64,000 nucleotides of DNA. Origin: an uncultured delta proteobacterium (GTDB lineage Bacteria; Desulfobacterota; Binatia; Binatales; Binataceae). A program made the translations under genes and the position numbers. Shown here piece by piece: positions 1-64,000 of this stretch (position 1 is its first letter; each line of letters opens with the position of its first letter). The stretch covers positions 2,432,001 through 2,496,000 of the forward strand of contig CAWEEQ010000004.1 in the NCBI GenBank assembly GCA_963808235.1, in the 5' to 3' direction. Below the pieces are notes generated by a model that ran no database searches, was not told where the DNA came from, and was given only the letters and a program-made list of their open reading frames with translations.

Positions 1-57
1 ATCGGGAGCGATCCGACGAGTCCACATAATATTGCGCTGACGGGGACTGGGCCGTGA
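1..57 (+). CDS. 3' end of an NHL/ASH (choice-of-anchor D) surface protein, paralog of 53161..56884 (partial)
   Basis: Translates IGSDPTSPHNIALTGTGP*, versus IGSDPTSPHNVALTGTGP* at the C-terminus of the gene ending at 53161. Confidence 0.85.
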   Translation: MGSDPTSPHNIALTGTGP

Positions 58-82
58 GGAAAAAGTTGCTCGAGTCTCGGCA

Positions 83-122
83 AACCTAACCCTAACCCCT
101 TCCCCTGGTGGAAGGGGAACAA
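83..122. repeat. REP-like hairpin, CCCTAACCCCTTCCCC...GGAAGGGG family
   Basis: The same motif recurs at ~3611-3700 (two copies) and ~27817-27852. Confidence 0.7.
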
Positions 123-159
123 TCGAGTTTGTGTTTTGCTCGGTGTTTAAGGTGGGCGC

Positions 160-311
160 GCCCTCACTCTTGTGACGACATGTGAATGTCGTCGCAAACT
201 CTCTCCTGAAGGAAGCTTTGCATAACCTTGGGCGGTGCGCGGAACCTGGAATTTGGACCCTCACCCGACGCGCGCGGTGCGCGCGTCGGCTTCTCCCGAA
301 GGGAACGGTGA
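160..311. repeat. Two REP-like units of the form CCCTCAC-hairpin-CTCTCC
   Basis: Hairpins ttgtgacgacat/atgtcgtcgcaa and ccgacgcgcgc/gcgcgcgtcgg sit in the same flanking frame; a third copy is at ~2921-2978. Confidence 0.6.
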
Positions 312-312
312 T

Positions 313-442
313 TGCATAACTGGACATTGATTCGGAGCAACTCAGCTCCGCACGCCCTCAGCGGAGTCGAAGTGTTTTGCGCCGAGAAAGATTCGGGGTT
401 CCTCGGCTTCGCTCGGAATGACACGAAAAGGATGGCACAAAA
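313..442 (+). repeat. ~130-bp dispersed repeat (MITE/REP-like); inverted copy at 51920..52051
   Basis: gaagtgttttgcgccgagaaagattcggggttcctcggcttcgctcggaatgacac aligns with the reverse complement of 51920-52051. Confidence 0.8.
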
Positions 443-507
443 AATAAGGAGCATCGCTTCGCGGAGGTCCTTCGACTTTGCTCAGGACGACGGAGGAGGA
501 GCGGAGG

Positions 508-1452
508 CTATCGCGGAGCGGATGCGCGGGGTTTTGGCGTGGGGGATTTGGTTTTGTGGGGGTGGCCGTAGCGGAGGGTTGCGGCGTTGCGTTCGAAGGC
601 TTCGGCGATCGCGTTCGAGACCAGGCGGATTCTTGCGGCGCGGCGCAAGTCCTGATGCATGACCATCCAGACGGGGCGCATCGTCGGCCGTTCATCGGGC
701 CACACGCGCTCCAGTTCCGGACGATTGTCGGCGAGGCAACAGGGCAGGACGCTGATTCCGATTCCGTCTGCGACTGCTTTCATCTGCGCAAAAGTGCTCG
801 TGGTATGCATCGCGAGTCGCGCGCCCTCGAGCGACTCGCCGAGAAACGGCGCGCCGATCGCGGGCGGCGCGCCCAGGTAGTCGATTAGCGAATGACCGCT
901 TAGGCCCATCCCGCGTTTCGGAGCGCCGCGGGCTGCGAGGTAGCGATGCGAGGCGTAGGCCGTGACGCCGAACTCGCCTAGCTTGCGGCCGATCAGGTTT
1001 GAGTCTATGGGCCGCGGAATACGCACTGCGATATCGGCCTGACGTCGCGCGATGTCCAGAGTGCGAAGGCCGACCAGCAAGTCCACCTGGAGTTGCGGAT
1101 GTTTCTCGAGCAGCGTGGCGAGTGCGGGCAGAATGATCTGGTCCGCAAACATCTCGAGCGTCGCCAATCTCACCAATCCGGCGGACTGCGCGTCGTGGCC
1201 GGTCACGAGCCGCTCGACGGCCATCGCCGCGGTTTCCATTCCTTCCGCATCGTTCAGGATCGCCCGGCCGGCGGCAGTGATCGCGAAGCCTTCGGGGGTG
1301 CGATTGAAGAGTTTTGCGCCGAGGCGCCGCTCGAACGCGACGAGGCGTCGCCCGACGGTGGCATGATCGACCCGCAAGGCGCGCGCCGCGCCTGAGAGTG
1401 TTTGTTCGCGGGCGATAGCAAGGAAGAAGCGGATGTCATCCCACTGGTCCAT
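508..1452 (-). CDS. LysR family transcriptional regulator
   Basis: N-terminal HTH (WDDIRFFLAIAREQTLSGAARALRVDHATVGRR) plus substrate-binding domain; divergent from an MFS gene. Confidence 0.95.
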   Translation of the reverse strand: MDQWDDIRFFLAIAREQTLSGAARALRVDHATVGRRLVAFERRLGAKLFNRTPEGFAITAAGRAILNDAEGMETAAMAVERLVTGHDAQSAGLVRLATLEMFADQIILPALATLLEKHPQLQVDLLVGLRTLDIARRQADIAVRIPRPIDSNLIGRKLGEFGVTAYASHRYLAARGAPKRGMGLSGHSLIDYLGAPPAIGAPFLGESLEGARLAMHTTSTFAQMKAVADGIGISVLPCCLADNRPELERVWPDERPTMRPVWMVMHQDLRRAARIRLVSNAIAEAFERNAATLRYGHPHKTKSPTPKPRASAPR

Positions 1453-1625
1453 CTAATAACGTCTCTCGCTCGCCCCTCGCTCAAACTCGCCACGTACCCT
1501 GCCCCACGTTCTTCGGTGAAATTTTGCACGGCAGATGTGCACAGATACCTAATTTTCATACATGCAACCTGAGCGCAAGGATTGCTGCATCACGTTTTTC
1601 AGAACGTCCTAGCGAGGCATCATTC

Positions 1626-2864
1626 ATGACCGAGCAAGACAAAGGCGGGTGGCTAATCGTGGCTGTGCTGTTCGCAACCTTGTTTTTGATTTGGGGACCG
1701 ATCAACGCGAGCGGTGTGTTCTTTATTCCGGTGAGCAAGCACTTCGGATGGAGCCGCGGGTTCCTTTCGACCCTGACCGCGGTTGCTCCGCTGGCGGCGG
1801 GATTCAGCAGTCCGGCGGCGGGATGGCTGATGGATAGGATCGGCCCGCGCCGGGTGATGATCGCAGGGGCGGCATTGGTCGCGCTCAGCTACCTGGCGCT
1901 CAGCCGGGCGAATTCGGCGGCCGAATTTCTGTTAATCTTTGTTTTTCTCGGGGTAGGGATCACAGCCTCGACGATAATCCCCACCGCGCTGGTAATAACC
2001 AGCTGGTTTCGCGAGCGGCGCGGACTCGCGCTTGGGATTGCGCATACGGGAATTCCGCTCGGCGGCACCGGGGTTACGATCCTTGCGAACTACGTGGTGC
2101 TGCACTACGGATTTCGCGCCGGCTACGCGGTGATGGCGATGCCGATACTGCTGATTGTGGTTCCGCTGCTGGCGGTGTTCATCAGAATGCGGCCAGCCGC
2201 GGACGGAGAGGCCGCAAAGGCTCGTCCATCTGGAAATATTGCGATGCCGGGGCTCGAGGTGCGCGAGGCGTTTCGCTCGCGATCGTTCTGGATGTTCGCG
2301 ATCGCCGAGGTTCTGTTCGCCACTGGCGCGGTGGGAATCCGGATCCATCTGGTTCCGTTTCTCACCGACGTCGGATATGCGCCTACGCTGGCCGCGGAAA
2401 TCTTCGGCGCGATGTTCATCTTCAGCGCGATCGGAAGTTTCGCGGTTGGAACATTTGCAGATCGACTTGGCGGACGGGTGATGCTGGCGGTGGTGTTCCT
2501 GTCGAGCGCGGCGGGAATCGGAGCGCTGCTCGGCGCGGCGCATCTGGCGGCGGTCGCGGTCTTTATCGTGGTGTTCGGTATGGTGAGGGAAACGCCGGGG
2601 GTGCTGCTGCCGCTTGCGATTGGCGAGTCGCTGGGAATCAGGCGGCTCGGCGCGCTGCTGGGAATCCAGGCGCTGTTTACCACTTTCGGCTTCGCAGCGG
2701 GGCCGGTGATAGCGGGGCGAACCTTCGATGTGACCGGCAGCTATTCGGGCGCGTTGATGTTGTTCACCGCGATGGGCTTGGTCGCGGCCGTTGCGATGCG
2801 CGCAACCCTGCCGCTCACCGAAGAGTGCGAGCGCATCGGGGTTGAGCGGTCTGCGGCCGCATAG
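1626..2864 (+). CDS. MFS transporter (MCT/OFA-like)
   Basis: About 12 hydrophobic helices; motif A GWLMDRIGPRR and GTFADRLGGR; start trimmed to ATG 1626. Confidence 0.92.
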   Translation: MTEQDKGGWLIVAVLFATLFLIWGPINASGVFFIPVSKHFGWSRGFLSTLTAVAPLAAGFSSPAAGWLMDRIGPRRVMIAGAALVALSYLALSRANSAAEFLLIFVFLGVGITASTIIPTALVITSWFRERRGLALGIAHTGIPLGGTGVTILANYVVLHYGFRAGYAVMAMPILLIVVPLLAVFIRMRPAADGEAAKARPSGNIAMPGLEVREAFRSRSFWMFAIAEVLFATGAVGIRIHLVPFLTDVGYAPTLAAEIFGAMFIFSAIGSFAVGTFADRLGGRVMLAVVFLSSAAGIGALLGAAHLAAVAVFIVVFGMVRETPGVLLPLAIGESLGIRRLGALLGIQALFTTFGFAAGPVIAGRTFDVTGSYSGALMLFTAMGLVAAVAMRATLPLTEECERIGVERSAAA

Positions 2865-2920
2865 CGAGTGCGAGAAGCGAGCAGCGAGGTGATCGCATGG
2901 GACGGGTGCTGAATGGCAGC

Positions 2921-2978
2921 GCCCTCACCGAGGTGCGACATGCGTCGCGCGTGACCTCTCCCGGTTTGCGGATGGTGA
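2921..2978. repeat. REP-like unit CCCTCAC-hairpin-CTCTCCC
   Basis: Homologous to the units at 160-311. Confidence 0.55.
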
Positions 2979-3023
2979 CTTGAGTCGCCATCAGCGGGAG
3001 AGGCACGGGGAGGGGAGGTTATT

Positions 3024-3473
3024 TCAGAAGGCGGGGGCGGCGGCGGTCAGGCGGCGGCGGTGGGTCAGGTGTTTGGTGCGGGGGGTTATCTTGAGGCGCA
3101 GGTGCGGGGTGCGATGCGCCTCGACGTTGCGCTGGGTCTGATGCTTCCAGGTGAGCATCCGGCGGCGAAGCACAAGCGAATTGATCCCCAGCGCCTCGCA
3201 AACGGTGTCGAAACTGAATGCGTGGCGGCTGATTGCCGCCGCCATGATCCATCGCTCGGCGTCGATAAATAGCATCCGTTTGCGAGTATTTCGGGACAAA
3301 ACGCCCTGCTGATAGACGTTGATCGCGTCGGCAAGCAGGGCGAGCATCAGGCGCTGCTCGCCGGTCAGGCGATGGCCGCCGGAAACGTCATAGTACTGCG
3401 ACGGAAGGATTTGGTTCAGGCCAATGAAACGCTCGACGGCGAGATCGGAACTCAACTGGAAGCCTTCGGACAT
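3024..3473 (-). CDS. Conserved hypothetical protein (ILPSQ...GEQRLMLALLADAI...FSFDTVCEALG family)
   Basis: Helical ORF with normal codon use and a basic C-terminal tail; the motif string is recalled from deltaproteobacterial-like genomes. Confidence 0.75.
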   Translation of the reverse strand: MSEGFQLSSDLAVERFIGLNQILPSQYYDVSGGHRLTGEQRLMLALLADAINVYQQGVLSRNTRKRMLFIDAERWIMAAAISRHAFSFDTVCEALGINSLVLRRRMLTWKHQTQRNVEAHRTPHLRLKITPRTKHLTHRRRLTAAAPAF

Positions 3474-3610
3474 TTTGCAACGCCTCACGGACTCCCGTCG
3501 GGCGCGACGGGATCGACTTTCAACCTTTCAACGGCATTCGTAATTGCTAACCGTCGGAGGGGGCGTTTTGTTCCCGAGGGGGTGATTTTTTTGTTCTTGC
3601 TCCGTACGGC

Positions 3611-3700
3611 ACCCTAACCCCTTCCCCTGTGGGAAGGGGGACAATCGTACGATCACGTAACCCCTTCCCATGTGGGAAACGCACCCGGCGCATGGGGAAC
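3611..3700. repeat. Tandem REP-like hairpins (CCCTAACCCCTTCCC family)
   Basis: ccctaaccccttcccctgtgggaaggggg followed by taaccccttcccatgtgggaa. Confidence 0.7.
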
Positions 3701-3744
3701 AAAATTAAATTTAGTCTGGGGCGTTCGGAGGGGGGCGCGCGTCG

Positions 3745-4755
3745 TCAAGTTGAGAGTTGGTGGACTAGTTCGATTAGGGCGGGGTCGAGGGTGCGGCGCT
3801 GGTCGCCTAGGTCGGCCAGGGGGGTGCGGATGATTGCGCCGTGCTCTTCGCCGATTAGGGCGGGGGGTGCGCCGGCGAGGATTGCGGCGATCGCGCCTGC
3901 GCCGAGGCGGCTAGCCAGGAGGCGGTCGCGGGCGGTGGGTGCTCCGCCGCGCTGAACATGTCCGAGCACCACGACGCGCGGCTGCACGCCGAGTCGTGCG
4001 GTAAGCGCGGCGGCCACAGGGAGGACGCCGCCGGTGCCGGGACCCTCAGAGACCACGATTATCGACGAGCGCTTGCCGCGACGATGACTTTCCTCGACTC
4101 GGTTGCAGATGTCGTCGAGGCTCAGCGGGATTTCCGGGACCACGACTGCCTCTGCGCCACCGCCGAGCGCGACCGCGATCGCGATGAAGCCACTGTCACG
4201 GCCCATCACCTCGACGCAGAAGACGCGCTCATAGGCAAAAGCGGTGTCGCGAATCCGGTCGATCGCATCGAGGGCGGTGTTCACGGCGGTATCGAAGCCG
4301 ATTGAATATTCGGTGCCGGGAATGTCGTTGTCGATCGACGCAGGTATAACGAAGACCGGCGTTCCCGTCTCGTCGCCAAAAACTTTTGCCCCGCGCATCG
4401 AGCCCTCGCCACCGACCACGATGAGCGCCTCGATCCGGTGCCGTTTCAAATTGCGCGCGGCGAGGCCGCGGGCGGCTGGCGTGCGGAACTCGGGCGAGCG
4501 CGAAGTCTCGAGGAAAGTGCCGCCGCGCTGGATGATGTTGGCGACGGAGCGGCCGCTCAGCGGCTCGGCGAGATCGCGGATGAGGCCCTCGTAGCCGCGC
4601 CGGAAGCCGACCACCTCGATTCGGGCGTTAGCCGCAGTGCGGACCACGGCGCGGATGGCGGCGTTCATGCCGGGCGCGTCGCCGCCGGCGGTCAGGATGC
4701 CGATCCGGCGAGCTGGGGCGCCGGTGGAGTTGGAGGATTCAGCCGTGCCGTCCAT
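3745..4755 (-). CDS. pfkA: ATP-dependent 6-phosphofructokinase
   Basis: GGDAPGMNAAIRAVVR, PASIDNDI, GFDTA, EVMGR and LGHVQRGG motifs. Confidence 0.97.
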   Translation of the reverse strand: MDGTAESSNSTGAPARRIGILTAGGDAPGMNAAIRAVVRTAANARIEVVGFRRGYEGLIRDLAEPLSGRSVANIIQRGGTFLETSRSPEFRTPAARGLAARNLKRHRIEALIVVGGEGSMRGAKVFGDETGTPVFVIPASIDNDIPGTEYSIGFDTAVNTALDAIDRIRDTAFAYERVFCVEVMGRDSGFIAIAVALGGGAEAVVVPEIPLSLDDICNRVEESHRRGKRSSIIVVSEGPGTGGVLPVAAALTARLGVQPRVVVLGHVQRGGAPTARDRLLASRLGAGAIAAILAGAPPALIGEEHGAIIRTPLADLGDQRRTLDPALIELVHQLST

Positions 4756-4833
4756 GTGAGCTGGAGTGGGCTCGATCTCGATCGCACTCCATCATTCGAA
4801 TCTAACGAGCCGACGGGTCGGACGCGAACTAAC

Positions 4834-5328
4834 TTAGGGCATCAGGGAGGCTTGCAGGCGTACGAGTGCGGCTTTGGCTTGATCGGAAGCGTTGGAGACG
4901 GTGGGGCTGTTGCTCTCGGCGGCTATTCGGTAGTGCTTGATTGCGGCGGGTTTGTTGCCTAGCGCCTCGTAGGTGCGGGCGACGTTGACTTCGGCCTGGT
5001 CGTCGTGCGGGCAGGCGCTCAGGGCGTCGTTGTAATAGAGGAGCGCCTTGTGGAAGTCGCCCGAGGAGAATCGCTCACCGCCGCGCTCGGAGGCGGTCTG
5101 CGCGACTCCTCGATCGCATCCGCCCCGCGACTGTGAAGCGACGCCGGGAGTATATGACTGAGTGCTCTTGAGGGCGTCGATCTCCTGTTGTTGCTGTTCG
5201 ATCTGCTCCTGCTGCTGCTTGACCATCGTCTCGGTCGCGGCGATTTGGTCGGAGGTGCCGCATCCATAGCCGCCAACTGTGAGGAGGCCAAGCGTAAGCG
5301 CGAGTAAGATTCGATTGTTCGGGTTCAT
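4834..5328 (-). CDS. TPR-containing lipoprotein
   Basis: Signal peptide with lipobox-like GYGC, Gln-rich coiled coil, TPR-like helices. Confidence 0.75.
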   Translation of the reverse strand: MNPNNRILLALTLGLLTVGGYGCGTSDQIAATETMVKQQQEQIEQQQQEIDALKSTQSYTPGVASQSRGGCDRGVAQTASERGGERFSSGDFHKALLYYNDALSACPHDDQAEVNVARTYEALGNKPAAIKHYRIAAESNSPTVSNASDQAKAALVRLQASLMP

Positions 5329-5452
5329 ACTATGTTCATCATGCTGTTGACGGGGTGCTGTATTGTCGCCATCAATACTGGCGAATCGCGATGCGGTCAA
5401 TGCTGTCATGCGCGGCGTCTATTATCGAGCGGACAGGGAGGGAGAATGGGCG

Positions 5453-6136
5453 ATGATTCGAAATACAAGAGTTCTTATGCGGAGCCTGATGCTTATCGCG
5501 CTGATCGGGTTGCCGATAGTGGCGGCTCGCGCGGTGATAGCGGCAGTCAGTGCGCCAACCATGAGCGCCGGTGACGCGTTGAAGCTGCTGCTGGAAGGCA
5601 ATCAGCGTTTCGTCGAAGGGCGCCTCGAGCATCCCAATCAGACAGTGGCGCATCGCTTCGCCGTGGCCCACGGACAGCATCCGTTTGCCGCGGTGCTGGC
5701 ATGCTCGGATTCGCGGACGCCGCCGGAAATCCTGTTCGATCGCGGACTCGGCGACCTGTTCGTGGTGCGGGTGGCGGGCAACGTCGCCGACCAGGTCGTA
5801 ATCGAAAGCCTCGACTACTCGGTCAAGCATCTGGGCGTGCGGGTCGTGATGATCCTCGGGCACAACAAATGCGGCGCGGTAACCGCGGCGGTCGCGGGGC
5901 ATGAAGAGGAAGGCGACGTGGGTCCGATGCTGAAAGAGCTGCGGCCGGCGGTGGAAGCGACGAAGGGGATGGCGGGCGACCCGGTGGAGAATGCGGTGCG
6001 CGAGAACGTGAAGCTGGTGATGAAGAATCTCGCCACATCGCCGGAGCTGACGGCGATGGTGCAGTCGGGCGAGCTGAAGATAATCGGCGGCATCTACGAT
6101 CTCTACACCGGCAAGATCGAGATGCTGAAGGATTAA
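5453..6136 (+). CDS. Beta-class carbonic anhydrase, probably exported
   Basis: CSDSR and HNKCG zinc motifs, GDLFVVRVAGN; hydrophobic N-terminal signal. Confidence 0.95.
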   Translation: MIRNTRVLMRSLMLIALIGLPIVAARAVIAAVSAPTMSAGDALKLLLEGNQRFVEGRLEHPNQTVAHRFAVAHGQHPFAAVLACSDSRTPPEILFDRGLGDLFVVRVAGNVADQVVIESLDYSVKHLGVRVVMILGHNKCGAVTAAVAGHEEEGDVGPMLKELRPAVEATKGMAGDPVENAVRENVKLVMKNLATSPELTAMVQSGELKIIGGIYDLYTGKIEMLKD

Positions 6137-6164
6137 GCGAGACTTCGGTTTTTCAACATCACGC

Positions 6165-6560
6165 CTAGCGGGGCGGGGTTACGATCACTCCCGCGAAGGC
6201 GGTCGCCTGATGGCCTTCGCCGGTGGTCGCGGTCAGGGTGACTACGTAGCTGCCGGGGTTGGTGTAGGTGTGGAACAGCGCGGTGGGCGGCAGGTTGGAG
6301 ACTTGTCCGTCGCCGAAATTCCAGATGAACGATTGGAACTGCGCGCCCTCAGGATCGCTGCTCGAGGCCAGGAAGCCGACGATCAGAGGCGCGGGACCGT
6401 AGCCGGGCAGCGTCTGGAGCTGGAGGTGCGGAATCGTCGGCATCGTCATCGGGGAATAGGTTGCAGTTGGGACTCCGTTGTTATTTTGTGCGCGGACGAA
6501 TGTGGGCATCGATGCGAGAAGGATGATTGCGGCGGCGGGGATCGAATACTTCAAGATCAT
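6165..6560 (-). CDS. Secreted PKD-domain protein
   Basis: WNFGDG...HTYTNPGSYVVTLT PKD signature; signal peptide. Confidence 0.88.
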   Translation of the reverse strand: MILKYSIPAAAIILLASMPTFVRAQNNNGVPTATYSPMTMPTIPHLQLQTLPGYGPAPLIVGFLASSSDPEGAQFQSFIWNFGDGQVSNLPPTALFHTYTNPGSYVVTLTATTGEGHQATAFAGVIVTPPR

Positions 6561-6632
6561 CGGAACGCTAGTTACCACGCTTTGTGTTGGTGAACCAATT
6601 CTATGCTCGCGGATATGGGTCCATTAAGATGA

Positions 6633-7508
6633 ATGGTTATGGCACACCAACAAGCGGCTACCGTATCAACGGAGCCGACCCATCGTTACGTTGAGGCCTC
6701 GGGACTCAAACTTCACTACCTGGATTGGGGCGGAGACGCGGGCAAGCGCACTTTCGTGTTGCTGCACGGCGGTGCTGCGCATGCGCATTGGTGGGACGCT
6801 GTCGCGCCGCTGCTGACGCCGTACGGGCGCGTGCTCGCGCTCGACTTTCGCGGTCATGGCCGGAGCCAGTGGGCGCGGCCGCCGATCTACGGGCCGCCGG
6901 CATACGTCGAAGACGTGCGCGCGCTTATCGAGAGCCTCGGCACGCGAGTCGTGTTGGTGGGACATTCGATGGGCGGTGCGGTCGCACAGTGGGTCGCGGT
7001 GACGCATCCGGAGCTGCTCGCGGCGCTGATCATTGTGGATGCGCCGCACGGACCGCCGCCGCTGTTTCGCCGGCTGATGTGGCGATGGCGCCGCAAATCG
7101 CAAGGCGGCAAGCGTCCCGAGCTGCGCTCCCCCGCCGACATCATCAGGAGGTTCCGCCTGCAGCCGCCGGAGACGAACCTGACGCGGGTCGAGCTCGAGC
7201 GGCTCGCGATGCTTGGCGCGGAGCAATTGCCGACTGGCGCGTGGGCGTTCCGCTTCGATCCTGAAACGCGCGCGTGGCGAAAGCATGGCGCGAAAATGAC
7301 ACGGCCGAAGCTTAAGAACATCAAGATGCCGACGCTGCTGCTGCGCGGCGAAAAGAGCGGGCTAGTCAGCGCGCCGCATGTGCAACGGATGCATCGGAAG
7401 ATTCGCGGATCGGTGCTGAAGGAAATTCCGCGCGCGTATCATCACGTGCCGCTGGACAATCCGGGCGACACTGCGGCGGCGATTATCGAGTTCGTGGAGA
7501 AGCAATAG
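6633..7508 (+). CDS. Alpha/beta fold hydrolase
   Basis: LLHGG, DFRGHG, GHSMGG nucleophile motif, C-terminal His. Confidence 0.93.
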   Translation: MVMAHQQAATVSTEPTHRYVEASGLKLHYLDWGGDAGKRTFVLLHGGAAHAHWWDAVAPLLTPYGRVLALDFRGHGRSQWARPPIYGPPAYVEDVRALIESLGTRVVLVGHSMGGAVAQWVAVTHPELLAALIIVDAPHGPPPLFRRLMWRWRRKSQGGKRPELRSPADIIRRFRLQPPETNLTRVELERLAMLGAEQLPTGAWAFRFDPETRAWRKHGAKMTRPKLKNIKMPTLLLRGEKSGLVSAPHVQRMHRKIRGSVLKEIPRAYHHVPLDNPGDTAAAIIEFVEKQ

Positions 7509-7523
7509 CTGGCGCGCTAGCGG

Positions 7524-7865
7524 TCACGCGCGGAGCAGGAAGTCACTCAGGTCAAGCGCGTAGACACCGTCGCTGAGGGTCATCGATTTCGGCGAGCGCT
7601 TGAGCATCAGGCGCGAGATGTCCTGATCTTTCGGGAGCAGGTACACGATGTCTCCGGCGCCCATCGAGAAGACGCGCACCCGTTCTTCGCCGCGGCGCTC
7701 CTGGCCCGCGACTTCATAAGAGCTCACGTGGAAGACGAAGCCGCGCGCGCGGATAATCGCCCCATCGGTTTCCTCGACGGTGCCTACGAAGATCCGGGTA
7801 TTGTCGTCCTTGAACAGTCTGCGATCGATCAAGACGATACGGTCGCCTTCCCCAATTGCCGCCAT
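7524..7865 (-). CDS. Hypothetical protein (beta-rich)
   Basis: Clean ORF with GAGGA SD and typical codon use. Confidence 0.7.
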   Translation of the reverse strand: MAAIGEGDRIVLIDRRLFKDDNTRIFVGTVEETDGAIIRARGFVFHVSSYEVAGQERRGEERVRVFSMGAGDIVYLLPKDQDISRLMLKRSPKSMTLSDGVYALDLSDFLLRA

Positions 7866-7938
7866 CGTGGATTCCTCCTCTGGTCTCAGCGCCAGATCCT
7901 ACTTGATCTCCAGCGCAGACACGATGCGTGCGCGGGCT

Positions 7939-8802
7939 TCATTTGAGGTCGGCGAGGAACTCCAAAATTGCTCGATTGGTTTCTTCAGGCGCTTCATTCT
8001 GGGTCCAATGTCCGCAATCGATTCGCTTGACGGTGACTTTGGGCACGTAGTTCGCGATGGTGTCGGCCATCTCGGGACGCAGCACCGGGTCTTTCTCGGC
8101 GAGAATCATCAGGGCCGGAGTCATGACCTTGCGGCCGGCGTGATCGGCGGTGATTTCCCAGTTGTGATCGAAGTTGCGGTAGTACTCGAGGGCGGGAGTG
8201 ATTCCGCCGGGGCCGCGAAATCCGTCGGCAAAGACTTTCAAGTCGGCGTCGGTGAAGACGTCCTTGCGCGACGAATTGTTGATGAAGGCGTTGCGGATGA
8301 AGCCGTCGATGTCGGGCTCGATCATCGCTTCGGCGTCGCCGCGCTTTTGGAAAAATCGGATGTAGTCGAAGCGCTTGTCGGTCATCAGCTCGAGTGGACG
8401 CTTGGGAAGACGCGGCATGAACGACACGTTGAGCGCGATCAATCGCGAAAGAGCCGCGGGATATTCGAGCGCGAAGCTCCATAGGATGATCGCGCCCCAA
8501 TCATGCCCGGCGACAACGGCCTGCTCGCATCCGTAGGCGCGAATCAGACCCATCACGTCGGCGCATAGGGTCTTGATGTCGTAGGGACCCTTGCGCTCGG
8601 TCAAATTGTAGCCGCGCAAGTCGGGCGCGACGACTTTGAAGCGGGCGCCGAGCGGCGCCATCTGATGACGCCATGAATAGTGGTTCTCGGGAAATCCGTG
8701 CAGGAGCAGAACGAGAGGCCCCTCGCCCTGCGTGATGCAATGAAAGCGAATCCCGTTGGCGCTTACGTACTCATGCTTCCAGGTCTCGGCGACGTTCGGC
8801 AT
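7939..8802 (-). CDS. Epoxide hydrolase-type alpha/beta hydrolase
   Basis: HGFPE, GHDWG, YYR and GHWTQ motifs. Confidence 0.93.
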   Translation of the reverse strand: MPNVAETWKHEYVSANGIRFHCITQGEGPLVLLLHGFPENHYSWRHQMAPLGARFKVVAPDLRGYNLTERKGPYDIKTLCADVMGLIRAYGCEQAVVAGHDWGAIILWSFALEYPAALSRLIALNVSFMPRLPKRPLELMTDKRFDYIRFFQKRGDAEAMIEPDIDGFIRNAFINNSSRKDVFTDADLKVFADGFRGPGGITPALEYYRNFDHNWEITADHAGRKVMTPALMILAEKDPVLRPEMADTIANYVPKVTVKRIDCGHWTQNEAPEETNRAILEFLADLK

Positions 8803-8865
8803 CGGGAAAAATCAAAACCTCCATAGATGCGGAAGTCGCTATGTAAGCGCCGCGGCGCGAATCGA

Positions 8866-11800
8866 TCAAGCGCCCGGCTGTTTCGGCCCAGTCTGCGCTG
8901 TCCAGCCGCGCACGACGTCGCTCAACTCGCGCGCATGAATTATGTTGAGTCCGAAGCGAATCGGCAGCGAGCGGGGCAGCATCTCGACCGCCTCGCGTCC
9001 GCCGGGGCGCATCGCGATCCGGTCAAATAGGCGCGAAGAGACGGTCCTGCGCTGACCGCGGAGATGATTGTCGCTGTAAATCTTTACGATCATCTCGGAG
9101 CCGAGCCGCACCGCGTCGGACAGGTTCATCGAGTCGGCCGCGAACTGATCGAGACCCTGCTTGAGCGGGAACTGATCCGGATTCCACACCGCCACGGACC
9201 CGGCGCGCATCAGAGTCTCGATGCTCGGGGTGGTGAACGAGTAACCCCATCCGGCCAGCTTGGTGCTTGCAGTCGCGAGTTCCGAGGGATCGAGATTGCC
9301 CGCCTGCGCGCGCGCCTGCAGCGCCGCCTCGGTCCACACGCGGCGCACCCCGAATTCGGTCTTGGCCAGGTCGGCGAGGATCATGTCGTCGGTCCACAGC
9401 ACGTGACCGGGCATCGAGGCAATCGCGATGCTCTCGGCGCCGTTACGGCCGAAGAAGGCGATCAGCCGTTTGCGCCGATCATGATCGATCGAGGCGAGCA
9501 CCGAGCCGTCGCGCACGCGGCATACTGACTGCAATTCGTCAGCGAGACTCTTCAACTGAACGTCCACCCGTTTGCCGTCGCCGGCGTTTCCGAGCGCTGC
9601 GGAGAATCCCGGCGGCAGCCGGAGCAGCGTGTCGTCAAACGCCAGGCGCCGCAGTTCGGCAAGCGTGGACTGCGAAATGACGAACTGGCGCGGCCAGGTC
9701 GGCAACAAGTTGAGGCGTCCGAGCATGCACAGGGTCGCGATCGCGGTGAGGTCGAGCACGATCGCATTGGCACGCTCGAAGGCTCCCAGAGCGGCCTCGA
9801 GTTCCTCGGTCGTGCCGGTGCAGCATTTGATCGGCGCATCGGGGCTTTGGGCGAGGATAAAGAGGGTCTGCAAGTCGTTCAGGTTGATGCGCTCCGCGAC
9901 CGCATGGATCGGCACCGGCTTGCTCGCGTAGATCCGTTCGGCGTGCTTCAGGAACGTCCTCGCGCTTGCCGCTGCCGTTGCCGTTTCCATTTCCACTGGT
10001 CGCTTCGAACATCTGCTCGAAGCTGTCGTTCATTTCATTCCACGGAATCGTTTCGGAACTCACCGGGCACATCTCGATTTCGGTTTCGCCGGGAAATCGC
10101 GCGTGAAATTTGCCCAGACAGTCGATGTAGCGCCACGCGTACTTGCTGGTGATCTGCTTCACGGTGGCGTATCTGCGGCTGAAGCGCCCCTCGGGCAACT
10201 GAAACCTGTCGCCGACCTTCTTGCCCTTGAGTGCTTTGATCATGGGGTGTTGCGGGCCGTACTCGTCACGAGCTTCGTCGGCGTCGTTTCCCTCTTCGAG
10301 AACGATCCATCGTTCGGCGGTCGAATTGTCCTCGACGAAACTGAGCGCAGCGCCGGGCCCTGCGGTTTCGAAGTCCGGCACGTGCGGCATCGGGCCAATC
10401 GGTCCGAGTGCGGCCAGGTAGGCGCGATGCGAATCGACGCTGGCATTCTGCCGGCGCAGGAGATCGTAGGCGTAGACGAGCGCCTCATTGGCGCGGCCAC
10501 CGTCGCGCATGAACTGCACGGCAGCGCGGCCGAGTGCGGGCGGAATGTCGCGCGACGACGGCATCGCATTGGGATCGGCAACGACCAGATCCACCTTGCC
10601 GAGCCGCGCGGCAATGATCGAGCGGCGGAGTTTGAGCACGCGGTCATCAGGATGTTCTTGCAGAATTTTACCGATTGCCGCGAGCGCGGCCTCGGGGTCG
10701 TTGCGCTCGAGCTTGTCGAGTTGGCTCTTGGCGTCGCCCGTGCCGGCGCCCTGCTCAGGATGAAGTTGGCGCGCGATGTCGACGACTATATCTTCGCGGC
10801 CGAGACGGCTTGCGCAATCGAGCAGGCGGCGGGTATCGGTTCCAGTGGTGCCAATCGGCGCCAGCACCTGCCATAGCGCAAGCGCGTCGCGATAGCGGCC
10901 GAGATCGTGGAGGAGTGCGGCGAGCTTGCGGCGATGGTCGGCGCCGGTGTCTGGCGTGAGCATCGACAGAGCCTCATCGGCGAACTTCGAGGCCTGATCG
11001 AACTTGCCCTGGGTCAGACGAAGATTTGCACGCAGGGTCAGCATGGTGACCGCGGGCAAGCGCGGGTCGTCGATCGATGTGAGCAGCACGTCGGCCTCAT
11101 GGTAGCGCTCGAGTGCGGCCAGCGCTTCGGCGGTGACGGCAACCGCGAACGGAAAATCGCCGGCGGGAATGGATTCGGGGCGCGCAATCGAGTGAATGAG
11201 AAGCTCGGTCGCCTCCTGCAAGTCGCCGGGATCGTCGCGCTCGCGCAGGGTGACCGCGAGATGATAGTCGGCGTCGTCGCGCCCGCCGACCGACGCCGCG
11301 CGGCGCAGCATCTCGATCGCCTCGTTCAGGCCGCCGCGCGAGCGCAGCACGATTCCATACTCGCACAGGCCGTTAGCGTCCTCGCGCTCGAGCCCATGCG
11401 CCTGTTCGATATCCTTGCCGGCGCCGTCGGTGTCGCGCAGCGCAATGCGCGCCTGGGCGCGGCCGATCAGCGCCTGCACTTCGCTCGAGGCCAGCCCTTC
11501 GCTTTGCGCAAAGGTGAGCGCCTGGGTGAAGCAGGTCTCGCTTTCGCGCACACGGCCGTTGTCGGTTTGCGCGGGCGCCTCGGTCGCGCCGGGGCCTGCC
11601 GCTTCGAGCTCGCCGAGCAGGATAGCCTGCCCGAGCACGAGCCACGGGATCGAACTGTTGGGCAACGCGGCGCTCGCCAGACGCGCATAGTGCTCGGCAC
11701 GATCGTAGTGGGTGTCGAGCAACGCGCGCCGGGCCATGACGACCGCGACTTCGGGATCGGTAGAGAGTTCAGGCGCGACGTTTTCTTCGAGCGACCCGGC

Positions 11801-12709
11801 GTCGAGCGATCGGGGTGCGTTGTTCAGCCACAACGCGACCGCGCGGGCGCTATTCGGAAACTGCATGCGGAGGCGGTCAGCCAGTGCGAAGGCGCGATCG
11901 CGCTCGCCAAGGAGTTCGTGCGCAAGCGCCTCATTGGTGCAGGCGTTTTCCTCGCCCGGCTGGAGCGATTTGGCCGCGATGAAGAGCATCGCAGCCTTGC
12001 GCGCCTCGCCTTCCTTCAGCCACGCGACGCCGAGATACGACAGCACTCGAAACTTGTCGGGGTTCGAAAGTTGTGACCACCTCTGCTCGCGAATCCTGAG
12101 CAGCCCGAGACGACCGAGCTGATACTGGCGGTTTTCCAGAAAAGCCGCGGCGGTGGAGATCTCCTCTCCCAGGGTATCTGAAGGTCCCCCCGCCGCGGGC
12201 TCGCATCGCGCCTCAAGATGAACCACCGCGTCGGCGCGGGTCAGGGCCTGGCGCTTCGCGGCGGTTCCGAAATCAGTAAGGATCTGAGGATACTCGTCCA
12301 GCAGCTCTTCTATATCTTCCCAGGTCAGAACTTCGATCGCCGAGATTCCACCACTGCGGTTGGCGCGGTTGAGATCGAATAGCGAGCGCTGCAAGCCGTT
12401 GGGCTTGGCGGCCGTCGTCGCGATCACGAAGCGTCCGATAGGCAGCTTCAGGCTCGCGGCGTGGTCAACAGCAGCCTTGATCTCGGCTACGGTGAGTTCG
12501 CTACGTGACTCGCGCAGCTCGCACTTGACCGCGGCGAGTCGCGGGCGTCCGCTGATCTCGATCAGGTTGATGCCCTTCGCGGCGAGTTCCGGATCGCGGA
12601 AACGCTCGAGCGAGGGCAATTGCCAATGCCGCCGCAGCAGCTTCAGACAGAGTCTTTGGAACTCGTCGGAGCTCCGCGGGAGAGGATATTCCGGGGCGAA
12701 TGTAGCCAT
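8866..12709 (-). CDS. Degenerate Mrr-like REase + TPR + GreA/B C-terminal + PIN domain protein (one gene split by a +1 frameshift at ~9953)
   Basis: N-terminal REase-like fold, long TPR tract, GreA-C motif HPMIKALKGKKVGD, PIN motifs VLDLT / STLAEL / LWTDD. Removing one base in gacgttcctg joins ORF 9635..12769 to ORF 8866..9996 (EDVLKHAERIY). Confidence 0.8.
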
Positions 12710-12819
12710 AGTGTAGAGTTTGATAACATAGTGGCGGGTCTCAAGGAAGGCCCCAAACGGACCCATCACTTTCGGCGTTCGAAGAGCGCTGATAAGATGA
12801 CTTTTCCACGTTTTTCGCC

Positions 12820-14816
12820 ATGCTTAGTCTCGACAATCTCTCCAAGTCTTACGGGGATCGCAAGATTCTGGACGGCGTCAGCTGGTCGATGGCCGACGAC
12901 GCGCGGGTCGGGCTGGTCGGACTGAACGGCGCTGGCAAATCGACGCTGCTCAAGATGGTGGCGGAAGTGCTCCCGCTCGACTCGGGCCGAATCACGCGTC
13001 CGCAGCGGAGCCGGGTCGGATACCTGGCGCAAGATGCGCCCGAGATGGGTGGGCGCTCGGTGCTGCGCGAGACGCTGGCGGCGCTCGAGCGGATGCAAGC
13101 GCTCGACGTGCGGCGCAAGGAAGTAGAGGAGATACTCGCGCACGAACATTCGGGACCGACGCACGACGCGGCACTCGAAGAACTCGGCGAGGTGCTGACC
13201 GAACTGGAGCATCATGATTTCTACAGCGCCGAGAGCCGCGCCACGTCTGTGCTGTTCGGGCTCGGGTTCACCGAGGCGGACCTGATGCGCGACGTCGCGG
13301 AATTCTCGGGCGGAATCCGGATGCGAATCGCGCTGGCGAAGCTGCTGCTCGACGCGCCGGAGTTCATGATGCTCGACGAGCCGACCAATCATCTGGATAT
13401 CGAAGCGCGCAACTGGCTCGAGGATTTCCTGTGCGCGTACCAGGGCGGGATCGTGCTGGTCTCGCACGATCGCTACTTCCTCGATCGCGTGACCACGCGC
13501 ACGGTCGAGGTCTCGCGCGGACGGCTGACCGAATATGTCGGCGGATACTCGCGCTACCTGGTCGCACGCGAGGAACGCTATGCGCTCGAGATGGCGGCGT
13601 ACGAGCGGCAGCGCCTCGAGATCGAACACATCGAGAGTTTCATCAGCCGCTTCCGCTACCAAGCGAGCAAGGCGCGGTTGGTGCAGAGCCGCATCAAGCA
13701 ACTGGAAAAGGTGGAACGGCTCGAGCCGCCGGAGGGCTCGCAGAAGCCGCCGGCGATTTCGTTTCCGCGCTGCGAGCGCAGCACGCGGCGGGTTTTCGAG
13801 CTCAAGGGCGCGGTCAAGAAGTATGGCTCGCTCACGGTTTACGACGGCGTCGATCTGACGATTGAGCGCGGCGCGCGAATCGCGTTGGTCGGTCCAAACG
13901 GATCGGGAAAATCCACCATGATGAAGCTGCTTGCGGGGGTCGAACCGATGACGGGCGGCGAGCGAATCGTCGGGGCGAGCGTGCAAGCGGGATACTTTGC
14001 GCAGAATCTCGCCGAGTCGCTCAACTATGAAACGACCGTGCTCGACGAACTGAGCGCGAGCACCGCGGGCCGCACGATGGGCGAGATTCGCGCGCTGCTG
14101 GGCGCGATGCTGTTTTCCGGCGACAACGTCTACAAACGCGTCAGCGTGCTCTCGGGCGGGGAGCGCGCGCGCCTGGCGCTGGCCAAAGTGCTCGCGCGGC
14201 CGAGCAACTGCCTGCTGCTCGACGAGCCGACCAACAACCTCGACATCGTGGCGAAGGACACTCTGCTCGACGCGTTGCGGCGTTTCCCGGGCACCGTGAT
14301 CATCGTGAGTCACGATCGTTTCATTTTGAATGAACTGGTGAACGAGGTGCTCGAAGTCGGCCAGGGGCACGCGATTCGGTACCTCGGCAACTACGACGAT
14401 TACCTCGCGAAGAAGGCTGCGATGGAAGCCGATGATGTGGCTGCGTCGAAGCCGGCGACCTCGCCGCATACGCACGAACTGCGCGGCACCAACGGGCAGG
14501 TGACGCATCCGAAGAATGCGGACCGGGCGAAAAGCGGGAAATCCAGGCACGTCGAGCCGTCGAACGACGATCGCGACGCAATCCGCAAGCGGGAACGAGC
14601 GTTGCGCGTCAGCGGAGTCAGATCGAAAAGCAGATCGAGGAGAAGGAAACCGAACGCGCCGCGCTCTCGACCGAGATGAACGACCCCAACTTCTATCTCG
14701 CGCGGAAAGATGCCGACGACTTGATTGCGCGCTACGAACTGCTCGGCCGCGAGATCGAAACGCTCTACGCCGACCTGGTCAAATTCGACACGCCCGCGGC
14801 GGCCTCGAACAACTAG
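12820..14816 (+). CDS. ABC-F family ATPase (Uup/YheS-like), with a frameshift at ~14598 before the C-terminal coiled coil
   Basis: Two ABC domains (GLNGAGKST, FSGG, LDEPTN; GPNGSGKST, LSGGE). The alternate frame gives VARQRSQIEKQIEEKETERAALSTEMNDP...NN*, the typical CTD. Confidence 0.92.
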
Positions 14817-14822
14817 CGCTTC

Positions 14823-15974
14823 TCACTCCATGCCGCGGAAGAATTCGCGGACGTCGTCCGCGAGCAGTAGCGGCTCCTCCATCGCGGCGAAATGGCCGCC
14901 CTTGGGCATCACGGTCCAGCGCTTGATGTTGTACGCGCGCTCGGCCCAGTGGCGCGGCGGTCGCACCAGCTCGGCGGGGAACAGCGCGACTGCGGTGGGC
15001 GCTTCGATTCGAGTTCCCGGCTTTAGCCGCCATGGATGATGCCGCGCTTCGTAGTAGAGGCGCGTCGAAGAATTGATCGTCTGCGTCACCCAGTAGATCG
15101 TCACGTTGGTCAGCAACCGATCTTTGCTGAAGCGCGTCTCAACGTCGCCGTGACAGTCGCTCCAGGAGCGGAACTTCTCGACGATCCACGCGGCGAGTCC
15201 GGCCGGCGAATCGTTCAGGCCGTAGGCGAGCGTCTGCGGCTTGGTCCCCTGAATCCACTGGTAGCCGGTCTCGGCGGTGCGGAACTTTTCCAGGTCGCCG
15301 AGAAAGACCTTCTCTTCGGGCGTTAGCTCGGGTGCGCTGCGGCCTTCGGCCGGGCCGATCGCGATCATGTTGACATGAATGCCGTGAACGCTCGCGGCGT
15401 GAGTCTCACCGATTCGCGAGGTGATCGCGGCGCCCCAATCTCCGCCCTGCACCGCGTAGCGCGAGTAGCCGAGCGTCTCGGTCATCAGCTTGTGAAAGAT
15501 CTCGGCCATCGCCTGGATATTCATCGCTCGTGCGCGCGGATGATCCGAAAAGCCGTAGCCGGGCAGCGACGGAGCGATCACCGTGAATGCATCCTTCGCG
15601 TCACCGCCGTGCGCGGCGGGATCGGTGAGCATCGGGATGATGTCCATGAACTCGTAGATCGAGCCGGGCCAGCCGTGGAGCAGGAGCAGCGGCTTGGGCG
15701 CGGGACCGTTGCCTTTTTCGTGGATGAAATGGATTCCGATTCCATCGACAGTCGTTTTGAAATGCGCGAAGCGATTGATCTGGCGTTCATTCGCGCGCCA
15801 GTCGTAGCTGGTGCGCCAGTACTCGACCAGTTCCTTCAAATAAGCGAGATTCGTCCCATACTCCCATCCAGTATCCGGAACTTCGTCGGGAAATCGCGTG
15901 CGCGCGAGCCGCTCCTTCAAGTCGGCAAGGACCTGCTCTGACACCTCGACTTTGAACGGTTCGATATGAGCCAT
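14823..15974 (-). CDS. Epoxide hydrolase (microsomal type, EHN domain)
   Basis: HGWPGS, QGGDWG, GGHFAAME motifs. Confidence 0.95.
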   Translation of the reverse strand: MAHIEPFKVEVSEQVLADLKERLARTRFPDEVPDTGWEYGTNLAYLKELVEYWRTSYDWRANERQINRFAHFKTTVDGIGIHFIHEKGNGPAPKPLLLLHGWPGSIYEFMDIIPMLTDPAAHGGDAKDAFTVIAPSLPGYGFSDHPRARAMNIQAMAEIFHKLMTETLGYSRYAVQGGDWGAAITSRIGETHAASVHGIHVNMIAIGPAEGRSAPELTPEEKVFLGDLEKFRTAETGYQWIQGTKPQTLAYGLNDSPAGLAAWIVEKFRSWSDCHGDVETRFSKDRLLTNVTIYWVTQTINSSTRLYYEARHHPWRLKPGTRIEAPTAVALFPAELVRPPRHWAERAYNIKRWTVMPKGGHFAAMEEPLLLADDVREFFRGME

Positions 15975-16019
15975 GACGCCCGCTCCTGGAGCAGTCTTTA
16001 ATCTTTGGCAGTCTTTATC

Positions 16020-17234
16020 TCAGAGCAGGCCAGCGCCGGTGCCGGCGCGAGTGCTGCCGTCGCGCTTAAATGCCTCGATCACGTGACGCGCGATTTGCGT
16101 CATGTGGACTTCGTCGGCGCCGTCGACCAGGCGCGCCGAACGCGCGTGACGAAGCATCGATTCGAGCGGCGTGTCGGTCGAGTAGCCGAGTGCGCCATGC
16201 ACCTGGATTGCACGGTCGGTGATCTTCCAGAGCATGTTGGCGACGTGATGCTTCGCCATCGAGACTTCCTGTTTGAATGGGAGCTTGTTCTCGATCAGAT
16301 ACGCGGCATGCAGGACCATCAGCTTCGCCGTGTACAGCTCCATCGCGGACTCGCTCATCATGAACTGGATCGCCTGCTTGTCGACCAGGAAACCACCTTG
16401 CACGCGGCGCTCCATCGCACGCTTGACAAGCATCTCGAGCGCGACCTCCGCACTTCCAATCCATCGCATGCAATGCGCGAGGCGCGCGGGACCGAGCCGC
16501 ACCTGACCGAGGGTATGCCCCTGGCCGCGCGGGCCAAGCATCGCGTCGGCGGGCACGACGCAATTCTCGAACATGATCTCGCAGTGATTTCCCTTGCCGG
16601 CCATGGTGTCGATATCGCGGACGATTCGAAATCCCGGATTGGGCAGATCGACGATGAAGGCGGAGTTGCGCGCCTGCGGAGGATCGGCGTCGGGATCGGT
16701 CTTGGCGATGACGATCGCGAACTTGGCGCCGTGCGCGCCCGAGATGAACCACTTGTGCCCGTTGATTACCCAGTTGTCGCCCTGCTTGACCGCCGAGGTT
16801 TTGATCTGAGTTGGGTCGGAACCCGCGGCCTCCGGCTCGGTCATCGCGAAGCACGATCTGATCTTGCCGTCGCATAGCGGGCGCAGATACTTTTCTTTCT
16901 GCGCGGGGGTCGCGAAGTGCAGCATCGTGTGCATGTTGCCCTCGTCGGGCGCCTGCACGTTCAGGATGAATGACGCGAGCCGGGTGCGGCCGCATTCCGC
17001 GGAGATCACGGCGATCGCCATCGCATCGAGTCCGAGTCCACCGAACTCCTTTGGCATATGCGGCAGCCAGAGTCCGCGTTGCTTAGCCTTGCGCCGCAGC
17101 TCGATGATTCCCTCGCGCCAGTTACCGGTCTTCGCCATCTCGGCTTCGGCCGGTTCGATTTCCTCTTTGATGAAGGCGCGGACCTTGTCGCGGATTTCAT
17201 GCACATGCGCGGGCATCGTAAAGTCGATTGCCAT
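16020..17234 (-). CDS. Acyl-CoA dehydrogenase
   Basis: FAMTEPEAAGSD, INGHKWFISGA, AIQVHGALG, RLVDGADEVH. Confidence 0.96.
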   Translation of the reverse strand: MAIDFTMPAHVHEIRDKVRAFIKEEIEPAEAEMAKTGNWREGIIELRRKAKQRGLWLPHMPKEFGGLGLDAMAIAVISAECGRTRLASFILNVQAPDEGNMHTMLHFATPAQKEKYLRPLCDGKIRSCFAMTEPEAAGSDPTQIKTSAVKQGDNWVINGHKWFISGAHGAKFAIVIAKTDPDADPPQARNSAFIVDLPNPGFRIVRDIDTMAGKGNHCEIMFENCVVPADAMLGPRGQGHTLGQVRLGPARLAHCMRWIGSAEVALEMLVKRAMERRVQGGFLVDKQAIQFMMSESAMELYTAKLMVLHAAYLIENKLPFKQEVSMAKHHVANMLWKITDRAIQVHGALGYSTDTPLESMLRHARSARLVDGADEVHMTQIARHVIEAFKRDGSTRAGTGAGLL

Positions 17235-17379
17235 CTGAGTTACCTCGGAGCTTAAAGTCGGTTTCTTGATTAAGCCCAAGTGCTACAGGGAAAGGGCTTT
17301 GGGCGTCAACCACGAATCGGCGCAAGCGATCGATCAGAAATGATCAAAGATCCGATGCAGCTCTGCGCGCAGGACCGCA

Positions 17380-17811
17380 CTACTTCTTCGCGAGCGCTTC
17401 TTTGGCGAGTTCGCTTGCGGCTTTACCGTCCAGGCTCGGGCCGAACTTGTCGCGCAGCGCCTTCATGATGGGGCCCATCTGGGATGCGCCCGCGGCGATT
17501 GCGGTCTGGATTTCGGCGCGGACGTCGTCGGGAGAGGTGGTCGCGGGCAGATATGACTCGAGGATTTTGGCCTCGGTCTCGTTTTGGTCGATCAGATCCT
17601 GGCGAGCTGCTTTGCGCGCGAATTCGAGCGTCTCTTCGCGCTTGGCGCGTTCGCGTTTGATGATCTGCAGGATCTCGGCGTCATTGGGATCGCGGCGGAC
17701 GTCTTTCTCGAGGCGCGACATTTCGGAAAGCACGCCGCGCAGCGTCATGGTGCGGAGTTTGTCGCCGCTTTTCATCGCGGCCTTCAAGTCATCTTGAATC
17801 CTGGTCTTCAC
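17380..17811 (-). CDS. GatB/YqeY domain protein
   Basis: IQDDLKAAMKSGDK...E..ILESYLP...MGPIMK pattern. Confidence 0.92.
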   Translation of the reverse strand: MKTRIQDDLKAAMKSGDKLRTMTLRGVLSEMSRLEKDVRRDPNDAEILQIIKRERAKREETLEFARKAARQDLIDQNETEAKILESYLPATTSPDDVRAEIQTAIAAGASQMGPIMKALRDKFGPSLDGKAASELAKEALAKK

Positions 17812-17836
17812 AAAACTCGATGGTGCTCGATGCCGG

Positions 17837-18217
17837 CTAGCGAGACGACGCAGCCGGTGCGGGCTTTGCGACCGGCAGGATACCCTCTTCGGTGCTGGTT
17901 GAGAGCGGTTGACCGCCGCCGGTTGTCGTTGCCGGAGTGGCGCTGGCCTGCGCTGTGGAAGCCAGGCCGAGCGATCCCGCCTTGGCGAGACAATCCTTGG
18001 ACACGGAGTCGTAATAGGCCCATCCGAACGGTCCCCACCAGAAAGTGTCGGCTGCGCCGGACCATCGCCCGGTCATGCAGTCGCTGTAGGTCTTCTGCTG
18101 ATCGACCGTCATGATTGGCATCTGCTCCGAGCAACCAGCGACGGTCAACGCCAGCAGCGCTGTGAATACAATTCGACGCACCAAAGTTCCCCCCGAGGCC
18201 GCGACCACTCCCGTCAT
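17837..18217 (-). CDS. Hypothetical lipoprotein
   Basis: Lipobox VAGC; two further Cys; aromatic patch FWWGPFGWAYY. Confidence 0.65.
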   Translation of the reverse strand: MTGVVAASGGTLVRRIVFTALLALTVAGCSEQMPIMTVDQQKTYSDCMTGRWSGAADTFWWGPFGWAYYDSVSKDCLAKAGSLGLASTAQASATPATTTGGGQPLSTSTEEGILPVAKPAPAASSR

Positions 18218-18242
18218 TCGTTTAAGTACATCTTCGCGGTCA

Positions 18243-18767
18243 CTACTTCTTGGCGGCGGCCGCCGGCGTACCGCTATCGACATCTTCCCACTTGGGAGGT
18301 TCGATTTCGGTCCACTTGCTACCGTCGAGGCGGTAGCTGAAGACCAGCACCTTCTGCTTGCCCGTAGGCTTGCCCTTGCCTTCGCCGGTCTTGGAGGGCG
18401 TGTACTCGGCGGCCTGCAGCTTCGCGAGCACGGTCCACTTACCCGCCTTCATGGTGGGCATGTACATGAACTTGGCGTGTTCGAGATCGACGTACGGCTT
18501 GCCCGACGACTTCTTTTCGCTTTCGTCGTTCAAGTAGTTGTCGGACTCGCTGGCGATGGTGTCGGAGAGTTGCTGACGCTGCGCCGAGCCAATCGGATTC
18601 TCTTTGGCGGGACCCGATGCGCTCGGACCGGCGGGACCGCTGTTGGTATAAAGATCCTTCTTGACTTCGATCGCGCGCGCCGCAATTGGCGCGAGCAGCA
18701 CCCCCGCGATCAGACTCGTCACGATCAAGCCTGCCACCACCAGAGTACCACCTGGTTTCGCAACCAT
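18243..18767 (-). CDS. Hypothetical secreted protein
   Basis: Signal peptide ending ARA; GAGGAGG SD; Lys-rich soluble domain. Confidence 0.75.
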   Translation of the reverse strand: MVAKPGGTLVVAGLIVTSLIAGVLLAPIAARAIEVKKDLYTNSGPAGPSASGPAKENPIGSAQRQQLSDTIASESDNYLNDESEKKSSGKPYVDLEHAKFMYMPTMKAGKWTVLAKLQAAEYTPSKTGEGKGKPTGKQKVLVFSYRLDGSKWTEIEPPKWEDVDSGTPAAAAKK

Positions 18768-18841
18768 ACGGCACACCTCCTCTTTGCGATTGGCGTTATA
18801 TCACCTCCGCGAGGGATTTTCACGATAGGGGCAACCGCCTG

Positions 18842-19678
18842 TCAGCGCGACGCACTGGCCTCGGTCAGGGAGAAGCGAATCGGGACCAGCACCCAGCTTT
18901 CGACCGGGGCATTGTCGCGCCGGGCCGGTACGAAGCGCCATCGGCGGCGCACGGTCTCGAGCGCACTGTCGTCGAGCGCGTCGAAGCCGGAGGACTCGGC
19001 AATCTCGGCGCGCTCGACGCTGCCGTCGGCGCCGACGAGCACGCGGATCGTCACAGTGCCTTGCTGGTCGCGGCGGCGCGCGGTCGAGGGATATACAGGC
19101 GGAGGATTGTTGCCGTAATCAGCGTGCGCGAGCGAGCTGCCGTTGCCCTCGCCGCCGGCGTCGGAGAGCCCTTGACCGCCTCCAGAGCCATCGCCAGCGT
19201 TTGCGGACGATTCGGTGTTGGAAGAACGCGAACCGGATTCGAGGCCCCGAGGATCCGCGCCCGGCGCTGATTTCGGAGCGGCGGCCGGCGCAAGGCTCGC
19301 GAGTTTCGCATCCGGACGTTTCGCTTCATGCTCATGATCGCTGCGGCTGGCGGCGACCGAACGACGAACCGGTCTGTGCGAGTGTGGACGTTCGGGGATC
19401 AACAACGGACCCGGCTCCGAGCGAATCGGAATAGCCGGAATCGCGCCGCCTCCAGCCGAGGTCGAGCGGCCGATCGAACCGTCGCCCACTTCGACCAGGT
19501 AGGCGAGGACGAAACCGCTGTGGGGTTTGGCAAGTGCGGGCGCGAAGTAGATGAGCGCGGCGAATGCGGCGGCATGGGCGGCGATCGAGACGGCGAACGA
19601 GGTGGCGTGCGAGCCGGCGCGCGTCGATCCAGATCGCGCGTCATTCGTCAGCTGAGATTTGTCTTGCCCGTCTTCCAA
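18842..19678 (-). CDS. tonB: Energy transducer TonB
   Basis: N-terminal TM with SIAAHAAA, Pro/Ala/Gly linker, TonB-C (YP..ARRRDQQGTVTIRVLVGADG..SSGFDALD..A..WRFVPA); start uncertain (TTG 19678). Confidence 0.88.
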   Translation of the reverse strand: MEDGQDKSQLTNDARSGSTRAGSHATSFAVSIAAHAAAFAALIYFAPALAKPHSGFVLAYLVEVGDGSIGRSTSAGGGAIPAIPIRSEPGPLLIPERPHSHRPVRRSVAASRSDHEHEAKRPDAKLASLAPAAAPKSAPGADPRGLESGSRSSNTESSANAGDGSGGGQGLSDAGGEGNGSSLAHADYGNNPPPVYPSTARRRDQQGTVTIRVLVGADGSVERAEIAESSGFDALDDSALETVRRRWRFVPARRDNAPVESWVLVPIRFSLTEASASR

Positions 19679-19713
19679 CTTTCCACCGTCGCCGGGCCGA
19701 GACTTCGCGGATT

Positions 19714-19791
19714 GAAAAGGCCAGGAGCGACGGGGCGCCGCCGCGCTGATATGCGGCGACTGAATCGGAAAACGTCGTGCGACTCCTGGAG
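19714..19791 (-). terminator. Candidate expression-platform terminator of the riboswitch
   Basis: ccaggag...ctcctgg stem followed by CCTTTT on the minus strand. Confidence 0.45.
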
Positions 19792-19831
19792 CCTCCCTCT
19801 CCCGCGAAGGTAATTGCGGCTCCGTTCGATT

Positions 19832-19935
19832 CGCGAGGTAGCCTGGCTGGGCGAGATTGTGATCTCGCCTTACAGTTGCGGGGCAGCGCCGGTCTCGCAC
19901 CGGCTTTCCCTGCGCGAATCTGAGAGCACACTACG
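19832..19935 (-). ncRNA. Cobalamin riboswitch (compact)
   Basis: Minus strand reads AGGGAAagCCGGTGCGAGACCGGcGCTGCCCCGCAACTGTAA...AGCCAGGcTACC, matching the B12-element core and B12 box; lies upstream of tonB. Confidence 0.88.
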
Positions 19936-20141
19936 CGCCTCGCGGGCCAAGTCAACCGGTTGGGACGTTGCGCAGGCTGTGCGGCTTCGGGATTCGGACC
20001 GCTGCGCGCGGGGCGGCAGGGGTGACCCCTGCACCCAGTATCCATTCAAGCGCAAAGCAGCCCACAGAGCGCGAACGCCATTTTGCTCTCGGTCTGGTGC
20101 GCGGTTGAGCGGCGAGTCGGGAGTTTATTAGGATTCGCGGG

Positions 20142-20525
20142 ATGAAACGGGCGAAGAAGAAATTTGCAAAGCTGAACCATCTATTGATCAATGTGCGCGA
20201 CGCGGCGAAATCTCGCGACTGGTACGTGAAGAATCTCGGATTGAAGATCGAGTTCCAGGTGCCGGCGCAGGGATTTGTCGCGCTCGAAGATGATTGGGGG
20301 ATGGCGCTGTTAATTGGCGAAGGGAAGCCCTTGAGGGGGGCGGCATCAGGATTCGTCATTCACTTTGAAGTGGAGGATGTGGATGTGCGTTATCGAGCGA
20401 TGAAGGCGAAGGGGGTGAAGTTCGTGCATCCGCCGAAGCAGACGGTGTGGGGGTATGGGCCGGAGTTGAGGGATCCGGATGGGTATGTGATTCGGTTGTT
20501 TGATCATCGCAGCGTTTCGAAGTGA
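20142..20525 (+). CDS. VOC/glyoxalase family protein
   Basis: LNHLLINVRD...SRDWY..LGL; WGY...RDPDGYVIRL. Confidence 0.9.
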   Translation: MKRAKKKFAKLNHLLINVRDAAKSRDWYVKNLGLKIEFQVPAQGFVALEDDWGMALLIGEGKPLRGAASGFVIHFEVEDVDVRYRAMKAKGVKFVHPPKQTVWGYGPELRDPDGYVIRLFDHRSVSK

Positions 20526-20830
20526 AAGTCGTTCGGAAAATCTTCTTGATTTTTCTGCTGCTCGAGTCGCTTGGGCTGCCGACATTTTTTTTGGCAGTCA
20601 GGCATTATCAGTTGGAAAGCGAGACTGAGGAGCAGCTGGTCTCGATGTGGCCGCGGTCTGATGTGCCACTCGAGGATCGGCGCGCGGTGGTGAACATGAT
20701 GGTCAGCTACGGGGAGCTAGCGGCGGCGAACATGCTCGCATACACACTGCTCGCGTGGAGCGCCGTGTTCATCTACTGGCGATTTTTCAGACGTGCGGCG
20801 CTCGGCTCGGACGGCGTCCGGTCGGGATGA
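20522..20830 (+). CDS. Hypothetical 2-TM membrane protein
   Basis: Two hydrophobic segments; GTGA overlap with the VOC gene. Confidence 0.55.
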   Translation: MKVVRKIFLIFLLLESLGLPTFFLAVRHYQLESETEEQLVSMWPRSDVPLEDRRAVVNMMVSYGELAAANMLAYTLLAWSAVFIYWRFFRRAALGSDGVRSG

Positions 20831-20856
20831 CCGCGGGAGAAACGAAGTAATCGCCA

Positions 20857-21636
20857 ATGGCATGGGAAGCAGTTGCCGGTCTCGAACAACGATATGGCGG
20901 CCGCCTCGGCGTCGCGGTTCTCGACACCGCGAGCACCCGGATGATCGCACATCGCGGCGACGAACGCTTTGCCCTGTGCAGTACGTTTAAGGTTCTTGCG
21001 GCCGCCTTCGTCCTGGCGCGGGTTGACGTTAGCGAAGAAAGCCTGAGTCGCCGGATCGTCTATGCGAGAGATTACCTGGTTCCCAATTCGCCGATCACCG
21101 AGAAGTACGCCGGCGACGGCGGCCTGACCGTCGGCGAAATCTGCGCGGCGGCTATGACGCTCAGCGATAATACAGCGGGGAACCTGTTACTCGACAGCTT
21201 TGGCGGGCCGCGGTCCCTGACGGCCTACGTGCGCTCGCTCGGCGACAGGATCACGCGACTCGACCGCCGAGAGACGGCGCTGAACGAGGCCAAGCCCGGC
21301 GATCCGCGCGACACGACCACACCGGTGGCGATGGCCAAAATTTTACGCGAAATCGTTCTCGGGAGCGCGCTATCCACCTCGTCACGCGAGCAACTAATCG
21401 CGTGGCTGGTCGCCAATCAGACCGGAGACAAGCGGCTGCGCGCCGGCGTGCCGAAAGGCTGGCGGGTCGGGGACAAGACCGGCTCGGGCGCGAACAACGC
21501 GACCAACGACGTCGCAGTCATCTGGAGGCCCCGCGCGCCGATCATCGTGGCGGCCTATTATGCCGAGGCTCGCGCATCGGATGACGAGCGAAATGCAGTT
21601 CTCTCAGAGGTCGGTCGTCTCGCGGCGGCATCGTGA
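20857..21636 (+). CDS. bla: Class A beta-lactamase lacking a signal peptide
   Basis: STFK, SDN, ETALN and DKTG motifs; in-frame TAA at 20848 just upstream. Confidence 0.92.
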   Translation: MAWEAVAGLEQRYGGRLGVAVLDTASTRMIAHRGDERFALCSTFKVLAAAFVLARVDVSEESLSRRIVYARDYLVPNSPITEKYAGDGGLTVGEICAAAMTLSDNTAGNLLLDSFGGPRSLTAYVRSLGDRITRLDRRETALNEAKPGDPRDTTTPVAMAKILREIVLGSALSTSSREQLIAWLVANQTGDKRLRAGVPKGWRVGDKTGSGANNATNDVAVIWRPRAPIIVAAYYAEARASDDERNAVLSEVGRLAAAS

Positions 21637-21674
21637 GGCTTCGAGCGAGATCGGATAAGAGGACACGACGATCG

Positions 21675-22148
21675 ATGACGACAGAGAAGAACAAGGGTCG
21701 AGGGTGTGTGGTTGTCTTCAGACGACTGGGATGGTTGGTGCTGGTTGGTTGTATCCTCGCGGGATGCCGAGGACTTTCCGCCGCGGATTCGGGCGACGAT
21801 ACAGAAAAATGGCAAGGTACCTGGAAACTGATTGGCTCCTCTTATGACGGCGGTCCGCAAATGGCGGATATGGAGTGGATCGTTGATGGCGATCACTACA
21901 ACATGCGGATGAATGGGCACACCGGCGAAGATCCATACATGATCAAGCTCGATGCGAGCCGGAAGCGGATCGACGTTTTTCATCATGAGACGCCGCCGGG
22001 GACTTATGGGGGCAAGGTAAAGGGGATTTACGAGATTGGCGGTGGCTCGCTGACTGTGTGCTACGACCTTACCGGCGAGCGATATCCGGAATCGTTTGAT
22101 GCGAAGCGGGGGTCGCGGCAGGTGGTGTATCGGTTTCGGCGGGAGTGA
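21675..22148 (+). CDS. TIGR03067-like secreted/lipoprotein
   Basis: LAGC lipobox; QGTW...IKLDA...KGIYEI..GSLTVCY...P..F pattern. Confidence 0.8.
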   Translation: MTTEKNKGRGCVVVFRRLGWLVLVGCILAGCRGLSAADSGDDTEKWQGTWKLIGSSYDGGPQMADMEWIVDGDHYNMRMNGHTGEDPYMIKLDASRKRIDVFHHETPPGTYGGKVKGIYEIGGGSLTVCYDLTGERYPESFDAKRGSRQVVYRFRRE

Positions 22149-22241
22149 GCGGACGCAGCGAGTCGGATGCGGTACCGGCGGCGCTGGCGCGAAGCTGTTT
22201 TCGAGGGGTGGTGGCGCGAGCACGGAGGCGCGCGCATCAAT

Positions 22242-22266
22242 CACGGGCAGGGACGCCCGTGCCACT
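22242..22266. repeat. REP palindrome
   Basis: cacgggcagggacgcccgtgccac, a RAYT-associated REP-type hairpin with CCAC foot. Confidence 0.6.
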
Positions 22267-22429
22267 AGTTTTTTTCGGCGAGTGAGGGTTTGCGTCTCGG
22301 TTGTAAAATCGGACATGGTAAGTCAATTGCCGATGGGTGAAAGCTCATCTGGCTTTGAAGAAATCGTCTAAGTAGGCCTAATCTGGGCGGTCTCGAGATT
22401 CGGTCTTCCTCACTTTGACAATCAAACTT

Positions 22430-22713
22430 CGAGGAGAACTACGCGAACTTGCTCATTGCCGATGCGGGTTTGGATCAGAATGCAGGCGCCGATCGTGACG
22501 ATGGCGCTGCTCTCGCAGCTGGTGAGCACCCGCGTCTATGAGGAGGTGGGCTTGCCGGCGCAGGCGGCGAGCGTGGCGCGGCGCAATCCGGCGCGAGCTC
22601 GCTTCTGGCAGGATTCCTGCGCGGAGCTGATCGAGTTCCTCGATCAGATCGGCGCGGTCAACTGGCGCGTCGCGCCAGTCTGGCGCGCCTTGGGGATGCT
22701 GGAGAGCGCATAG
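22430..22713 (+). pseudogene. 3' remnant of an AurF-like diiron oxygenase
   Basis: LVSTRVYEEVGL...ARRNP...LIEFLDQIG...VWRALGML resembles AurF-family C-termini; no 5' part or diiron motifs upstream. Confidence 0.6.
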
Positions 22714-22860
22714 GCCGGCGCTTCGCGCCGGCTGCGTGTCGGGTAGGTGTAGCACCAGAAGCTGTGCTCCACCCTGATTGTGGCTTGAACCGCAGAAGTC
22801 CCACCTACCGACCGCTGCGCGATCGGCTTCCTCTCCGTAGAAGCACCCTCGTCCGCGCCG
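22714..22860. ncRNA. Orphan structured non-coding element (resembles an IS110-type non-coding end)
   Basis: Long stem gtcgggtaggtg/cacctaccgac enclosing two hairpins, with further hairpins on each side; no credible ORF. Confidence 0.4.
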
Positions 22861-22948
22861 CAGACGCGGCCTCTTCCGCAACCAAGCGGGAGGGATAACG
22901 AGTGGCGCGGAACGCGACATCCTAACTTGGGCAAGGTAATTCTGGCGT

Positions 22949-23007
22949 TTGACAGTTTTTCTCGATCGCGCTATGAGGTTTAGTTCAGAATATGAAGCCT
23001 CATTCAT
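22949..23007 (+). promoter_or_regulatory. Sigma70 promoter plus TetR-like operator
   Basis: TTGACA(22949)-17-TATGAG; dyad ATGAA-gcctca-TTCAT at 22992-23007. Confidence 0.55.
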
Positions 23008-23026
23008 TTTGCGTCTTTGAGGTTCG

Positions 23027-23794
23027 ATGAGCGTTCAGGAACGGCATCGGCGGGAGCGGCGGGCGCGAGGCGAGGCGATACTTTCGTCGGCGTTTAAAGT
23101 TTTCGCCAAGCATGGGCTCGAGGGCACAACTATCGAAATGGTTGCGCGCGAGGCTGAGATCGCGGTCGGAACGATCTATCTTTACTTTGCATCGCGCGAC
23201 GACCTTTATTTGAGCCTTGCCGCGGAGCGCGCTGAGCAGTTGCGCGCGCGCTATCTTGAGATCTTTGCGCGCGAGCTTGACCCGCTGGGCGAGCTCAAGA
23301 CGATCGCGTCCGCTTACCTGGATTATCTGCGCGAGTCGCGCGAGCTGTTTTTGTCGCAGCATTCGGTCTATTACGCGAAGCTTCACAAGCGGCTCAAGCG
23401 AAAGTCGGAATTGCGCCATTTTCAGCAGCGTGATGGACTTGAGCCATGAGATCTTCGGGCTCTGGGAGGGCACGATTCGGCGCGCGTTCGTGGCCGGCGT
23501 GATCGCGAACTCGATGGGACCGAAAAAGACCGCGGCGGTGATCTGGGCGAGTATCAACGGCGCGTTCATGCTGATGGGCGACGACAATTTTTTCCGCGAC
23601 GTCACCGGCCTCAACCCGGAGCATTTTCTTGACGAGGCGCTGGAGTCGCATCTGGCGGAATCGCAGTTGACGAGTGCTCGCGGGTTTGCCGCTTCGCGAA
23701 ACAAAAGAAATCAGTTAGCGCGGTGCGCATTTCGCGCGCGCGGGATAGCAAAAATACCAACTCGGAAGAGGTTGCGCTCCCTGCCCCCGCGTAA
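23027..23794 (+). CDS. TetR/AcrR family regulator (apparent frameshifts at ~23420 and ~23708)
   Basis: HTH GLEGTTIEMVAREAEIAVGTIYLYFASRDDL; the C-terminal domain (IWASINGAF) is in another frame; both breaks fall in homopolymers (TTTT, AAAA). Confidence 0.8.
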
Positions 23795-23831
23795 TCGCGA
23801 CGGTGCCGCGACGCAAAAAGGAGAACGCTCT

Positions 23832-25130
23832 ATGAAATTTACCTGGTTCCATCTGATGCCGTACCGGTTCCTGCCGGAAGACTTCAAGGAAAAGTATCGC
23901 AGCGTGTGGGTCGATATTCCGCGCGACTTGTACGATCCGAAAGTCGGGCATCGGCTCTACAACGACTACCTCGATCAACTCGAGTACGCCGACGCGATGG
24001 GCTTCGACGGGCTCGGCGTCAACGAGCATCATCAGAACGCGTACGGGCTGATGCCGTCGCCGAATATCATGGCGGCGGCGCTGACCCGGCGCACGCGCAA
24101 CGCGAACCTGGTGGTGCTGGGCAACTCGATCGCGCTTTACAATCCGCCGATTCGGGTCGCGGAGGAATTCGCGATGCTCGACGTGATCTCGGGCGGGCGG
24201 CTGATCGCGGGATTCCCGGTCGGCACCTCGATGGACACCAACTTCTGCTACGGCGAAGTTCCGGCGACGATCCGCGAGAAGTATTACGAGGCGCACGATC
24301 TGATCCTGAAGGCGTGGAAGGCCAAGGACGTGTTCTCGTTCAACGGCAAGTACACCAAGCTGCGCTACGTGAACCTGTGGCCGAAGCCGCTCCAGCAGCC
24401 GCATCCGCCGATCTGGATTCCGGGCGGCGGGTCGGTGGAGACCTACGATTTCTGCGCGGACAACAATTACCAATACAGCTTCCTATCCTACTTCGGGTAT
24501 ATCGCGGGCAAGAAAGTTGCCGACGGCTACTGGGAAGTGATGGCGAAGAAGGGCAAGGAGCTGAATCCGTACAGCCTCGGCTTCGCGCAGGTGGTCGCGG
24601 TGGCGGAGACCGACGAGCAGGCGGAGAAGGATTTCGCGCCGCACATGGATTACTTCTACAACCGGTGCCTGCACGTTTATAACGGCTTCGCCGACGCGCC
24701 GGGGTATCGCACGGTCAAGACGATCAAGGCGGGCGTGCTCGGACAGGTTGGCGATCAGGCGGCGCTGCGGCGCGAGGGCCTTAAGTGGAAGGACTTCCTC
24801 GAGCAGGGTTACGTGATCGCGGGCTCGCCGAAGACGGTGCGCGAGCGTTTGCGTGAGGCGATGACCTCGCTCAACTGCGGGCATCTGATGATCCTGCAGC
24901 AGATCGGCTCGATGCCGCCGGAGCTGGTGCGCAAGAGCACCAATCTGTTCGCGACCGAAGTGATGCCGCACATGCGCGACTTGTGGAGCAACTTCGAAGA
25001 TCGATGGTCGCCGAAGCGCGATCTTCCGCAGGCGGATTTCGCGGTTCCGAATCCGGTCCATTTTGAGAAACGCGAAGTCAACGGCAAAGTCCGGACGGGC
25101 GCCGGCGCGGAGGCTCGCAGCGCAAAATGA
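23832..25130 (+). CDS. LLM class flavin-dependent monooxygenase
   Basis: GFDGLGVNEHH, PPIRVAEEFAMLDVISGGRL, PKPLQQPHPPIW; AAGGAG SD before ATG 23832. Confidence 0.95.
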   Translation: MKFTWFHLMPYRFLPEDFKEKYRSVWVDIPRDLYDPKVGHRLYNDYLDQLEYADAMGFDGLGVNEHHQNAYGLMPSPNIMAAALTRRTRNANLVVLGNSIALYNPPIRVAEEFAMLDVISGGRLIAGFPVGTSMDTNFCYGEVPATIREKYYEAHDLILKAWKAKDVFSFNGKYTKLRYVNLWPKPLQQPHPPIWIPGGGSVETYDFCADNNYQYSFLSYFGYIAGKKVADGYWEVMAKKGKELNPYSLGFAQVVAVAETDEQAEKDFAPHMDYFYNRCLHVYNGFADAPGYRTVKTIKAGVLGQVGDQAALRREGLKWKDFLEQGYVIAGSPKTVRERLREAMTSLNCGHLMILQQIGSMPPELVRKSTNLFATEVMPHMRDLWSNFEDRWSPKRDLPQADFAVPNPVHFEKREVNGKVRTGAGAEARSAK

Positions 25131-25909
25131 ATACGACGCAAAGAGTCGCCAACGGAAAATTCTCGATCGAGATGCAGACTTACGGGAGCGGCGAGCCGCT
25201 GCTGTTCCTGCACGGCGCGGGCGGATTGATGCCGGTCGAGCCGTTCCTCGAAGATCTCGGTCGCGACTTCAAAGTCTACGCGCCGCAGTTTCCCGGCTAC
25301 GGCGATTCGACCGGCAACGAGCATATAGATGATATCGCCGACGCGGTGCTCTTCTATCACGAGCTGATGGACGAGCTGGGAATTCCGACCGCGAATATCG
25401 TGGGACATTCGATGGGCGGGATGCTGGCGGCGGAAGTCGCGGCATTCGACATTCATCGCGCGAAGAAGCTGGTGCTGATCGCGCCGGCCGGTTTCTGGAT
25501 CGACGAGATCCCGATTCCCGATCTGTTCGCGGCGCAACTGACCGAGATCGCGCCGCTGCTGTTCCACGATCCGAATTCGCCGGCGGCGCAGATGATGACC
25601 GCGATTCCCACCGATTTCAAAGCGCTCGAGACGATGTACGTCGAGCGGGTGAAGCGGCTTGCGACGGCGAGCAAGTTCCTGTGGCCGATACCGGATCGCG
25701 GTTTGAAGAAACGCGCCTACCGGATTCATGCGCCGACGCTCCTATTGTGGGGCGACGACGACAAGCTGATCCCGCCGGCCTATGCGAAGGAGTTCCTGAG
25801 CCGAATCAAGGACAGCAAGCTCGAGCTGATCAAGAATGCCGGGCACATGGTGATGTACGAGCAGCAGGAAGCGCTGGTCGATGCGATACGAAAATTTTTG
25901 AAAAGTTGA
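25127..25909 (+). CDS. Alpha/beta fold hydrolase
   Basis: FLHGAGG, GHSMGG, AGH; ATGA coupling to the LLM gene. Confidence 0.93.
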   Translation: MNTTQRVANGKFSIEMQTYGSGEPLLFLHGAGGLMPVEPFLEDLGRDFKVYAPQFPGYGDSTGNEHIDDIADAVLFYHELMDELGIPTANIVGHSMGGMLAAEVAAFDIHRAKKLVLIAPAGFWIDEIPIPDLFAAQLTEIAPLLFHDPNSPAAQMMTAIPTDFKALETMYVERVKRLATASKFLWPIPDRGLKKRAYRIHAPTLLLWGDDDKLIPPAYAKEFLSRIKDSKLELIKNAGHMVMYEQQEALVDAIRKFLKS

Positions 25910-25934
25910 TCGCCGGATTCAAGAGATCGACGGC

Positions 25935-25964
25935 CGGCCGGAGCGGAGACGCTTCGGCCGTTTT
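25935..25964 (+). terminator. Intrinsic terminator
   Basis: cggccggagcg-gaga-cgcttcggccg-TTTT. Confidence 0.75.
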
Positions 25965-26020
25965 CGTTGGGACGATCGTAACTCTTGCGGGAGCCTTGAT
26001 CTGCGATTAGGTTGCCCTGC

Positions 26021-26450
26021 ATGGACCAATCGGCAGAATCTCGGCGTTGCGTCGCGCGGCCTGTTTCTCACGATCATAACTGCGCTGTTCGTCTTGCTTG
26101 CTATTTCGGATTTCACCAAGGGGCTGCAGTACGCAAATGATCCCGCGGTAGGCGGACTGGTAATCCTCGGACACAAGTTTCAGGGAGTCGGAATAAATCT
26201 CGTGCTCGGTCCGATTTTCGGGATCGTGCTGCTGATTTATGCGTTCGGAATATGGCGGCTTAGGGCGTGGGTGCTGCCGCTTGCGATCGTGTATGCGTTT
26301 TACGTGCCGGCGAACATGGTGCTGTTCTGGTCGCTACATCAACTGAAGCCGCCGACGGTGGGGTTCATAGTTGTGTACCTGATCCTTTCACTGGGCGGTT
26401 CGGTGGGCACTGCGATCTATCTCGCTTATCATCGCGAACGGCTCCGCTGA
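26021..26450 (+). CDS. Hypothetical 4-TM membrane protein (probable +1 frameshift at ~26032)
   Basis: The hydrophobic frame extends upstream to GVASRGLFLTII; ATG 26021 joins it after removing one G. Confidence 0.7.
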
Positions 26451-26484
26451 CGACTTAAGTTCTTAGCCATTAACAAATTTGCGG

Positions 26485-26522
26485 TTGACGCGAACTCGCG
26501 AGGGTTTTAAATTGCAACCATT
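26485..26522 (+). promoter_or_regulatory. Sigma70 promoter with a conserved box, near-leaderless
   Basis: TTGACG-17-TAAATT, ATG about 10 nt later; the box is repeated at 27184-27202. Confidence 0.65.
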
Positions 26523-27131
26523 ATGAAAATATATGGTTTCGCTCTCGCCCCTAATCCTCGGCGGCTCAGAATTTTCGTGGCGGAAAAAGGACTGAAGATC
26601 CCCTCTGAGGAAGTCAACATTCTGGAAGGCAAGAATCGCACGCCGGAAATGCTCGCGAAGAATCCTGCCGGCGGTCTGCCATTCATGGAACTCGACGACG
26701 GCAGCCATCTGGCCGAGTCGGTCGCTATCTGCCGCTACCTGGAGGGGTTGCATCCGGAGCCCAACTTGATGGGCAAGGACAATCGCGAGCAGGCGGAAAT
26801 CGAGATGTGGAATCGGCGCATCGAGCTGGGCTTGTTCGGCGCGGTCGGGCGAGCGTTCCAGCATACCAACGAATTGTTCAAAGGGCGGCTCAAGCAGATG
26901 CCCGAGTACGGCGCGACGCAGCGCGAGGTCGCGGAGCAGCAGTTCAAGTGGCTCGACGAGCAGATCGGCAACAAGCCGTTTATCGCGGGCAATCGTTTCA
27001 CGATCGCGGATATCACAGCCGAGGTGGCGGTCGATTTCGGCGAATTCGCGGGGGTGAAATACGATCCGGCGCTGAAGAATCTCGCGCGATGGCATAAGTC
27101 GGTGTCGAGCCGGCCGAGCGCGAAGGCATAG
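26523..27131 (+). CDS. Glutathione S-transferase
   Basis: APNPRR, NPAGGLP, ESVAICRYL, FTIADI. Confidence 0.95.
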   Translation: MKIYGFALAPNPRRLRIFVAEKGLKIPSEEVNILEGKNRTPEMLAKNPAGGLPFMELDDGSHLAESVAICRYLEGLHPEPNLMGKDNREQAEIEMWNRRIELGLFGAVGRAFQHTNELFKGRLKQMPEYGATQREVAEQQFKWLDEQIGNKPFIAGNRFTIADITAEVAVDFGEFAGVKYDPALKNLARWHKSVSSRPSAKA

Positions 27132-27163
27132 CGGCTGGATTCCATCGGCGCAGGTTTGATCGT

Positions 27164-27202
27164 TTGACTATTGCGGCTGGTCAGTTTTAAATTGCAACCA
27201 CT
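27164..27202 (+). promoter_or_regulatory. Second copy of the GST promoter/box
   Basis: TTGACT-18-TAAATT; gttttaaattgcaacca identical to the first copy. Confidence 0.65.
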
Positions 27203-27814
27203 ATGAAAATTTACGAGTTTACTCAGGCTCCGAATCCACGCCGCGTGCGCGTCTTCCTCGCGGAAAAAGGCATCAACAACGTTCCTTTCGAGCAGGTCAA
27301 CATCGCGACCGCGGATAACCGCAAGCCCGAGTTCCTGAAAATTAATCCAATGGGCGGGTTGCCGGTGCTCGAGCTCGACGACGGCACTCATATTGCGGAG
27401 TCGGTTGCGATTTGCCGGTACTTCGAGGAGTCCAAGCCGGAGCCGCGCTTGATGGGCGTCGACGCGAAGGACAAGGCGGTCGTCGAGATGTGGAACCGGC
27501 GGATGGAGCTGGAGCTATTGTCGATGACGGCGGGCGCGTTCCGCAACACCAGCGATTTCTTCAAGGGGCGCATCCCGCAGGTTCCGGAGTATGGCGAGAT
27601 CTGCAAGGGGGCGGCAATCAAGCGGCTCGAATGGCTGGACACGGTGCTGGCCGATCGCGAGTTTATCGCGGGGCCGCGCTACACGATTGCGGATATCACG
27701 GCGCTGATCGGAGTCGACTTCGGCAGGACCACCGGGATCAGGATCCAGGAGAATCAGAAGAACCTCGCGCGATGGCACAAGGCGGTATCGAGCCGTCCGA
27801 GTGCGAAGGCGTAA
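27203..27814 (+). CDS. Glutathione S-transferase (tandem paralog)
   Basis: Same motifs; identical C-terminal SSRPSAKA. Confidence 0.95.
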   Translation: MKIYEFTQAPNPRRVRVFLAEKGINNVPFEQVNIATADNRKPEFLKINPMGGLPVLELDDGTHIAESVAICRYFEESKPEPRLMGVDAKDKAVVEMWNRRMELELLSMTAGAFRNTSDFFKGRIPQVPEYGEICKGAAIKRLEWLDTVLADREFIAGPRYTIADITALIGVDFGRTTGIRIQENQKNLARWHKAVSSRPSAKA

Positions 27815-27816
27815 GC

Positions 27817-27852
27817 TAACCCTCGGCCCCTTCCCTTGAGGAAGGGGGGAGA
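27817..27852. repeat. REP-like hairpin between convergent genes
   Basis: ctaaccctcggccccttcccttgaggaagggggg. Confidence 0.55.
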
Positions 27853-27897
27853 ACAAGTTTTTTGGCACTGGTTCGATTTGAGCCAGTGCCAATTTTT

Positions 27898-28374
27898 TTA
27901 GCGCGAAGAGTTAACGGCGAACGCTGTAGGCGGCGAGAGCGGAGGATAGATCGGCGTGTAGATTCTGTAGAGCATCAGGTAAACGATCACGCCGGTTACT
28001 GAGACGTACATCCATAGCGGCCAGGTCCATCGCGCGATGCGGCGATGGCGATGGAATTTGCCGCGCAGCGCGAACCACATCGTAATGAGGGCGAGCGGCA
28101 CGATGATGCCGGCCAGGATCACGTGCGGGATCAGGATCGCAAAGTATAGCGCGCGGACCCATCCGTGGCCGGAGAAGCGAACGTTGCCGACTTCGTAGTG
28201 ATAGAGCAGGTACGAGCTGAGGAAGACCGTCGAGACGGCAAAGGTGCTGATCATGCAGGCGCGATGCGCGCGCACCCATCTTAACTTTATGAAAATGAAT
28301 CCGCAGAGCAGCAGCAGCGTGGCGCATCCGTTGAGGATCGCGTTGAGCGGCGCCAGCGAGTGATAAGAATCCAA
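27898..28374 (-). CDS. DUF420 membrane protein
   Basis: LNAILN...HRACM...HRRIARWTWPLWMYVSVTG. Confidence 0.92.
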   Translation of the reverse strand: MDSYHSLAPLNAILNGCATLLLLCGFIFIKLRWVRAHRACMISTFAVSTVFLSSYLLYHYEVGNVRFSGHGWVRALYFAILIPHVILAGIIVPLALITMWFALRGKFHRHRRIARWTWPLWMYVSVTGVIVYLMLYRIYTPIYPPLSPPTAFAVNSSR

Positions 28375-28377
28375 CTA

Positions 28378-28758
28378 CTACTGCGTGGGCGCCGGCGAGG
28401 TTATGTCCGGATTCGCGGGAGCTGACACCTTGATCTTGTGATCGAACCGGGTCCACAGGCGCGTGGTCAGATCAGGCAGAAGCATGAAGCACAGAAACGT
28501 CACCAGGATGATCGGGATGATCGCGATGATCGCGAGCGCTCTGCGCTCGATCGCCAGGTGCATGAAGTACATCGCGACCAGCACCGCCTTCGCGAACGCG
28601 AGCGCGACCAGCAGGCCGACCTTGGCCACCTGGGGCAAGCCGATCGCATAGACGAACAGCTCGACCCCGGTGAGTATGGAGAGGTAGACGAAGATTGCGA
28701 TGTAGTTCGGCTCGGCGTGATCAACCGCATGTCCTGGAACCGCTGCTTGCGTCGTCAT
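28378..28758 (-). CDS. Cytochrome c oxidase subunit IV (CtaF-like)
   Basis: LT.VE...AFAKAVLVAMYFMHL..E. Confidence 0.9.
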   Translation of the reverse strand: MTTQAAVPGHAVDHAEPNYIAIFVYLSILTGVELFVYAIGLPQVAKVGLLVALAFAKAVLVAMYFMHLAIERRALAIIAIIPIILVTFLCFMLLPDLTTRLWTRFDHKIKVSAPANPDITSPAPTQ

Positions 28759-28822
28759 TGATTGAATTCCGTCCCCGTCGTAAATGGCCGCGCGGCCGTT
28801 GTTCAGCCTTTTGGTGAAATCT

Positions 28823-29455
28823 CTAAATCAAATAAATGAACGTGAAGATCAGGATCCAGACCAGGTCGACGAAGTGCCAGTAGAGGCCCGCGACCTCGAC
28901 CAGGTTCGCTTTCGCCTGCGGCAGCTTGCCCATCATTCCGCGAATCAGAAGCACGCTGTTATAAACCACGCCGCCGGTAACGTGCATGCCGTGGAATCCG
29001 GTCAGAATGAAGAACGTCGCGTCGAAGAGATCGCGCTTGACCGACATCCCTCGCTCGCCGATCAGATGATGCCATTCGAACGCCTGCATCCCGAGGAAGA
29101 GGAGTCCGCCCAGCACCGTCAGCGCCATGAAGTTGCGAAACTTCGACTGGTTGCCGTGCTGGATGCCGCTCAACGCCTCGACCATCGTGAGACTCGAGCA
29201 AATCAAGATGAAGGTCATCACGGCGGTGGTGGTGATACCGAGATAGTCGGCGGGCGACGGCCAGTTCGGATTGCCGATGCGCAGCGCGCCGTAGGCGGCG
29301 ATGCCGGCGCCGAAGGTCATCGCGTCGCCGGCCAGGAAGGTCCACATCCCGAGCTTGCCGAGATTTCCGGGCGTGACGGACGGTTCCAGTTGGTCGGCCT
29401 GCACCGCGCCGTGTGGTTGAGTCTCTGCTGCAGCAGCCTCGCTCATCGTTACCAT
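28823..29455 (-). CDS. Cytochrome c oxidase subunit III family protein
   Basis: GMWTFL, FFILTGFHGMHV, GLYWHFVDLVW. Confidence 0.94.
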   Translation of the reverse strand: MVTMSEAAAAETQPHGAVQADQLEPSVTPGNLGKLGMWTFLAGDAMTFGAGIAAYGALRIGNPNWPSPADYLGITTTAVMTFILICSSLTMVEALSGIQHGNQSKFRNFMALTVLGGLLFLGMQAFEWHHLIGERGMSVKRDLFDATFFILTGFHGMHVTGGVVYNSVLLIRGMMGKLPQAKANLVEVAGLYWHFVDLVWILIFTFIYLI

Positions 29456-29512
29456 CCTCTCCCGGTCAATTGGCTATAGTCAGTATGCATTCGAAGTGAG
29501 TAGTCTCCAATA

Positions 29513-29779
29513 CTATCGCTTTACGATCGTCGGTGGATTTGAATCGTCACCTTTGCGGATCGAGCGACGATAGACGAACCACGTGATTCCTCCAATCGCC
29601 GCGAACGAAACGTACGGTGATGCCAGCATGAATAGCACGCTGGCCTTGTACGCGTTGAACGCGTGATCGCCCGACGACAGTCCGCAAGTCGCGCACGCGT
29701 TTGCGATTCGCGGAGACGCCGCGAAAAGCGCACTTACTATCGCCATCACCGCAGCATTGAGCTTTCCACTTTTAATCAT
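29513..29779 (-). CDS. Small oxidase-associated membrane protein with CxxC
   Basis: Signal peptide, then ACATC, then one TM helix; inside the cox operon. Confidence 0.7.
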   Translation of the reverse strand: MIKSGKLNAAVMAIVSALFAASPRIANACATCGLSSGDHAFNAYKASVLFMLASPYVSFAAIGGITWFVYRRSIRKGDDSNPPTIVKR

Positions 29780-29801
29780 CGCGTTCCTCTCACCCGCCAA
29801 A

Positions 29802-30471
29802 CTACATTAGATATACCAGTCCAAACAGGACCGGCCAGACTGCGCAGACGAAAAACCAGTATACCGCGCAGAGCTCGATTCCACTCGAGTTGCGGGCATT
29901 GTAACGCCCGCGCATCGCGGCCACGACGACGATCGAGAGCCAGATGACGCCGGCGGTGACGTGAGCGGCGTGGCATCCGATCAGAATATAAAAAAAGCTG
30001 CCGTACGAGCCGCTCGACAATTTGAGTCCGTGCGCGACCAGCCGCACCCATTCACTGCCCTGCACCGCGAGGAACGTCACCCCCAGCGCGAGCGTCGCGA
30101 GCAAGTAACGTCTGAGCAGGCGTTGGCGGCTATGATGCACCGCGCGAAGGGCCATCGAGATCGTGACCGCGCTCGCGAGCAGCACGAAAGTGTTTACCCA
30201 GGTGACCGCGATCGGCAGGCGCGGCAGACCGGGCGGCGGCCAGAACGCCGCCTGCATGCGGAAAACCAGAAACGATCCGATGAGCCCGCTGAAGAGCATC
30301 ATCTCGGTCCCGATAACCATCAGGACCGCGAGCATCGCGCTGCTGATGAACAGGCGCTCGCGCTGGTCGCCGTCGGACGTTCGAGTCGGACCCGCCTCCA
30401 CGACGCCGTATCGGCGCCACGAACGGCCGGACTTTCGCTGTCGAACTCGATGCTGTCACGTTTCGCGTCAT
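29802..30471 (-). CDS. Second cytochrome c oxidase subunit III family protein (possible +1 frameshift at ~30376)
   Basis: E.MLFSGL, NT.VLLAS, FYILIGCHAAHV, YWFFV; start is GTG 30401, or ATG 30471 if the indel is corrected. Confidence 0.85.
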
Positions 30472-30485
30472 CTGGATGCTTCTCG

Positions 30486-30608
30486 TCAATGCTTCACGAC
30501 AATCGTCACGACCGACACAACTACCAGCAGGACCATGATGCCGATCAGAATTTTAAGAGTGCGCCAGATTTCAACTTTCCGCTCTTCGCGGCTTACTAAT
30601 GTCGGCAT
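30486..30608 (-). CDS. 40-aa single-TM microprotein
   Basis: MPTLVSREERKVEIWRTLKILIGIMVLLVVVSVVTIVVKH*; fills the gap between ctaB and subunit III. Confidence 0.55.
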   Translation of the reverse strand: MPTLVSREERKVEIWRTLKILIGIMVLLVVVSVVTIVVKH

Positions 30609-30616
30609 CGTCTTAC

Positions 30617-31522
30617 TCACACTCGATCTAAAACCAATACCAGTAGCACGATTGGCAAATAGACAAGCGACGCGAGCAACAGTCTGCGCGCCGCGGTGAG
30701 ATTCTCGGGCGCACGAACCATCGCAAATCCAAACACAAGCATCGCGGCGCCGAGTGCCGTGGCAAGTATCATGTAAACGGCGCCGGTGAATCCGAGCAGT
30801 GTTGGAACAATTCCGATCGCGATTAGCCCGAGGCATCCGGCGATCACCACCGGATTCGACGGATTTCCGCCGCGCGCGGTGTCCTTCGGGAGCAGCCAGA
30901 TTCCCGCGCGGGCGTAGTCGCTGCGGTACAGGCGCGCGACCGCCATAGTGTGCGGCAACTGCCAGAGGAACATGATCGCAAACAGGATCATCGGTTCGAG
31001 CGCGAGGCTGCCACGCGCCGCGGCCCATCCCGCAACTGGAGGCAGCGCGCCGGGAATCGCGCCGACGAGGTTGCACATCCAGGTGTAGCGCTTCATCGGC
31101 GTGTACGCGCCAAGATAAATGACGGTGACCGACGCGATCACCGCGGTGCAGAGCAGGTTCGTCGTGACTGACAAGTAGATGAAGCCTGCGACAGTCGCAC
31201 TCGCGCCGAATGCCAGCGCTTCCGCCGGCCGCATCCGCATGTCGGGGAGCGGACGATGCTGGGTGCGCTTCATCATCGCGTCGGTGTCGCGCTCGACGTA
31301 TTGATTGAGTGCGAGCGTTCCGCCGGCCGCGAGCGCGGTGCCGACGATCAGATTCAGCGCGAGGGTCACGTCAAATCCCGCACGCCCGCCGAGATAGAAG
31401 CCTGCGAGCGTCGTGACCAGAACCATCAGGACCACGCGCGCCTTGGTCAGCTCGAAATAGTCGCTCACCCGGCCGTGCGGGATAGTCAGCGCGGATTCAG
31501 CGGCCGCAACCTTAGTATTCAT
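30617..31522 (-). CDS. ctaB: Heme o synthase (protoheme IX farnesyltransferase)
   Basis: LNQYVERDTDAMMKRTQHRPLP, YTPMKR, FLWQLPH. Confidence 0.95.
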   Translation of the reverse strand: MNTKVAAAESALTIPHGRVSDYFELTKARVVLMVLVTTLAGFYLGGRAGFDVTLALNLIVGTALAAGGTLALNQYVERDTDAMMKRTQHRPLPDMRMRPAEALAFGASATVAGFIYLSVTTNLLCTAVIASVTVIYLGAYTPMKRYTWMCNLVGAIPGALPPVAGWAAARGSLALEPMILFAIMFLWQLPHTMAVARLYRSDYARAGIWLLPKDTARGGNPSNPVVIAGCLGLIAIGIVPTLLGFTGAVYMILATALGAAMLVFGFAMVRAPENLTAARRLLLASLVYLPIVLLVLVLDRV

Positions 31523-32511
31523 GCGGTCACCTGATGTTCCATGGCGCGGCGCGCGTGCGCACGCGACTCGATCGCATCAGCGCGATGCGGAACTCCGAGA
31601 ATGCGATATGCGCGAAGCGTAAGCGTGAGGCTGGTCGCGAGCACTGCCGCACCGATCGCGACGTGGCTGGTCGTGATGAGCACGTTGCGCCCGCTCCAAA
31701 TGGTCATCGCGCCAAGACAAATCTGCCCGACCAGCAGGATGAACAATCCGAGCGCCGGCCGGCGAAGCGCGACGACCTCGCGATGCGTTCTGAGGACGCG
31801 CGCGACGGTCCACAGAACCATCGCGGTGACGACGATCGCGCCGCACCGATGCGCAAAGTTGATCGCGATGAACTGGTTGAAGAACGGCGGGACGATTTGG
31901 CCAAACGAAAGTGGAAAGTCGGGAATCACAAGGCCCGCACTCATGTGCCGCATCACGGCGCCGATCAGAATCTGTGTATAAATAACGACCGTCGTCGCTG
32001 CGGCCAGAGTAGGCAGTGCGATTCGCGCCGGCGCCTCATCGAGGTGCGGAGTCGTTTCCCATCGAGGATTCGTAAAAATAGCGATCGAAACCATCAGGCA
32101 GAACAGCGCCTGCGCGGTTGCGGCGTGCGCGACCGCGATCGCGAGCGGCAACTCGAGCAACACCGTGATTCCGCCGAGGATCGCCTGCACGATGATCAGT
32201 CCAAAACTGATGAATACGAGTTGACGGACCCATCGTCGCGGCTCCGCGCGCCACGCCCACGCCATCAGCATCAGCGTGAGAATCACCACGGTGCCGGCGG
32301 CGAGGCGATGACCGAACTCGAAGCGGATACCCCCTTCCCACGCCGGGATTAGCTTGCCGAACGCGAGCGGCCAGTCCGGCACCGCGAGCGCGGAGCCGGT
32401 CGAGGTGACGAGACCGCCGACGAAAATCAGACCAAAGGTGGCGCACGCGGTCAGCACCGCAAAACGATGCAGCGCGCGCCCATTCTCACGATCGACTGGA
32501 AACTGATTCAT
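31519..32511 (-). CDS. ctaA: Heme A synthase (COX15/CtaA)
   Basis: GGLVTSTGSALAVPDWP, EFGHR, QAILGG, FAHR. Confidence 0.93.
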   Translation of the reverse strand: MNQFPVDRENGRALHRFAVLTACATFGLIFVGGLVTSTGSALAVPDWPLAFGKLIPAWEGGIRFEFGHRLAAGTVVILTLMLMAWAWRAEPRRWVRQLVFISFGLIIVQAILGGITVLLELPLAIAVAHAATAQALFCLMVSIAIFTNPRWETTPHLDEAPARIALPTLAAATTVVIYTQILIGAVMRHMSAGLVIPDFPLSFGQIVPPFFNQFIAINFAHRCGAIVVTAMVLWTVARVLRTHREVVALRRPALGLFILLVGQICLGAMTIWSGRNVLITTSHVAIGAAVLATSLTLTLRAYRILGVPHRADAIESRAHARRAMEHQVTA

Positions 32512-32530
32512 TCGAGCTTGGTGCGAATAC

Positions 32531-34285
32531 CTAATCCGCCGCGGCGGTCGAGTGCTCGATCAACTGCGACTGCGGCAGGAAATCCTCCGCGACCTCGGGC
32601 GAGCTGTACTCGTACGGTCCACGGTAAACGACCGGCACTGTGCCCGGCCAGTTGCCATGCGGCGGAGGTGACGGCGTCGTCCACTCCAGTGTATTTGCGT
32701 TCCACGGATTCTCGGGTGCCTTCGCGCCCTTGAAGTAGCTCCAGATGATGTTGGCCAGAAACAGGAACTGCGCGGAGCCGAGCACGAACGCGCTGATCGA
32801 AATAAATTCGTTGATTCCGATGATCGGCTTCAAAAAATCGTATTGCTGGGGATTGTAAATGCGGCGCATGTGACCCGCCATCCCCAGGATGTGCATCGGG
32901 AAGAAGGTGCAATTGAACGCGACGAAGGTAATCCAGAAATGGACCTTAGCAAGCGTCTCGCTCATCATGCGCCCGAACATCTTTGGATACCAATAGGTAA
33001 TGCCGGCGAAGATTCCGAACAGGCTACCGCCGAATAGTACGTAGTGGATATGCGCGACGATGAAGTAAGTATCGTGGATATACATATCCACCGGCGTGGA
33101 CGCCATCCAGATTCCCGACAGGCCGCCGATTACGAACATCGAGACGAACGCCAGCGCGTTCATCATCGCGGCCGTGTAATGGATGTTCCCTTTGTAGAGC
33201 GTGCCGAGCCAGTTGAAGGTCTTAATCGCCGACGGCACTCCGATCACCATCGTCGTGATCATGAAGCTGCTGCCGAGCGCGGGATCCATCCCGGACTGGA
33301 ACATGTGATGACCCCAGACGATCCACGAAAGGAACGCGATCGCGATCATCGCGTAGGCCATCGCGCGATAACCGAAGATCGGCTTGCGCGAGAATGTCGA
33401 GATCACGTCCGACGCAATTCCCATCCCGGGCAGGATCATGATGTACACTTCCGGGTGGCCGAAGAACCAGAACAAATGCTGCCAGAGAAGCGGCTCGCCG
33501 CCGCCTGAGGGCAGAAAGAAATGCGTGCCGCCCATCCGATCGAACAGCAACAACGCCAGCGCCGTGGTCAGCACCGGCAGCGCCAGCAGAAGCAGGATCG
33601 CGGTGATGAACAGCGACCAGATCACCAGCGGCATGCGGAAGAAGTACATCCCCTTGGTGCGCATGTTGATGATGGTCGTGATGTAGTTGATCGAGCCCAT
33701 CAACGACGACGCGCCGAGCACGATCAGACTGATGCACCACAAATCCTGGCCCCAATCGACGCCGGTGTAGAGAGGCACCGCGCTCAGCGGCGCATACGAG
33801 GTCCATCCCGCCGCAGCCGGACCGGCGGGCACGAAGAACGACGAGAGGATCAGCACGCCGGCGACCGCGCCGACCCAGAACGACAGCATGTTGAGCTTCG
33901 GAAAGGCCATGTCGCGCGCGCCGATCATCAACGGGATCAGGAAGTTGCCGAAGCATCCGACCAGGATCGGCATCACCACGAAGAAGATCATGATCGTGGC
34001 GTGCATCGTGAGCATGGAATTGTAGATGTTGGGGGTGATGGCGCTGTCGCTTTGCAGAAATGAAGGGAAGTAGGCGAGGAACTTCCACTGTTCGTCGGGG
34101 AAGGCGAGGTCGAGCCGCATCAGCATCGCCATCAGTCCGCCGATCGACATCATGAACAGCGCCATGAACAGGAACTGGCGCCCGATCATCTTGTGATCGG
34201 TGGAAAAGATGTAGGTTCGGATGAAGCCGAGCTCATGATGCTCCGCGTGCGCGCCGTGACCCGCAACCGCTGCCGTACTGCTCAT
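32531..34285 (-). CDS. ctaD: Cytochrome c oxidase subunit I, A1 type
   Basis: DHKMIG, HATIM, WFFGHPEVY, VWGHH, AHIHY. Confidence 0.97.
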   Translation of the reverse strand: MSSTAAVAGHGAHAEHHELGFIRTYIFSTDHKMIGRQFLFMALFMMSIGGLMAMLMRLDLAFPDEQWKFLAYFPSFLQSDSAITPNIYNSMLTMHATIMIFFVVMPILVGCFGNFLIPLMIGARDMAFPKLNMLSFWVGAVAGVLILSSFFVPAGPAAAGWTSYAPLSAVPLYTGVDWGQDLWCISLIVLGASSLMGSINYITTIINMRTKGMYFFRMPLVIWSLFITAILLLLALPVLTTALALLLFDRMGGTHFFLPSGGGEPLLWQHLFWFFGHPEVYIMILPGMGIASDVISTFSRKPIFGYRAMAYAMIAIAFLSWIVWGHHMFQSGMDPALGSSFMITTMVIGVPSAIKTFNWLGTLYKGNIHYTAAMMNALAFVSMFVIGGLSGIWMASTPVDMYIHDTYFIVAHIHYVLFGGSLFGIFAGITYWYPKMFGRMMSETLAKVHFWITFVAFNCTFFPMHILGMAGHMRRIYNPQQYDFLKPIIGINEFISISAFVLGSAQFLFLANIIWSYFKGAKAPENPWNANTLEWTTPSPPPHGNWPGTVPVVYRGPYEYSSPEVAEDFLPQSQLIEHSTAAAD

Positions 34286-34336
34286 CTTGGAATATCTCCT
34301 ACGCGCGCCGTGCCGGTTCGTTAGATTCCGGCCCCA

Positions 34337-35002
34337 CTACTTGTTCTCTGCGTATTTGTCTTTGAGCCACTTGTCGAAATCCGCCTGCGACTCAACGGTC
34401 AAGGTGCCCTTCATGCCCGAATGCCCGAAGCCGCAGAGCTCCGCGCAGGGAATTTCGTATTGCCCGGTTTCGGTCGCCTCGAACCAGACGTGGATCAGGC
34501 GGCCCGGAACCGCGTCCTGCTTAAGCCGCATGTTGGGGACGAAGAAACTATGGATGACATCCTTTGAGGTCAGATCGATTCGCGCCACTTGATTGACCGG
34601 GACATGCATTTCGTTTTCAACGGTGATCGCGTCCTTGCCAAACTTACCGTCCGGGCCTGCGTATGTGATCTCCCAATTGAACTGCTTGGCATTGACCTTA
34701 TAGAAGACCTGCCCCGGCGGCCCGTGCTCCTTGATGTCGGCCCAGGTCGAGCGGCTCATGAACGCGAGGATCACCAGGATGACCGCGGTCGCCGTCGTCC
34801 ATACGATCTCAAGCCGCGTGTTGCCCTCGATATATTCAGCCTTGCGCCCGGGCCGGGTGCGATAGCGGATCATGAAGATCACCATCGCGACCATCACGGC
34901 GATCCAGACGGCCATGACGATCCAGAAGATCAGCTCGAAGAGCCAATCGATCTGCGGACCGAAGGTCGATATGTCGTGCGGAAAATACAGATGCTCGAGC
35001 AT
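34337..35002 (-). CDS. ctaC: Cytochrome c oxidase subunit II (CuA, no fused cytochrome c)
   Basis: DVIHSF, CAELCGFGHSGM. Confidence 0.96.
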   Translation of the reverse strand: MLEHLYFPHDISTFGPQIDWLFELIFWIVMAVWIAVMVAMVIFMIRYRTRPGRKAEYIEGNTRLEIVWTTATAVILVILAFMSRSTWADIKEHGPPGQVFYKVNAKQFNWEITYAGPDGKFGKDAITVENEMHVPVNQVARIDLTSKDVIHSFFVPNMRLKQDAVPGRLIHVWFEATETGQYEIPCAELCGFGHSGMKGTLTVESQADFDKWLKDKYAENK

Positions 35003-35358
35003 TAAATCGTGACCTCGTCACCTCGAAAGTCGCAAGCGCAAGTACCGGAGACGCGTTCGCCGCGCCGACTTAACAGGCCCACAGCGCGCCTCAACGCCTC
35101 CCGATCAACAGATTTGGCGTGATTATGCGCATCGGCCCGTCGATTAGTGAAATGAAAAATCTTAGTCCACCGCCACAACCCCAGCTTAATTTCACCGCCG
35201 TCATGACGCTCACATTTCGCCAATAATTTCAAGCGTTTCGCACCGTCTCCGCGCAGATCTTTCCATCCGCATCCGTTTCGAGATTGGCGGCGACAACGGT
35301 TTGGGCTAGAAGGGCTAGAGATGCGAGAACATGCAGGAGTGGGAGGTCTATTCCGGCT

Positions 35359-37146
35359 ATGCCTGATCGCGCGGCGACATTAGCGCAATCCTTTGAAGCC
35401 CAGGCGCGGAAATACGGCTCGCGCGTCTTCTTGAAGGACAAACGCGACCGCAAGTGGACCGACCACTCGTGGACCGAGATCGCCGACACCGCGGGGAAAC
35501 TCCGCGCCGGACTCGCGAACCTGGGCGTCAAGCACGGCGATCGAGTCGCGATTCTCTCCGACAACTGCCCCGAATGGATCGTCGTCGATCAAGCCGTGCT
35601 CGGACTCGGCGCCGTCGTGGTGCCGCTCTACACGACCAGCGGACTCGAAGAGACCGCGCACGTGATCAACGACTCGGGCGCGAAGATCGTCGCGGCGAAC
35701 GGGCCCGAGATGATCGACAAGATCGCCGGCCTCAAGAGCTCGATGCCCGAGGTGACCGACATCCTCGCGATGCATGGCGGCGCCGAAACCGCGCCTGCGG
35801 CGAACGGCTCGGCCGCGGTACGGACGATTGCGTCGGTGATGGGCGACGCGCCGGCTGCGATCGCGGAGGGCAGACGCGACGACCTGGCGACCATTATCTA
35901 CACCTCGGGCACCACCGGCACGTCGAAGGGCGTGATGCTTTCCCACGGCAACATCCTTTCCAACGGCGACGACGCGCTGACCGTGCTGGGTCTGGGTGAG
36001 ACCGACATGACGCTCTCGCATCTGCCGATCGCGCATTCGTTCGAACGCACCGCCGGCTACTACACGGTCGCGATGGCCGGCGGAACGATCGCGTTTGCGG
36101 AGAGCCTGGGGCAGATCGCATCGAACCTTACTGAAGTCGAGCCGACCGTGGTGCTCACCGTGCCGCGTCTGCTTGAAGTGATCCATGGCCGCGTGATGCG
36201 CACGGTCGAGACCTCGCCGCCGATGCGCCAGCGGCTGTTCAAGCTCGCGCTCTCGACCGGCGAGGAGGCAGCGCACTATCGGCATCGCGGGCAACCGGTC
36301 CCCGCTCATCTCGCGCTCGGGATGGCGTTATTTCGGCGCCTCGTGTTCGCGCGAATCCGCGCAATTTTCGGGACCAAAATGCGCTATCTGATCTCAGGCG
36401 GCGCGCCACTGCCGAGCGAGATCAACCGGTTCCTCGCGGCGGCCGAAGTCCCAATCGTCGAAGGTTACGGGCTGACCGAGGCGGCGCCGGTCGTCGCATG
36501 CAATCTGCACAACGGCAAAACCAGAATCGGCAGCGTCGGCCGCCCGCTCCCGCATATCGAGGTCGAAACTGCGCCCGACGGCGAGTTGCTGCTGCGCGGT
36601 CCAAACGTGATGAAGGGTTATTACAAGCTCGAGGCGGAGACGAAGGAGGCGATCGACGAAAACGGATGGCTGCACACCGGCGACATCGCGAAGATCGACG
36701 CCGAGGGCTATATCTCGATCACCGACCGCAAGAAGGAGATCATCGTGCTATCGGGCGGCAAAAACATCTCGCCCGCATACGTCGAGAGCAAGCTCACCGC
36801 CGACAAGTTCATCAGCCAGGCCTGCGTCATCGGCGATCGCAAAAAGCATCTCGCGGCGCTGGTGGTGCCAGACTACGAAAACCTGGTGGATTTTCTAAGC
36901 GAGAATAAACTCGATCCGAAAAATTCCACCGAGCTCGGCAAATCACAAGCGCTGAGAAAGCTGGTCCAGGAGCGAATCCGCGAGATCAACAAGCAACTCT
37001 CGGACGTGGAGGCGATCGCGGCTTTCACGATCGTGCCGCAACCCTTCACCCAGGAGAACGGCGAGCTGACGCCATCACTAAAGGTGCGTCGCAAGATAGT
37101 GCAGTCGCACTTCAAGGATCAGATCGATTTGATGTTCGGCGATTAA
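35359..37146 (+). CDS. fadD: Long-chain fatty acid-CoA ligase
   Basis: YTSGTTGTSKG, GYGLTE, WLHTGDI, DRKKE, LTPSLK. Confidence 0.94.
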   Translation: MPDRAATLAQSFEAQARKYGSRVFLKDKRDRKWTDHSWTEIADTAGKLRAGLANLGVKHGDRVAILSDNCPEWIVVDQAVLGLGAVVVPLYTTSGLEETAHVINDSGAKIVAANGPEMIDKIAGLKSSMPEVTDILAMHGGAETAPAANGSAAVRTIASVMGDAPAAIAEGRRDDLATIIYTSGTTGTSKGVMLSHGNILSNGDDALTVLGLGETDMTLSHLPIAHSFERTAGYYTVAMAGGTIAFAESLGQIASNLTEVEPTVVLTVPRLLEVIHGRVMRTVETSPPMRQRLFKLALSTGEEAAHYRHRGQPVPAHLALGMALFRRLVFARIRAIFGTKMRYLISGGAPLPSEINRFLAAAEVPIVEGYGLTEAAPVVACNLHNGKTRIGSVGRPLPHIEVETAPDGELLLRGPNVMKGYYKLEAETKEAIDENGWLHTGDIAKIDAEGYISITDRKKEIIVLSGGKNISPAYVESKLTADKFISQACVIGDRKKHLAALVVPDYENLVDFLSENKLDPKNSTELGKSQALRKLVQERIREINKQLSDVEAIAAFTIVPQPFTQENGELTPSLKVRRKIVQSHFKDQIDLMFGD

Positions 37147-38056
37147 TAGCGTGCGCTGCCGCCGAGCCGGCCGTCACCACATCACCGCCTCCGCCGCCGT
37201 CTAATTCCGCCAAGGTTTGGGGCGACAGTGTCAACTGGCCTGCGGCTAGGTTCTCGCGGAGGTGGCCGAGCGACGACGTGCCAGGAATCAATAGAATGTT
37301 GGACGACCGATGTAGCAGCCACGCCAGCGCGACCTGTATCGGCGTGGCCCCGAGTCGGCCCGCGACCGACGCCAGCGTTGACGACTGCAGCGGCGAGAAT
37401 CCACCGAGCGGGAAGAACGGCACGTACGCGATGCCCTGCCGGGCCAAGTCGTCGATCAGGGCGTCGTCGTGGCGGTGGACCAGGTTATAGTTGTTCTGCA
37501 CGCACACGATGTCGGTGATCGCATTCGCCTCGGCCACTTGAGACGCAGTGACGTTGCTCAGGCCGATGTGGCGGATAAGGCCCTTGCGCCGCAGCTCGGC
37601 CAGAACCGTCACCTGCTCGGCGATCGACCCCTCCGCGGGAGCGTGGACCAACCCCATCACGCGGTAATTGACGATGTCGAGCGCGTCGATGCCCAAGTTG
37701 CGGAGGTTGTCGTGAACGCCGGCGGTCAGTTCCTGGGGCGAGATAGCCGGCTGCCACGACTGGTCGGGCGGGCGGCGAGCCCCGAGCTTGGTGACGATCA
37801 TCAGTCCAGCCGGGTACGGGTGCAGCGCCTGCCGAATAATCTGGTTGGTGATGTGCGGGCCGTAGTAGTCGCTGGTGTCGATATGGTTCACGCCGGCCGC
37901 GACGGCCTCGCGGAGGACAGCGATCGCACCGTCGGGGTCTTTGGGCGGGCCCCACACGCCCGGCCCGGCCAGCTGCATCGCGCCGTAGCCAATCCGTTGG
38001 ACCGTCAGTGACGTGCCGGGGAACGTGAACCGGCCGCCGAGCGTCGCTTCACTCAT
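37112..38056 (-). CDS. Aldo/keto reductase
   Basis: IGYGAMQL, IDTSDYYG, IGLSN, LLIPGT; AAGGAG SD. Confidence 0.94.
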   Translation of the reverse strand: MSEATLGGRFTFPGTSLTVQRIGYGAMQLAGPGVWGPPKDPDGAIAVLREAVAAGVNHIDTSDYYGPHITNQIIRQALHPYPAGLMIVTKLGARRPPDQSWQPAISPQELTAGVHDNLRNLGIDALDIVNYRVMGLVHAPAEGSIAEQVTVLAELRRKGLIRHIGLSNVTASQVAEANAITDIVCVQNNYNLVHRHDDALIDDLARQGIAYVPFFPLGGFSPLQSSTLASVAGRLGATPIQVALAWLLHRSSNILLIPGTSSLGHLRENLAAGQLTLSPQTLAELDGGGGGDVVTAGSAAAHAINRRTSNRSDP

Positions 38057-38098
38057 GGTATTGCTCCTTTCCAGTGCTGATATGAGCAAGAGTACGCG

Positions 38099-38141
38099 AA
38101 GGATGAGATCGATTCAGATCCATTCGATGTACGACGACTGA
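38099..38141 (+). repeat. Degenerate duplicate of the fadD 3' end (att-like scar)
   Basis: aaggatgagatcgatt matches 37114-37129 at 15/16; tcagatccattcgatgtacgacgactga matches 37119-37146 at 22/28. Confidence 0.6.
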
Positions 38142-38161
38142 ATGCGCGGGAGTCGAGCCGG

Positions 38162-38656
38162 TTACTTCGTCCCGTTTTCGGCTGCCAGCACTGCGTGAAT
38201 CGTGATGAGCTTCTTCACCATGTAGGCGCGCTTGCCTTTGGGCGTGACGACTTCGATATCGTCCTGCTCCGCTTTGCCGATTAGCGCGCGCCCGAGCGGT
38301 GACGACAACGAGATCCGATTCTGTGCGCCGTCCACTTCTTCCGGCACCACTATCTCGAAGTCGGCGACGCCGCCCTCGTCAAGATCCTCGAGCTTCACGC
38401 GGCTGCCGAGCCCAACGGTATCGCGCGGAATCGTTTCGAGGTCGATCATCGTCAGCTCCGCGATTCGCGCCTCGAGATTATTCACCCGCGCGCGCAGGAA
38501 TTCCTGGCGCTGCTTCGCCATCGCCCATTCCGCATTCTCCGACAGGTCGCCGTGAGCGCGCGCGCGCTCGAGCTCCTTGGGCAGGTCCACGGTCAGTTCG
38601 CGCTTGAGCGTCTCGAGGTCTTTTCTAAGGCGTTTGATTACGGGTAGTTCAGCCAT
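38162..38656 (-). CDS. greA: Transcription elongation factor GreA
   Basis: AHGDLSENAE and ISLSSPLGRALIGK. Confidence 0.93.
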   Translation of the reverse strand: MAELPVIKRLRKDLETLKRELTVDLPKELERARAHGDLSENAEWAMAKQRQEFLRARVNNLEARIAELTMIDLETIPRDTVGLGSRVKLEDLDEGGVADFEIVVPEEVDGAQNRISLSSPLGRALIGKAEQDDIEVVTPKGKRAYMVKKLITIHAVLAAENGTK

Positions 38657-38740
38657 CTCTATACGGTCTTCCTGAATTCAACTCTGACTTTAAGTCTATA
38701 CCATCCGACACCCCGGTGAGCGGGCATCTCTTTTACCGCG

Positions 38741-38974
38741 CTAGTCCGCGACGATCGAAGTCAGGCTCCGATTCACCCCGGGCACGCTCTGAATTTTCTG
38801 CACCACCAGCTCGCCGAGCGAGGTCACGTCGTGCGCCTCGGCGATCGCGATAATATCGTGCGGGCCCGTGACCGCATGCGCGACCGAAACACCGCCCACG
38901 GCGCGAATCTTGGCCGCGACATCGCGCGCTTTTCCCGGCGACGTGTCGATCAAAATGAATGCCTTCACCGACAT
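38741..38974 (-). CDS. Stand-alone Lrp/AsnC ligand-binding domain protein
   Basis: AFILI...VTGPHDII...IQSVPGVNRSLTSIV; no HTH. Confidence 0.88.
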   Translation of the reverse strand: MSVKAFILIDTSPGKARDVAAKIRAVGGVSVAHAVTGPHDIIAIAEAHDVTSLGELVVQKIQSVPGVNRSLTSIVAD

Positions 38975-39032
38975 AATGTTTTCCTCCCGGCGCGCGTCGC
39001 GCCATCAGGTTCCCCGCCGCCGTCGCGGGCAT

Positions 39033-39914
39033 TCAATGAGCCGGCGGAATCAACGTGCCCTTCTCATCGTATTCATAAAAACCGCGTCCCGACTTGCGCC
39101 CGAGATAGCCGGCGTCGACGTACTTCTTGAGCAGCGGGCACGGCCGATACTTGTCGTCGCCGAGCACCCGATGCATCACCTCCATGATCGCGAGGCAGGT
39201 GTCGAGCCCGATAAGATCGGCCAGCTCGAGCGGCCCCATCGGCTGATTGGTGCCGAGCTTCATCGCAGTGTCGATATCGGTCACCCCGCCGACGCCCTCA
39301 TACATGGTGTAAATCGCTTCGTTGATCATCGGCAGCAGGACGCGATTGACGATGAAGCCGGGAAAATCCTGCGCCGTCATCGTGGTCTTGCCGAGCTGCT
39401 CGGCGAGCGCGCGGGTCTGCTGAAAGGTCGCCTCTGAAGTCGCCAGCCCGCGAATGATCTCGACCAGCTTCATCGCCGGAACCGGATTCATGAAATGCAT
39501 TCCGATCACGCGATCGGCGCGCGCGGTCTTCGCGCCCATCTTGGTGATCGAAATCGACGACGTGTTGGAGGCAAAGATGGTCTCCGGCGGACAGACCTTG
39601 TCGAGCTTCTGCAGGAGCGCGATCTTCGCGTCTTCGTTTTCGATCACCGCCTCGATAACGAAATCGACCTTGGCGAGATCCTCGAGGTTGGTGGTCGTCT
39701 CGACCCGGCGCATCACGCGATCGCGTTCTTCAGGCTTGAAGCGGCCGCGCTCGATCATCCGGTTGAAGTTGCGCGCAATCGAATCGACTCCGCGCTTGCA
39801 CAGCTCCGGCGTCACGTCATGCATCATGACCGCGATTTCCGCCTGAGCCGCGACCTGCGCAATCCCCGCGCCCATCTGCCCCGCCCCAATCACGCCGATC
39901 TGCCGTAAACTCAT
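39033..39914 (-). CDS. hbd: 3-hydroxybutyryl-CoA dehydrogenase
   Basis: GAGQMG, ASNTSS, GMHFMNP, PMGPL. Confidence 0.95.
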   Translation of the reverse strand: MSLRQIGVIGAGQMGAGIAQVAAQAEIAVMMHDVTPELCKRGVDSIARNFNRMIERGRFKPEERDRVMRRVETTTNLEDLAKVDFVIEAVIENEDAKIALLQKLDKVCPPETIFASNTSSISITKMGAKTARADRVIGMHFMNPVPAMKLVEIIRGLATSEATFQQTRALAEQLGKTTMTAQDFPGFIVNRVLLPMINEAIYTMYEGVGGVTDIDTAMKLGTNQPMGPLELADLIGLDTCLAIMEVMHRVLGDDKYRPCPLLKKYVDAGYLGRKSGRGFYEYDEKGTLIPPAH

Positions 39915-39946
39915 TGCTTTCTCCCAGAAAACACCTTTGACCCGAT

Positions 39947-40222
39947 CTACAGGTATGGAATGTAATTTTTCAGCGAGCTCAACAGCGCCGCGACGTCGGC
40001 CTCGTCGCCAAGATCGCGGCATAAAATTTCGTAGTAGCCTTTGATCCGGCCGCGCTCCTGGTTTTCGGCTGGCTCCGCGAGCAGAGCCTGGAAGTCCTTG
40101 AGCAGAGCCTGCGCTTCGAGCTTCTTCTTGACCGGGATCGCTTCGTCATCGACCGCGATCAGCAAGCGGATGTGATCGATCATCCGGTTCATCACGGCAA
40201 AATCGCTGCGATCTTTTTCCAT
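39947..40222 (-). CDS. Hypothetical protein (helical)
   Basis: Clean ORF in a co-directional gene run. Confidence 0.7.
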   Translation of the reverse strand: MEKDRSDFAVMNRMIDHIRLLIAVDDEAIPVKKKLEAQALLKDFQALLAEPAENQERGRIKGYYEILCRDLGDEADVAALLSSLKNYIPYL

Positions 40223-40239
40223 CGTCGATTTCCCGCGAG

Positions 40240-40602
40240 TCAATGATGCTCCGGAGGCTCTTCGCCGCCGACCCAGGTTCCCGCGCCGCCGCCGGTGCGC
40301 ATCTGCGTGCGCACCCGCTTTACATCTTCAGGCGACTGCCGGCCCGGCATTCCGAGATTTCGCATCAGGACATTGGTGAGGTTCGAGGTCAGCCGGTCCC
40401 GAATCGTCGGCTCGGCGCCAACCTGCGCGTCGAGCACCACATCCACCTGCTCGCGCTTCAGCCCCTCTTCGATAAAGATATCGACCAGGCCCGCGAGGCC
40501 CACGTCGCCGCCGGCCCGGTCCACAATCGCGACGACCTTCGCGCACGGCACACAGACCCGGCGAAGGAACCCGGCGCGCTCATGGCAATAGGTACAGCGC
40601 AT
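40240..40602 (-). CDS. Hypothetical protein with N-terminal zinc-ribbon motif
   Basis: CTYC...CVPC. Confidence 0.72.
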   Translation of the reverse strand: MRCTYCHERAGFLRRVCVPCAKVVAIVDRAGGDVGLAGLVDIFIEEGLKREQVDVVLDAQVGAEPTIRDRLTSNLTNVLMRNLGMPGRQSPEDVKRVRTQMRTGGGAGTWVGGEEPPEHH

Positions 40603-40796
40603 CAGGCGTAACTCAATGTACCTCTCCGGCTATTGGAGTCGCTTGACCCCATAAAAGCACTTGAAGCGGCCGTGCGCACGATCAAATCGGCGGGCCCGCT
40701 TCAGCCTCGAAGTTACTACCGGCTGTCCGCGCGAGCAAGTAGAGGAGAATGGGCGCACGGCCCGCACATGGCGGGCCGGCCGAGGCGGCGATCGTC

Positions 40797-41822
40797 CTAC
40801 TGATGGCTGGCGAGGAAGGTCAGCATCTGCTCGGTCCAGGTGAGCGGCCATTCGATGTGATTCAGTGAGCCGACCGTAATGCCAGGCAGGCTCGTGCTGG
40901 TGCCGTCCGGATCGGTGCCGCACAGCGGATCACAAAAGCCGACCTGCTGCTTGAGCGAGTCGATTATCACGTCCTCGTCAGGGTTGGCGCCGAGCGTCGC
41001 CACTTGGCTGATGATCATCTCGCTGTTGGGGCACAGGCCCGCGATGTCGCAGGAATTGTGCACTTGGTAGCTTTGGATCTTTGGATTCGGAACCTGGATC
41101 TCTGCGTTGCTAGCGGGATGATCCTCGACTGGAGTCTGCGGGCATGGATCGTTGAAGGCCTTGAACGGATCGGGCGCCGAATACACCGCGATCGCATTCA
41201 CGTTGGGGCGGTTGAGCGCATAGATATACGACATCGCGGATCCGTTGGACCATCCGGAGACGAACGTCTTGTCCCTGAGCACGGTTCCGTTGGCCTGCAC
41301 CACGTTGATGAAATGATCGATGGTCGCGGCGTCTACATTTTCAGGAAAACTCTGGTTACCGATGTTCCTGTTGCCCGGAGTGAACTGTCGGTACCAGTTG
41401 TCCCATCCGGGGCCCTGATTGTCGGGGGCGGGATAGAAATGCGTCGTCTCGCGACCCTCAGGAGTCAGCACCACAAAGCCCTTGGTGCCGGGGCTAAGGC
41501 TGAAGTTGTTCTGGAACGACAGGATGTTGGTCGAGGTTATCGAGTCGGCGGTCACCAGCGAAGGATGCAACCATACGAGCAGCGGCAGCGGATTCGATTC
41601 CGAGGCGCCCAGCGGTTCGTACAGGCACGCATAGCGTGGAGTGCCGTCGGAATCATTCCAGGGACCTAACAGCGTCCCTCCTGCACAGATCGGAACCGGG
41701 TTGCTGATCAACGTCTGCGGAGGATTGCCAAACGGGCTGCATGCCGTGGCCGCGGCGGCGGAACCTGGGCCGGCTGCAAGCGTCGCGATCGCAAGCAAAA
41801 CGAATAGAAAACTGGCTTTCAT
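40797..41822 (-). CDS. Secreted esterase (PHB depolymerase/LpqC-like), Cys-rich
   Basis: Signal peptide, PLLVWLH, GWSNG nucleophile elbow, C-terminal H-x-x-W-P. Confidence 0.75.
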   Translation of the reverse strand: MKASFLFVLLAIATLAAGPGSAAAATACSPFGNPPQTLISNPVPICAGGTLLGPWNDSDGTPRYACLYEPLGASESNPLPLLVWLHPSLVTADSITSTNILSFQNNFSLSPGTKGFVVLTPEGRETTHFYPAPDNQGPGWDNWYRQFTPGNRNIGNQSFPENVDAATIDHFINVVQANGTVLRDKTFVSGWSNGSAMSYIYALNRPNVNAIAVYSAPDPFKAFNDPCPQTPVEDHPASNAEIQVPNPKIQSYQVHNSCDIAGLCPNSEMIISQVATLGANPDEDVIIDSLKQQVGFCDPLCGTDPDGTSTSLPGITVGSLNHIEWPLTWTEQMLTFLASHQ

Positions 41823-42004
41823 TCGTACGTCCTCCTCGTACCAGTAGGGCCCCCATTGGCGCGGATTTCATATGCACGCAATTTCGGGGCCTTGCCGATC
41901 TTCTCGCTCGTCCGTGGATTATGTTTAAAATTCAGCATGAATTTGCTGGTCGGAGTGCTCCGAAGCACAAGGCGGGTGTCAACTATGAGGAAGGTTTTAC
42001 ACGT

Positions 42005-42054
42005 TTGACATTCTTAGAGGCGGCGAATAACATCATATTGAGAATGATTCTCAA
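42005..42054 (+). promoter_or_regulatory. Sigma70 promoter with Fur-type box
   Basis: TTGACA(42005)-17-TAACAT; perfect dyad TTGAGAAT-G-ATTCTCAA at 42038-42054. Confidence 0.8.
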
Positions 42055-42120
42055 AATTATGACGTGTTAGCTCCTGCTTGACGATTAACATCCCGAATCC
42101 TACCAACCGACCACCACCCA

Positions 42121-42969
42121 ATGACTCATACCGCCGTCGCATATTTCTTCTTCTCACTCGGCATCCTGTTCCGCGAAGGGATGGAAGCGATGCTGGTGAT
42201 CGTCGCGCTGGCGGCGGGCACCCGCGGGATTGGACGAATCGGCCGCTCGCGAGATATCTACGCGGGCGCCATCGCCGCGATCGTCGCAAGCATCGCGCTC
42301 GCGTGGGCGGTCAATCATCTGATCAGCGACGACATGAGCGATACGCTCGAAGGCTGCTTTCAAGTCTTCGCCGCCGCAACGCTCTTCTACGTCAGCTCTT
42401 GGCTTACTTCCAAGGGACAGGCCGACCGCTGGATGAAGTTTATCAGCCACAAGCTCGAAAGCGCCGAGCAGAGCACGCTTCCGGGTATCGCGCTGGGGCT
42501 CACCGCGTTTCTCGCCGTGATGCGCGAGGGTGCCGAAACGATCGTCTTCTTCCAGGCGCTCACCAACGGCGCGACCGAAACTGTCGAGCGCCATGCAGTC
42601 GCAGCCGGCATCGTCGTCGCGGCGTTCGCGCTCGCGATCGCGTTCGTCGTTCTCAAACGCGCCGCGGATCGGATCCCGATGGGGATTTTCTTCCACGCGA
42701 CGTCCGCCCTGCTCTACGCGCTGGCGGTCGTCTTTATCGGCCAGGGTGTCGCGAGCCTGCAGGAAGCGTCGATCGTACCGGCCACCTTCGTCGACTTTGT
42801 TCCGACCATCCCGATGCTCGGTCTGTTCCCGACGGTTCAGTCTCTAGGCGCGCAAGCGATGCTCCTGATACTCGCGGCTGCGGCAGTCTTCGTTCCCCGC
42901 CGCTCCGCCGCACGACAGGTCCGTATCACGGAACCTGCCGCAGTCCGCACCCGCAGCAGCCAGTCTTAA
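42121..42969 (+). CDS. FTR1/EfeU family iron permease
   Basis: Two RExxE motifs (REGME, REGAE); about 7 TM. Confidence 0.93.
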   Translation: MTHTAVAYFFFSLGILFREGMEAMLVIVALAAGTRGIGRIGRSRDIYAGAIAAIVASIALAWAVNHLISDDMSDTLEGCFQVFAAATLFYVSSWLTSKGQADRWMKFISHKLESAEQSTLPGIALGLTAFLAVMREGAETIVFFQALTNGATETVERHAVAAGIVVAAFALAIAFVVLKRAADRIPMGIFFHATSALLYALAVVFIGQGVASLQEASIVPATFVDFVPTIPMLGLFPTVQSLGAQAMLLILAAAAVFVPRRSAARQVRITEPAAVRTRSSQS

Positions 42970-43018
42970 GCACAGTCGCCAGTACCGCGTAGCGCGTGTC
43001 AGATTGATCGGTTCGCGA

Positions 43019-43490
43019 TCAGTTGGCGGGAGCAGGCCGCTCCGGTGCGGGCCCGGGTCGGGTAGTGTTGTGCTCGGGCGTCTCGACGATAGAGCCTGAG
43101 CCGCCTGATAATACCGTCTCCACATCGGAACTCAGTTTTTCCGAGATGACCAGTGCGCGGAAACCCATCCGGGTGCATTGATCGACCATCGGATCGCGCG
43201 CGACCGGACTGTGCCGCACGTGTTTCAGCACCGCGCGCAAATCCTGCGTGCGATCGAGCACGCCCGCCAGCCGCGCCTACGACGATCACCGCCGAGCCGC
43301 CTTCCGCCGCCAGATCGAGCGCCAGCGACTCGTCGTGTTCAGCGGCGGCAAGCGCATGAAGCGCGGTTTTGATCGAGTTGCACGCCGCCTCTGAATTTTC
43401 TTCGGATTGCGATGACTGCGATGGCGTATCGGCGGCCAGGATCGCATCGGGGACCGCCAGCATCGCGAGCAGAAAAACGAAGATCGACAT
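43019..43490 (-). CDS. Hypothetical secreted helical protein (+1 frameshift at ~43279)
   Basis: Signal peptide; removing one base joins ORF 42999..43490 to ORF 43019..43261 (IVEARLAGVLDRT). Confidence 0.6.
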
Positions 43491-43580
43491 GCTACCGCGC
43501 GCACTGCGATCCGAAAAACAACGAGCCGGCGACGCGGCCGGATACCGAAGCTTTCACATCGGCAAGCGCGCGCAACTCGA

Positions 43581-44054
43581 TCAGGCGGCGTCGTTCTCCG
43601 AGCTCGAGTAGCCGATCGAGTTCAGGAACGCCTCCTTCTGTCCGGACGGCATGATGTAAATTCCGTCCCATCCGCAAACCTCTTCGCAGAGCAGGCATCC
43701 GACGCAGGTCTTCTCGTTGACCTGCACTTTGCCGAGATACACGGCCGTGTTTTCCGGCGACGGCGAGATGCAATCGAACGGGCAAACGTCCACGCACACG
43801 CCGCATCCGTTGCAGTTGTCGGGATGCACCACCGCGACCGGACGCTCGGCGCGCTTTAGCACGTGAGTGATGTCGCCGAGATTGTTCATGATTGCGTCGT
43901 CGGGGCAGATAACCCCGCACGCGCCGCAATCGATGCACATCGCGGCTTCGATGTAATAAACCTTTTTCGACAGCCCGGAGATTGCGCCGGTCGGACAGCG
44001 CTTTTCACACGCGCTGCATCCGGTGCAGTTCTCGGCGATGATCGTAAATGCCAT
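43581..44054 (-). CDS. Polyferredoxin with four [4Fe-4S] motifs
   Basis: CTGCSACEKRCP, CIDCGACGVICP, CNGCGVCVDVCP, CVGCLLCEEVC. Confidence 0.93.
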   Translation of the reverse strand: MAFTIIAENCTGCSACEKRCPTGAISGLSKKVYYIEAAMCIDCGACGVICPDDAIMNNLGDITHVLKRAERPVAVVHPDNCNGCGVCVDVCPFDCISPSPENTAVYLGKVQVNEKTCVGCLLCEEVCGWDGIYIMPSGQKEAFLNSIGYSSSENDAA

Positions 44055-44062
44055 CCTGCTCC

Positions 44063-44248
44063 CTACTTCCTCATCTCGTCGATAATTCGTTCGCGATGCC
44101 CATGCTCGATCAGCTGATCGTTGCGCCGCGCCTGCTTCAACGCGATGTAGGTGAAGAACATCACCAGGAACATCATCGCGATGATCGGGATATTGTCCGG
44201 CACGGTGAGGATATCGAGAAACTGTTGAAGTCCGGTGATATGTTCCAT
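44063..44248 (-). CDS. 61-aa single-TM protein resembling the PDNxPI helix of planctomycete-type cytochrome b subunit IV
   Basis: LTVPDNIPIIAMMFLVMFFTYIALKQARRND; AGAAGG SD; coupled to the ferredoxin. Confidence 0.75.
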   Translation of the reverse strand: MEHITGLQQFLDILTVPDNIPIIAMMFLVMFFTYIALKQARRNDQLIEHGHRERIIDEMRK

Positions 44249-44415
44249 TAAAAAACCTTCTGCGCCCGCTCTACTACGCAATTATATCCGTCCCGCATCG
44301 ATGTACCAACGCCATTAGCCGGTGTCAACTTGCCCCGCCCGCCGGATGCACGAAACTAATCGCAAAGGCACTTTGACGCTTGCGGGTCGACGCCTTCGGC
44401 GTGCAAAGTGTCTGC

Positions 44416-45174
44416 ATGGGCAATCACGTCGACGCATCCCCTTACGCCGCCGGTGCGCCGCGCGGCATCTTCAGTCTCGTATGGGGCGCGACGGCCACCC
44501 TGCTCTCCGCAATTTGGACCGCGATCTGCGCGATCGGCGCCGCGATCGGCGCCACGCTCGGCAAGCATCACGCGGTCACATTGATCACTCGCGCATGGGG
44601 CCGCGGAATAGTCAGGCTGTGTGGAATCCACGTCGAGATCGAAGGGCTCGAGAATCTCGCGGGGCTCAAGTCGTTCGTGCTGGTCGCCAATCATCAGAGC
44701 TTCTTCGATATCTTCGCAACCGCCGGCTACATCCCCGGCGAGCCGCGTTTCGTCGCCAAGAAACAGCTGCTGAAAATCCCGGTCGTCGGCTATGCGATGC
44801 ATCGCGGCGGTCACGTGATCATCGATCGCGAAGCAGGCGGCCAGGCGATCCGCAAAGCAATCCAGATCATCAAGAGCGGCTTCGACATGTGCGTTTTCGC
44901 CGAAGGTCATCGCTTCAACGACAATCGCGTGCATGAGTTCAACGACGGCGCCGCATGGCTCGCGATCATGTGCAAGCTTCCCGCGGTGCCGATGTCGATT
45001 AGCGGATCGGGCAGGTTTTTTCCGCGCGGCGCAAAAGTCGTGGTCCCGGGCGGCACGATGCGCATGCGGATTGGCAAACCGATCTCAACCGAGGGGATGC
45101 GCAGTGCCGACCGAACCGAACTGACGCGGCGCCTCGAGGAGGACGTCCGCGCCAGCTTCACGACCGAAGTCTAG
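44416..45174 (+). CDS. plsC: 1-acyl-sn-glycerol-3-phosphate acyltransferase
   Basis: NHQSFFDI and FAEGHR motifs. Confidence 0.9.
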   Translation: MGNHVDASPYAAGAPRGIFSLVWGATATLLSAIWTAICAIGAAIGATLGKHHAVTLITRAWGRGIVRLCGIHVEIEGLENLAGLKSFVLVANHQSFFDIFATAGYIPGEPRFVAKKQLLKIPVVGYAMHRGGHVIIDREAGGQAIRKAIQIIKSGFDMCVFAEGHRFNDNRVHEFNDGAAWLAIMCKLPAVPMSISGSGRFFPRGAKVVVPGGTMRMRIGKPISTEGMRSADRTELTRRLEEDVRASFTTEV

Positions 45175-45184
45175 GTGCTGTTCG

Positions 45185-45379
45185 CTACAGGATATCGCCG
45201 ACTACGTGGAAGGGGTACATAACGACCGAGCCCACTCCATCCAGCACCGAGCCGACCGTGCTGCCCGTGTCATTTGTTACCTGGTTGGCACTTTCGTCGA
45301 CATGCTCTGCGCAGCCGGGGATCACGAAAAGCGCGCCGGTAAGCAGAAAAATTGGGACGATTCGTTTTATCTTCGACAT
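45185..45379 (-). CDS. Small lipoprotein
   Basis: IPGC lipobox; V.YPFHVVGDI C-terminus. Confidence 0.65.
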   Translation of the reverse strand: MSKIKRIVPIFLLTGALFVIPGCAEHVDESANQVTNDTGSTVGSVLDGVGSVVMYPFHVVGDIL

Positions 45380-45535
45380 AGAAAACCTCTTCTCAGACCG
45401 TAGATCCGAGTCTCGCACAGTAATGACGCAAGAGGTATGCCGAGCGTCGCTCGTAGTGCTTTAAGGGACTTTATAGTCAGGCGTTAGCGTGATTTGCGTG
45501 ATGTGGGTAACCGCGAAATCGCTTACGTCTTGTCC

Positions 45536-45904
45536 TTACATCTTGCGATCGAAGATGAAGAGCGGGACCTGGTTCGCGAGTTTGGGATCTATCGCGAGAA
45601 TTCGGCGCCCCGATTCGATCCGAATCGCGTCCACGCTCAAACCCGCAATTCGAAAATTCGCGACGACTTGATCGAGGTCCTCCGCCTCAAGCCACAGCCC
45701 GACCATACCCTCGCCCGGCGCCGCGATCGCAGCCGCCGCCGCGTCGCCCGAGGCAAGCCGGATTTCGGCGCCACCGACTTTCACGCTCGCCGATTTTCCG
45801 TCTGCCGATTTCGTAACGTGGAAGCCGAAATTGTTTTCGTAAATAGAAGCCGCATCCGCGAGATCGGAAGTCGCAACTTCGATCGAATCAAGCCGTTTCA
45901 GCAT
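45536..45904 (-). CDS. VOC family protein
   Basis: LDSIEVATSDLADA...Y..NFGF pattern. Confidence 0.75.
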   Translation of the reverse strand: MLKRLDSIEVATSDLADAASIYENNFGFHVTKSADGKSASVKVGGAEIRLASGDAAAAAIAAPGEGMVGLWLEAEDLDQVVANFRIAGLSVDAIRIESGRRILAIDPKLANQVPLFIFDRKM

Positions 45905-45952
45905 GGTCGTACTCTAACCTGCGATATGAGATTGATCCACGTGAAAGAGTGA

Positions 45953-45989
45953 AAAATAAAAAACGGGACCGGATCGCTCCGGTCCCGTG
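45953..45989 (-). terminator. Intrinsic terminator
   Basis: acgggaccgga-tcgc-tccggtcccgt with an A-run on the left (U-run on minus). Confidence 0.8.
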
Positions 45990-46011
45990 ACTCGCTCTCG
46001 ACTTGCTGTCG

Positions 46012-46527
46012 CTACGGCTTTGAACTCAGGTCCGGCTTCCCGGTTGCGAGATCGACCGGAAAGGAAAGGTGCTCTTCCACGATCGTCCACTTGCCTTTGA
46101 TCTTCTTGTAGCCGTCGCTCACTCGAAAAGTCAGATCGATCGGCTTGCCATTCTTGTCGGTGCCGCTGAAATGCTGGACGTTGTGCCCGAAGCCGAGCTT
46201 GCCGTCGGCGGTGACGCTCAGGTCTGACATTTCTGCGTGCAGCGGTCCCTGGAACAATCCGATGAAGGCTTCGTTGTCCGCGCGCCAGGCCTTGATGCCG
46301 ACGTATTGCCGCGGCGGAATCGCATCGAAGACGAAGAGAGTCTCGTCCTGCAGGTACGGGGCGAGCGCCTTGTCCAGGTCCTTCGCGCCGAAATCTTTGA
46401 TCATCTCGGCTTCCATCGCCCGGATTTCAGCTTCGTCGCTTTCCTTCGCGATCGAGTTCGACTGCCGCACGACAACCAACAGCGCAATCGCGCCGGTTAG
46501 CGCGCCCAACATCACCACTCTCTTCAT
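46012..46527 (-). CDS. Secreted SnoaL/NTF2-like protein
   Basis: Signal peptide; FDAIPP..Y.G, GKWTIVEEHLSFPVD. Confidence 0.88.
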   Translation of the reverse strand: MKRVVMLGALTGAIALLVVVRQSNSIAKESDEAEIRAMEAEMIKDFGAKDLDKALAPYLQDETLFVFDAIPPRQYVGIKAWRADNEAFIGLFQGPLHAEMSDLSVTADGKLGFGHNVQHFSGTDKNGKPIDLTFRVSDGYKKIKGKWTIVEEHLSFPVDLATGKPDLSSKP

Positions 46528-46567
46528 CCAGGCTCCTCCATTCACGTGATGAACCGCGATCTCTTCG

Positions 46568-47272
46568 CTAGCCCTTCGGCTTCATCGTGAAATTCGTCGT
46601 CGCCGTCGCGCCGTCCTTCACGCTTGCCTTCTGATCCTGGGTGCCGAGCTTTTCCTGCCACACCTGGACGGTGTAGTCGCCTGGCGGCACGTTCGCGATC
46701 GAGTAGTTGCCCTTGTCGTCCGTCACTGCGAAGTACGGCGTGTCGGTCGCGACCCACCATCCATGCATCCATCCGTGCGCATCGCAGGTGACCCTGATCA
46801 CTTCCGGCTTCTCGACCTTCTGCTGAATCTGCTTCTTGAACTTGGGCTGCGCCATGTTGAAGGAAGGATTCTTTTCCGAGTAGGTATGGATGTTATGCAG
46901 GATGCCGTCGGAGTTGATGATATCCACGGTGCTGCCGGCCGGGAACGCGAGCACATGCGGCACGTAGTCGCATCCTTTTTGATCGAACTTCACTTCGCCC
47001 GGCTTCAAATCGCCTTTGGCGCCCTGGACGATCACAACCGCGTTCGCGATTCCGCCGCCGCTGTCCACCAGCAAGTCTTCCTCGACGTGCGGATGCAGCG
47101 CGCAGACTTCCTTGTCCTTCGTCACTTCGACTTTTTTCGGCGTCGGCGGCGTGCCGTCATACTTGACGGTCCCGCTTACCGTGCCACCCGCCGCGATGGC
47201 CGGATTGGCGCCAATACTCACACTGAGCGCAACGCTCGCACATGCTGCGAGTACAACCGCATAAGTTTTCAT
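46568..47272 (-). CDS. Periplasmic cupredoxin-like + carboxypeptidase-regulatory-like domain protein
   Basis: Signal peptide; NSDGILHNIH and CDAHGWM; VTDDKGNYSIANVPPGDY. Confidence 0.85.
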   Translation of the reverse strand: MKTYAVVLAACASVALSVSIGANPAIAAGGTVSGTVKYDGTPPTPKKVEVTKDKEVCALHPHVEEDLLVDSGGGIANAVVIVQGAKGDLKPGEVKFDQKGCDYVPHVLAFPAGSTVDIINSDGILHNIHTYSEKNPSFNMAQPKFKKQIQQKVEKPEVIRVTCDAHGWMHGWWVATDTPYFAVTDDKGNYSIANVPPGDYTVQVWQEKLGTQDQKASVKDGATATTNFTMKPKG

Positions 47273-47392
47273 ATTCTTCGAATCACCTCGGTAGTTAGTT
47301 CGGTTAAAGATCATGCTCAATTGAACAATCACTCACTCTAGCGAAATATCCATTCCGTACTCAATCAAAGAGCTCACTCGGTAGTGAGTCAG

Positions 47393-47788
47393 CTACTTTC
47401 CTTTCAAACGCTTCGCAATGAGCGCTCCGCCGGGCTGTTCTGTTACTTCAAATCCGTCGCTCATCTTCTTTTTCAAGAGTTCAACCAGATCCGCCTTCGA
47501 CAATTTTGGCATCGGGTTGTGGTCAGGCGCGTCGGCGATTAGAAGCCCGTCAGGAATCTTCATGCGGGGGCAGAAGCCTTTGATGCTTTTCGATCCATCC
47601 CTGCTTTCGTAGTCGCTCTTGACGTACGGGCGCGCTCCGTCGAACGGGGAAAATGGCGTCTCCAGATATTTCCGCTCTTCACCATGGAGCTCCCGAACGC
47701 TGCCGTCTTCTTCGACCAATACGTACGGATAGGGCTTTAGAGAAGCCGCCGCCCGTTCCGCGACCGCGAACATCGGGGTTTTCGCCAT
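47393..47788 (-). CDS. Hypothetical protein
   Basis: YPYVLVEEDGSVREL...YLETPFSPFDGARPYVK; atypical codon use, inserted in the cytochrome cluster. Confidence 0.7.
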   Translation of the reverse strand: MAKTPMFAVAERAAASLKPYPYVLVEEDGSVRELHGEERKYLETPFSPFDGARPYVKSDYESRDGSKSIKGFCPRMKIPDGLLIADAPDHNPMPKLSKADLVELLKKKMSDGFEVTEQPGGALIAKRLKGK

Positions 47789-47822
47789 TGTCCGATACCT
47801 GATCGATTACTAATTTGCCGTC

Positions 47823-50582
47823 CTACTTATTACTCACTTTCTCCGGAACTGTGGCCACCTGCGCCGGCAACGTCTGTCCCGGATGAGTCCCGAACCAGAA
47901 AATATAGTCGCGCAGCGCGCGGATCTGATCGTCCTGCTTGCCGCCCAGAATATCGTCGGGACCGCCCGGGTAAAACGACGGCATCTTGGTCCCCGGCTGG
48001 AGCGACGGCGGATTTGCGATCCACTTCAATATCCATTCCGGGTTCAGCCGCTGATGCGCCAGCGCAAGATCCGGCGCCCATCCGGACTCCGGCCCCTCGG
48101 GCTTCTTGTCGCCCTGCTGATGACAACTGAAGCAGTTGAAGTAATCCTTCGTCATCAGCTTCGCTCCGGCTTGCAGCTCGGCCGGCGGAATCAGGTTCGT
48201 GTTGATGAACATATACGGCACGTTCACGTCGGAGAGCGCCGTGAAGTAGTTCACGATGGTATCGTCTTCGGCGTTGGTGAAGTGGAAGGTCGGCATCCTT
48301 ATCTTAAGCCACGGACGAATCGGCGTCGGCCCTTGCAGGAACGTGAATAGCCACTCGGGCTGAACCTTGAAACCTTCGCCGTTGAGTATCGGCGGCGCGA
48401 AGTTTATTTGGTCTTCGGGGTAGAAGCGCCGGATATAGCCACCGCGATTCTCGACGATATGGCATCCCACGCAGTTGTAGTAATTGACCATCCGCCGGCC
48501 CGCGACGATCTGCGTCTGATGCTCCGAGCCGGGCATCCGGTAACGCTCCAGCACCGAGCCCTGGGTCAGACTCGCGAGGAACCCGACTATGTTATTGATG
48601 TCGGCGTCGTCGAAGTCGAAATTCGGCATCAACTGCTCGACGTCCTTGGTCGCGTAGATGCGCGGGGTCTGGAGCTTGTGGAACGTCCATTGATCCCACG
48701 TCTCGGGAATGTTGGTCTGGTTGCCGAAAAATAATTCGTCGAGATGCTTCGACCCAAAGGTCGTCAACTCGACGCCAATTCGCGACTCCTTGTCCATCCC
48801 CTCGATCTCATGACATCCGAAGCATCCGTACTTGCGCACCAGCGCCTCGCCCTTCTTGATATTCTCGGGATCCTTCAGCGCGGTTTCGACGCCGGCGTCT
48901 TCCTTCTTATCGCCATGAGTCATCAGGAACGCGGTCAGCGCTTCGGCTTCATGATCGGACAGGCGCAGCGAAGGCATCGCGGTGTGCGGCGAGAAATCGC
49001 GCGGATTCTTGAGCCAGGTATATACCCACGACGCCGAAGTCTTCTCCGCGATCTTGCTCAGGTTGGGCGCGAAGTCCTTGGTCGTGCGCGCCTCGGCCGG
49101 CTTGAAGTTTGCCGCGTCGCCGACCGGCGCGCCGTACTGGTCCGGCTCGACTGCATGACAGCCCTTGCATCCCACCGACTCGAACAGCCCCTTGCCTTCC
49201 TCGACGAAGGCGGGATTTTTGATGTCAGCCTCGAGCGTCGGCAATTCCGGATGCGCCGTCGTCCAGTCTTTCGAATTCTTGCTCGAGCTATCCAGGATAA
49301 ACGCCGCAAGCTGGGTCGCTTCATCGTGATTGAACATGAAGTTCGGCATCCGCGTATGCGGCCGGAACGTGTGCGGATCGGTGATCCATCTAACCGTCCA
49401 CGACGGATCGAGCTTGGCCGACGCCAGCTTCAGGTACGGCCCGATCTTCGGCATGTCTTCGTAGCCTTCGACCAGGTGGCATCCCGTGCATCCCATCTGC
49501 TCGAACATGCGCTCGCCTTCGACCCAGTTCGCCGCGATAGGCTTGCCATCCGCGCCGACCAGTGACGCAACGTCGATATGGCACTTGATGCATCGCGACT
49601 GCATCTTGTCGCCCTTGAGCATCGGGAAATCCCAATCCGGATCGTTGCCATGCGCAAGCCGCGCCGAGCTGACCGCGGCGCCCTGGCCGTCGTGACACGG
49701 CGTGCATCCGAGTTTTTCCGGCGGATGTTTCAAGATGACTTGATCGAAGTTCGGATGGGTGCGAAATGGCTCGGGCGCATTCTCGAAGCCCTTCTTGTCG
49801 ATGCCCATGTGGCAGCTTTGGCATCGATCGACGCGCGCGACTGCCTGGTCGAATGCGTTGCGATCGAAATCGTCGATCGCGGTCTGCTGAATCTTTGGAA
49901 TTTTCGGATAGCGGAACAGAACCGTGTTGCGCAGCTTGACCGGAATCATCCAGGAGTCAGCTTTGTCGACGAAGTCGTCATGCTTAGCGTCGAGTTTCTT
50001 CTTCTGCTCGGTCAGAGTCTCGACTCTCGAGGTCAGCGCCTCGATCTGATCCTTGACCGCCTGCAGATTGGCCTTGGCCTTATCGGAGACGATATTCTCC
50101 TGCGCCAGTTCCGCGTTAAGCTGGTCGATCTCGTTCTTGTACGGTGTCGGGTCTTCCTTTTCCTGAACCGCGTGGTTGTAGTCGTACCATCGTTCGGTCA
50201 GGAACGACTTGGTGAAGCGGACCAGCTGGTCCTTGTCGTCGGCGGCGACCTTGAGAGCGGGCAATTGCGCGCGCAGCTCGTCGAGCTTGGCCCCTGTCGC
50301 GCCGGAATCGAGTTCCTTTTGCGCCTGCGCCAGATCCTTCGAGACTTTCTGATATTCCGGATCGGCGTTGAGCCGCTTCTGCTCGTCGGCCGCGTCCTGC
50401 ATGTACTTGTCGTACGCCAGCCGATCCCACTTGACCTGGTATTCCTTCCACGGCCGGCGCGAGATGTTGTCGTCCCAGATCGACCAGACCGCGCTCACCA
50501 GCAGCACCGCCACCAGCAGCACGAACAGCGCGCTGTATGATTTCCCTTCCTCGGTAGGATCCAGCCCCGGTCTGCCAGCCAT
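47823..50582 (-). CDS. Membrane-anchored octaheme c-type cytochrome with coiled-coil stalk
   Basis: Eight CxxCH motifs (CQSCH, CTPCH, CIKCH, CTGCH, CKGCH, CFGCH, CVGCH, CFSCH), N-terminal TM, repeated MP axial-Met motifs. Confidence 0.93.
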   Translation of the reverse strand: MAGRPGLDPTEEGKSYSALFVLLVAVLLVSAVWSIWDDNISRRPWKEYQVKWDRLAYDKYMQDAADEQKRLNADPEYQKVSKDLAQAQKELDSGATGAKLDELRAQLPALKVAADDKDQLVRFTKSFLTERWYDYNHAVQEKEDPTPYKNEIDQLNAELAQENIVSDKAKANLQAVKDQIEALTSRVETLTEQKKKLDAKHDDFVDKADSWMIPVKLRNTVLFRYPKIPKIQQTAIDDFDRNAFDQAVARVDRCQSCHMGIDKKGFENAPEPFRTHPNFDQVILKHPPEKLGCTPCHDGQGAAVSSARLAHGNDPDWDFPMLKGDKMQSRCIKCHIDVASLVGADGKPIAANWVEGERMFEQMGCTGCHLVEGYEDMPKIGPYLKLASAKLDPSWTVRWITDPHTFRPHTRMPNFMFNHDEATQLAAFILDSSSKNSKDWTTAHPELPTLEADIKNPAFVEEGKGLFESVGCKGCHAVEPDQYGAPVGDAANFKPAEARTTKDFAPNLSKIAEKTSASWVYTWLKNPRDFSPHTAMPSLRLSDHEAEALTAFLMTHGDKKEDAGVETALKDPENIKKGEALVRKYGCFGCHEIEGMDKESRIGVELTTFGSKHLDELFFGNQTNIPETWDQWTFHKLQTPRIYATKDVEQLMPNFDFDDADINNIVGFLASLTQGSVLERYRMPGSEHQTQIVAGRRMVNYYNCVGCHIVENRGGYIRRFYPEDQINFAPPILNGEGFKVQPEWLFTFLQGPTPIRPWLKIRMPTFHFTNAEDDTIVNYFTALSDVNVPYMFINTNLIPPAELQAGAKLMTKDYFNCFSCHQQGDKKPEGPESGWAPDLALAHQRLNPEWILKWIANPPSLQPGTKMPSFYPGGPDDILGGKQDDQIRALRDYIFWFGTHPGQTLPAQVATVPEKVSNK

Positions 50583-50610
50583 CTGCTCTACCTAACCTCA
50601 ACTCCGCGCG

Positions 50611-50787
50611 TCATGTGCGGGATCCCCAGTAACCCTCGATGATATAGCCGGCCAGAAAAACCAGGATGCCAATCCCGGTGAACTTGTACTCGTTGCCCAT
50701 CCCGTGCGGCTGCGTAACTCCGATGTAGAGCGCGAAGCCAACGTCGGCGAGTCCGAGCGCCTGCAATACTTTGGCGAGGATGAACAC
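50611..50787 (-). CDS. 58-aa two-TM microprotein
   Basis: GTG start, MFILAKVLQALGLADVGFALYIG...FTGIGILVFLAGYIIEGYWGSRT*; below the ORF-track cutoff; fills an operon gap. Confidence 0.65.
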   Translation of the reverse strand: MFILAKVLQALGLADVGFALYIGVTQPHGMGNEYKFTGIGILVFLAGYIIEGYWGSRT

Positions 50788-50802
50788 CAGCTCGCGGCCA
50801 CG

Positions 50803-51705
50803 TCAGATGTTAATCCACGGCGTAACCAGTATGTACTTGATATTGAGGGCGTGACGCAGCGCCATCTTGATGAACACGCCGGCCATCGCGAGCAACAGGA
50901 AGCCGGTGATTCCAAATCGCACCGGACCCCACTTCTGCAGAATTTCGGGACCGCCGCCGGGGAACGCCGACCACGGATCGTGCGCGGGCCGCGATCGTAT
51001 CCAGAAATATAGCGCCGCATAGCCGACCACGAAGTAGCCGACTATCAGCGTCAATCCGAAAATCGCCGACGCCAGGTAATCGCGGAAGCCGAACATGTAC
51101 GGCAGATCGACGTTAGTCAGCGCCTCGACCAGATGCGGATCCCAGACCTGCCCCGGCCAGAACCAGTTCCATCCCGGTCCGCGGAAAAACGTGCCGATGA
51201 TAATGAACGAGACCCACAAAATGTGGAACCCGATAAAGAACGCCAAAATCTCGAACGAGCGCTCGCGCAAAGTGTAGTAGCCGTTGCCCTTAGGATTGAT
51301 GTCGAGATACGGAATCAGCATCAGCCCGACGATGATCAAAGTCGGCAGCACCACGCCCGCGTACCACGGGTCGAAGAACACCAGCATTTCCTGCAAGCCC
51401 AGGAAGTACCACGGCGCCTTCGACGGATTCGGCGTGCGGGTCGGATTCGACGGCTGCTCGAGCGGCGCGTTCAGCAGCAGCGACCATACCGTCAGCACGA
51501 TGATCACCAGCAGCGTCATCAGAAATTCGTTGCGGACCAGGAACGGCCAGGTGTGCAGCTTCTCCTCGATACCGGAGCCGGCCTTCTTGATCGGAACTTC
51601 GATTTGCTTCGAGCCACCGCCTGACGCCGGCGTCCGCGACGCGGCGCCGCCCGCGCCCGCCGCACGCATCACGATATTGCTCCCGTTACCTTGCTCGCTT
51701 GCCAT
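50803..51705 (-). CDS. Cytochrome b/b6 subunit IV-like protein (planctomycete type)
   Basis: HTWPFLV, APLEQPSNPTRTPNPSKAPWYFLGLQEML (PEWY-equivalent), PYLDINP. Confidence 0.9.
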   Translation of the reverse strand: MASEQGNGSNIVMRAAGAGGAASRTPASGGGSKQIEVPIKKAGSGIEEKLHTWPFLVRNEFLMTLLVIIVLTVWSLLLNAPLEQPSNPTRTPNPSKAPWYFLGLQEMLVFFDPWYAGVVLPTLIIVGLMLIPYLDINPKGNGYYTLRERSFEILAFFIGFHILWVSFIIIGTFFRGPGWNWFWPGQVWDPHLVEALTNVDLPYMFGFRDYLASAIFGLTLIVGYFVVGYAALYFWIRSRPAHDPWSAFPGGGPEILQKWGPVRFGITGFLLLAMAGVFIKMALRHALNIKYILVTPWINI

Positions 51706-51752
51706 GGTTAATCTCTTGCGTTCGGCAGCAAAGATCTTTTTTCAATATTCCT

Positions 51753-51905
51753 TTAGCCCGCGCGCTTCTCGCCGTCCTCGTCGTCATGCCACGGCTCAGG
51801 CGCTGAAAGTACGTACATCAGGTAGAGCAACAGCACCATCCCGATCGGCACCGACAGCACGCGCACGATTCCCTGGTGCAAAAGCCATGAAAACACATCA
51901 CCCAT
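51753..51905 (-). CDS. 50-aa single-TM microprotein
   Basis: MGDVFSWLLHQGIVRVLSVPIGMVLLLYLMYVLSAPEPWHDDEDGEKRAG*; lies between cytochrome b and subunit IV. Confidence 0.55.
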   Translation of the reverse strand: MGDVFSWLLHQGIVRVLSVPIGMVLLLYLMYVLSAPEPWHDDEDGEKRAG

Positions 51906-51919
51906 CTAAGCCCAATCTC

Positions 51920-52051
51920 TTTTGTGTCATTCCTATTTTGTGTCATCCCGAGCGCAGCCGAGGGACCCCGGATCTTTCTCGCCGCAAAACACTTCAACTT
52001 CGCTTGGGGCCTGCGGAGCCGCACCGCTCGAAATCAATATCCAGTTACGCA
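51920..52051 (-). repeat. ~130-bp dispersed repeat, inverted copy of 313..442
   Basis: tgtcatcccgagcgcagccgagggaccccggatctttctcgccgcaaaacacttc...atcaatatccagttacgca. Confidence 0.8.
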
Positions 52052-52060
52052 CAGCTCTCC

Positions 52061-52834
52061 CTAAAGCGGCCCCGACATTCCGTCGCGCCGAATTCTCCAA
52101 AAGTGCACCGCCATGAAGATAGTCGCGAGCAGCGGAAAGAAGATGCAGTGCAAAATGTAAAATCGCAGTAGCGTATGCGGTCCAATTTCCGCGCCGCCAA
52201 ATAAAAACGCGCGCGCGTCGTAAACCGGATTCACTCCGAGCACTTCATGGAACGGCCCGCCATGCCCGAGCAGCGGAATAGCGCGCGCCATGTTCGAGCC
52301 GACCGTAACCGCCCAAATTGAAAGTTGATCCCACGGCAATAAATATCCGGTGAACGACAGCAGCAGCGTCAGCACCAGCAGGATCACGCCCACTACCCAG
52401 TTGAATTCGCGCGGCGGTTTGTACGATCCGGTCATGAACACGCGGAACATATGCAGCCAGACCGCGATCACCATTCCGTGCGCGGCCCATCGATGCATAT
52501 TGCGCATCAGCATCCCGAACGGCATGTCGAATTCGAGATACTTCATGTCGGCGTACGCGTATTCCGCCGTCGGCCGATAGTAGAACATCAGGTACACGCC
52601 GGTGATCACGGTCACCAGAAAAAGCAGGAACGTGATTCCGCCCATGCACCAGGTGAAGCGAAGGCGCACCGTATGCTTCTGCACTTTTGACGGATGCAGA
52701 TGCAGCCACACGTTGCCGGATACCATCAGGATCCGGTTGCGCGGAGTGTCTTCGTAACCGTGCCTGAAAATCGATTGCCAGGCTTGCGAATCGGTTATCT
52801 GGCGTTTGGTTTCGTCCCAATCAAACTTAGCCAT
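52061..52834 (-). CDS. petB: Cytochrome b6-like N-terminal subunit
   Basis: WCMGG (heme ci Cys), RNMHRW..H.M...LHM, PREFNW, FTGYLLPWDQ, RFYILH...H. Confidence 0.93.
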   Translation of the reverse strand: MAKFDWDETKRQITDSQAWQSIFRHGYEDTPRNRILMVSGNVWLHLHPSKVQKHTVRLRFTWCMGGITFLLFLVTVITGVYLMFYYRPTAEYAYADMKYLEFDMPFGMLMRNMHRWAAHGMVIAVWLHMFRVFMTGSYKPPREFNWVVGVILLVLTLLLSFTGYLLPWDQLSIWAVTVGSNMARAIPLLGHGGPFHEVLGVNPVYDARAFLFGGAEIGPHTLLRFYILHCIFFPLLATIFMAVHFWRIRRDGMSGPL

Positions 52835-53045
52835 CCGCTAGCGAGCTCCATGAAGACGCTCCACGAACGAGCGACCTCTCCAATCTCACTGATTACTCTA
52901 AACAATTCCAAATTGTACAGCGTCGACCCGCGCCCGCCGGTTCAAAATCCGGCGTAAGGCTACCTAATTTTGCCCCCGCTCTGCAACAAAGAAGGCTCAT
53001 TGATGCGCGATTTCCAATTTGCGTCTGTGGATTCCCGCAGCCGCA

Positions 53046-53090
53046 TAAAATAAACGCCCCGCCCGGCCACGATGGCCGGACAGGGCGCTC
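53046..53090 (-). terminator. Probable intrinsic terminator
   Basis: cgccc..ccggcca/tggccgg..gggcg stem with an A-rich run on the left. Confidence 0.55.
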
Positions 53091-53160
53091 TTAAACTGCA
53101 CCGCAAGATCGATCATGAAGATCGATCATGCGGTGAAATCCGATCCCGTCCTATCGCGCC

Positions 53161-56100
53161 CTAAGGCCCGGTCCCCGTCAGCGCGACATTATGCGGACTG
53201 GTCGGATCGCTCCCGATACTCACCGGGATACTCGCACTCTCCGCCGTTGCGTGGAGCGAGGGCGTGAACGTAATCAAGATCGTGCAAATCGAGTTGGGCG
53301 ACACCGTGCCACCGCAAGTTCCGCCCGCCACCACCGCGAAGTCGCCCGCGTTCGCGCCGGTGACGCTCCCCTCGCTCACCGACAGCGAAAATGCCGACAG
53401 GTTGGTGACCGTGATGGGCTTGGTCTTCGGCGATGTCCTGGCCGTCAGGATGCCGAATGCCAGTGTGACCGGCTTGACCGTCGCCGGGATGTTCTCAGCG
53501 CTGGTGAATGAAACCGTGTACGGCCCGAGCGTATCGGGGCTGTCGATAACCTTCATCGTCGCCGATTCGGTGCCCAGCGCAGTCGGTGCGTAGGTGACAA
53601 TCAATGTGCATGACAGTTTGGCCCCCAGCGTCGATGCCGGCGTCAGCGCCAGGCAAGTGCCGCCCGTCACGCTGAAATCGCTGGCGTTGGTCCCGCTGAA
53701 GCCCGGCGGCAAGGTCAGCGTAACCGGGTTGGTCTGATTGTTGTGCACCGTGATCGTCGTGGTCCGCTTCGAGCCAATCTTCGTGCTGAGGAATTGGAAG
53801 CTCGCCGGCAAGACCGTCATGTCAACCGTGCCGGTGCCGCTGAGCGCGACATGCTGCGGGCTGCTCGATGCGTTGTCGTTGACCGACAGCGTCGCGCCAT
53901 GCAACCCGACCAACGTCGGCGTAAACGCGATCGCGATCGCGCAGGTGCCCAGATGCGCCAATCCGCCGCCCGGGCAACTGTTTGCCGTGACCGCATATTC
54001 AGGATCGCTCGAGCTCACGTTGCCGACGAACAGTAAGTGCGTACCGGTGTTCTCGACCTTGATGTTCTTGGTGACCGTGTCGCCAACCGGAACGTTGCCG
54101 AAAGCGAGCGAAGCCGTCACCGTTAGCGTGGTCGTCGGCGTCGGCGTTGCCGTCGGCGTGGCGGTGGCAGTCGCGCTTGCAGTTGCTGTCGCCGTGGCCG
54201 TGGCGGTAGCGGTATTCGTCCCTGATGCCGTTGGCGTCGCCGTATGGGTCGCAGTCGCCGTGGCGGTTGCGGTGGATGTGGCAGTAGGCGTGGGTGATGA
54301 TGTCACGCCGACTGCTGGCTTGTCGTACTCGAGCACCCGGTTGTTGGTCGCGTCGGCGACGTATACGTTGCCGCTGGCGTCCACCCCAATCCCTTCGGGG
54401 GTGCACAGGTCGCTGGCGGTGGGATTGCCTGAGATGCTGTCGGAATTACAGGCGCGCGACGTGAAATCGCCGCCCTGCCCGAACACCAGATCGGCGGTGG
54501 TGTCGCCCGCGGACCCAGGCGTCCCCGGGTTGCCGCCGCCGGCCGCCAGTGGAGATTCGTATTTGAGCACCCGATTGTTGTTGAAGTCGCCGACGTAGAG
54601 GTTGTTGCTGCCGTCCAGCGCGACACCCGCAGGCAAACAGAGGCTGTCCGCAGTCACTTCGGGGGAGTCGCAGTTAGCTGGAAGTGAAAGCGCCGCCCTG
54701 TCCGAACACCAAATCGGCGGTCGTGTCGCCGCTCCCGGCGGTCGCGGTTACGGTCAGCGGAGCGTTGTATTCGAGCACGCGGTTGTTCGATTGGTCGGCG
54801 ACGTAGAGGTTGCTGTTGGCGTCCAGCGCCACACCCACCGGGAAACAGAGGCTGTTCGCAGTCACTCCGCCGTGGTCGCAGTCGCTGCTAGCGAAATTGC
54901 CGCCCTGCCCGAACACGTGATCGGCGGTCGTGTCGCCCGCGGAACCAGGCGTCCCGGGGGTGCCGGGGCCGGGCGCCAGCGGATTGTTGTATTCGAGTAC
55001 GCGGTTGTTATTTTGGTCGGCAACATACAGGTTGCGGCCGGCGTCCGTCGCGACCCCAAACGGGACGCACAGGTCGTCGGCGGTGGAATTGCCGAAGGTA
55101 TCGGAATTGCACTCGTTGGAAGTGAAATCGCCGCGCTGACCGAAGACCCGATTGGCCGGATGCCCTACGCACGGGAATGTGCCTCCGCACCCGGCGAATG
55201 GGGTGTTATATTCGAGCACTCGAGCGTTACCTGTGTCGGCGACATAGAGGTTGCCGCCGGCGTCTACCGCAACCCCATTGGAGGTGCACAGGCTGCTCGA
55301 GCTAATTCCGCCGTTGTCGCAGGCGCTTGAGAGAAAGTCGGGCTGGCCTATCACCAGATCGGCCGGACCGCCGTTCACGAATGTGGTTACATCCTTGTAA
55401 CCCAGCACGCGGCTGTTCGACTCGTCAGACACGTAGAGCCGGTTCGGCGTCACGCTCGTGTCAATCGCTACGGACTCGGGAGCGGAAAAGCCCTTGGCAT
55501 CGATCAAGTTCTCGGCATTGTGCAAAAAGTCGAGCTGCCCCAGCACAATATCGGCAGTAGTGGTAACCGGAGTGTTGTATTCGAGCACGCGATTGTTGCT
55601 CTGGTCGGCGATATAGAGGTTTCCACTCGCGTCCACCGCAACCCCCAACGGTAAGAAGAGGCTGTCCGCGCTCACCCCGCCGTTGTTGGATGCGCTCGAT
55701 GTGAAACTGCCGCCCTGCCCGAACACCACATCGGCGGTGGTGTCGCCGGCGGAACCGGGCGTGCCTGGGGTGCCGCCTCCCGCTGCCAGCGGATTGGCGT
55801 ATTTCAGCACGCGGTGGTTGGTTCCGTCGGCCACGTAGAGGTTGCCGCCAGAGTCCAGCGCAACCCCAAAGGGAAAGCCCATGCTGTCCGCACTCAGTCC
55901 GCCGTTGTTGAAATTGTTGGAAGTAAAGCTGCCGCCCTGCCCGAATACCCGATCGGCGATGGTGTCGCCGCTCCCCGCAGTCGCGGTTTCGGTCAGCGGA
56001 GTGTTGTATTCGAGCACGCGATTGTTGTCGAAGTCGGCGATATAAACGTTGCCACTGGCATCCACCGCAGCCCCCTCGGGGAAGCACAGGCTGCTCGCAC

Positions 56101-56884
56101 TCAACCCGCAATCCTGGGATGTGAAGCTGCCGCCTTGCCCGAACACGTGATCAGCGGTGGTGTCGCCCGCGGAACCAGGCGTCCCGGGAGTGCCCGGCCC
56201 AGGTGCCAGCGGATTGTCGTATTCAACTACACGGTTGTTGCCTTGGTCGGCGACATAGAGGTTGCCGCTCGCGTCGGTCGTAACTCCGTGCAGGGAGCAC
56301 AAGTCGTCGGCGGTGGGATTGGCGTTGGTGTCGGAATCGCATCCGGCCGATGTGAAATCGCCGCCCTGCCCGAAGACCCGATTGGCCGCACCCCCAACGC
56401 ACGGGAATGTGCCTCCGCATCCGGCGAACGGAGTGTTGTATTCGAGCACCCGGTCATTGCCCTGGTCGCCGATGTAGAGGTTGCCGCTTGGGTCCACGGC
56501 CACGCCAGCGGGTTCGCACAGGCTGCTCGCGCTGGTTTCGCCGTTGTCGCAGATGCCTGAGATAAAGTCGGGCTGACCTATCACCAGGTCCGCCGCCTTG
56601 CCGTTCACGAATGCGGTTACACTCTTGTAGCCCAGCACGCGGCTGTTATTGAAGTCGGCGACGTAGAGCCGGTTTGGGGTCACGCTCGTGTCGATCGCCA
56701 CCGCGCCAGGAGCGGAAAGTCCCTTGGCGTCGATCAAGTTCGGGGCATTGTGCAAAAAGTCGAACTGCCCCAGTACGCGATCCGCAATCGTATCGCCCTG
56801 CATCGCGACCGAAGGGATCGCCAAAGCGGCGGCAGCGATCACCAAGCTCGGCGCTACGAATTTCCAAAACCCGGATTTGAACAC
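53161..56884 (-). CDS. Large secreted NHL-repeat beta-propeller protein with Thr/Ala linker and ASH/choice-of-anchor-D Ig domains (+1 frameshift at ~54676)
   Basis: Many P.GVAVDASGNLYVAD..NNRVLEY repeats, a TATATAT stalk and three Ig-like domains; removing one base joins the two ORFs (FTSSNCDSPEVTADSLC). Confidence 0.88.
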
Positions 56885-56952
56885 CTCGATTCCCCTCCCC
56901 AATTCGCGCCGCCTCTCTGTGAATCCGACGAGGTTGCGGTTGCTGTGAAAAC

Positions 56953-56974
56953 ACGACTAGGCCGGACTAGTCGT
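56953..56974. promoter_or_regulatory. Operator-like dyad over the promoter of the NHL gene
   Basis: ACGACTAG-N6-CTAGTCGT; TTGACG upstream on minus. Confidence 0.45.
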
Positions 56975-57143
56975 ACAGTGTCGAAGCGTCAACAAGTACT
57001 TATTTACTTACCGCAAGTCAATATTTCCGTCTGAAAAGGGGAAAACTTAACTTAAAGTAGTACAACCTTTCCCAAAAACATCTTGAGACGATGCGCGCGC
57101 AATCGAGAACGACGAGACTCGTCACAGGCGCCTTTTTCGCGGT

Positions 57144-57159
57144 TGGCACCTGCTTTGCT
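57144..57159 (+). promoter_or_regulatory. Sigma54 -24/-12 promoter
   Basis: TGGCAC-CTGCT-TTGCT, exact consensus spacing. Confidence 0.75.
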
Positions 57160-57218
57160 CCTCTTTACTTGTGGACGGTGGTTCCGTCCTTGAATGCTGT
57201 GAAAATGGAGAAAATCGT

Positions 57219-57737
57219 GTGAAACGTGGAACTATTTTTACGATGATCTCAGCCGCCGTCCTGATAGCTGGAACGATCACCCCTGCTTTCGCTCAGTATT
57301 ATCCTCCCGGTTATGCCCATGGCGATCGCGACTGGAACAACGCCGATGCGAGCGGGGCAGCCCGGCGATGGGAAGGGTTCCTCGATTCGGAATCGAACCG
57401 GGATTTTGCCCGCATTTTCCGAGGAAATCCCAATATCATTCGCGATCCGAACTACATGGAACAGTGGTCCGGAGCTCGCGACCTGCTCCGCAACGACCCC
57501 GAGGTTCGCGATTACGTGCATCAGACCGTCCACGACTATTCGGATCTGCGACCCAATGAGAAGTGGCTTCTCCTGCTCGAGGAAAATCCTGACTTCGCGG
57601 AGCGTTACCATCAGAACCCGAGCATCATAAACGACTCGAACCTGGCTGGTAGCGAACCCGAAATCGGCGAATTTCTGCGAACCAATCCGGAGGTCCGACC
57701 CTATCTGGATAGCTACGCCCGACGCGATCGTTACTAG
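57219..57737 (+). CDS. Secreted hypothetical protein with a two-fold internal repeat
   Basis: Signal peptide ending AFA; F.....NP.II.D......L...PEVR occurs twice; GGAG SD. Confidence 0.75.
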   Translation: MKRGTIFTMISAAVLIAGTITPAFAQYYPPGYAHGDRDWNNADASGAARRWEGFLDSESNRDFARIFRGNPNIIRDPNYMEQWSGARDLLRNDPEVRDYVHQTVHDYSDLRPNEKWLLLLEENPDFAERYHQNPSIINDSNLAGSEPEIGEFLRTNPEVRPYLDSYARRDRY

Positions 57738-57762
57738 TTCGCGCGTCTCGAGCGCGGAGCGC

Positions 57763-57800
57763 AAAAGGAGGCCGGCTGCGATGCCGGTCCTCTCAAAAAA
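57763..57800. terminator. Terminator between convergent genes
   Basis: aaaaggaggccggc-tgcgat-gccggtcctc. Confidence 0.55.
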
Positions 57801-57812
57801 TTTACCAAAACA

Positions 57813-58208
57813 CTACGACGATTGAGGTTTGCCACCCCGGCGCGGACTTCGACTGAAGAACGAAACCACCAGCCCCCACATCACCATCACCAGAGCGATT
57901 CCGATCACGCCGAGTCCCACTCCGGCCAGGATTCCCGTGGCGCACAGGATCGCGCCGATCACGAACAGCGGAATAGCAAACGCGATCGGATTGAACGGAT
58001 CGTTCCGCGCCGCCCGCTCGACCATCGCTGCCGCCTGCTCGGCCGTGCCCGCATCCTCGTTGCTTTCCTTGAGCAGGCTCACCGCATAGTCGGTGAGCTC
58101 CTGGCGATTGGGCATCGCGCGCAAACGGTCGGCCAGCTCCTTGGCGAGCTGCTCGACGCGTTCGTCGTTGGCCTGCGATTCGCTATCTGGTTTGTTCGAT
58201 TCAGCCAC
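57813..58208 (-). CDS. Hypothetical membrane protein
   Basis: Soluble N-terminal part plus a 2-TM hairpin; GTG start. Confidence 0.7.
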   Translation of the reverse strand: MAESNKPDSESQANDERVEQLAKELADRLRAMPNRQELTDYAVSLLKESNEDAGTAEQAAAMVERAARNDPFNPIAFAIPLFVIGAILCATGILAGVGLGVIGIALVMVMWGLVVSFFSRSPRRGGKPQSS

Positions 58209-58348
58209 GGCCTTAGCTTGTCTCAAGACGAGATCGGGATGTCAACGCGACCTCCCGCTGGCGGATGAAGCTGCGCAGTGGCGACGCCTAGCGGCGGCGG
58301 TTGGCAAGTTTTGCAGGGGGAACAGGCCAGAGTGCGAAATCCGCAGGG

Positions 58349-58708
58349 CTAAGGGTTATAGTCTTCGAACTCCCAATGTCCAAGTCGTCCGAGTTTTTCA
58401 GCGATCTCGGGCCATGTATCGCCCTCGCATTTGGCCGCAAAGTCTTCGAGAAATCGCTTAATCCTTCGGAAATCGTACTTCAACACGATCAGGAAATGCC
58501 TTCCTATGAGAATACCACTTCCCCGTTGCGCTAAGTCTTCCAACCAGGCCGCTGTGCACACGGTAAGATCGAATAAGTCCTCGCCGGCCTGTCCTTCGGC
58601 GCCGAAGTGGGCTGTGACACCAATTCCGAAGCACTCAGAAATACTTGGAACAAAAGACTCTAAATCGGGAACTAAGGTACTATCTAGTTTCCTGAGGACA
58701 GCTTTCAC
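58349..58708 (-). CDS. Imm8-family immunity protein
   Basis: MKA.L..L.S...DL...P...CF...G..G..G.D.FD.TVCT..WL...GRH.LIV..YD...WPEIAEKLGRLGHWEFEDY. Confidence 0.85.
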   Translation of the reverse strand: MKAVLRKLDSTLVPDLESFVPSISECFGIGVTAHFGAEGQAGEDLFDLTVCTAAWLEDLAQRGSGILIGRHFLIVLKYDFRRIKRFLEDFAAKCEGDTWPEIAEKLGRLGHWEFEDYNP

Positions 58709-58729
58709 CGGAATTCGTCCGTTAAATTT

Positions 58730-59019
58730 CACGGGAGGAAAATAGACATCGAGATGACCATTATTACTGTACCTTCCGTTTGGTCTCGGTCCGCTCTCAA
58801 AGTTAGCTTGATATCTGCTACTACCTGCCTTCCACGTGGGCAAGCGGAACTGACGATTCGGCAAGCCTGTAAGGGGATCTTTATCATGACCAAGTAGCAC
58901 ATATCCCGTCTGCGAAACGCTAAATCCTGGCGTTTGCTTCTTGCTGGGGCGGGGATACTTCTGACCAGTTTACCAAGCGTGCATCGCTTTCCCTAGTTTT
59001 TTAGGCCTTTGATCAGCCG
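58730..59019 (-). pseudogene. Orphan polymorphic toxin tip (RQFR.P...QANFE...NGHL), disrupted
   Basis: In-frame TAA at 58970-58972; no start or Rhs core; directly upstream of Imm8. Confidence 0.6.
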
Positions 59020-59520
59020 CTAGAACGCGATCGCGAATCGAGCACAAGGAATGTTGTGTAGTTCTGCGTAAAGGTCGAGGAGGCGATCAACCAGAAACTC
59101 AAGCGATATATCCTCCTCGCGGCGCGGAACATCGTACCCCTCGGACCACGTTTCTGTGTACAGCGAGAGCCCTCTGAAGTCCATCAGTCGCGCGGACTTA
59201 AGGAAGGTTTCAACCCTCTTAAGCCTTTCTCGTATCACGCGCTCCATATCTAATGGCATTACGTTAAGTGGTCCGAGGAGCTCGTCTGAGGTGTTAGAAA
59301 GCGGCGATTCAGTCAGTAGAAATGCGACGCTCTCACTTGAGAGGCCACCATCGGAACGTTTTAGGATTGCAAACACGTCTCTCTGAACGATATTAAAAGC
59401 CAATTGGACATGAATGCGCGCACGAAGCGCGGCCGCCGCAAGGCTGAAGGCCAGATTTTCCTGTTCAGGTGTCGATAACACTGCTCGAAAATAGAACTCA
59501 CCGAACAAATAGTCACTCAT
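59020..59520 (-). CDS. Putative immunity protein for the upstream Rhs toxin
   Basis: ATGA overlap with the toxin stop; atypical codon use; no recognised domain. Confidence 0.65.
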   Translation of the reverse strand: MSDYLFGEFYFRAVLSTPEQENLAFSLAAAALRARIHVQLAFNIVQRDVFAILKRSDGGLSSESVAFLLTESPLSNTSDELLGPLNVMPLDMERVIRERLKRVETFLKSARLMDFRGLSLYTETWSEGYDVPRREEDISLEFLVDRLLDLYAELHNIPCARFAIAF

Positions 59521-60392
59521 GGTTGTCCTTTACAAGGAGGGTTGGGATCGTAGCCTTCCTTTAAGGGCGAGACCGACTCCGGTATCATAGGCATCCCGTT
59601 CGGGAAGAATCCTAAGGTGTGCTCGTGGGGGCCGTTGATACCGTGACCCGGTTCGAAATCCTGTCGACAGAACGGATGACCATTTTCGTCATAGAACGTC
59701 CGCGACTTGAGAAAATCAAAAGGGTCTGTTTGTTCATATATCGAGTGGGGCCGAGCAGTCAAAGGTGCTCGGCTTGGTCCCTTGACCACTGTGGTCTCAA
59801 CTGGTGGACCTCCCTTGTAGGGCAGCGTATAGTCGAGTCCTGAATCGGGAGGGATTTCATCGGCATCATCCTCCTCGTCTACCTCGGTCTGTACACGAAC
59901 AAACGATCTGTCGACTCCCTCATCGTCCTTGCCCTCGCCGGTATTCGGCGGGTGCCGTTCCTGTCGCGGTATCGTTGGCTGCCCACTGCCGCTGAATATG
60001 CCGAATGGGTCGAGAAAATATTGAATCGAAAAGCTTCCTCCCGCTGCCGCCCCGATTAGAACGACCGTGAGATCGACGATACACTCGGGACAGTTGCCCG
60101 TCGGATCGCTTCCATTTATAGGGTCATTACCAGCATAGTTGAAAAGGTTGGCGTCACCGCCGGCAAACCCAGCTGGATCCTCGGACAGGAACCGCTGCAG
60201 GGTCGGGCTGTAATACCGGGCCATCGTGTGATATAGGCCCGACGAATCCTTCTCCATGCCCGCATAGAGAAACGGGAACGAGCTCGCCTGTCCCGTCTGC
60301 GTGGTATTCCCGTAGGGATCGTATGTGTATTGTGTCGACATTGCGCCCGTCGAATCGACCAACGCAAGTGTTGATCCGAGCCCGGATGTCAA
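59517..60392 (-). CDS. Orphan Rhs C-terminal core plus toxin domain (Ntox24-like), N-terminally truncated
   Basis: LGS...YDPYG...RYY.P..RFLSEDP...NP/DP..DPTG core; tip with TFYDENG..RQD...HG...PHEH. Confidence 0.8.
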   Translation of the reverse strand: MTSGLGSTLALVDSTGAMSTQYTYDPYGNTTQTGQASSFPFLYAGMEKDSSGLYHTMARYYSPTLQRFLSEDPAGFAGGDANLFNYAGNDPINGSDPTGNCPECIVDLTVVLIGAAAGGSFSIQYFLDPFGIFSGSGQPTIPRQERHPPNTGEGKDDEGVDRSFVRVQTEVDEEDDADEIPPDSGLDYTLPYKGGPPVETTVVKGPSRAPLTARPHSIYEQTDPFDFLKSRTFYDENGHPFCRQDFEPGHGINGPHEHTLGFFPNGMPMIPESVSPLKEGYDPNPPCKGQP

Positions 60393-60413
60393 CGCGACCT
60401 CTCCAGTTACAAG

Positions 60414-62840
60414 TTACAGGCTTACTCGCCGCAGCCTGAGCGCGTTGGCGATTACGGACACGGAGCTCAGACTCATCGCGGCGCTTGCGATTACCGGACT
60501 CAGCAGCAGGCCGAATGCCGGATAGAGAACGCCGGCGGCGACGGGTATGCCAACCACGTTGTAGAAGAACGCAAAGAAAAGATTCTGCCGGATGTTACTC
60601 ATCGTCGCCCGGCTCAAGTGCCGCGCCTTCGCGATACCGCGCAAGTCGCCCTTGACCAGCGTGATTCCCGCGCTCTCCATCGCCACGTCGGTGCCGGTGC
60701 CCATCGCGATACCAACCTGCGCCTGTGCCAGCGCGGGTGCGTCGTTGATACCGTCGCCGGCCATCGCGACGATTCGCCCCTGCGACTGCAATCGCTTCAC
60801 CACCGAGGCTTTCTGATCGGGCATCACCTCTGCCTCGACCTGGTCGATGCCGAGTTTTTTCGCGACCGCCGCCGCGGTGATTCGATTGTCGCCAGTCAAG
60901 ACGACGATCCTGACGCCGTCATCCCGGAGCATCTTGATTGCTTCCGCGGTCGACGCCTTGATTGGATCGGCAACGCCAATCAGCCCCGCTGGGCGTCCGT
61001 CGATCGCGACGAACATCACGGTGTGGCCATCTTTTCGCTGCGTGTCCGCATCGGTGGAGACTGCGTCGAACCCAACGCCGAGCTCGCGCATCATGTGCTG
61101 ATTTCCCAGCGCAACGGCGCGCCCCTCGATGCGCCCGCTGACACCCTGGCCGGTCACCGACTTGAAATCCTCGGCCGGCGCGAGCTGAAGCCCGCGCGCC
61201 TCCGCGCCCGCGACGATCGCCGCCGCCAGAGGATGCTCACTGCCGCGCTCGAGGCTTGCGGCCAGCCGCAAAACGTCGGCCTCGGTGAAACCGGCGAGCG
61301 GGGTCACTGACACCAGGCGCGGTTTTCCTTCGGTCAGAGTTCCGGTCTTATCGACGACGAGCGTGTTCACCTTCTCGAGAATCTCGAGCGCTTCGGCGTT
61401 CTTGATCAGCACGCCCGCGGTCGCGCCGCGTCCGGTGCCGACCATGATCGACATCGGAGTTGCAAGCCCGAGCGCGCATGGACACGCGATAATCAGAACC
61501 GCGACCGCGTTCACGATCGCGTAGGCCATCCGCGGCTGCGGGCCGACGATCGACCACACGATGAAGGTAATCGCAGCAGCCACTATGACTGCCGGCACAA
61601 AGTACGATGCGACCACGTCGGCAAGGCGCTGAATCGGAGCGCGGCTGCGTTGCGCCTCACTCACCATGCGCACGATCTGCGCGAGGATCGTCTCGCTCCC
61701 GACCCGCTCGGCACGCATGATGAACCCGCCAGTCCCGTTGATAGTCGCGCCAATCACACGGTCGCTCGCTTTTTTCTCGACTGGAATCGGCTCTCCGGTA
61801 ACCATCGATTCGTCAACCGAGCTGGTCCCTTCAACTACGACCCCGTCGACAGGAACTTTCTCGCCCGGCCGCACGCGCAACCGATCGTTCGGGACGACGC
61901 GATCGAGTGCGACATCCTCCTCTCGCCCGTCGAGCCTGATCACGCGCGCGGTCTTCGGCGCCAATCCGAGCAGCGCCCTGATCGCACTGCCCGTATTGCT
62001 GCGCGCGCGCAACTCCAAGACCTGGCCGAGCAGCACCAGCGCGGTGATCGCGGACGCAGCCTCGAAGTAGACCGGCACGACACCATCGGCGCCGCGGAAC
62101 GAATCGGGAAATAAATTCGGGAAGACGGCCGCGAAGAGGCTGTATCCGTACGCGACCCCAACGCCCATCGCGATCAAGGTGAACATGTTGAGGCTGCGAT
62201 TGATGATCGAATTCCAGCCGCGGACGAACAGCGGCGATCCCGCCCACATCACCGCCGGAGTCGCGAGCCCGAGCTCGATCCACGTTCGCGCCGACGCGGG
62301 CATCACGCGCTGAATCGAAAATCCCGGGATCATGTCCGACATTTCGATCAATACCAGCGGCACCGCGAGCGCCATTGCGATCCAGAAGCGCCGCGTCATA
62401 TCGGCGAGTTCCGGAGACGGCTCGTCGCCGGCGCTCACTACGCGCGGCTCGAGTGTCATTCCGCAGATCGGACAGTTGCCCGGCTCGGAGCGGACGATCT
62501 GCGGATGCATCGGGCAGACGTATTCGGTTTTCGAAACCGTCTGGATCGGCGCGACAGGTTCGAGCGCCATCCCGCACTTCGGACACGACCCAGAACCGTA
62601 CTGCCGAACCTCGGGATGCATGGGGCAGGTGTATAAAGAAGCGCTCGTCGTAACCTTCGCGGGAGCGCTGGTCTTCGCTGGCGCCGCGCGATTCAGGTAG
62701 GTGTCAGGATCGTTCTTGAATTTCTCGAGACAGCGGACGCCGCAGAAATGGTAGGTCGTGCCCTTGTATTCAAACGATCCGGCGCTCTTCGCAGGATCGA
62801 CTTGCATCCCGCAAACTGGATCGACAACTTTGCCACTCAT
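60414..62840 (-). CDS. copA: Copper-translocating P1B-type ATPase with YHS and two HMBD domains
   Basis: DPVCGM, YTCPMHP x2, [23 protein letters not shown] and MSLSS. Confidence 0.96.
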
Positions 62841-62963
62841 TGGACGATCATTTTATCAGCAGCTGGCGTGCGGAGTCTCATCGGAAACGCGCGCGGTCGC
62901 GCGCTCCGGCAGCGAGCTTTCGTGGTGCGAGGTGCGGGCGTCGATGCGCTCGTTAAGCGCGGG

Positions 62964-63581
62964 TCACGCGTTCTTGCGCGCGATGATCACGGTATGCACC
63001 GACATGGGACTGATCTTCTCGTTGCGTTCGAGCGTGATCGGATGTCCCGTCAGCACATCCTTCTTGCGCAACTTCGTGGTCCATCCCAGGTGTAGCGTGA
63101 TCGGATTGACGATCGAGTTGAGCGCCGCGACGATTGGCTTGCTGCTCTGAAAATGCGTCGTGATCGCGATCCTGCCGCCCGGCTTACAGACCCGGATCAT
63201 CTCCGACATCATCCGGTTCGGATCGGGGACCACCGTCAGAACGTGGAAGCTGGTGACGTAGTCGAAGCTGTTGTCGGGAAAATCGAGGTTGAGCGCGTCT
63301 CCGATCTTGAGCTCGATATGACCCCAGTTGTTCTCGGTGACTCGCTTGGTGGCGCGCTTGAGCATGTCGGCCGATGGATCGATCGCGACGACATGTGCGT
63401 AAGGAGGATAGCCGCCGAGCGCGATTCCAGTCCCGACTCCGACCTCGAGCACGCGATTACCCGGTCTGAGATTCAGACCTTCGATAACCTCATGCTCGCG
63501 ATCGACAAAAACCCGCCCGAAGAAAAAATCGTAGAAACGAGCCAGGTCTGAATAGACGCGGCTCTGATGCGGTTCGGCCAT
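62964..63581 (-). CDS. Class I SAM methyltransferase (PmtA-like phospholipid N-methyltransferase)
   Basis: VLEVGVGTG, FPDNSFD, VVPDP...EMIRVCKPGG. Confidence 0.85.
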   Translation of the reverse strand: MAEPHQSRVYSDLARFYDFFFGRVFVDREHEVIEGLNLRPGNRVLEVGVGTGIALGGYPPYAHVVAIDPSADMLKRATKRVTENNWGHIELKIGDALNLDFPDNSFDYVTSFHVLTVVPDPNRMMSEMIRVCKPGGRIAITTHFQSSKPIVAALNSIVNPITLHLGWTTKLRKKDVLTGHPITLERNEKISPMSVHTVIIARKNA

Positions 63582-63724
63582 TGCTAGTTTTCCTTATGAT
63601 GCACTTGTTGAGGTGGCGCAGGAAATTATGGCAAGGCGTTGTTGAAAGGCAAAGACGAGCTGCGAAGTTCGCCTTCACCGCAGCCGCACTCAAACTCAAT
63701 CGCAACTGGTCTGCAGAACGATAC

Positions 63725-63919
63725 CTACGCCGCCGCGTTGATACCTCGCAACTGACGTTTGACTGAAGTTATATCTCGTTTCCGAAATCGCCACTGACGG
63801 CCCTTTTTAAAAGCCGGAATAATATTTCGGCGCGCAAATTCGTTGACGGTGTCGGGACTGAGGTCGAGTAAAAATGCGACCTCGCGGGAATTCAGTAGAA
63901 TATCGTCTTTATCGGCCAT
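63725..63919 (-). CDS. Small excisionase-like HTH DNA-binding protein
   Basis: LLNSREVAFLL...TV...IPAFKKGRQWRF; AAGGAAGG SD. Confidence 0.85.
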   Translation of the reverse strand: MADKDDILLNSREVAFLLDLSPDTVNEFARRNIIPAFKKGRQWRFRKRDITSVKRQLRGINAAA

Positions 63920-64000
63920 GTCAGTCCAACAAGACGCCTTCCTTTTGGGGATTTTGTCAGGACGCGATTTTTTAGTATGCGCGTAACGGTGATGTCAAGA

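Follow-up and report, generated by a model that had tools for sequence, protein, structure and literature searches.

[quoted passage not shown]

Proteins of the TPR-GreA/B-C-PIN ("TGP") family form a large predicted immune family, in which a single member has been investigated and a mechanism has yet to be solved for any. As described in the available text of Kaur, Iyer, Burroughs & Aravind (eLife 2021, PMC8195603), they join a TPR, GreA/B-C and PIN core to one of 13 N-terminal effectors, a restriction endonuclease (REase) among them, are mostly encoded by standalone genes, and combine a fast-evolving core with effectors differing from one relative to the next. In the literature searched the only experimentally studied member found was Agp of the Bab/Agp system, which, in the accessible part of the preprint (bioRxiv 10.1101/2024.11.07.622273), protects E. 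coli against T5 in a response abolished by a GreA/B-C point mutation, and for which that part reports no activity independent of the partner Bab, which makes the view of PIN as a first-line RNase tentative for the family. The exact term 'TPR-GreAB-C-PIN', and 'GreA B-C' together with PIN and TPR, were absent from the literature searched; a 2020 eLife paper (PMC7159879) does not describe the TGP system and the DefensePredictor paper contains nothing on it. The window analysed here, a stretch of 64,000 nucleotides from the metagenome-assembled genome of an uncultured soil bacterium of the Binataceae, holds a gene of this type with an apparently broken reading frame and an altered REase active site, amongst housekeeping genes. 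We ask whether this gene is decaying, still serves immunity, or has acquired a different role.

In the open reading frame listing the locus appears as two overlapping minus-strand frames, 9635..12769 (1044 aa) and 8866..9996 (376 aa), that share 362 nt. Joining the segments 12709..9953 and 9951..8866, with one extra base dropped, gives a single 1,280-aa protein, in agreement with the original prediction of a one-base correction near 9953. The TGP gene so defined occupies 8866..12709 on the minus strand and, with the surplus base at 9951-9954 omitted, comprises 1,280 codons plus stop, without internal stops when translated with NNN at the break codon; its start, an ATG at 12709 ('MATFAPEYPLPRS'), was set by the starts of homologues. 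At the break, homologues read ...GKREDVLKHAER.. in a single frame in the protein alignment; the window copy reads GKREDV in one frame (A) and then LKHAER in the other (B), and the DNA (gac gtt c ctg aag) places one surplus base within the minus-strand TTCC at 9954-9951, a short way downstream of a hexanucleotide-repeat linker rich in Gly and Asn.

The original prediction had also called for sequence evidence at 9953, and the public data give no confirmation of the frameshift: both Logan contigs that bridge the site (runs X1 and X3) lack the base and are in frame, with 176 and 220 nt aligned and no further differences from the window, these contigs being of low depth (2 and 3.8) and from runs of the same study, from which the assembly possibly stems. 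Each of the 35 full-length orthologues is a single open frame, 34 of them of 1,275-1,763 aa and one, at a contig start, of 1,230 aa. Since the surplus base is missing from both contigs and the orthologues are unbroken, the frameshift at 9951-9954 is most likely an assembly error, and a programmed frameshift is rejected on the same grounds. Two plus-strand antisense frames inside the gene (10103-10876 and 10907-12076) were discounted as high-GC artefacts because homologues match the minus-strand frame. The gene is single copy in its genome, and its GC3 of 0.783 falls inside the range of 0.70-0.84 seen in 37 long frames (two of which are the antisense frames inside the gene), consistent with the host-like codon use noted at the outset.

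Profile searches and structure prediction, which had been proposed as a check of the domain assignments, recovered all four parts of the predicted REase-TPR-GreA/B-C-PIN order. Residues 1-150 (12260..12709, minus strand) form a predicted Mrr-type restriction-endonuclease fold (AF2 model of the window protein's own residues 1-170, pLDDT 77.7), with an alpha-beta-beta-beta-alpha-beta core made up of H14-28, E34-36, E49-51, E58-64, H74-85 and E91-98; this head compares with AF1548 (1y88) and the Avs4 nuclease domain (8dgf_B) at Z 11.9, and with the set of AF1548, Avs4, MspJI, AspBHI and LlaBIII at Z 10.1-11.9, whilst Mrr_cat_2 or Mrr_cat lies above cut-off in 4 of the 25 relatives scanned. A TPR or helical-repeat array follows at approximately residues 216-775 (10385..12064, minus strand; Pfam TPR_14, TPR_1, TPR_2, TPR_12 and TPR_19), the profile-search matches being spread over about residues 238-730 with TPR_14 above cut-off. 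Next come a GreA/GreB C-terminal-like domain at residues 780-860 (10130..10372, minus strand), which includes HPMIKALKGKKVGD, a TGP-type PIN domain (9361..9759, minus strand), and an all-helical C-terminal domain (8869..9324, minus strand; model helices 396-511) that is conserved in alignments, follows PIN in all family members and gives generic helical-repeat matches only (Z ~7-8).

The PIN assignment is made by PF20698 (PIN-TPR-GreABC), which matches residues 80-212 of the second frame, scoring 46.3 bits where the cut-off is 27.8 (E 6.5e-12), falls at the same place in the genome, and is matched in 15 of 16 aligned relatives. The PIN and GreA/B-C folds were modelled on an orthologue (L004) 88% identical to the window protein. 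In this model PIN gives Z 10.0 to 2mdt and 9.6 to VapC4, and GreA/B-C gives Z 12.6 to GreA 9a7t_B (74 residues aligned, 1.6 Å), 12.1 to Gfh1 and 10.6 to E. coli GreA; these Z-scores come from a second look with VIA-align, Foldseek alone having placed GreA at only E 2.6e-3 for the 512-residue model. At the sequence level, the GreA/B-C profile PF01272 picks out 2 of the 16 family members, with a best E of 0.002. A sequence search against solved structures returned no matches for a profile of the C-terminal half and one chance match (E 0.92) for a profile of the head, so that the relationships to GreA, PIN and REase rest on fold comparison and Pfam. PADLOC assigned no family to either frame, and NCBIfam gave nothing beyond sub-threshold TPR-type matches in them.

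With the PF20698 PIN domain, a GreA/B-C domain between TPR array and PIN, the array itself, a REase head and a standalone gene all present, the protein is a REase-headed member of the published TGP conflict family, sharing domain order, PIN profile, standalone organisation and Mrr-type head subfamily with the REase-headed version as set out in the available text (PMC8195603; PF20698). It has the TPR, GreA/B-C and PIN core in common with Agp of E. coli ECOR25, but where Agp, in the accessible part of its description (10.1101/2024.11.07.622273), has an N-terminal amyloid motif, the partner Bab and a prophage defence island, the window protein bears a head of REase fold, stands without a partner and lies in a housekeeping setting. 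The C-terminal globular domain of GreA, GreB and Gfh1 superposes on the GreA/B-C domain to 1.6-1.9 Å over 74-75 residues, although here the domain forms part of a 1,280-aa protein and does not match solved Gre factors at the level of sequence. As PF03449, the N-terminal coiled-coil finger, has no match in 16 family members and a TPR array precedes the GreA/B-C fold, the TGP protein is not a Gre factor and appears, from the predicted fold, to share the docking domain only. The acidic residues of PIN (D, E, E, D and D), assigned to catalytic positions by motif position rather than from a solved structure, are kept in 93, 88, 94, 94 and 94 of 94 clade sequences respectively, and all are present in the window copy; the motifs VLDLT, LAEL, ES and WTDD are likewise conserved in the clade, as would be expected had the PIN active site remained intact, as predicted. 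Both the fold and the published model suggest that PIN may be an active RNase.

The head, which alone is matched by 581 cluster representatives at E <= 1e-10, presents a different picture. In an ungapped profile alignment the window copy has Q18, N48 and K62-C63-E64 in place of the canonical E, D and Q-C-K, the same changes (FE to FQ, GVD to GIN and QCK to KCE) as were originally read from this one copy. The alignment of homologues that had been called for shows them to be common to the orthologues and not a private defect: across the Binataceae clade N/H/D...[KR]-C-[DE] replaces D...Q-x-K, with the lysine gone in 105 of 108 homologues, whereas 135 of 148 outside representatives, including 53 of 55 full-length ones, have the canonical D..QxK. 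The Mrr-type heads of Avs4 (8dgf), AF1548 (1y88), MspJI, AspBHI and LlaBIII are alike in fold, and that of Avs4 also in its N-terminal effector position, but they keep D...(E/Q)xK, the lysine of which is Asp or Glu in the clade and the aspartate of which is Asn in the window copy. With the catalytic Asp of strand 2 and the (E/Q)-x-K of strand 3 replaced, the head has an Mrr-type fold yet is not a canonical PD-(D/E)xK enzyme (PF04471 / PF13156). Within the clade position 18 is E, Q, R or G and position 48 is N, H, D or T, variation as expected were these catalytic positions released; Glu51 does not vary, and a basic residue is held at position 62 and an acidic one at 64 throughout. Because the charge swap from Q-x-K to [KR]-x-[DE] is conserved, and Glu51 with it, the change is not one of simple decay, and the site may have been rewired.

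Selection on the gene is purifying and strongest on the head and PIN. The dN/dS is 0.164 for the whole gene, 0.116 for the head, 0.171 for TPR, 0.256 for GreA/B-C (range 0.26-0.31) and 0.079 for PIN, with 0.07-0.12 for the neighbouring ABC-F gene; the value for the head argues that it is probably still functional. GreA/B-C is the least constrained part of the gene, which is unexpected for a domain fitting a highly conserved polymerase surface and counts against the docking picture.

The setting is as first described, a solitary gene among housekeeping genes and divergent from an ABC-F gene (12820..14679, plus strand; assigned by Pfam) that marks the locus; the other neighbours are alpha/beta hydrolases, an epoxide hydrolase and an acyl-CoA dehydrogenase, and around the gene the window contains no defence island or mobile-element neighbours. 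The comparison of synteny suggested for the homologues places ABC-F beside the TGP gene in 27 of 29 orthologous loci. ABC-F is also retained in all five examined genomes that lack the TGP gene, three of which have an empty site with the hydrolase directly beside ABC-F; a functional pairing of the two genes is accordingly rejected, and the divergent arrangement reflects shared locus ancestry. No same-strand partner is conserved, the downstream hydrolase differing between loci, and the alpha/beta hydrolase found here (7939-8802) was dismissed as a partner since it occurs in only 3 of 29 other loci.

The TGP gene is present in 10/10 genomes of its own genus, 11/11 of a second genus, and 3/3 and 8/10 genomes of two further genera, and in none of most other genera; 83 of 121 Binataceae genomes, including whole genera of high completeness, are without it, and the gene is therefore dispensable. 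PF20698 did not exceed its cut-off in any of the 150 genomes taken from the phylum's other families. The TGP and ABC-F trees, both unrooted, recover the same clades, and the distribution of the gene needs one presence/absence change on the ABC-F tree in a test covering 5 of the 83 genomes that lack it. The published TGPs, as far as the available text describes them (PMC8195603), differ from a clade that is without D...Q-x-K, occupies one fixed locus, is inherited vertically over several genera and is under purifying selection. Conflict-type behaviour, in the sense of fast evolution, patchy or mobile distribution and variability between relatives, is thus replaced here by a fixed locus, congruent trees and a dN/dS of 0.16, rapid and patchy evolution being a behavioural trait of the family that lies outside its architectural definition. 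These properties fit the suggestion in the original prediction that the gene is domesticated or resident, and we found neither a confirmed frameshift or decay, nor missing PIN or GreA/B-C domains, nor canonical orthologues.

On balance we favour, as the probable explanation, an intact and chromosomally resident TGP member whose Mrr-type head lacks the canonical catalytic set, a stable heirloom that most likely still works as an immune-type, transcription-coupled RNase. By analogy with the model in the available text of Kaur et al. (2021) and with the published part of the Bab/Agp work, the TPR array would serve as sensor or assembly surface, GreA/B-C would keep the protein on RNA polymerase, at the rim of the secondary channel, and PIN would cut RNA there. 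That the GreA-like domain docks on the polymerase is suggested by its fold and the published model; a predicted complex of the GreA/B-C region (126 aa) with the organism's own beta-prime segment near the secondary-channel rim (230 aa) scored 0.00, a value obtained without controls that speaks neither for nor against docking. The head, a predicted DNA sensor by fold and published model, would in our reading no longer be a DNA-cutting, cell-killing back-up effector; it would persist as a non-catalytic module that binds DNA or a ligand or associates with itself. Loss of the suicidal DNase would have left the TGP protein cheap to carry, and we propose that for this reason a normally mobile defence gene of fast turnover became stable in several Binataceae genera.

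This explanation has to be weighed against three others. A decaying pseudogene, in which the frameshift is genuine in the organism and the gene on its way out, is very improbable. The surplus base is present in the assembled sequence, and the terminal branch of the window copy in the TGP tree measures 0.16 compared with 0.003-0.05 in genus mates, yet the two otherwise identical bridging contigs lack the base, no other stop or shift occurs across 1,280 codons, and the pairwise dN/dS of the window copy (0.15-0.17) is similar to that of other copies; moreover, the ABC-F terminal branch of the same genome is also long (0.088), so the long branch reflects the species, not decay. Less readily dismissed, but still distinctly unlikely in our judgement, is a rewired nuclease in which a migrated set of Glu51, Lys/Arg62 and Asp/Glu64, perhaps with Glu16 or Glu35, cuts DNA, which would make the protein a standard REase-headed TGP whose DNase acts in abortive infection. 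Migration of catalytic residues is established in the PD-(D/E)xK superfamily, and not only are Glu51 and the charges at 62 and 64 kept clade-wide, but 62 and 64 share a face of the strand (58-64 in the model) that bears Q-x-K in canonical relatives. However, of the four canonical positions, 18 and 48 are free to vary within the clade, metal binding being hard to reconcile with Asn, His, Asp or Thr at position 48; this analysis identified no solved nuclease whose strand carries a K-x-E motif, and a suicidal DNase would make the lengthy vertical retention harder to explain.

Full domestication appears somewhat more plausible than either, though we still regard it as unlikely: the protein would be a housekeeping transcription-surveillance RNase, held on RNA polymerase by GreA/B-C and cutting nascent or backtracked RNA, whilst the inactive REase fold touches DNA in the manner of the REase-like domain of Rpb5. 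The fixed locus (27/29), the presence in every sampled species of two genera (10/10 and 11/11), the congruence with the ABC-F tree, the selection on head and PIN, whose dN/dS equals the ABC-F value, the host-like composition, a 25-nt leader nearly invariant across genera and a neighbourhood without defence or mobile genes would all be accommodated, and fold comparison of the head brings up Rpb5 chains (Z 6.1-6.7). Indeed, the missing PADLOC match, the absence of defence or mobile neighbours and the housekeeping-like selection fit a non-immune role equally well. Against this, 83 of 121 family genomes manage without the gene, the Rpb5 matches are weak and have only the general fold in common, GreA/B-C is the fastest-evolving part, and the available literature records a housekeeping role for no family member. 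It is accordingly a tentative idea that in this Binataceae lineage a defence protein has turned into a permanent, RNA-polymerase-associated RNA-surveillance factor, with a dead REase fold reused as DNA-contact module in a bacterial parallel to eukaryotic and archaeal Rpb5; if true, an immune protein would have been recruited into core gene expression.

The REase-headed TGP family was already known; what is unusual here is the clade-wide altered active site together with the fixed, constrained locus. A clade with a disabled head, in which head, PIN and architecture nevertheless remain constrained, is in effect a natural separation-of-function mutant, which suggests that the TPR-GreA/B-C-PIN core may have a useful activity of its own and that the REase fold may have a non-catalytic role. 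It also illustrates cleanly how a defence gene that is mobile and costly may take up long-term residence in a genome.

Of the sampled words, a fraction of only 0.05 was present in one RNA run (X20), and a sigma-70 scan of 8700-12900 returned no sites. A terminator-like hairpin with T-run lies just past the stop (8816..8837, minus strand), but with two such sites in the region and 3.1 to be expected by chance, it lends weak support to a monocistronic gene. Directly upstream of the start, the 25 nt at 12710..12734 (minus strand) are near-invariant in an alignment of 12 intergenic regions from across genera, and may represent a control element.

The gene at 8866..12709 (-) has every architectural feature of the TPR-GreA/B-C-PIN (TGP) family, but not the mobile, variable and fast-evolving behaviour usual for it. 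TGP systems were defined by Kaur, Iyer, Burroughs and Aravind (eLife 2021, PMC8195603); that paper describes mostly standalone genes, in which one of 13 effector domains, REase and HNH included, comes before a core that is constant 'but rapidly evolving' and is made up of TPR repeats, a GreA/B-C domain and a novel type of PIN domain. In the model proposed there, the GreA/B-C domain binds the coiled coil of beta-prime at the secondary channel, the PIN domain cleaves the transcript as it is extruded, and the N-terminal effector serves as a back-up suicide device. The TGP member Agp was studied with its partner Bab in a 2024 preprint (10.1101/2024.11.07.622273), which reports that together they defend E. 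coli against T5 through abortive infection, that a point mutation in the Agp GreA/B-C domain abolishes the response, and that no Agp activity independent of Bab was seen. Literature searches turned up no paper on a REase-headed TGP member or on the Binataceae copies, and 'Binat' is absent from the 8 text-form supplementary files of PMC8195603.

Two long frames overlap on the minus strand in the ORF listing, 9635..12769 (1044 aa), whose tail past ...GNGNGNGSGKREDV is junk-like, and 8866..9996 (376 aa), which carries meaningful sequence from ...FLKHAERIYASKPVPIH onward. A database search with the first matched 112 proteins at 86% down to 46% identity (with a few outliers at 22-32%), nearly all of them single polypeptides of ~1,245-1,317 aa; those that carry names come from metagenome bins of Candidatus Binatus or Binataceae and are called 'tetratricopeptide repeat protein', 'PIN domain-containing protein' or 'Transcription elongation factor, GreA/GreB family'. 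In an alignment with 14 homologues the window stays in one frame as far as KREDV and continues in the other with LKHAER; the DNA at the break (gac gtt c ctg aag) has a single extra base in TTCC (9954-9951). Read from the homologues' ATG start at 12709 and with the break codon masked as NNN, the gene comprises 1,280 codons and 0 stops, so that the coordinates, length and one-base correction at ~9953 given in the original prediction are right. That prediction had also proposed inspecting the reads at this base. When Logan contigs from four soil-metagenome runs were mapped over 9000-11000, the only two bridging the site (run X1, 9889-10065; run X3, 9765-9985) both left out one base at 9953 and otherwise agreed fully with the window; their depth is low (2 and 3.8), and they come from a single study that is possibly the source of the assembly. 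The gene is full-length and in one open frame in 35 other family genomes and is split only in the window's own (4.59 Mb in 4 contigs), where the surplus base directly follows a Gly/Asn-rich hexanucleotide-repeat linker of variable length among relatives. Given the bridging contigs, the one-frame orthologues and this position, the frameshift is most likely an assembly error and the gene intact. The linker itself (window 9955-10010; also seen in orthologous loci L004, L006 and L020) lies between the GreA/B-C and PIN parts, is encoded by imperfect hexanucleotide repeats and, within one genus, is anywhere from ~10 to ~50 residues long; run X4 has contigs that stop or depart from the window at this point (loose ends at 10000).

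The assignment as a REase-headed TGP protein, made in the original prediction, is borne out by profile and structure comparisons. PF20698 (PIN-TPR-GreABC) matches residues 80-212 of the second frame at 46.3 bits (cut-off 27.8) and was found in 15/16 aligned family members, TPR matches span ~residues 238-730, and a Gre N-terminal coiled coil was not detected by Pfam in the 16 members. Because the window's frame is broken there, the C-terminal half (residues 780-1280) was modelled on the 88%-identical orthologue L004 (pLDDT 83.5). Residues 1-77 of this model superpose on the GreA C-terminal domain (9a7t_B, Z 12.6, 74 residues, 1.6 A; Gfh1 Z 12.1, E. coli GreA 10.6, GreB 9.4), and residues ~210-375 on PIN domains (SSO1118 Z 10.0, VapC4 9.6, PAE2754 9.6, minimal RNase P 9.0, SMG6 8.7). 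The head model (the window's own residues 1-170, pLDDT 77.7) has the restriction-endonuclease core alpha-beta-beta-beta-alpha-beta, matching AF1548 and the Avs4 nuclease head (both Z 11.9), MspJI (10.7), AspBHI (10.3), LlaBIII (10.1) and FokI (9.7); among its canonical relatives, Pfam places Mrr_cat_2 or Mrr_cat above cut-off in 4/25 scanned. In its canonical D..QxK form, this Mrr-type subfamily also occurs joined to TIR, nSTAND1, nSTAND5 and family-2 glycosyltransferase domains (proteins P0130, P0201, P0236 and P0129), and so serves as an effector head common to several architectures of conflict systems.

A profile built from the heads alone of 14 Binataceae sequences, searched against 1.84 billion cluster representatives, retrieved 2,065 proteins at E <= 0.001 (581 at <= 1e-10). 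In ungapped register the window's Q18 / N48 / E51 / K62-C63-E64 stand against canonical E / D / D / Q-C-K, as the original prediction (FQ, GIN, KCE) had read them. Canonical D..QxK is present in 135 of the 148 new representatives aligned among the matches listed (53/55 of those full-length), the 13 that lack the Lys being eight short fragments with the Binataceae-type motif, four with Q-C-R and one gapped. By comparison, 105 of the 108 aligned homologues from the first-frame search have lost it, carrying [KR]-C-[DE] or, rarely, L-C-E or R-V-E, and the three canonical ones are outliers at 29-32% identity (P0111-P0113). Within the clade, E, Q, R, G or T occupies position 18 and N, H, D or T occupies position 48, whereas Glu51 and the following Ser-Gly-Arg are invariant. 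On these alignments, the alteration is derived and clade-wide, a fixed new pattern equivalent to a charge swap on the catalytic strand, and not random decay. The acidic residues of the PIN domain, noted in the original prediction, are present in the window and in 93, 88, 94, 94 and 94 of the 94 full-length clade members.

The gene is single-copy in the window's genome, and matches occur in 38/121 family genomes surveyed at one per species (28/77 of high quality), the positives here and in the comparisons of synteny and non-carriers including G087 and G044, which are flagged unpublished. It is found in 10/10 genomes of its own genus and in 11/11, 3/3, 8/10 and three times 1/1 of others; most other Binataceae genera have none (e.g. 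0/11, 0/7, 0/7), and PF20698 was above cut-off in 0/150 genomes of the phylum's other families (4 of them in the same class). The ABC-F gene (12820-14679, +) is divergent and adjoining in 27/29 orthologous loci. At the exceptions, L007 (G087) and L016 (G023), its place upstream is taken by same-strand ORFs, which implies at least two moves of the gene or rearrangements of the locus. On the other side, the 6633-7508 hydrolase has an orthologue in 10 loci, and an extra alpha/beta-hydrolase gene at 7939-8802 (-) intervenes in the window; a close relative occupies the same place in only 3/29 other loci, and the ABC-F flank is accordingly the more stable of the two. Five non-carrier genomes from five genera all possess the ABC-F orthologue, directly beside a 6633-7508-type hydrolase in 3/5, i.e. 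an empty site. In an unrooted ABC-F tree of 27 carriers and five non-carriers presence requires a single change (SH-aLRT 95), and the TGP gene tree has the same clades. The host-like codon use originally described also holds: at 0.783, GC3 falls inside the 0.70-0.84 range of the window's 37 listed long frames (two being antisense frames inside the gene). On the unrooted trees, the most economical history would be either one gain of the gene by a Binataceae ancestor or one loss along a branch, with loss of the canonical nuclease site followed by vertical inheritance as a useful, low-cost gene.

Nei-Gojobori dN/dS, pooled over 36 pairs of nine same-genus sequences, is 0.164 for the whole gene, 0.116 for the head, 0.171 for TPR, 0.256 for GreA/B-C, 0.307 for the helices after it, 0.079 for PIN and 0.180 for the C-terminal helical domain. 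The first 440 codons of the ABC-F gene give 0.07-0.12 in the same genomes; constraint on head and PIN is thus about that of a translation-factor gene, and is loosest in the polymerase-docking-like part.

The original description of a one-frame gene with these domains and an altered head therefore stands; its interpretation, a dead REase sensing DNA and a GreA-like domain docking on RNA polymerase to give a defensive or domesticated RNase, is supported in part. We consider the protein probably an RNase of immune type, coupled to transcription and carrying a head that no longer catalyses; polymerase docking, RNase activity and any role of the head are predictions. Full domestication, making the protein a housekeeping transcription-surveillance factor, we rate a considerably weaker candidate. 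A rewired but active nuclease head is less probable still. That the gene is a real pseudogene, as its split frame in the assembly might suggest, seems very improbable. The protein is a naturally occurring separation-of-function form within an immune family about which little is understood.

The 25 nt just 5' of the TGP start codon (12710-12734; columns 1-25 of A7, an alignment of 12 intergenic regions) are near-invariant across genera (AGTGTA..TAACA..TG, plus strand), although synonymous coding sites have diverged, and the ABC-F side carries a conserved CTTTCGGC-N17-CTGATAAGAT resembling -35 and -10 elements. Elsewhere in the window, a cobalamin riboswitch (RF00174, 19816-19933, -; 45.6 bits, gathering score 31.5) extends over the start annotated for an ORF (18842-19900, -) that encodes a TonB C-terminal domain; the true start of this gene is probably further downstream.
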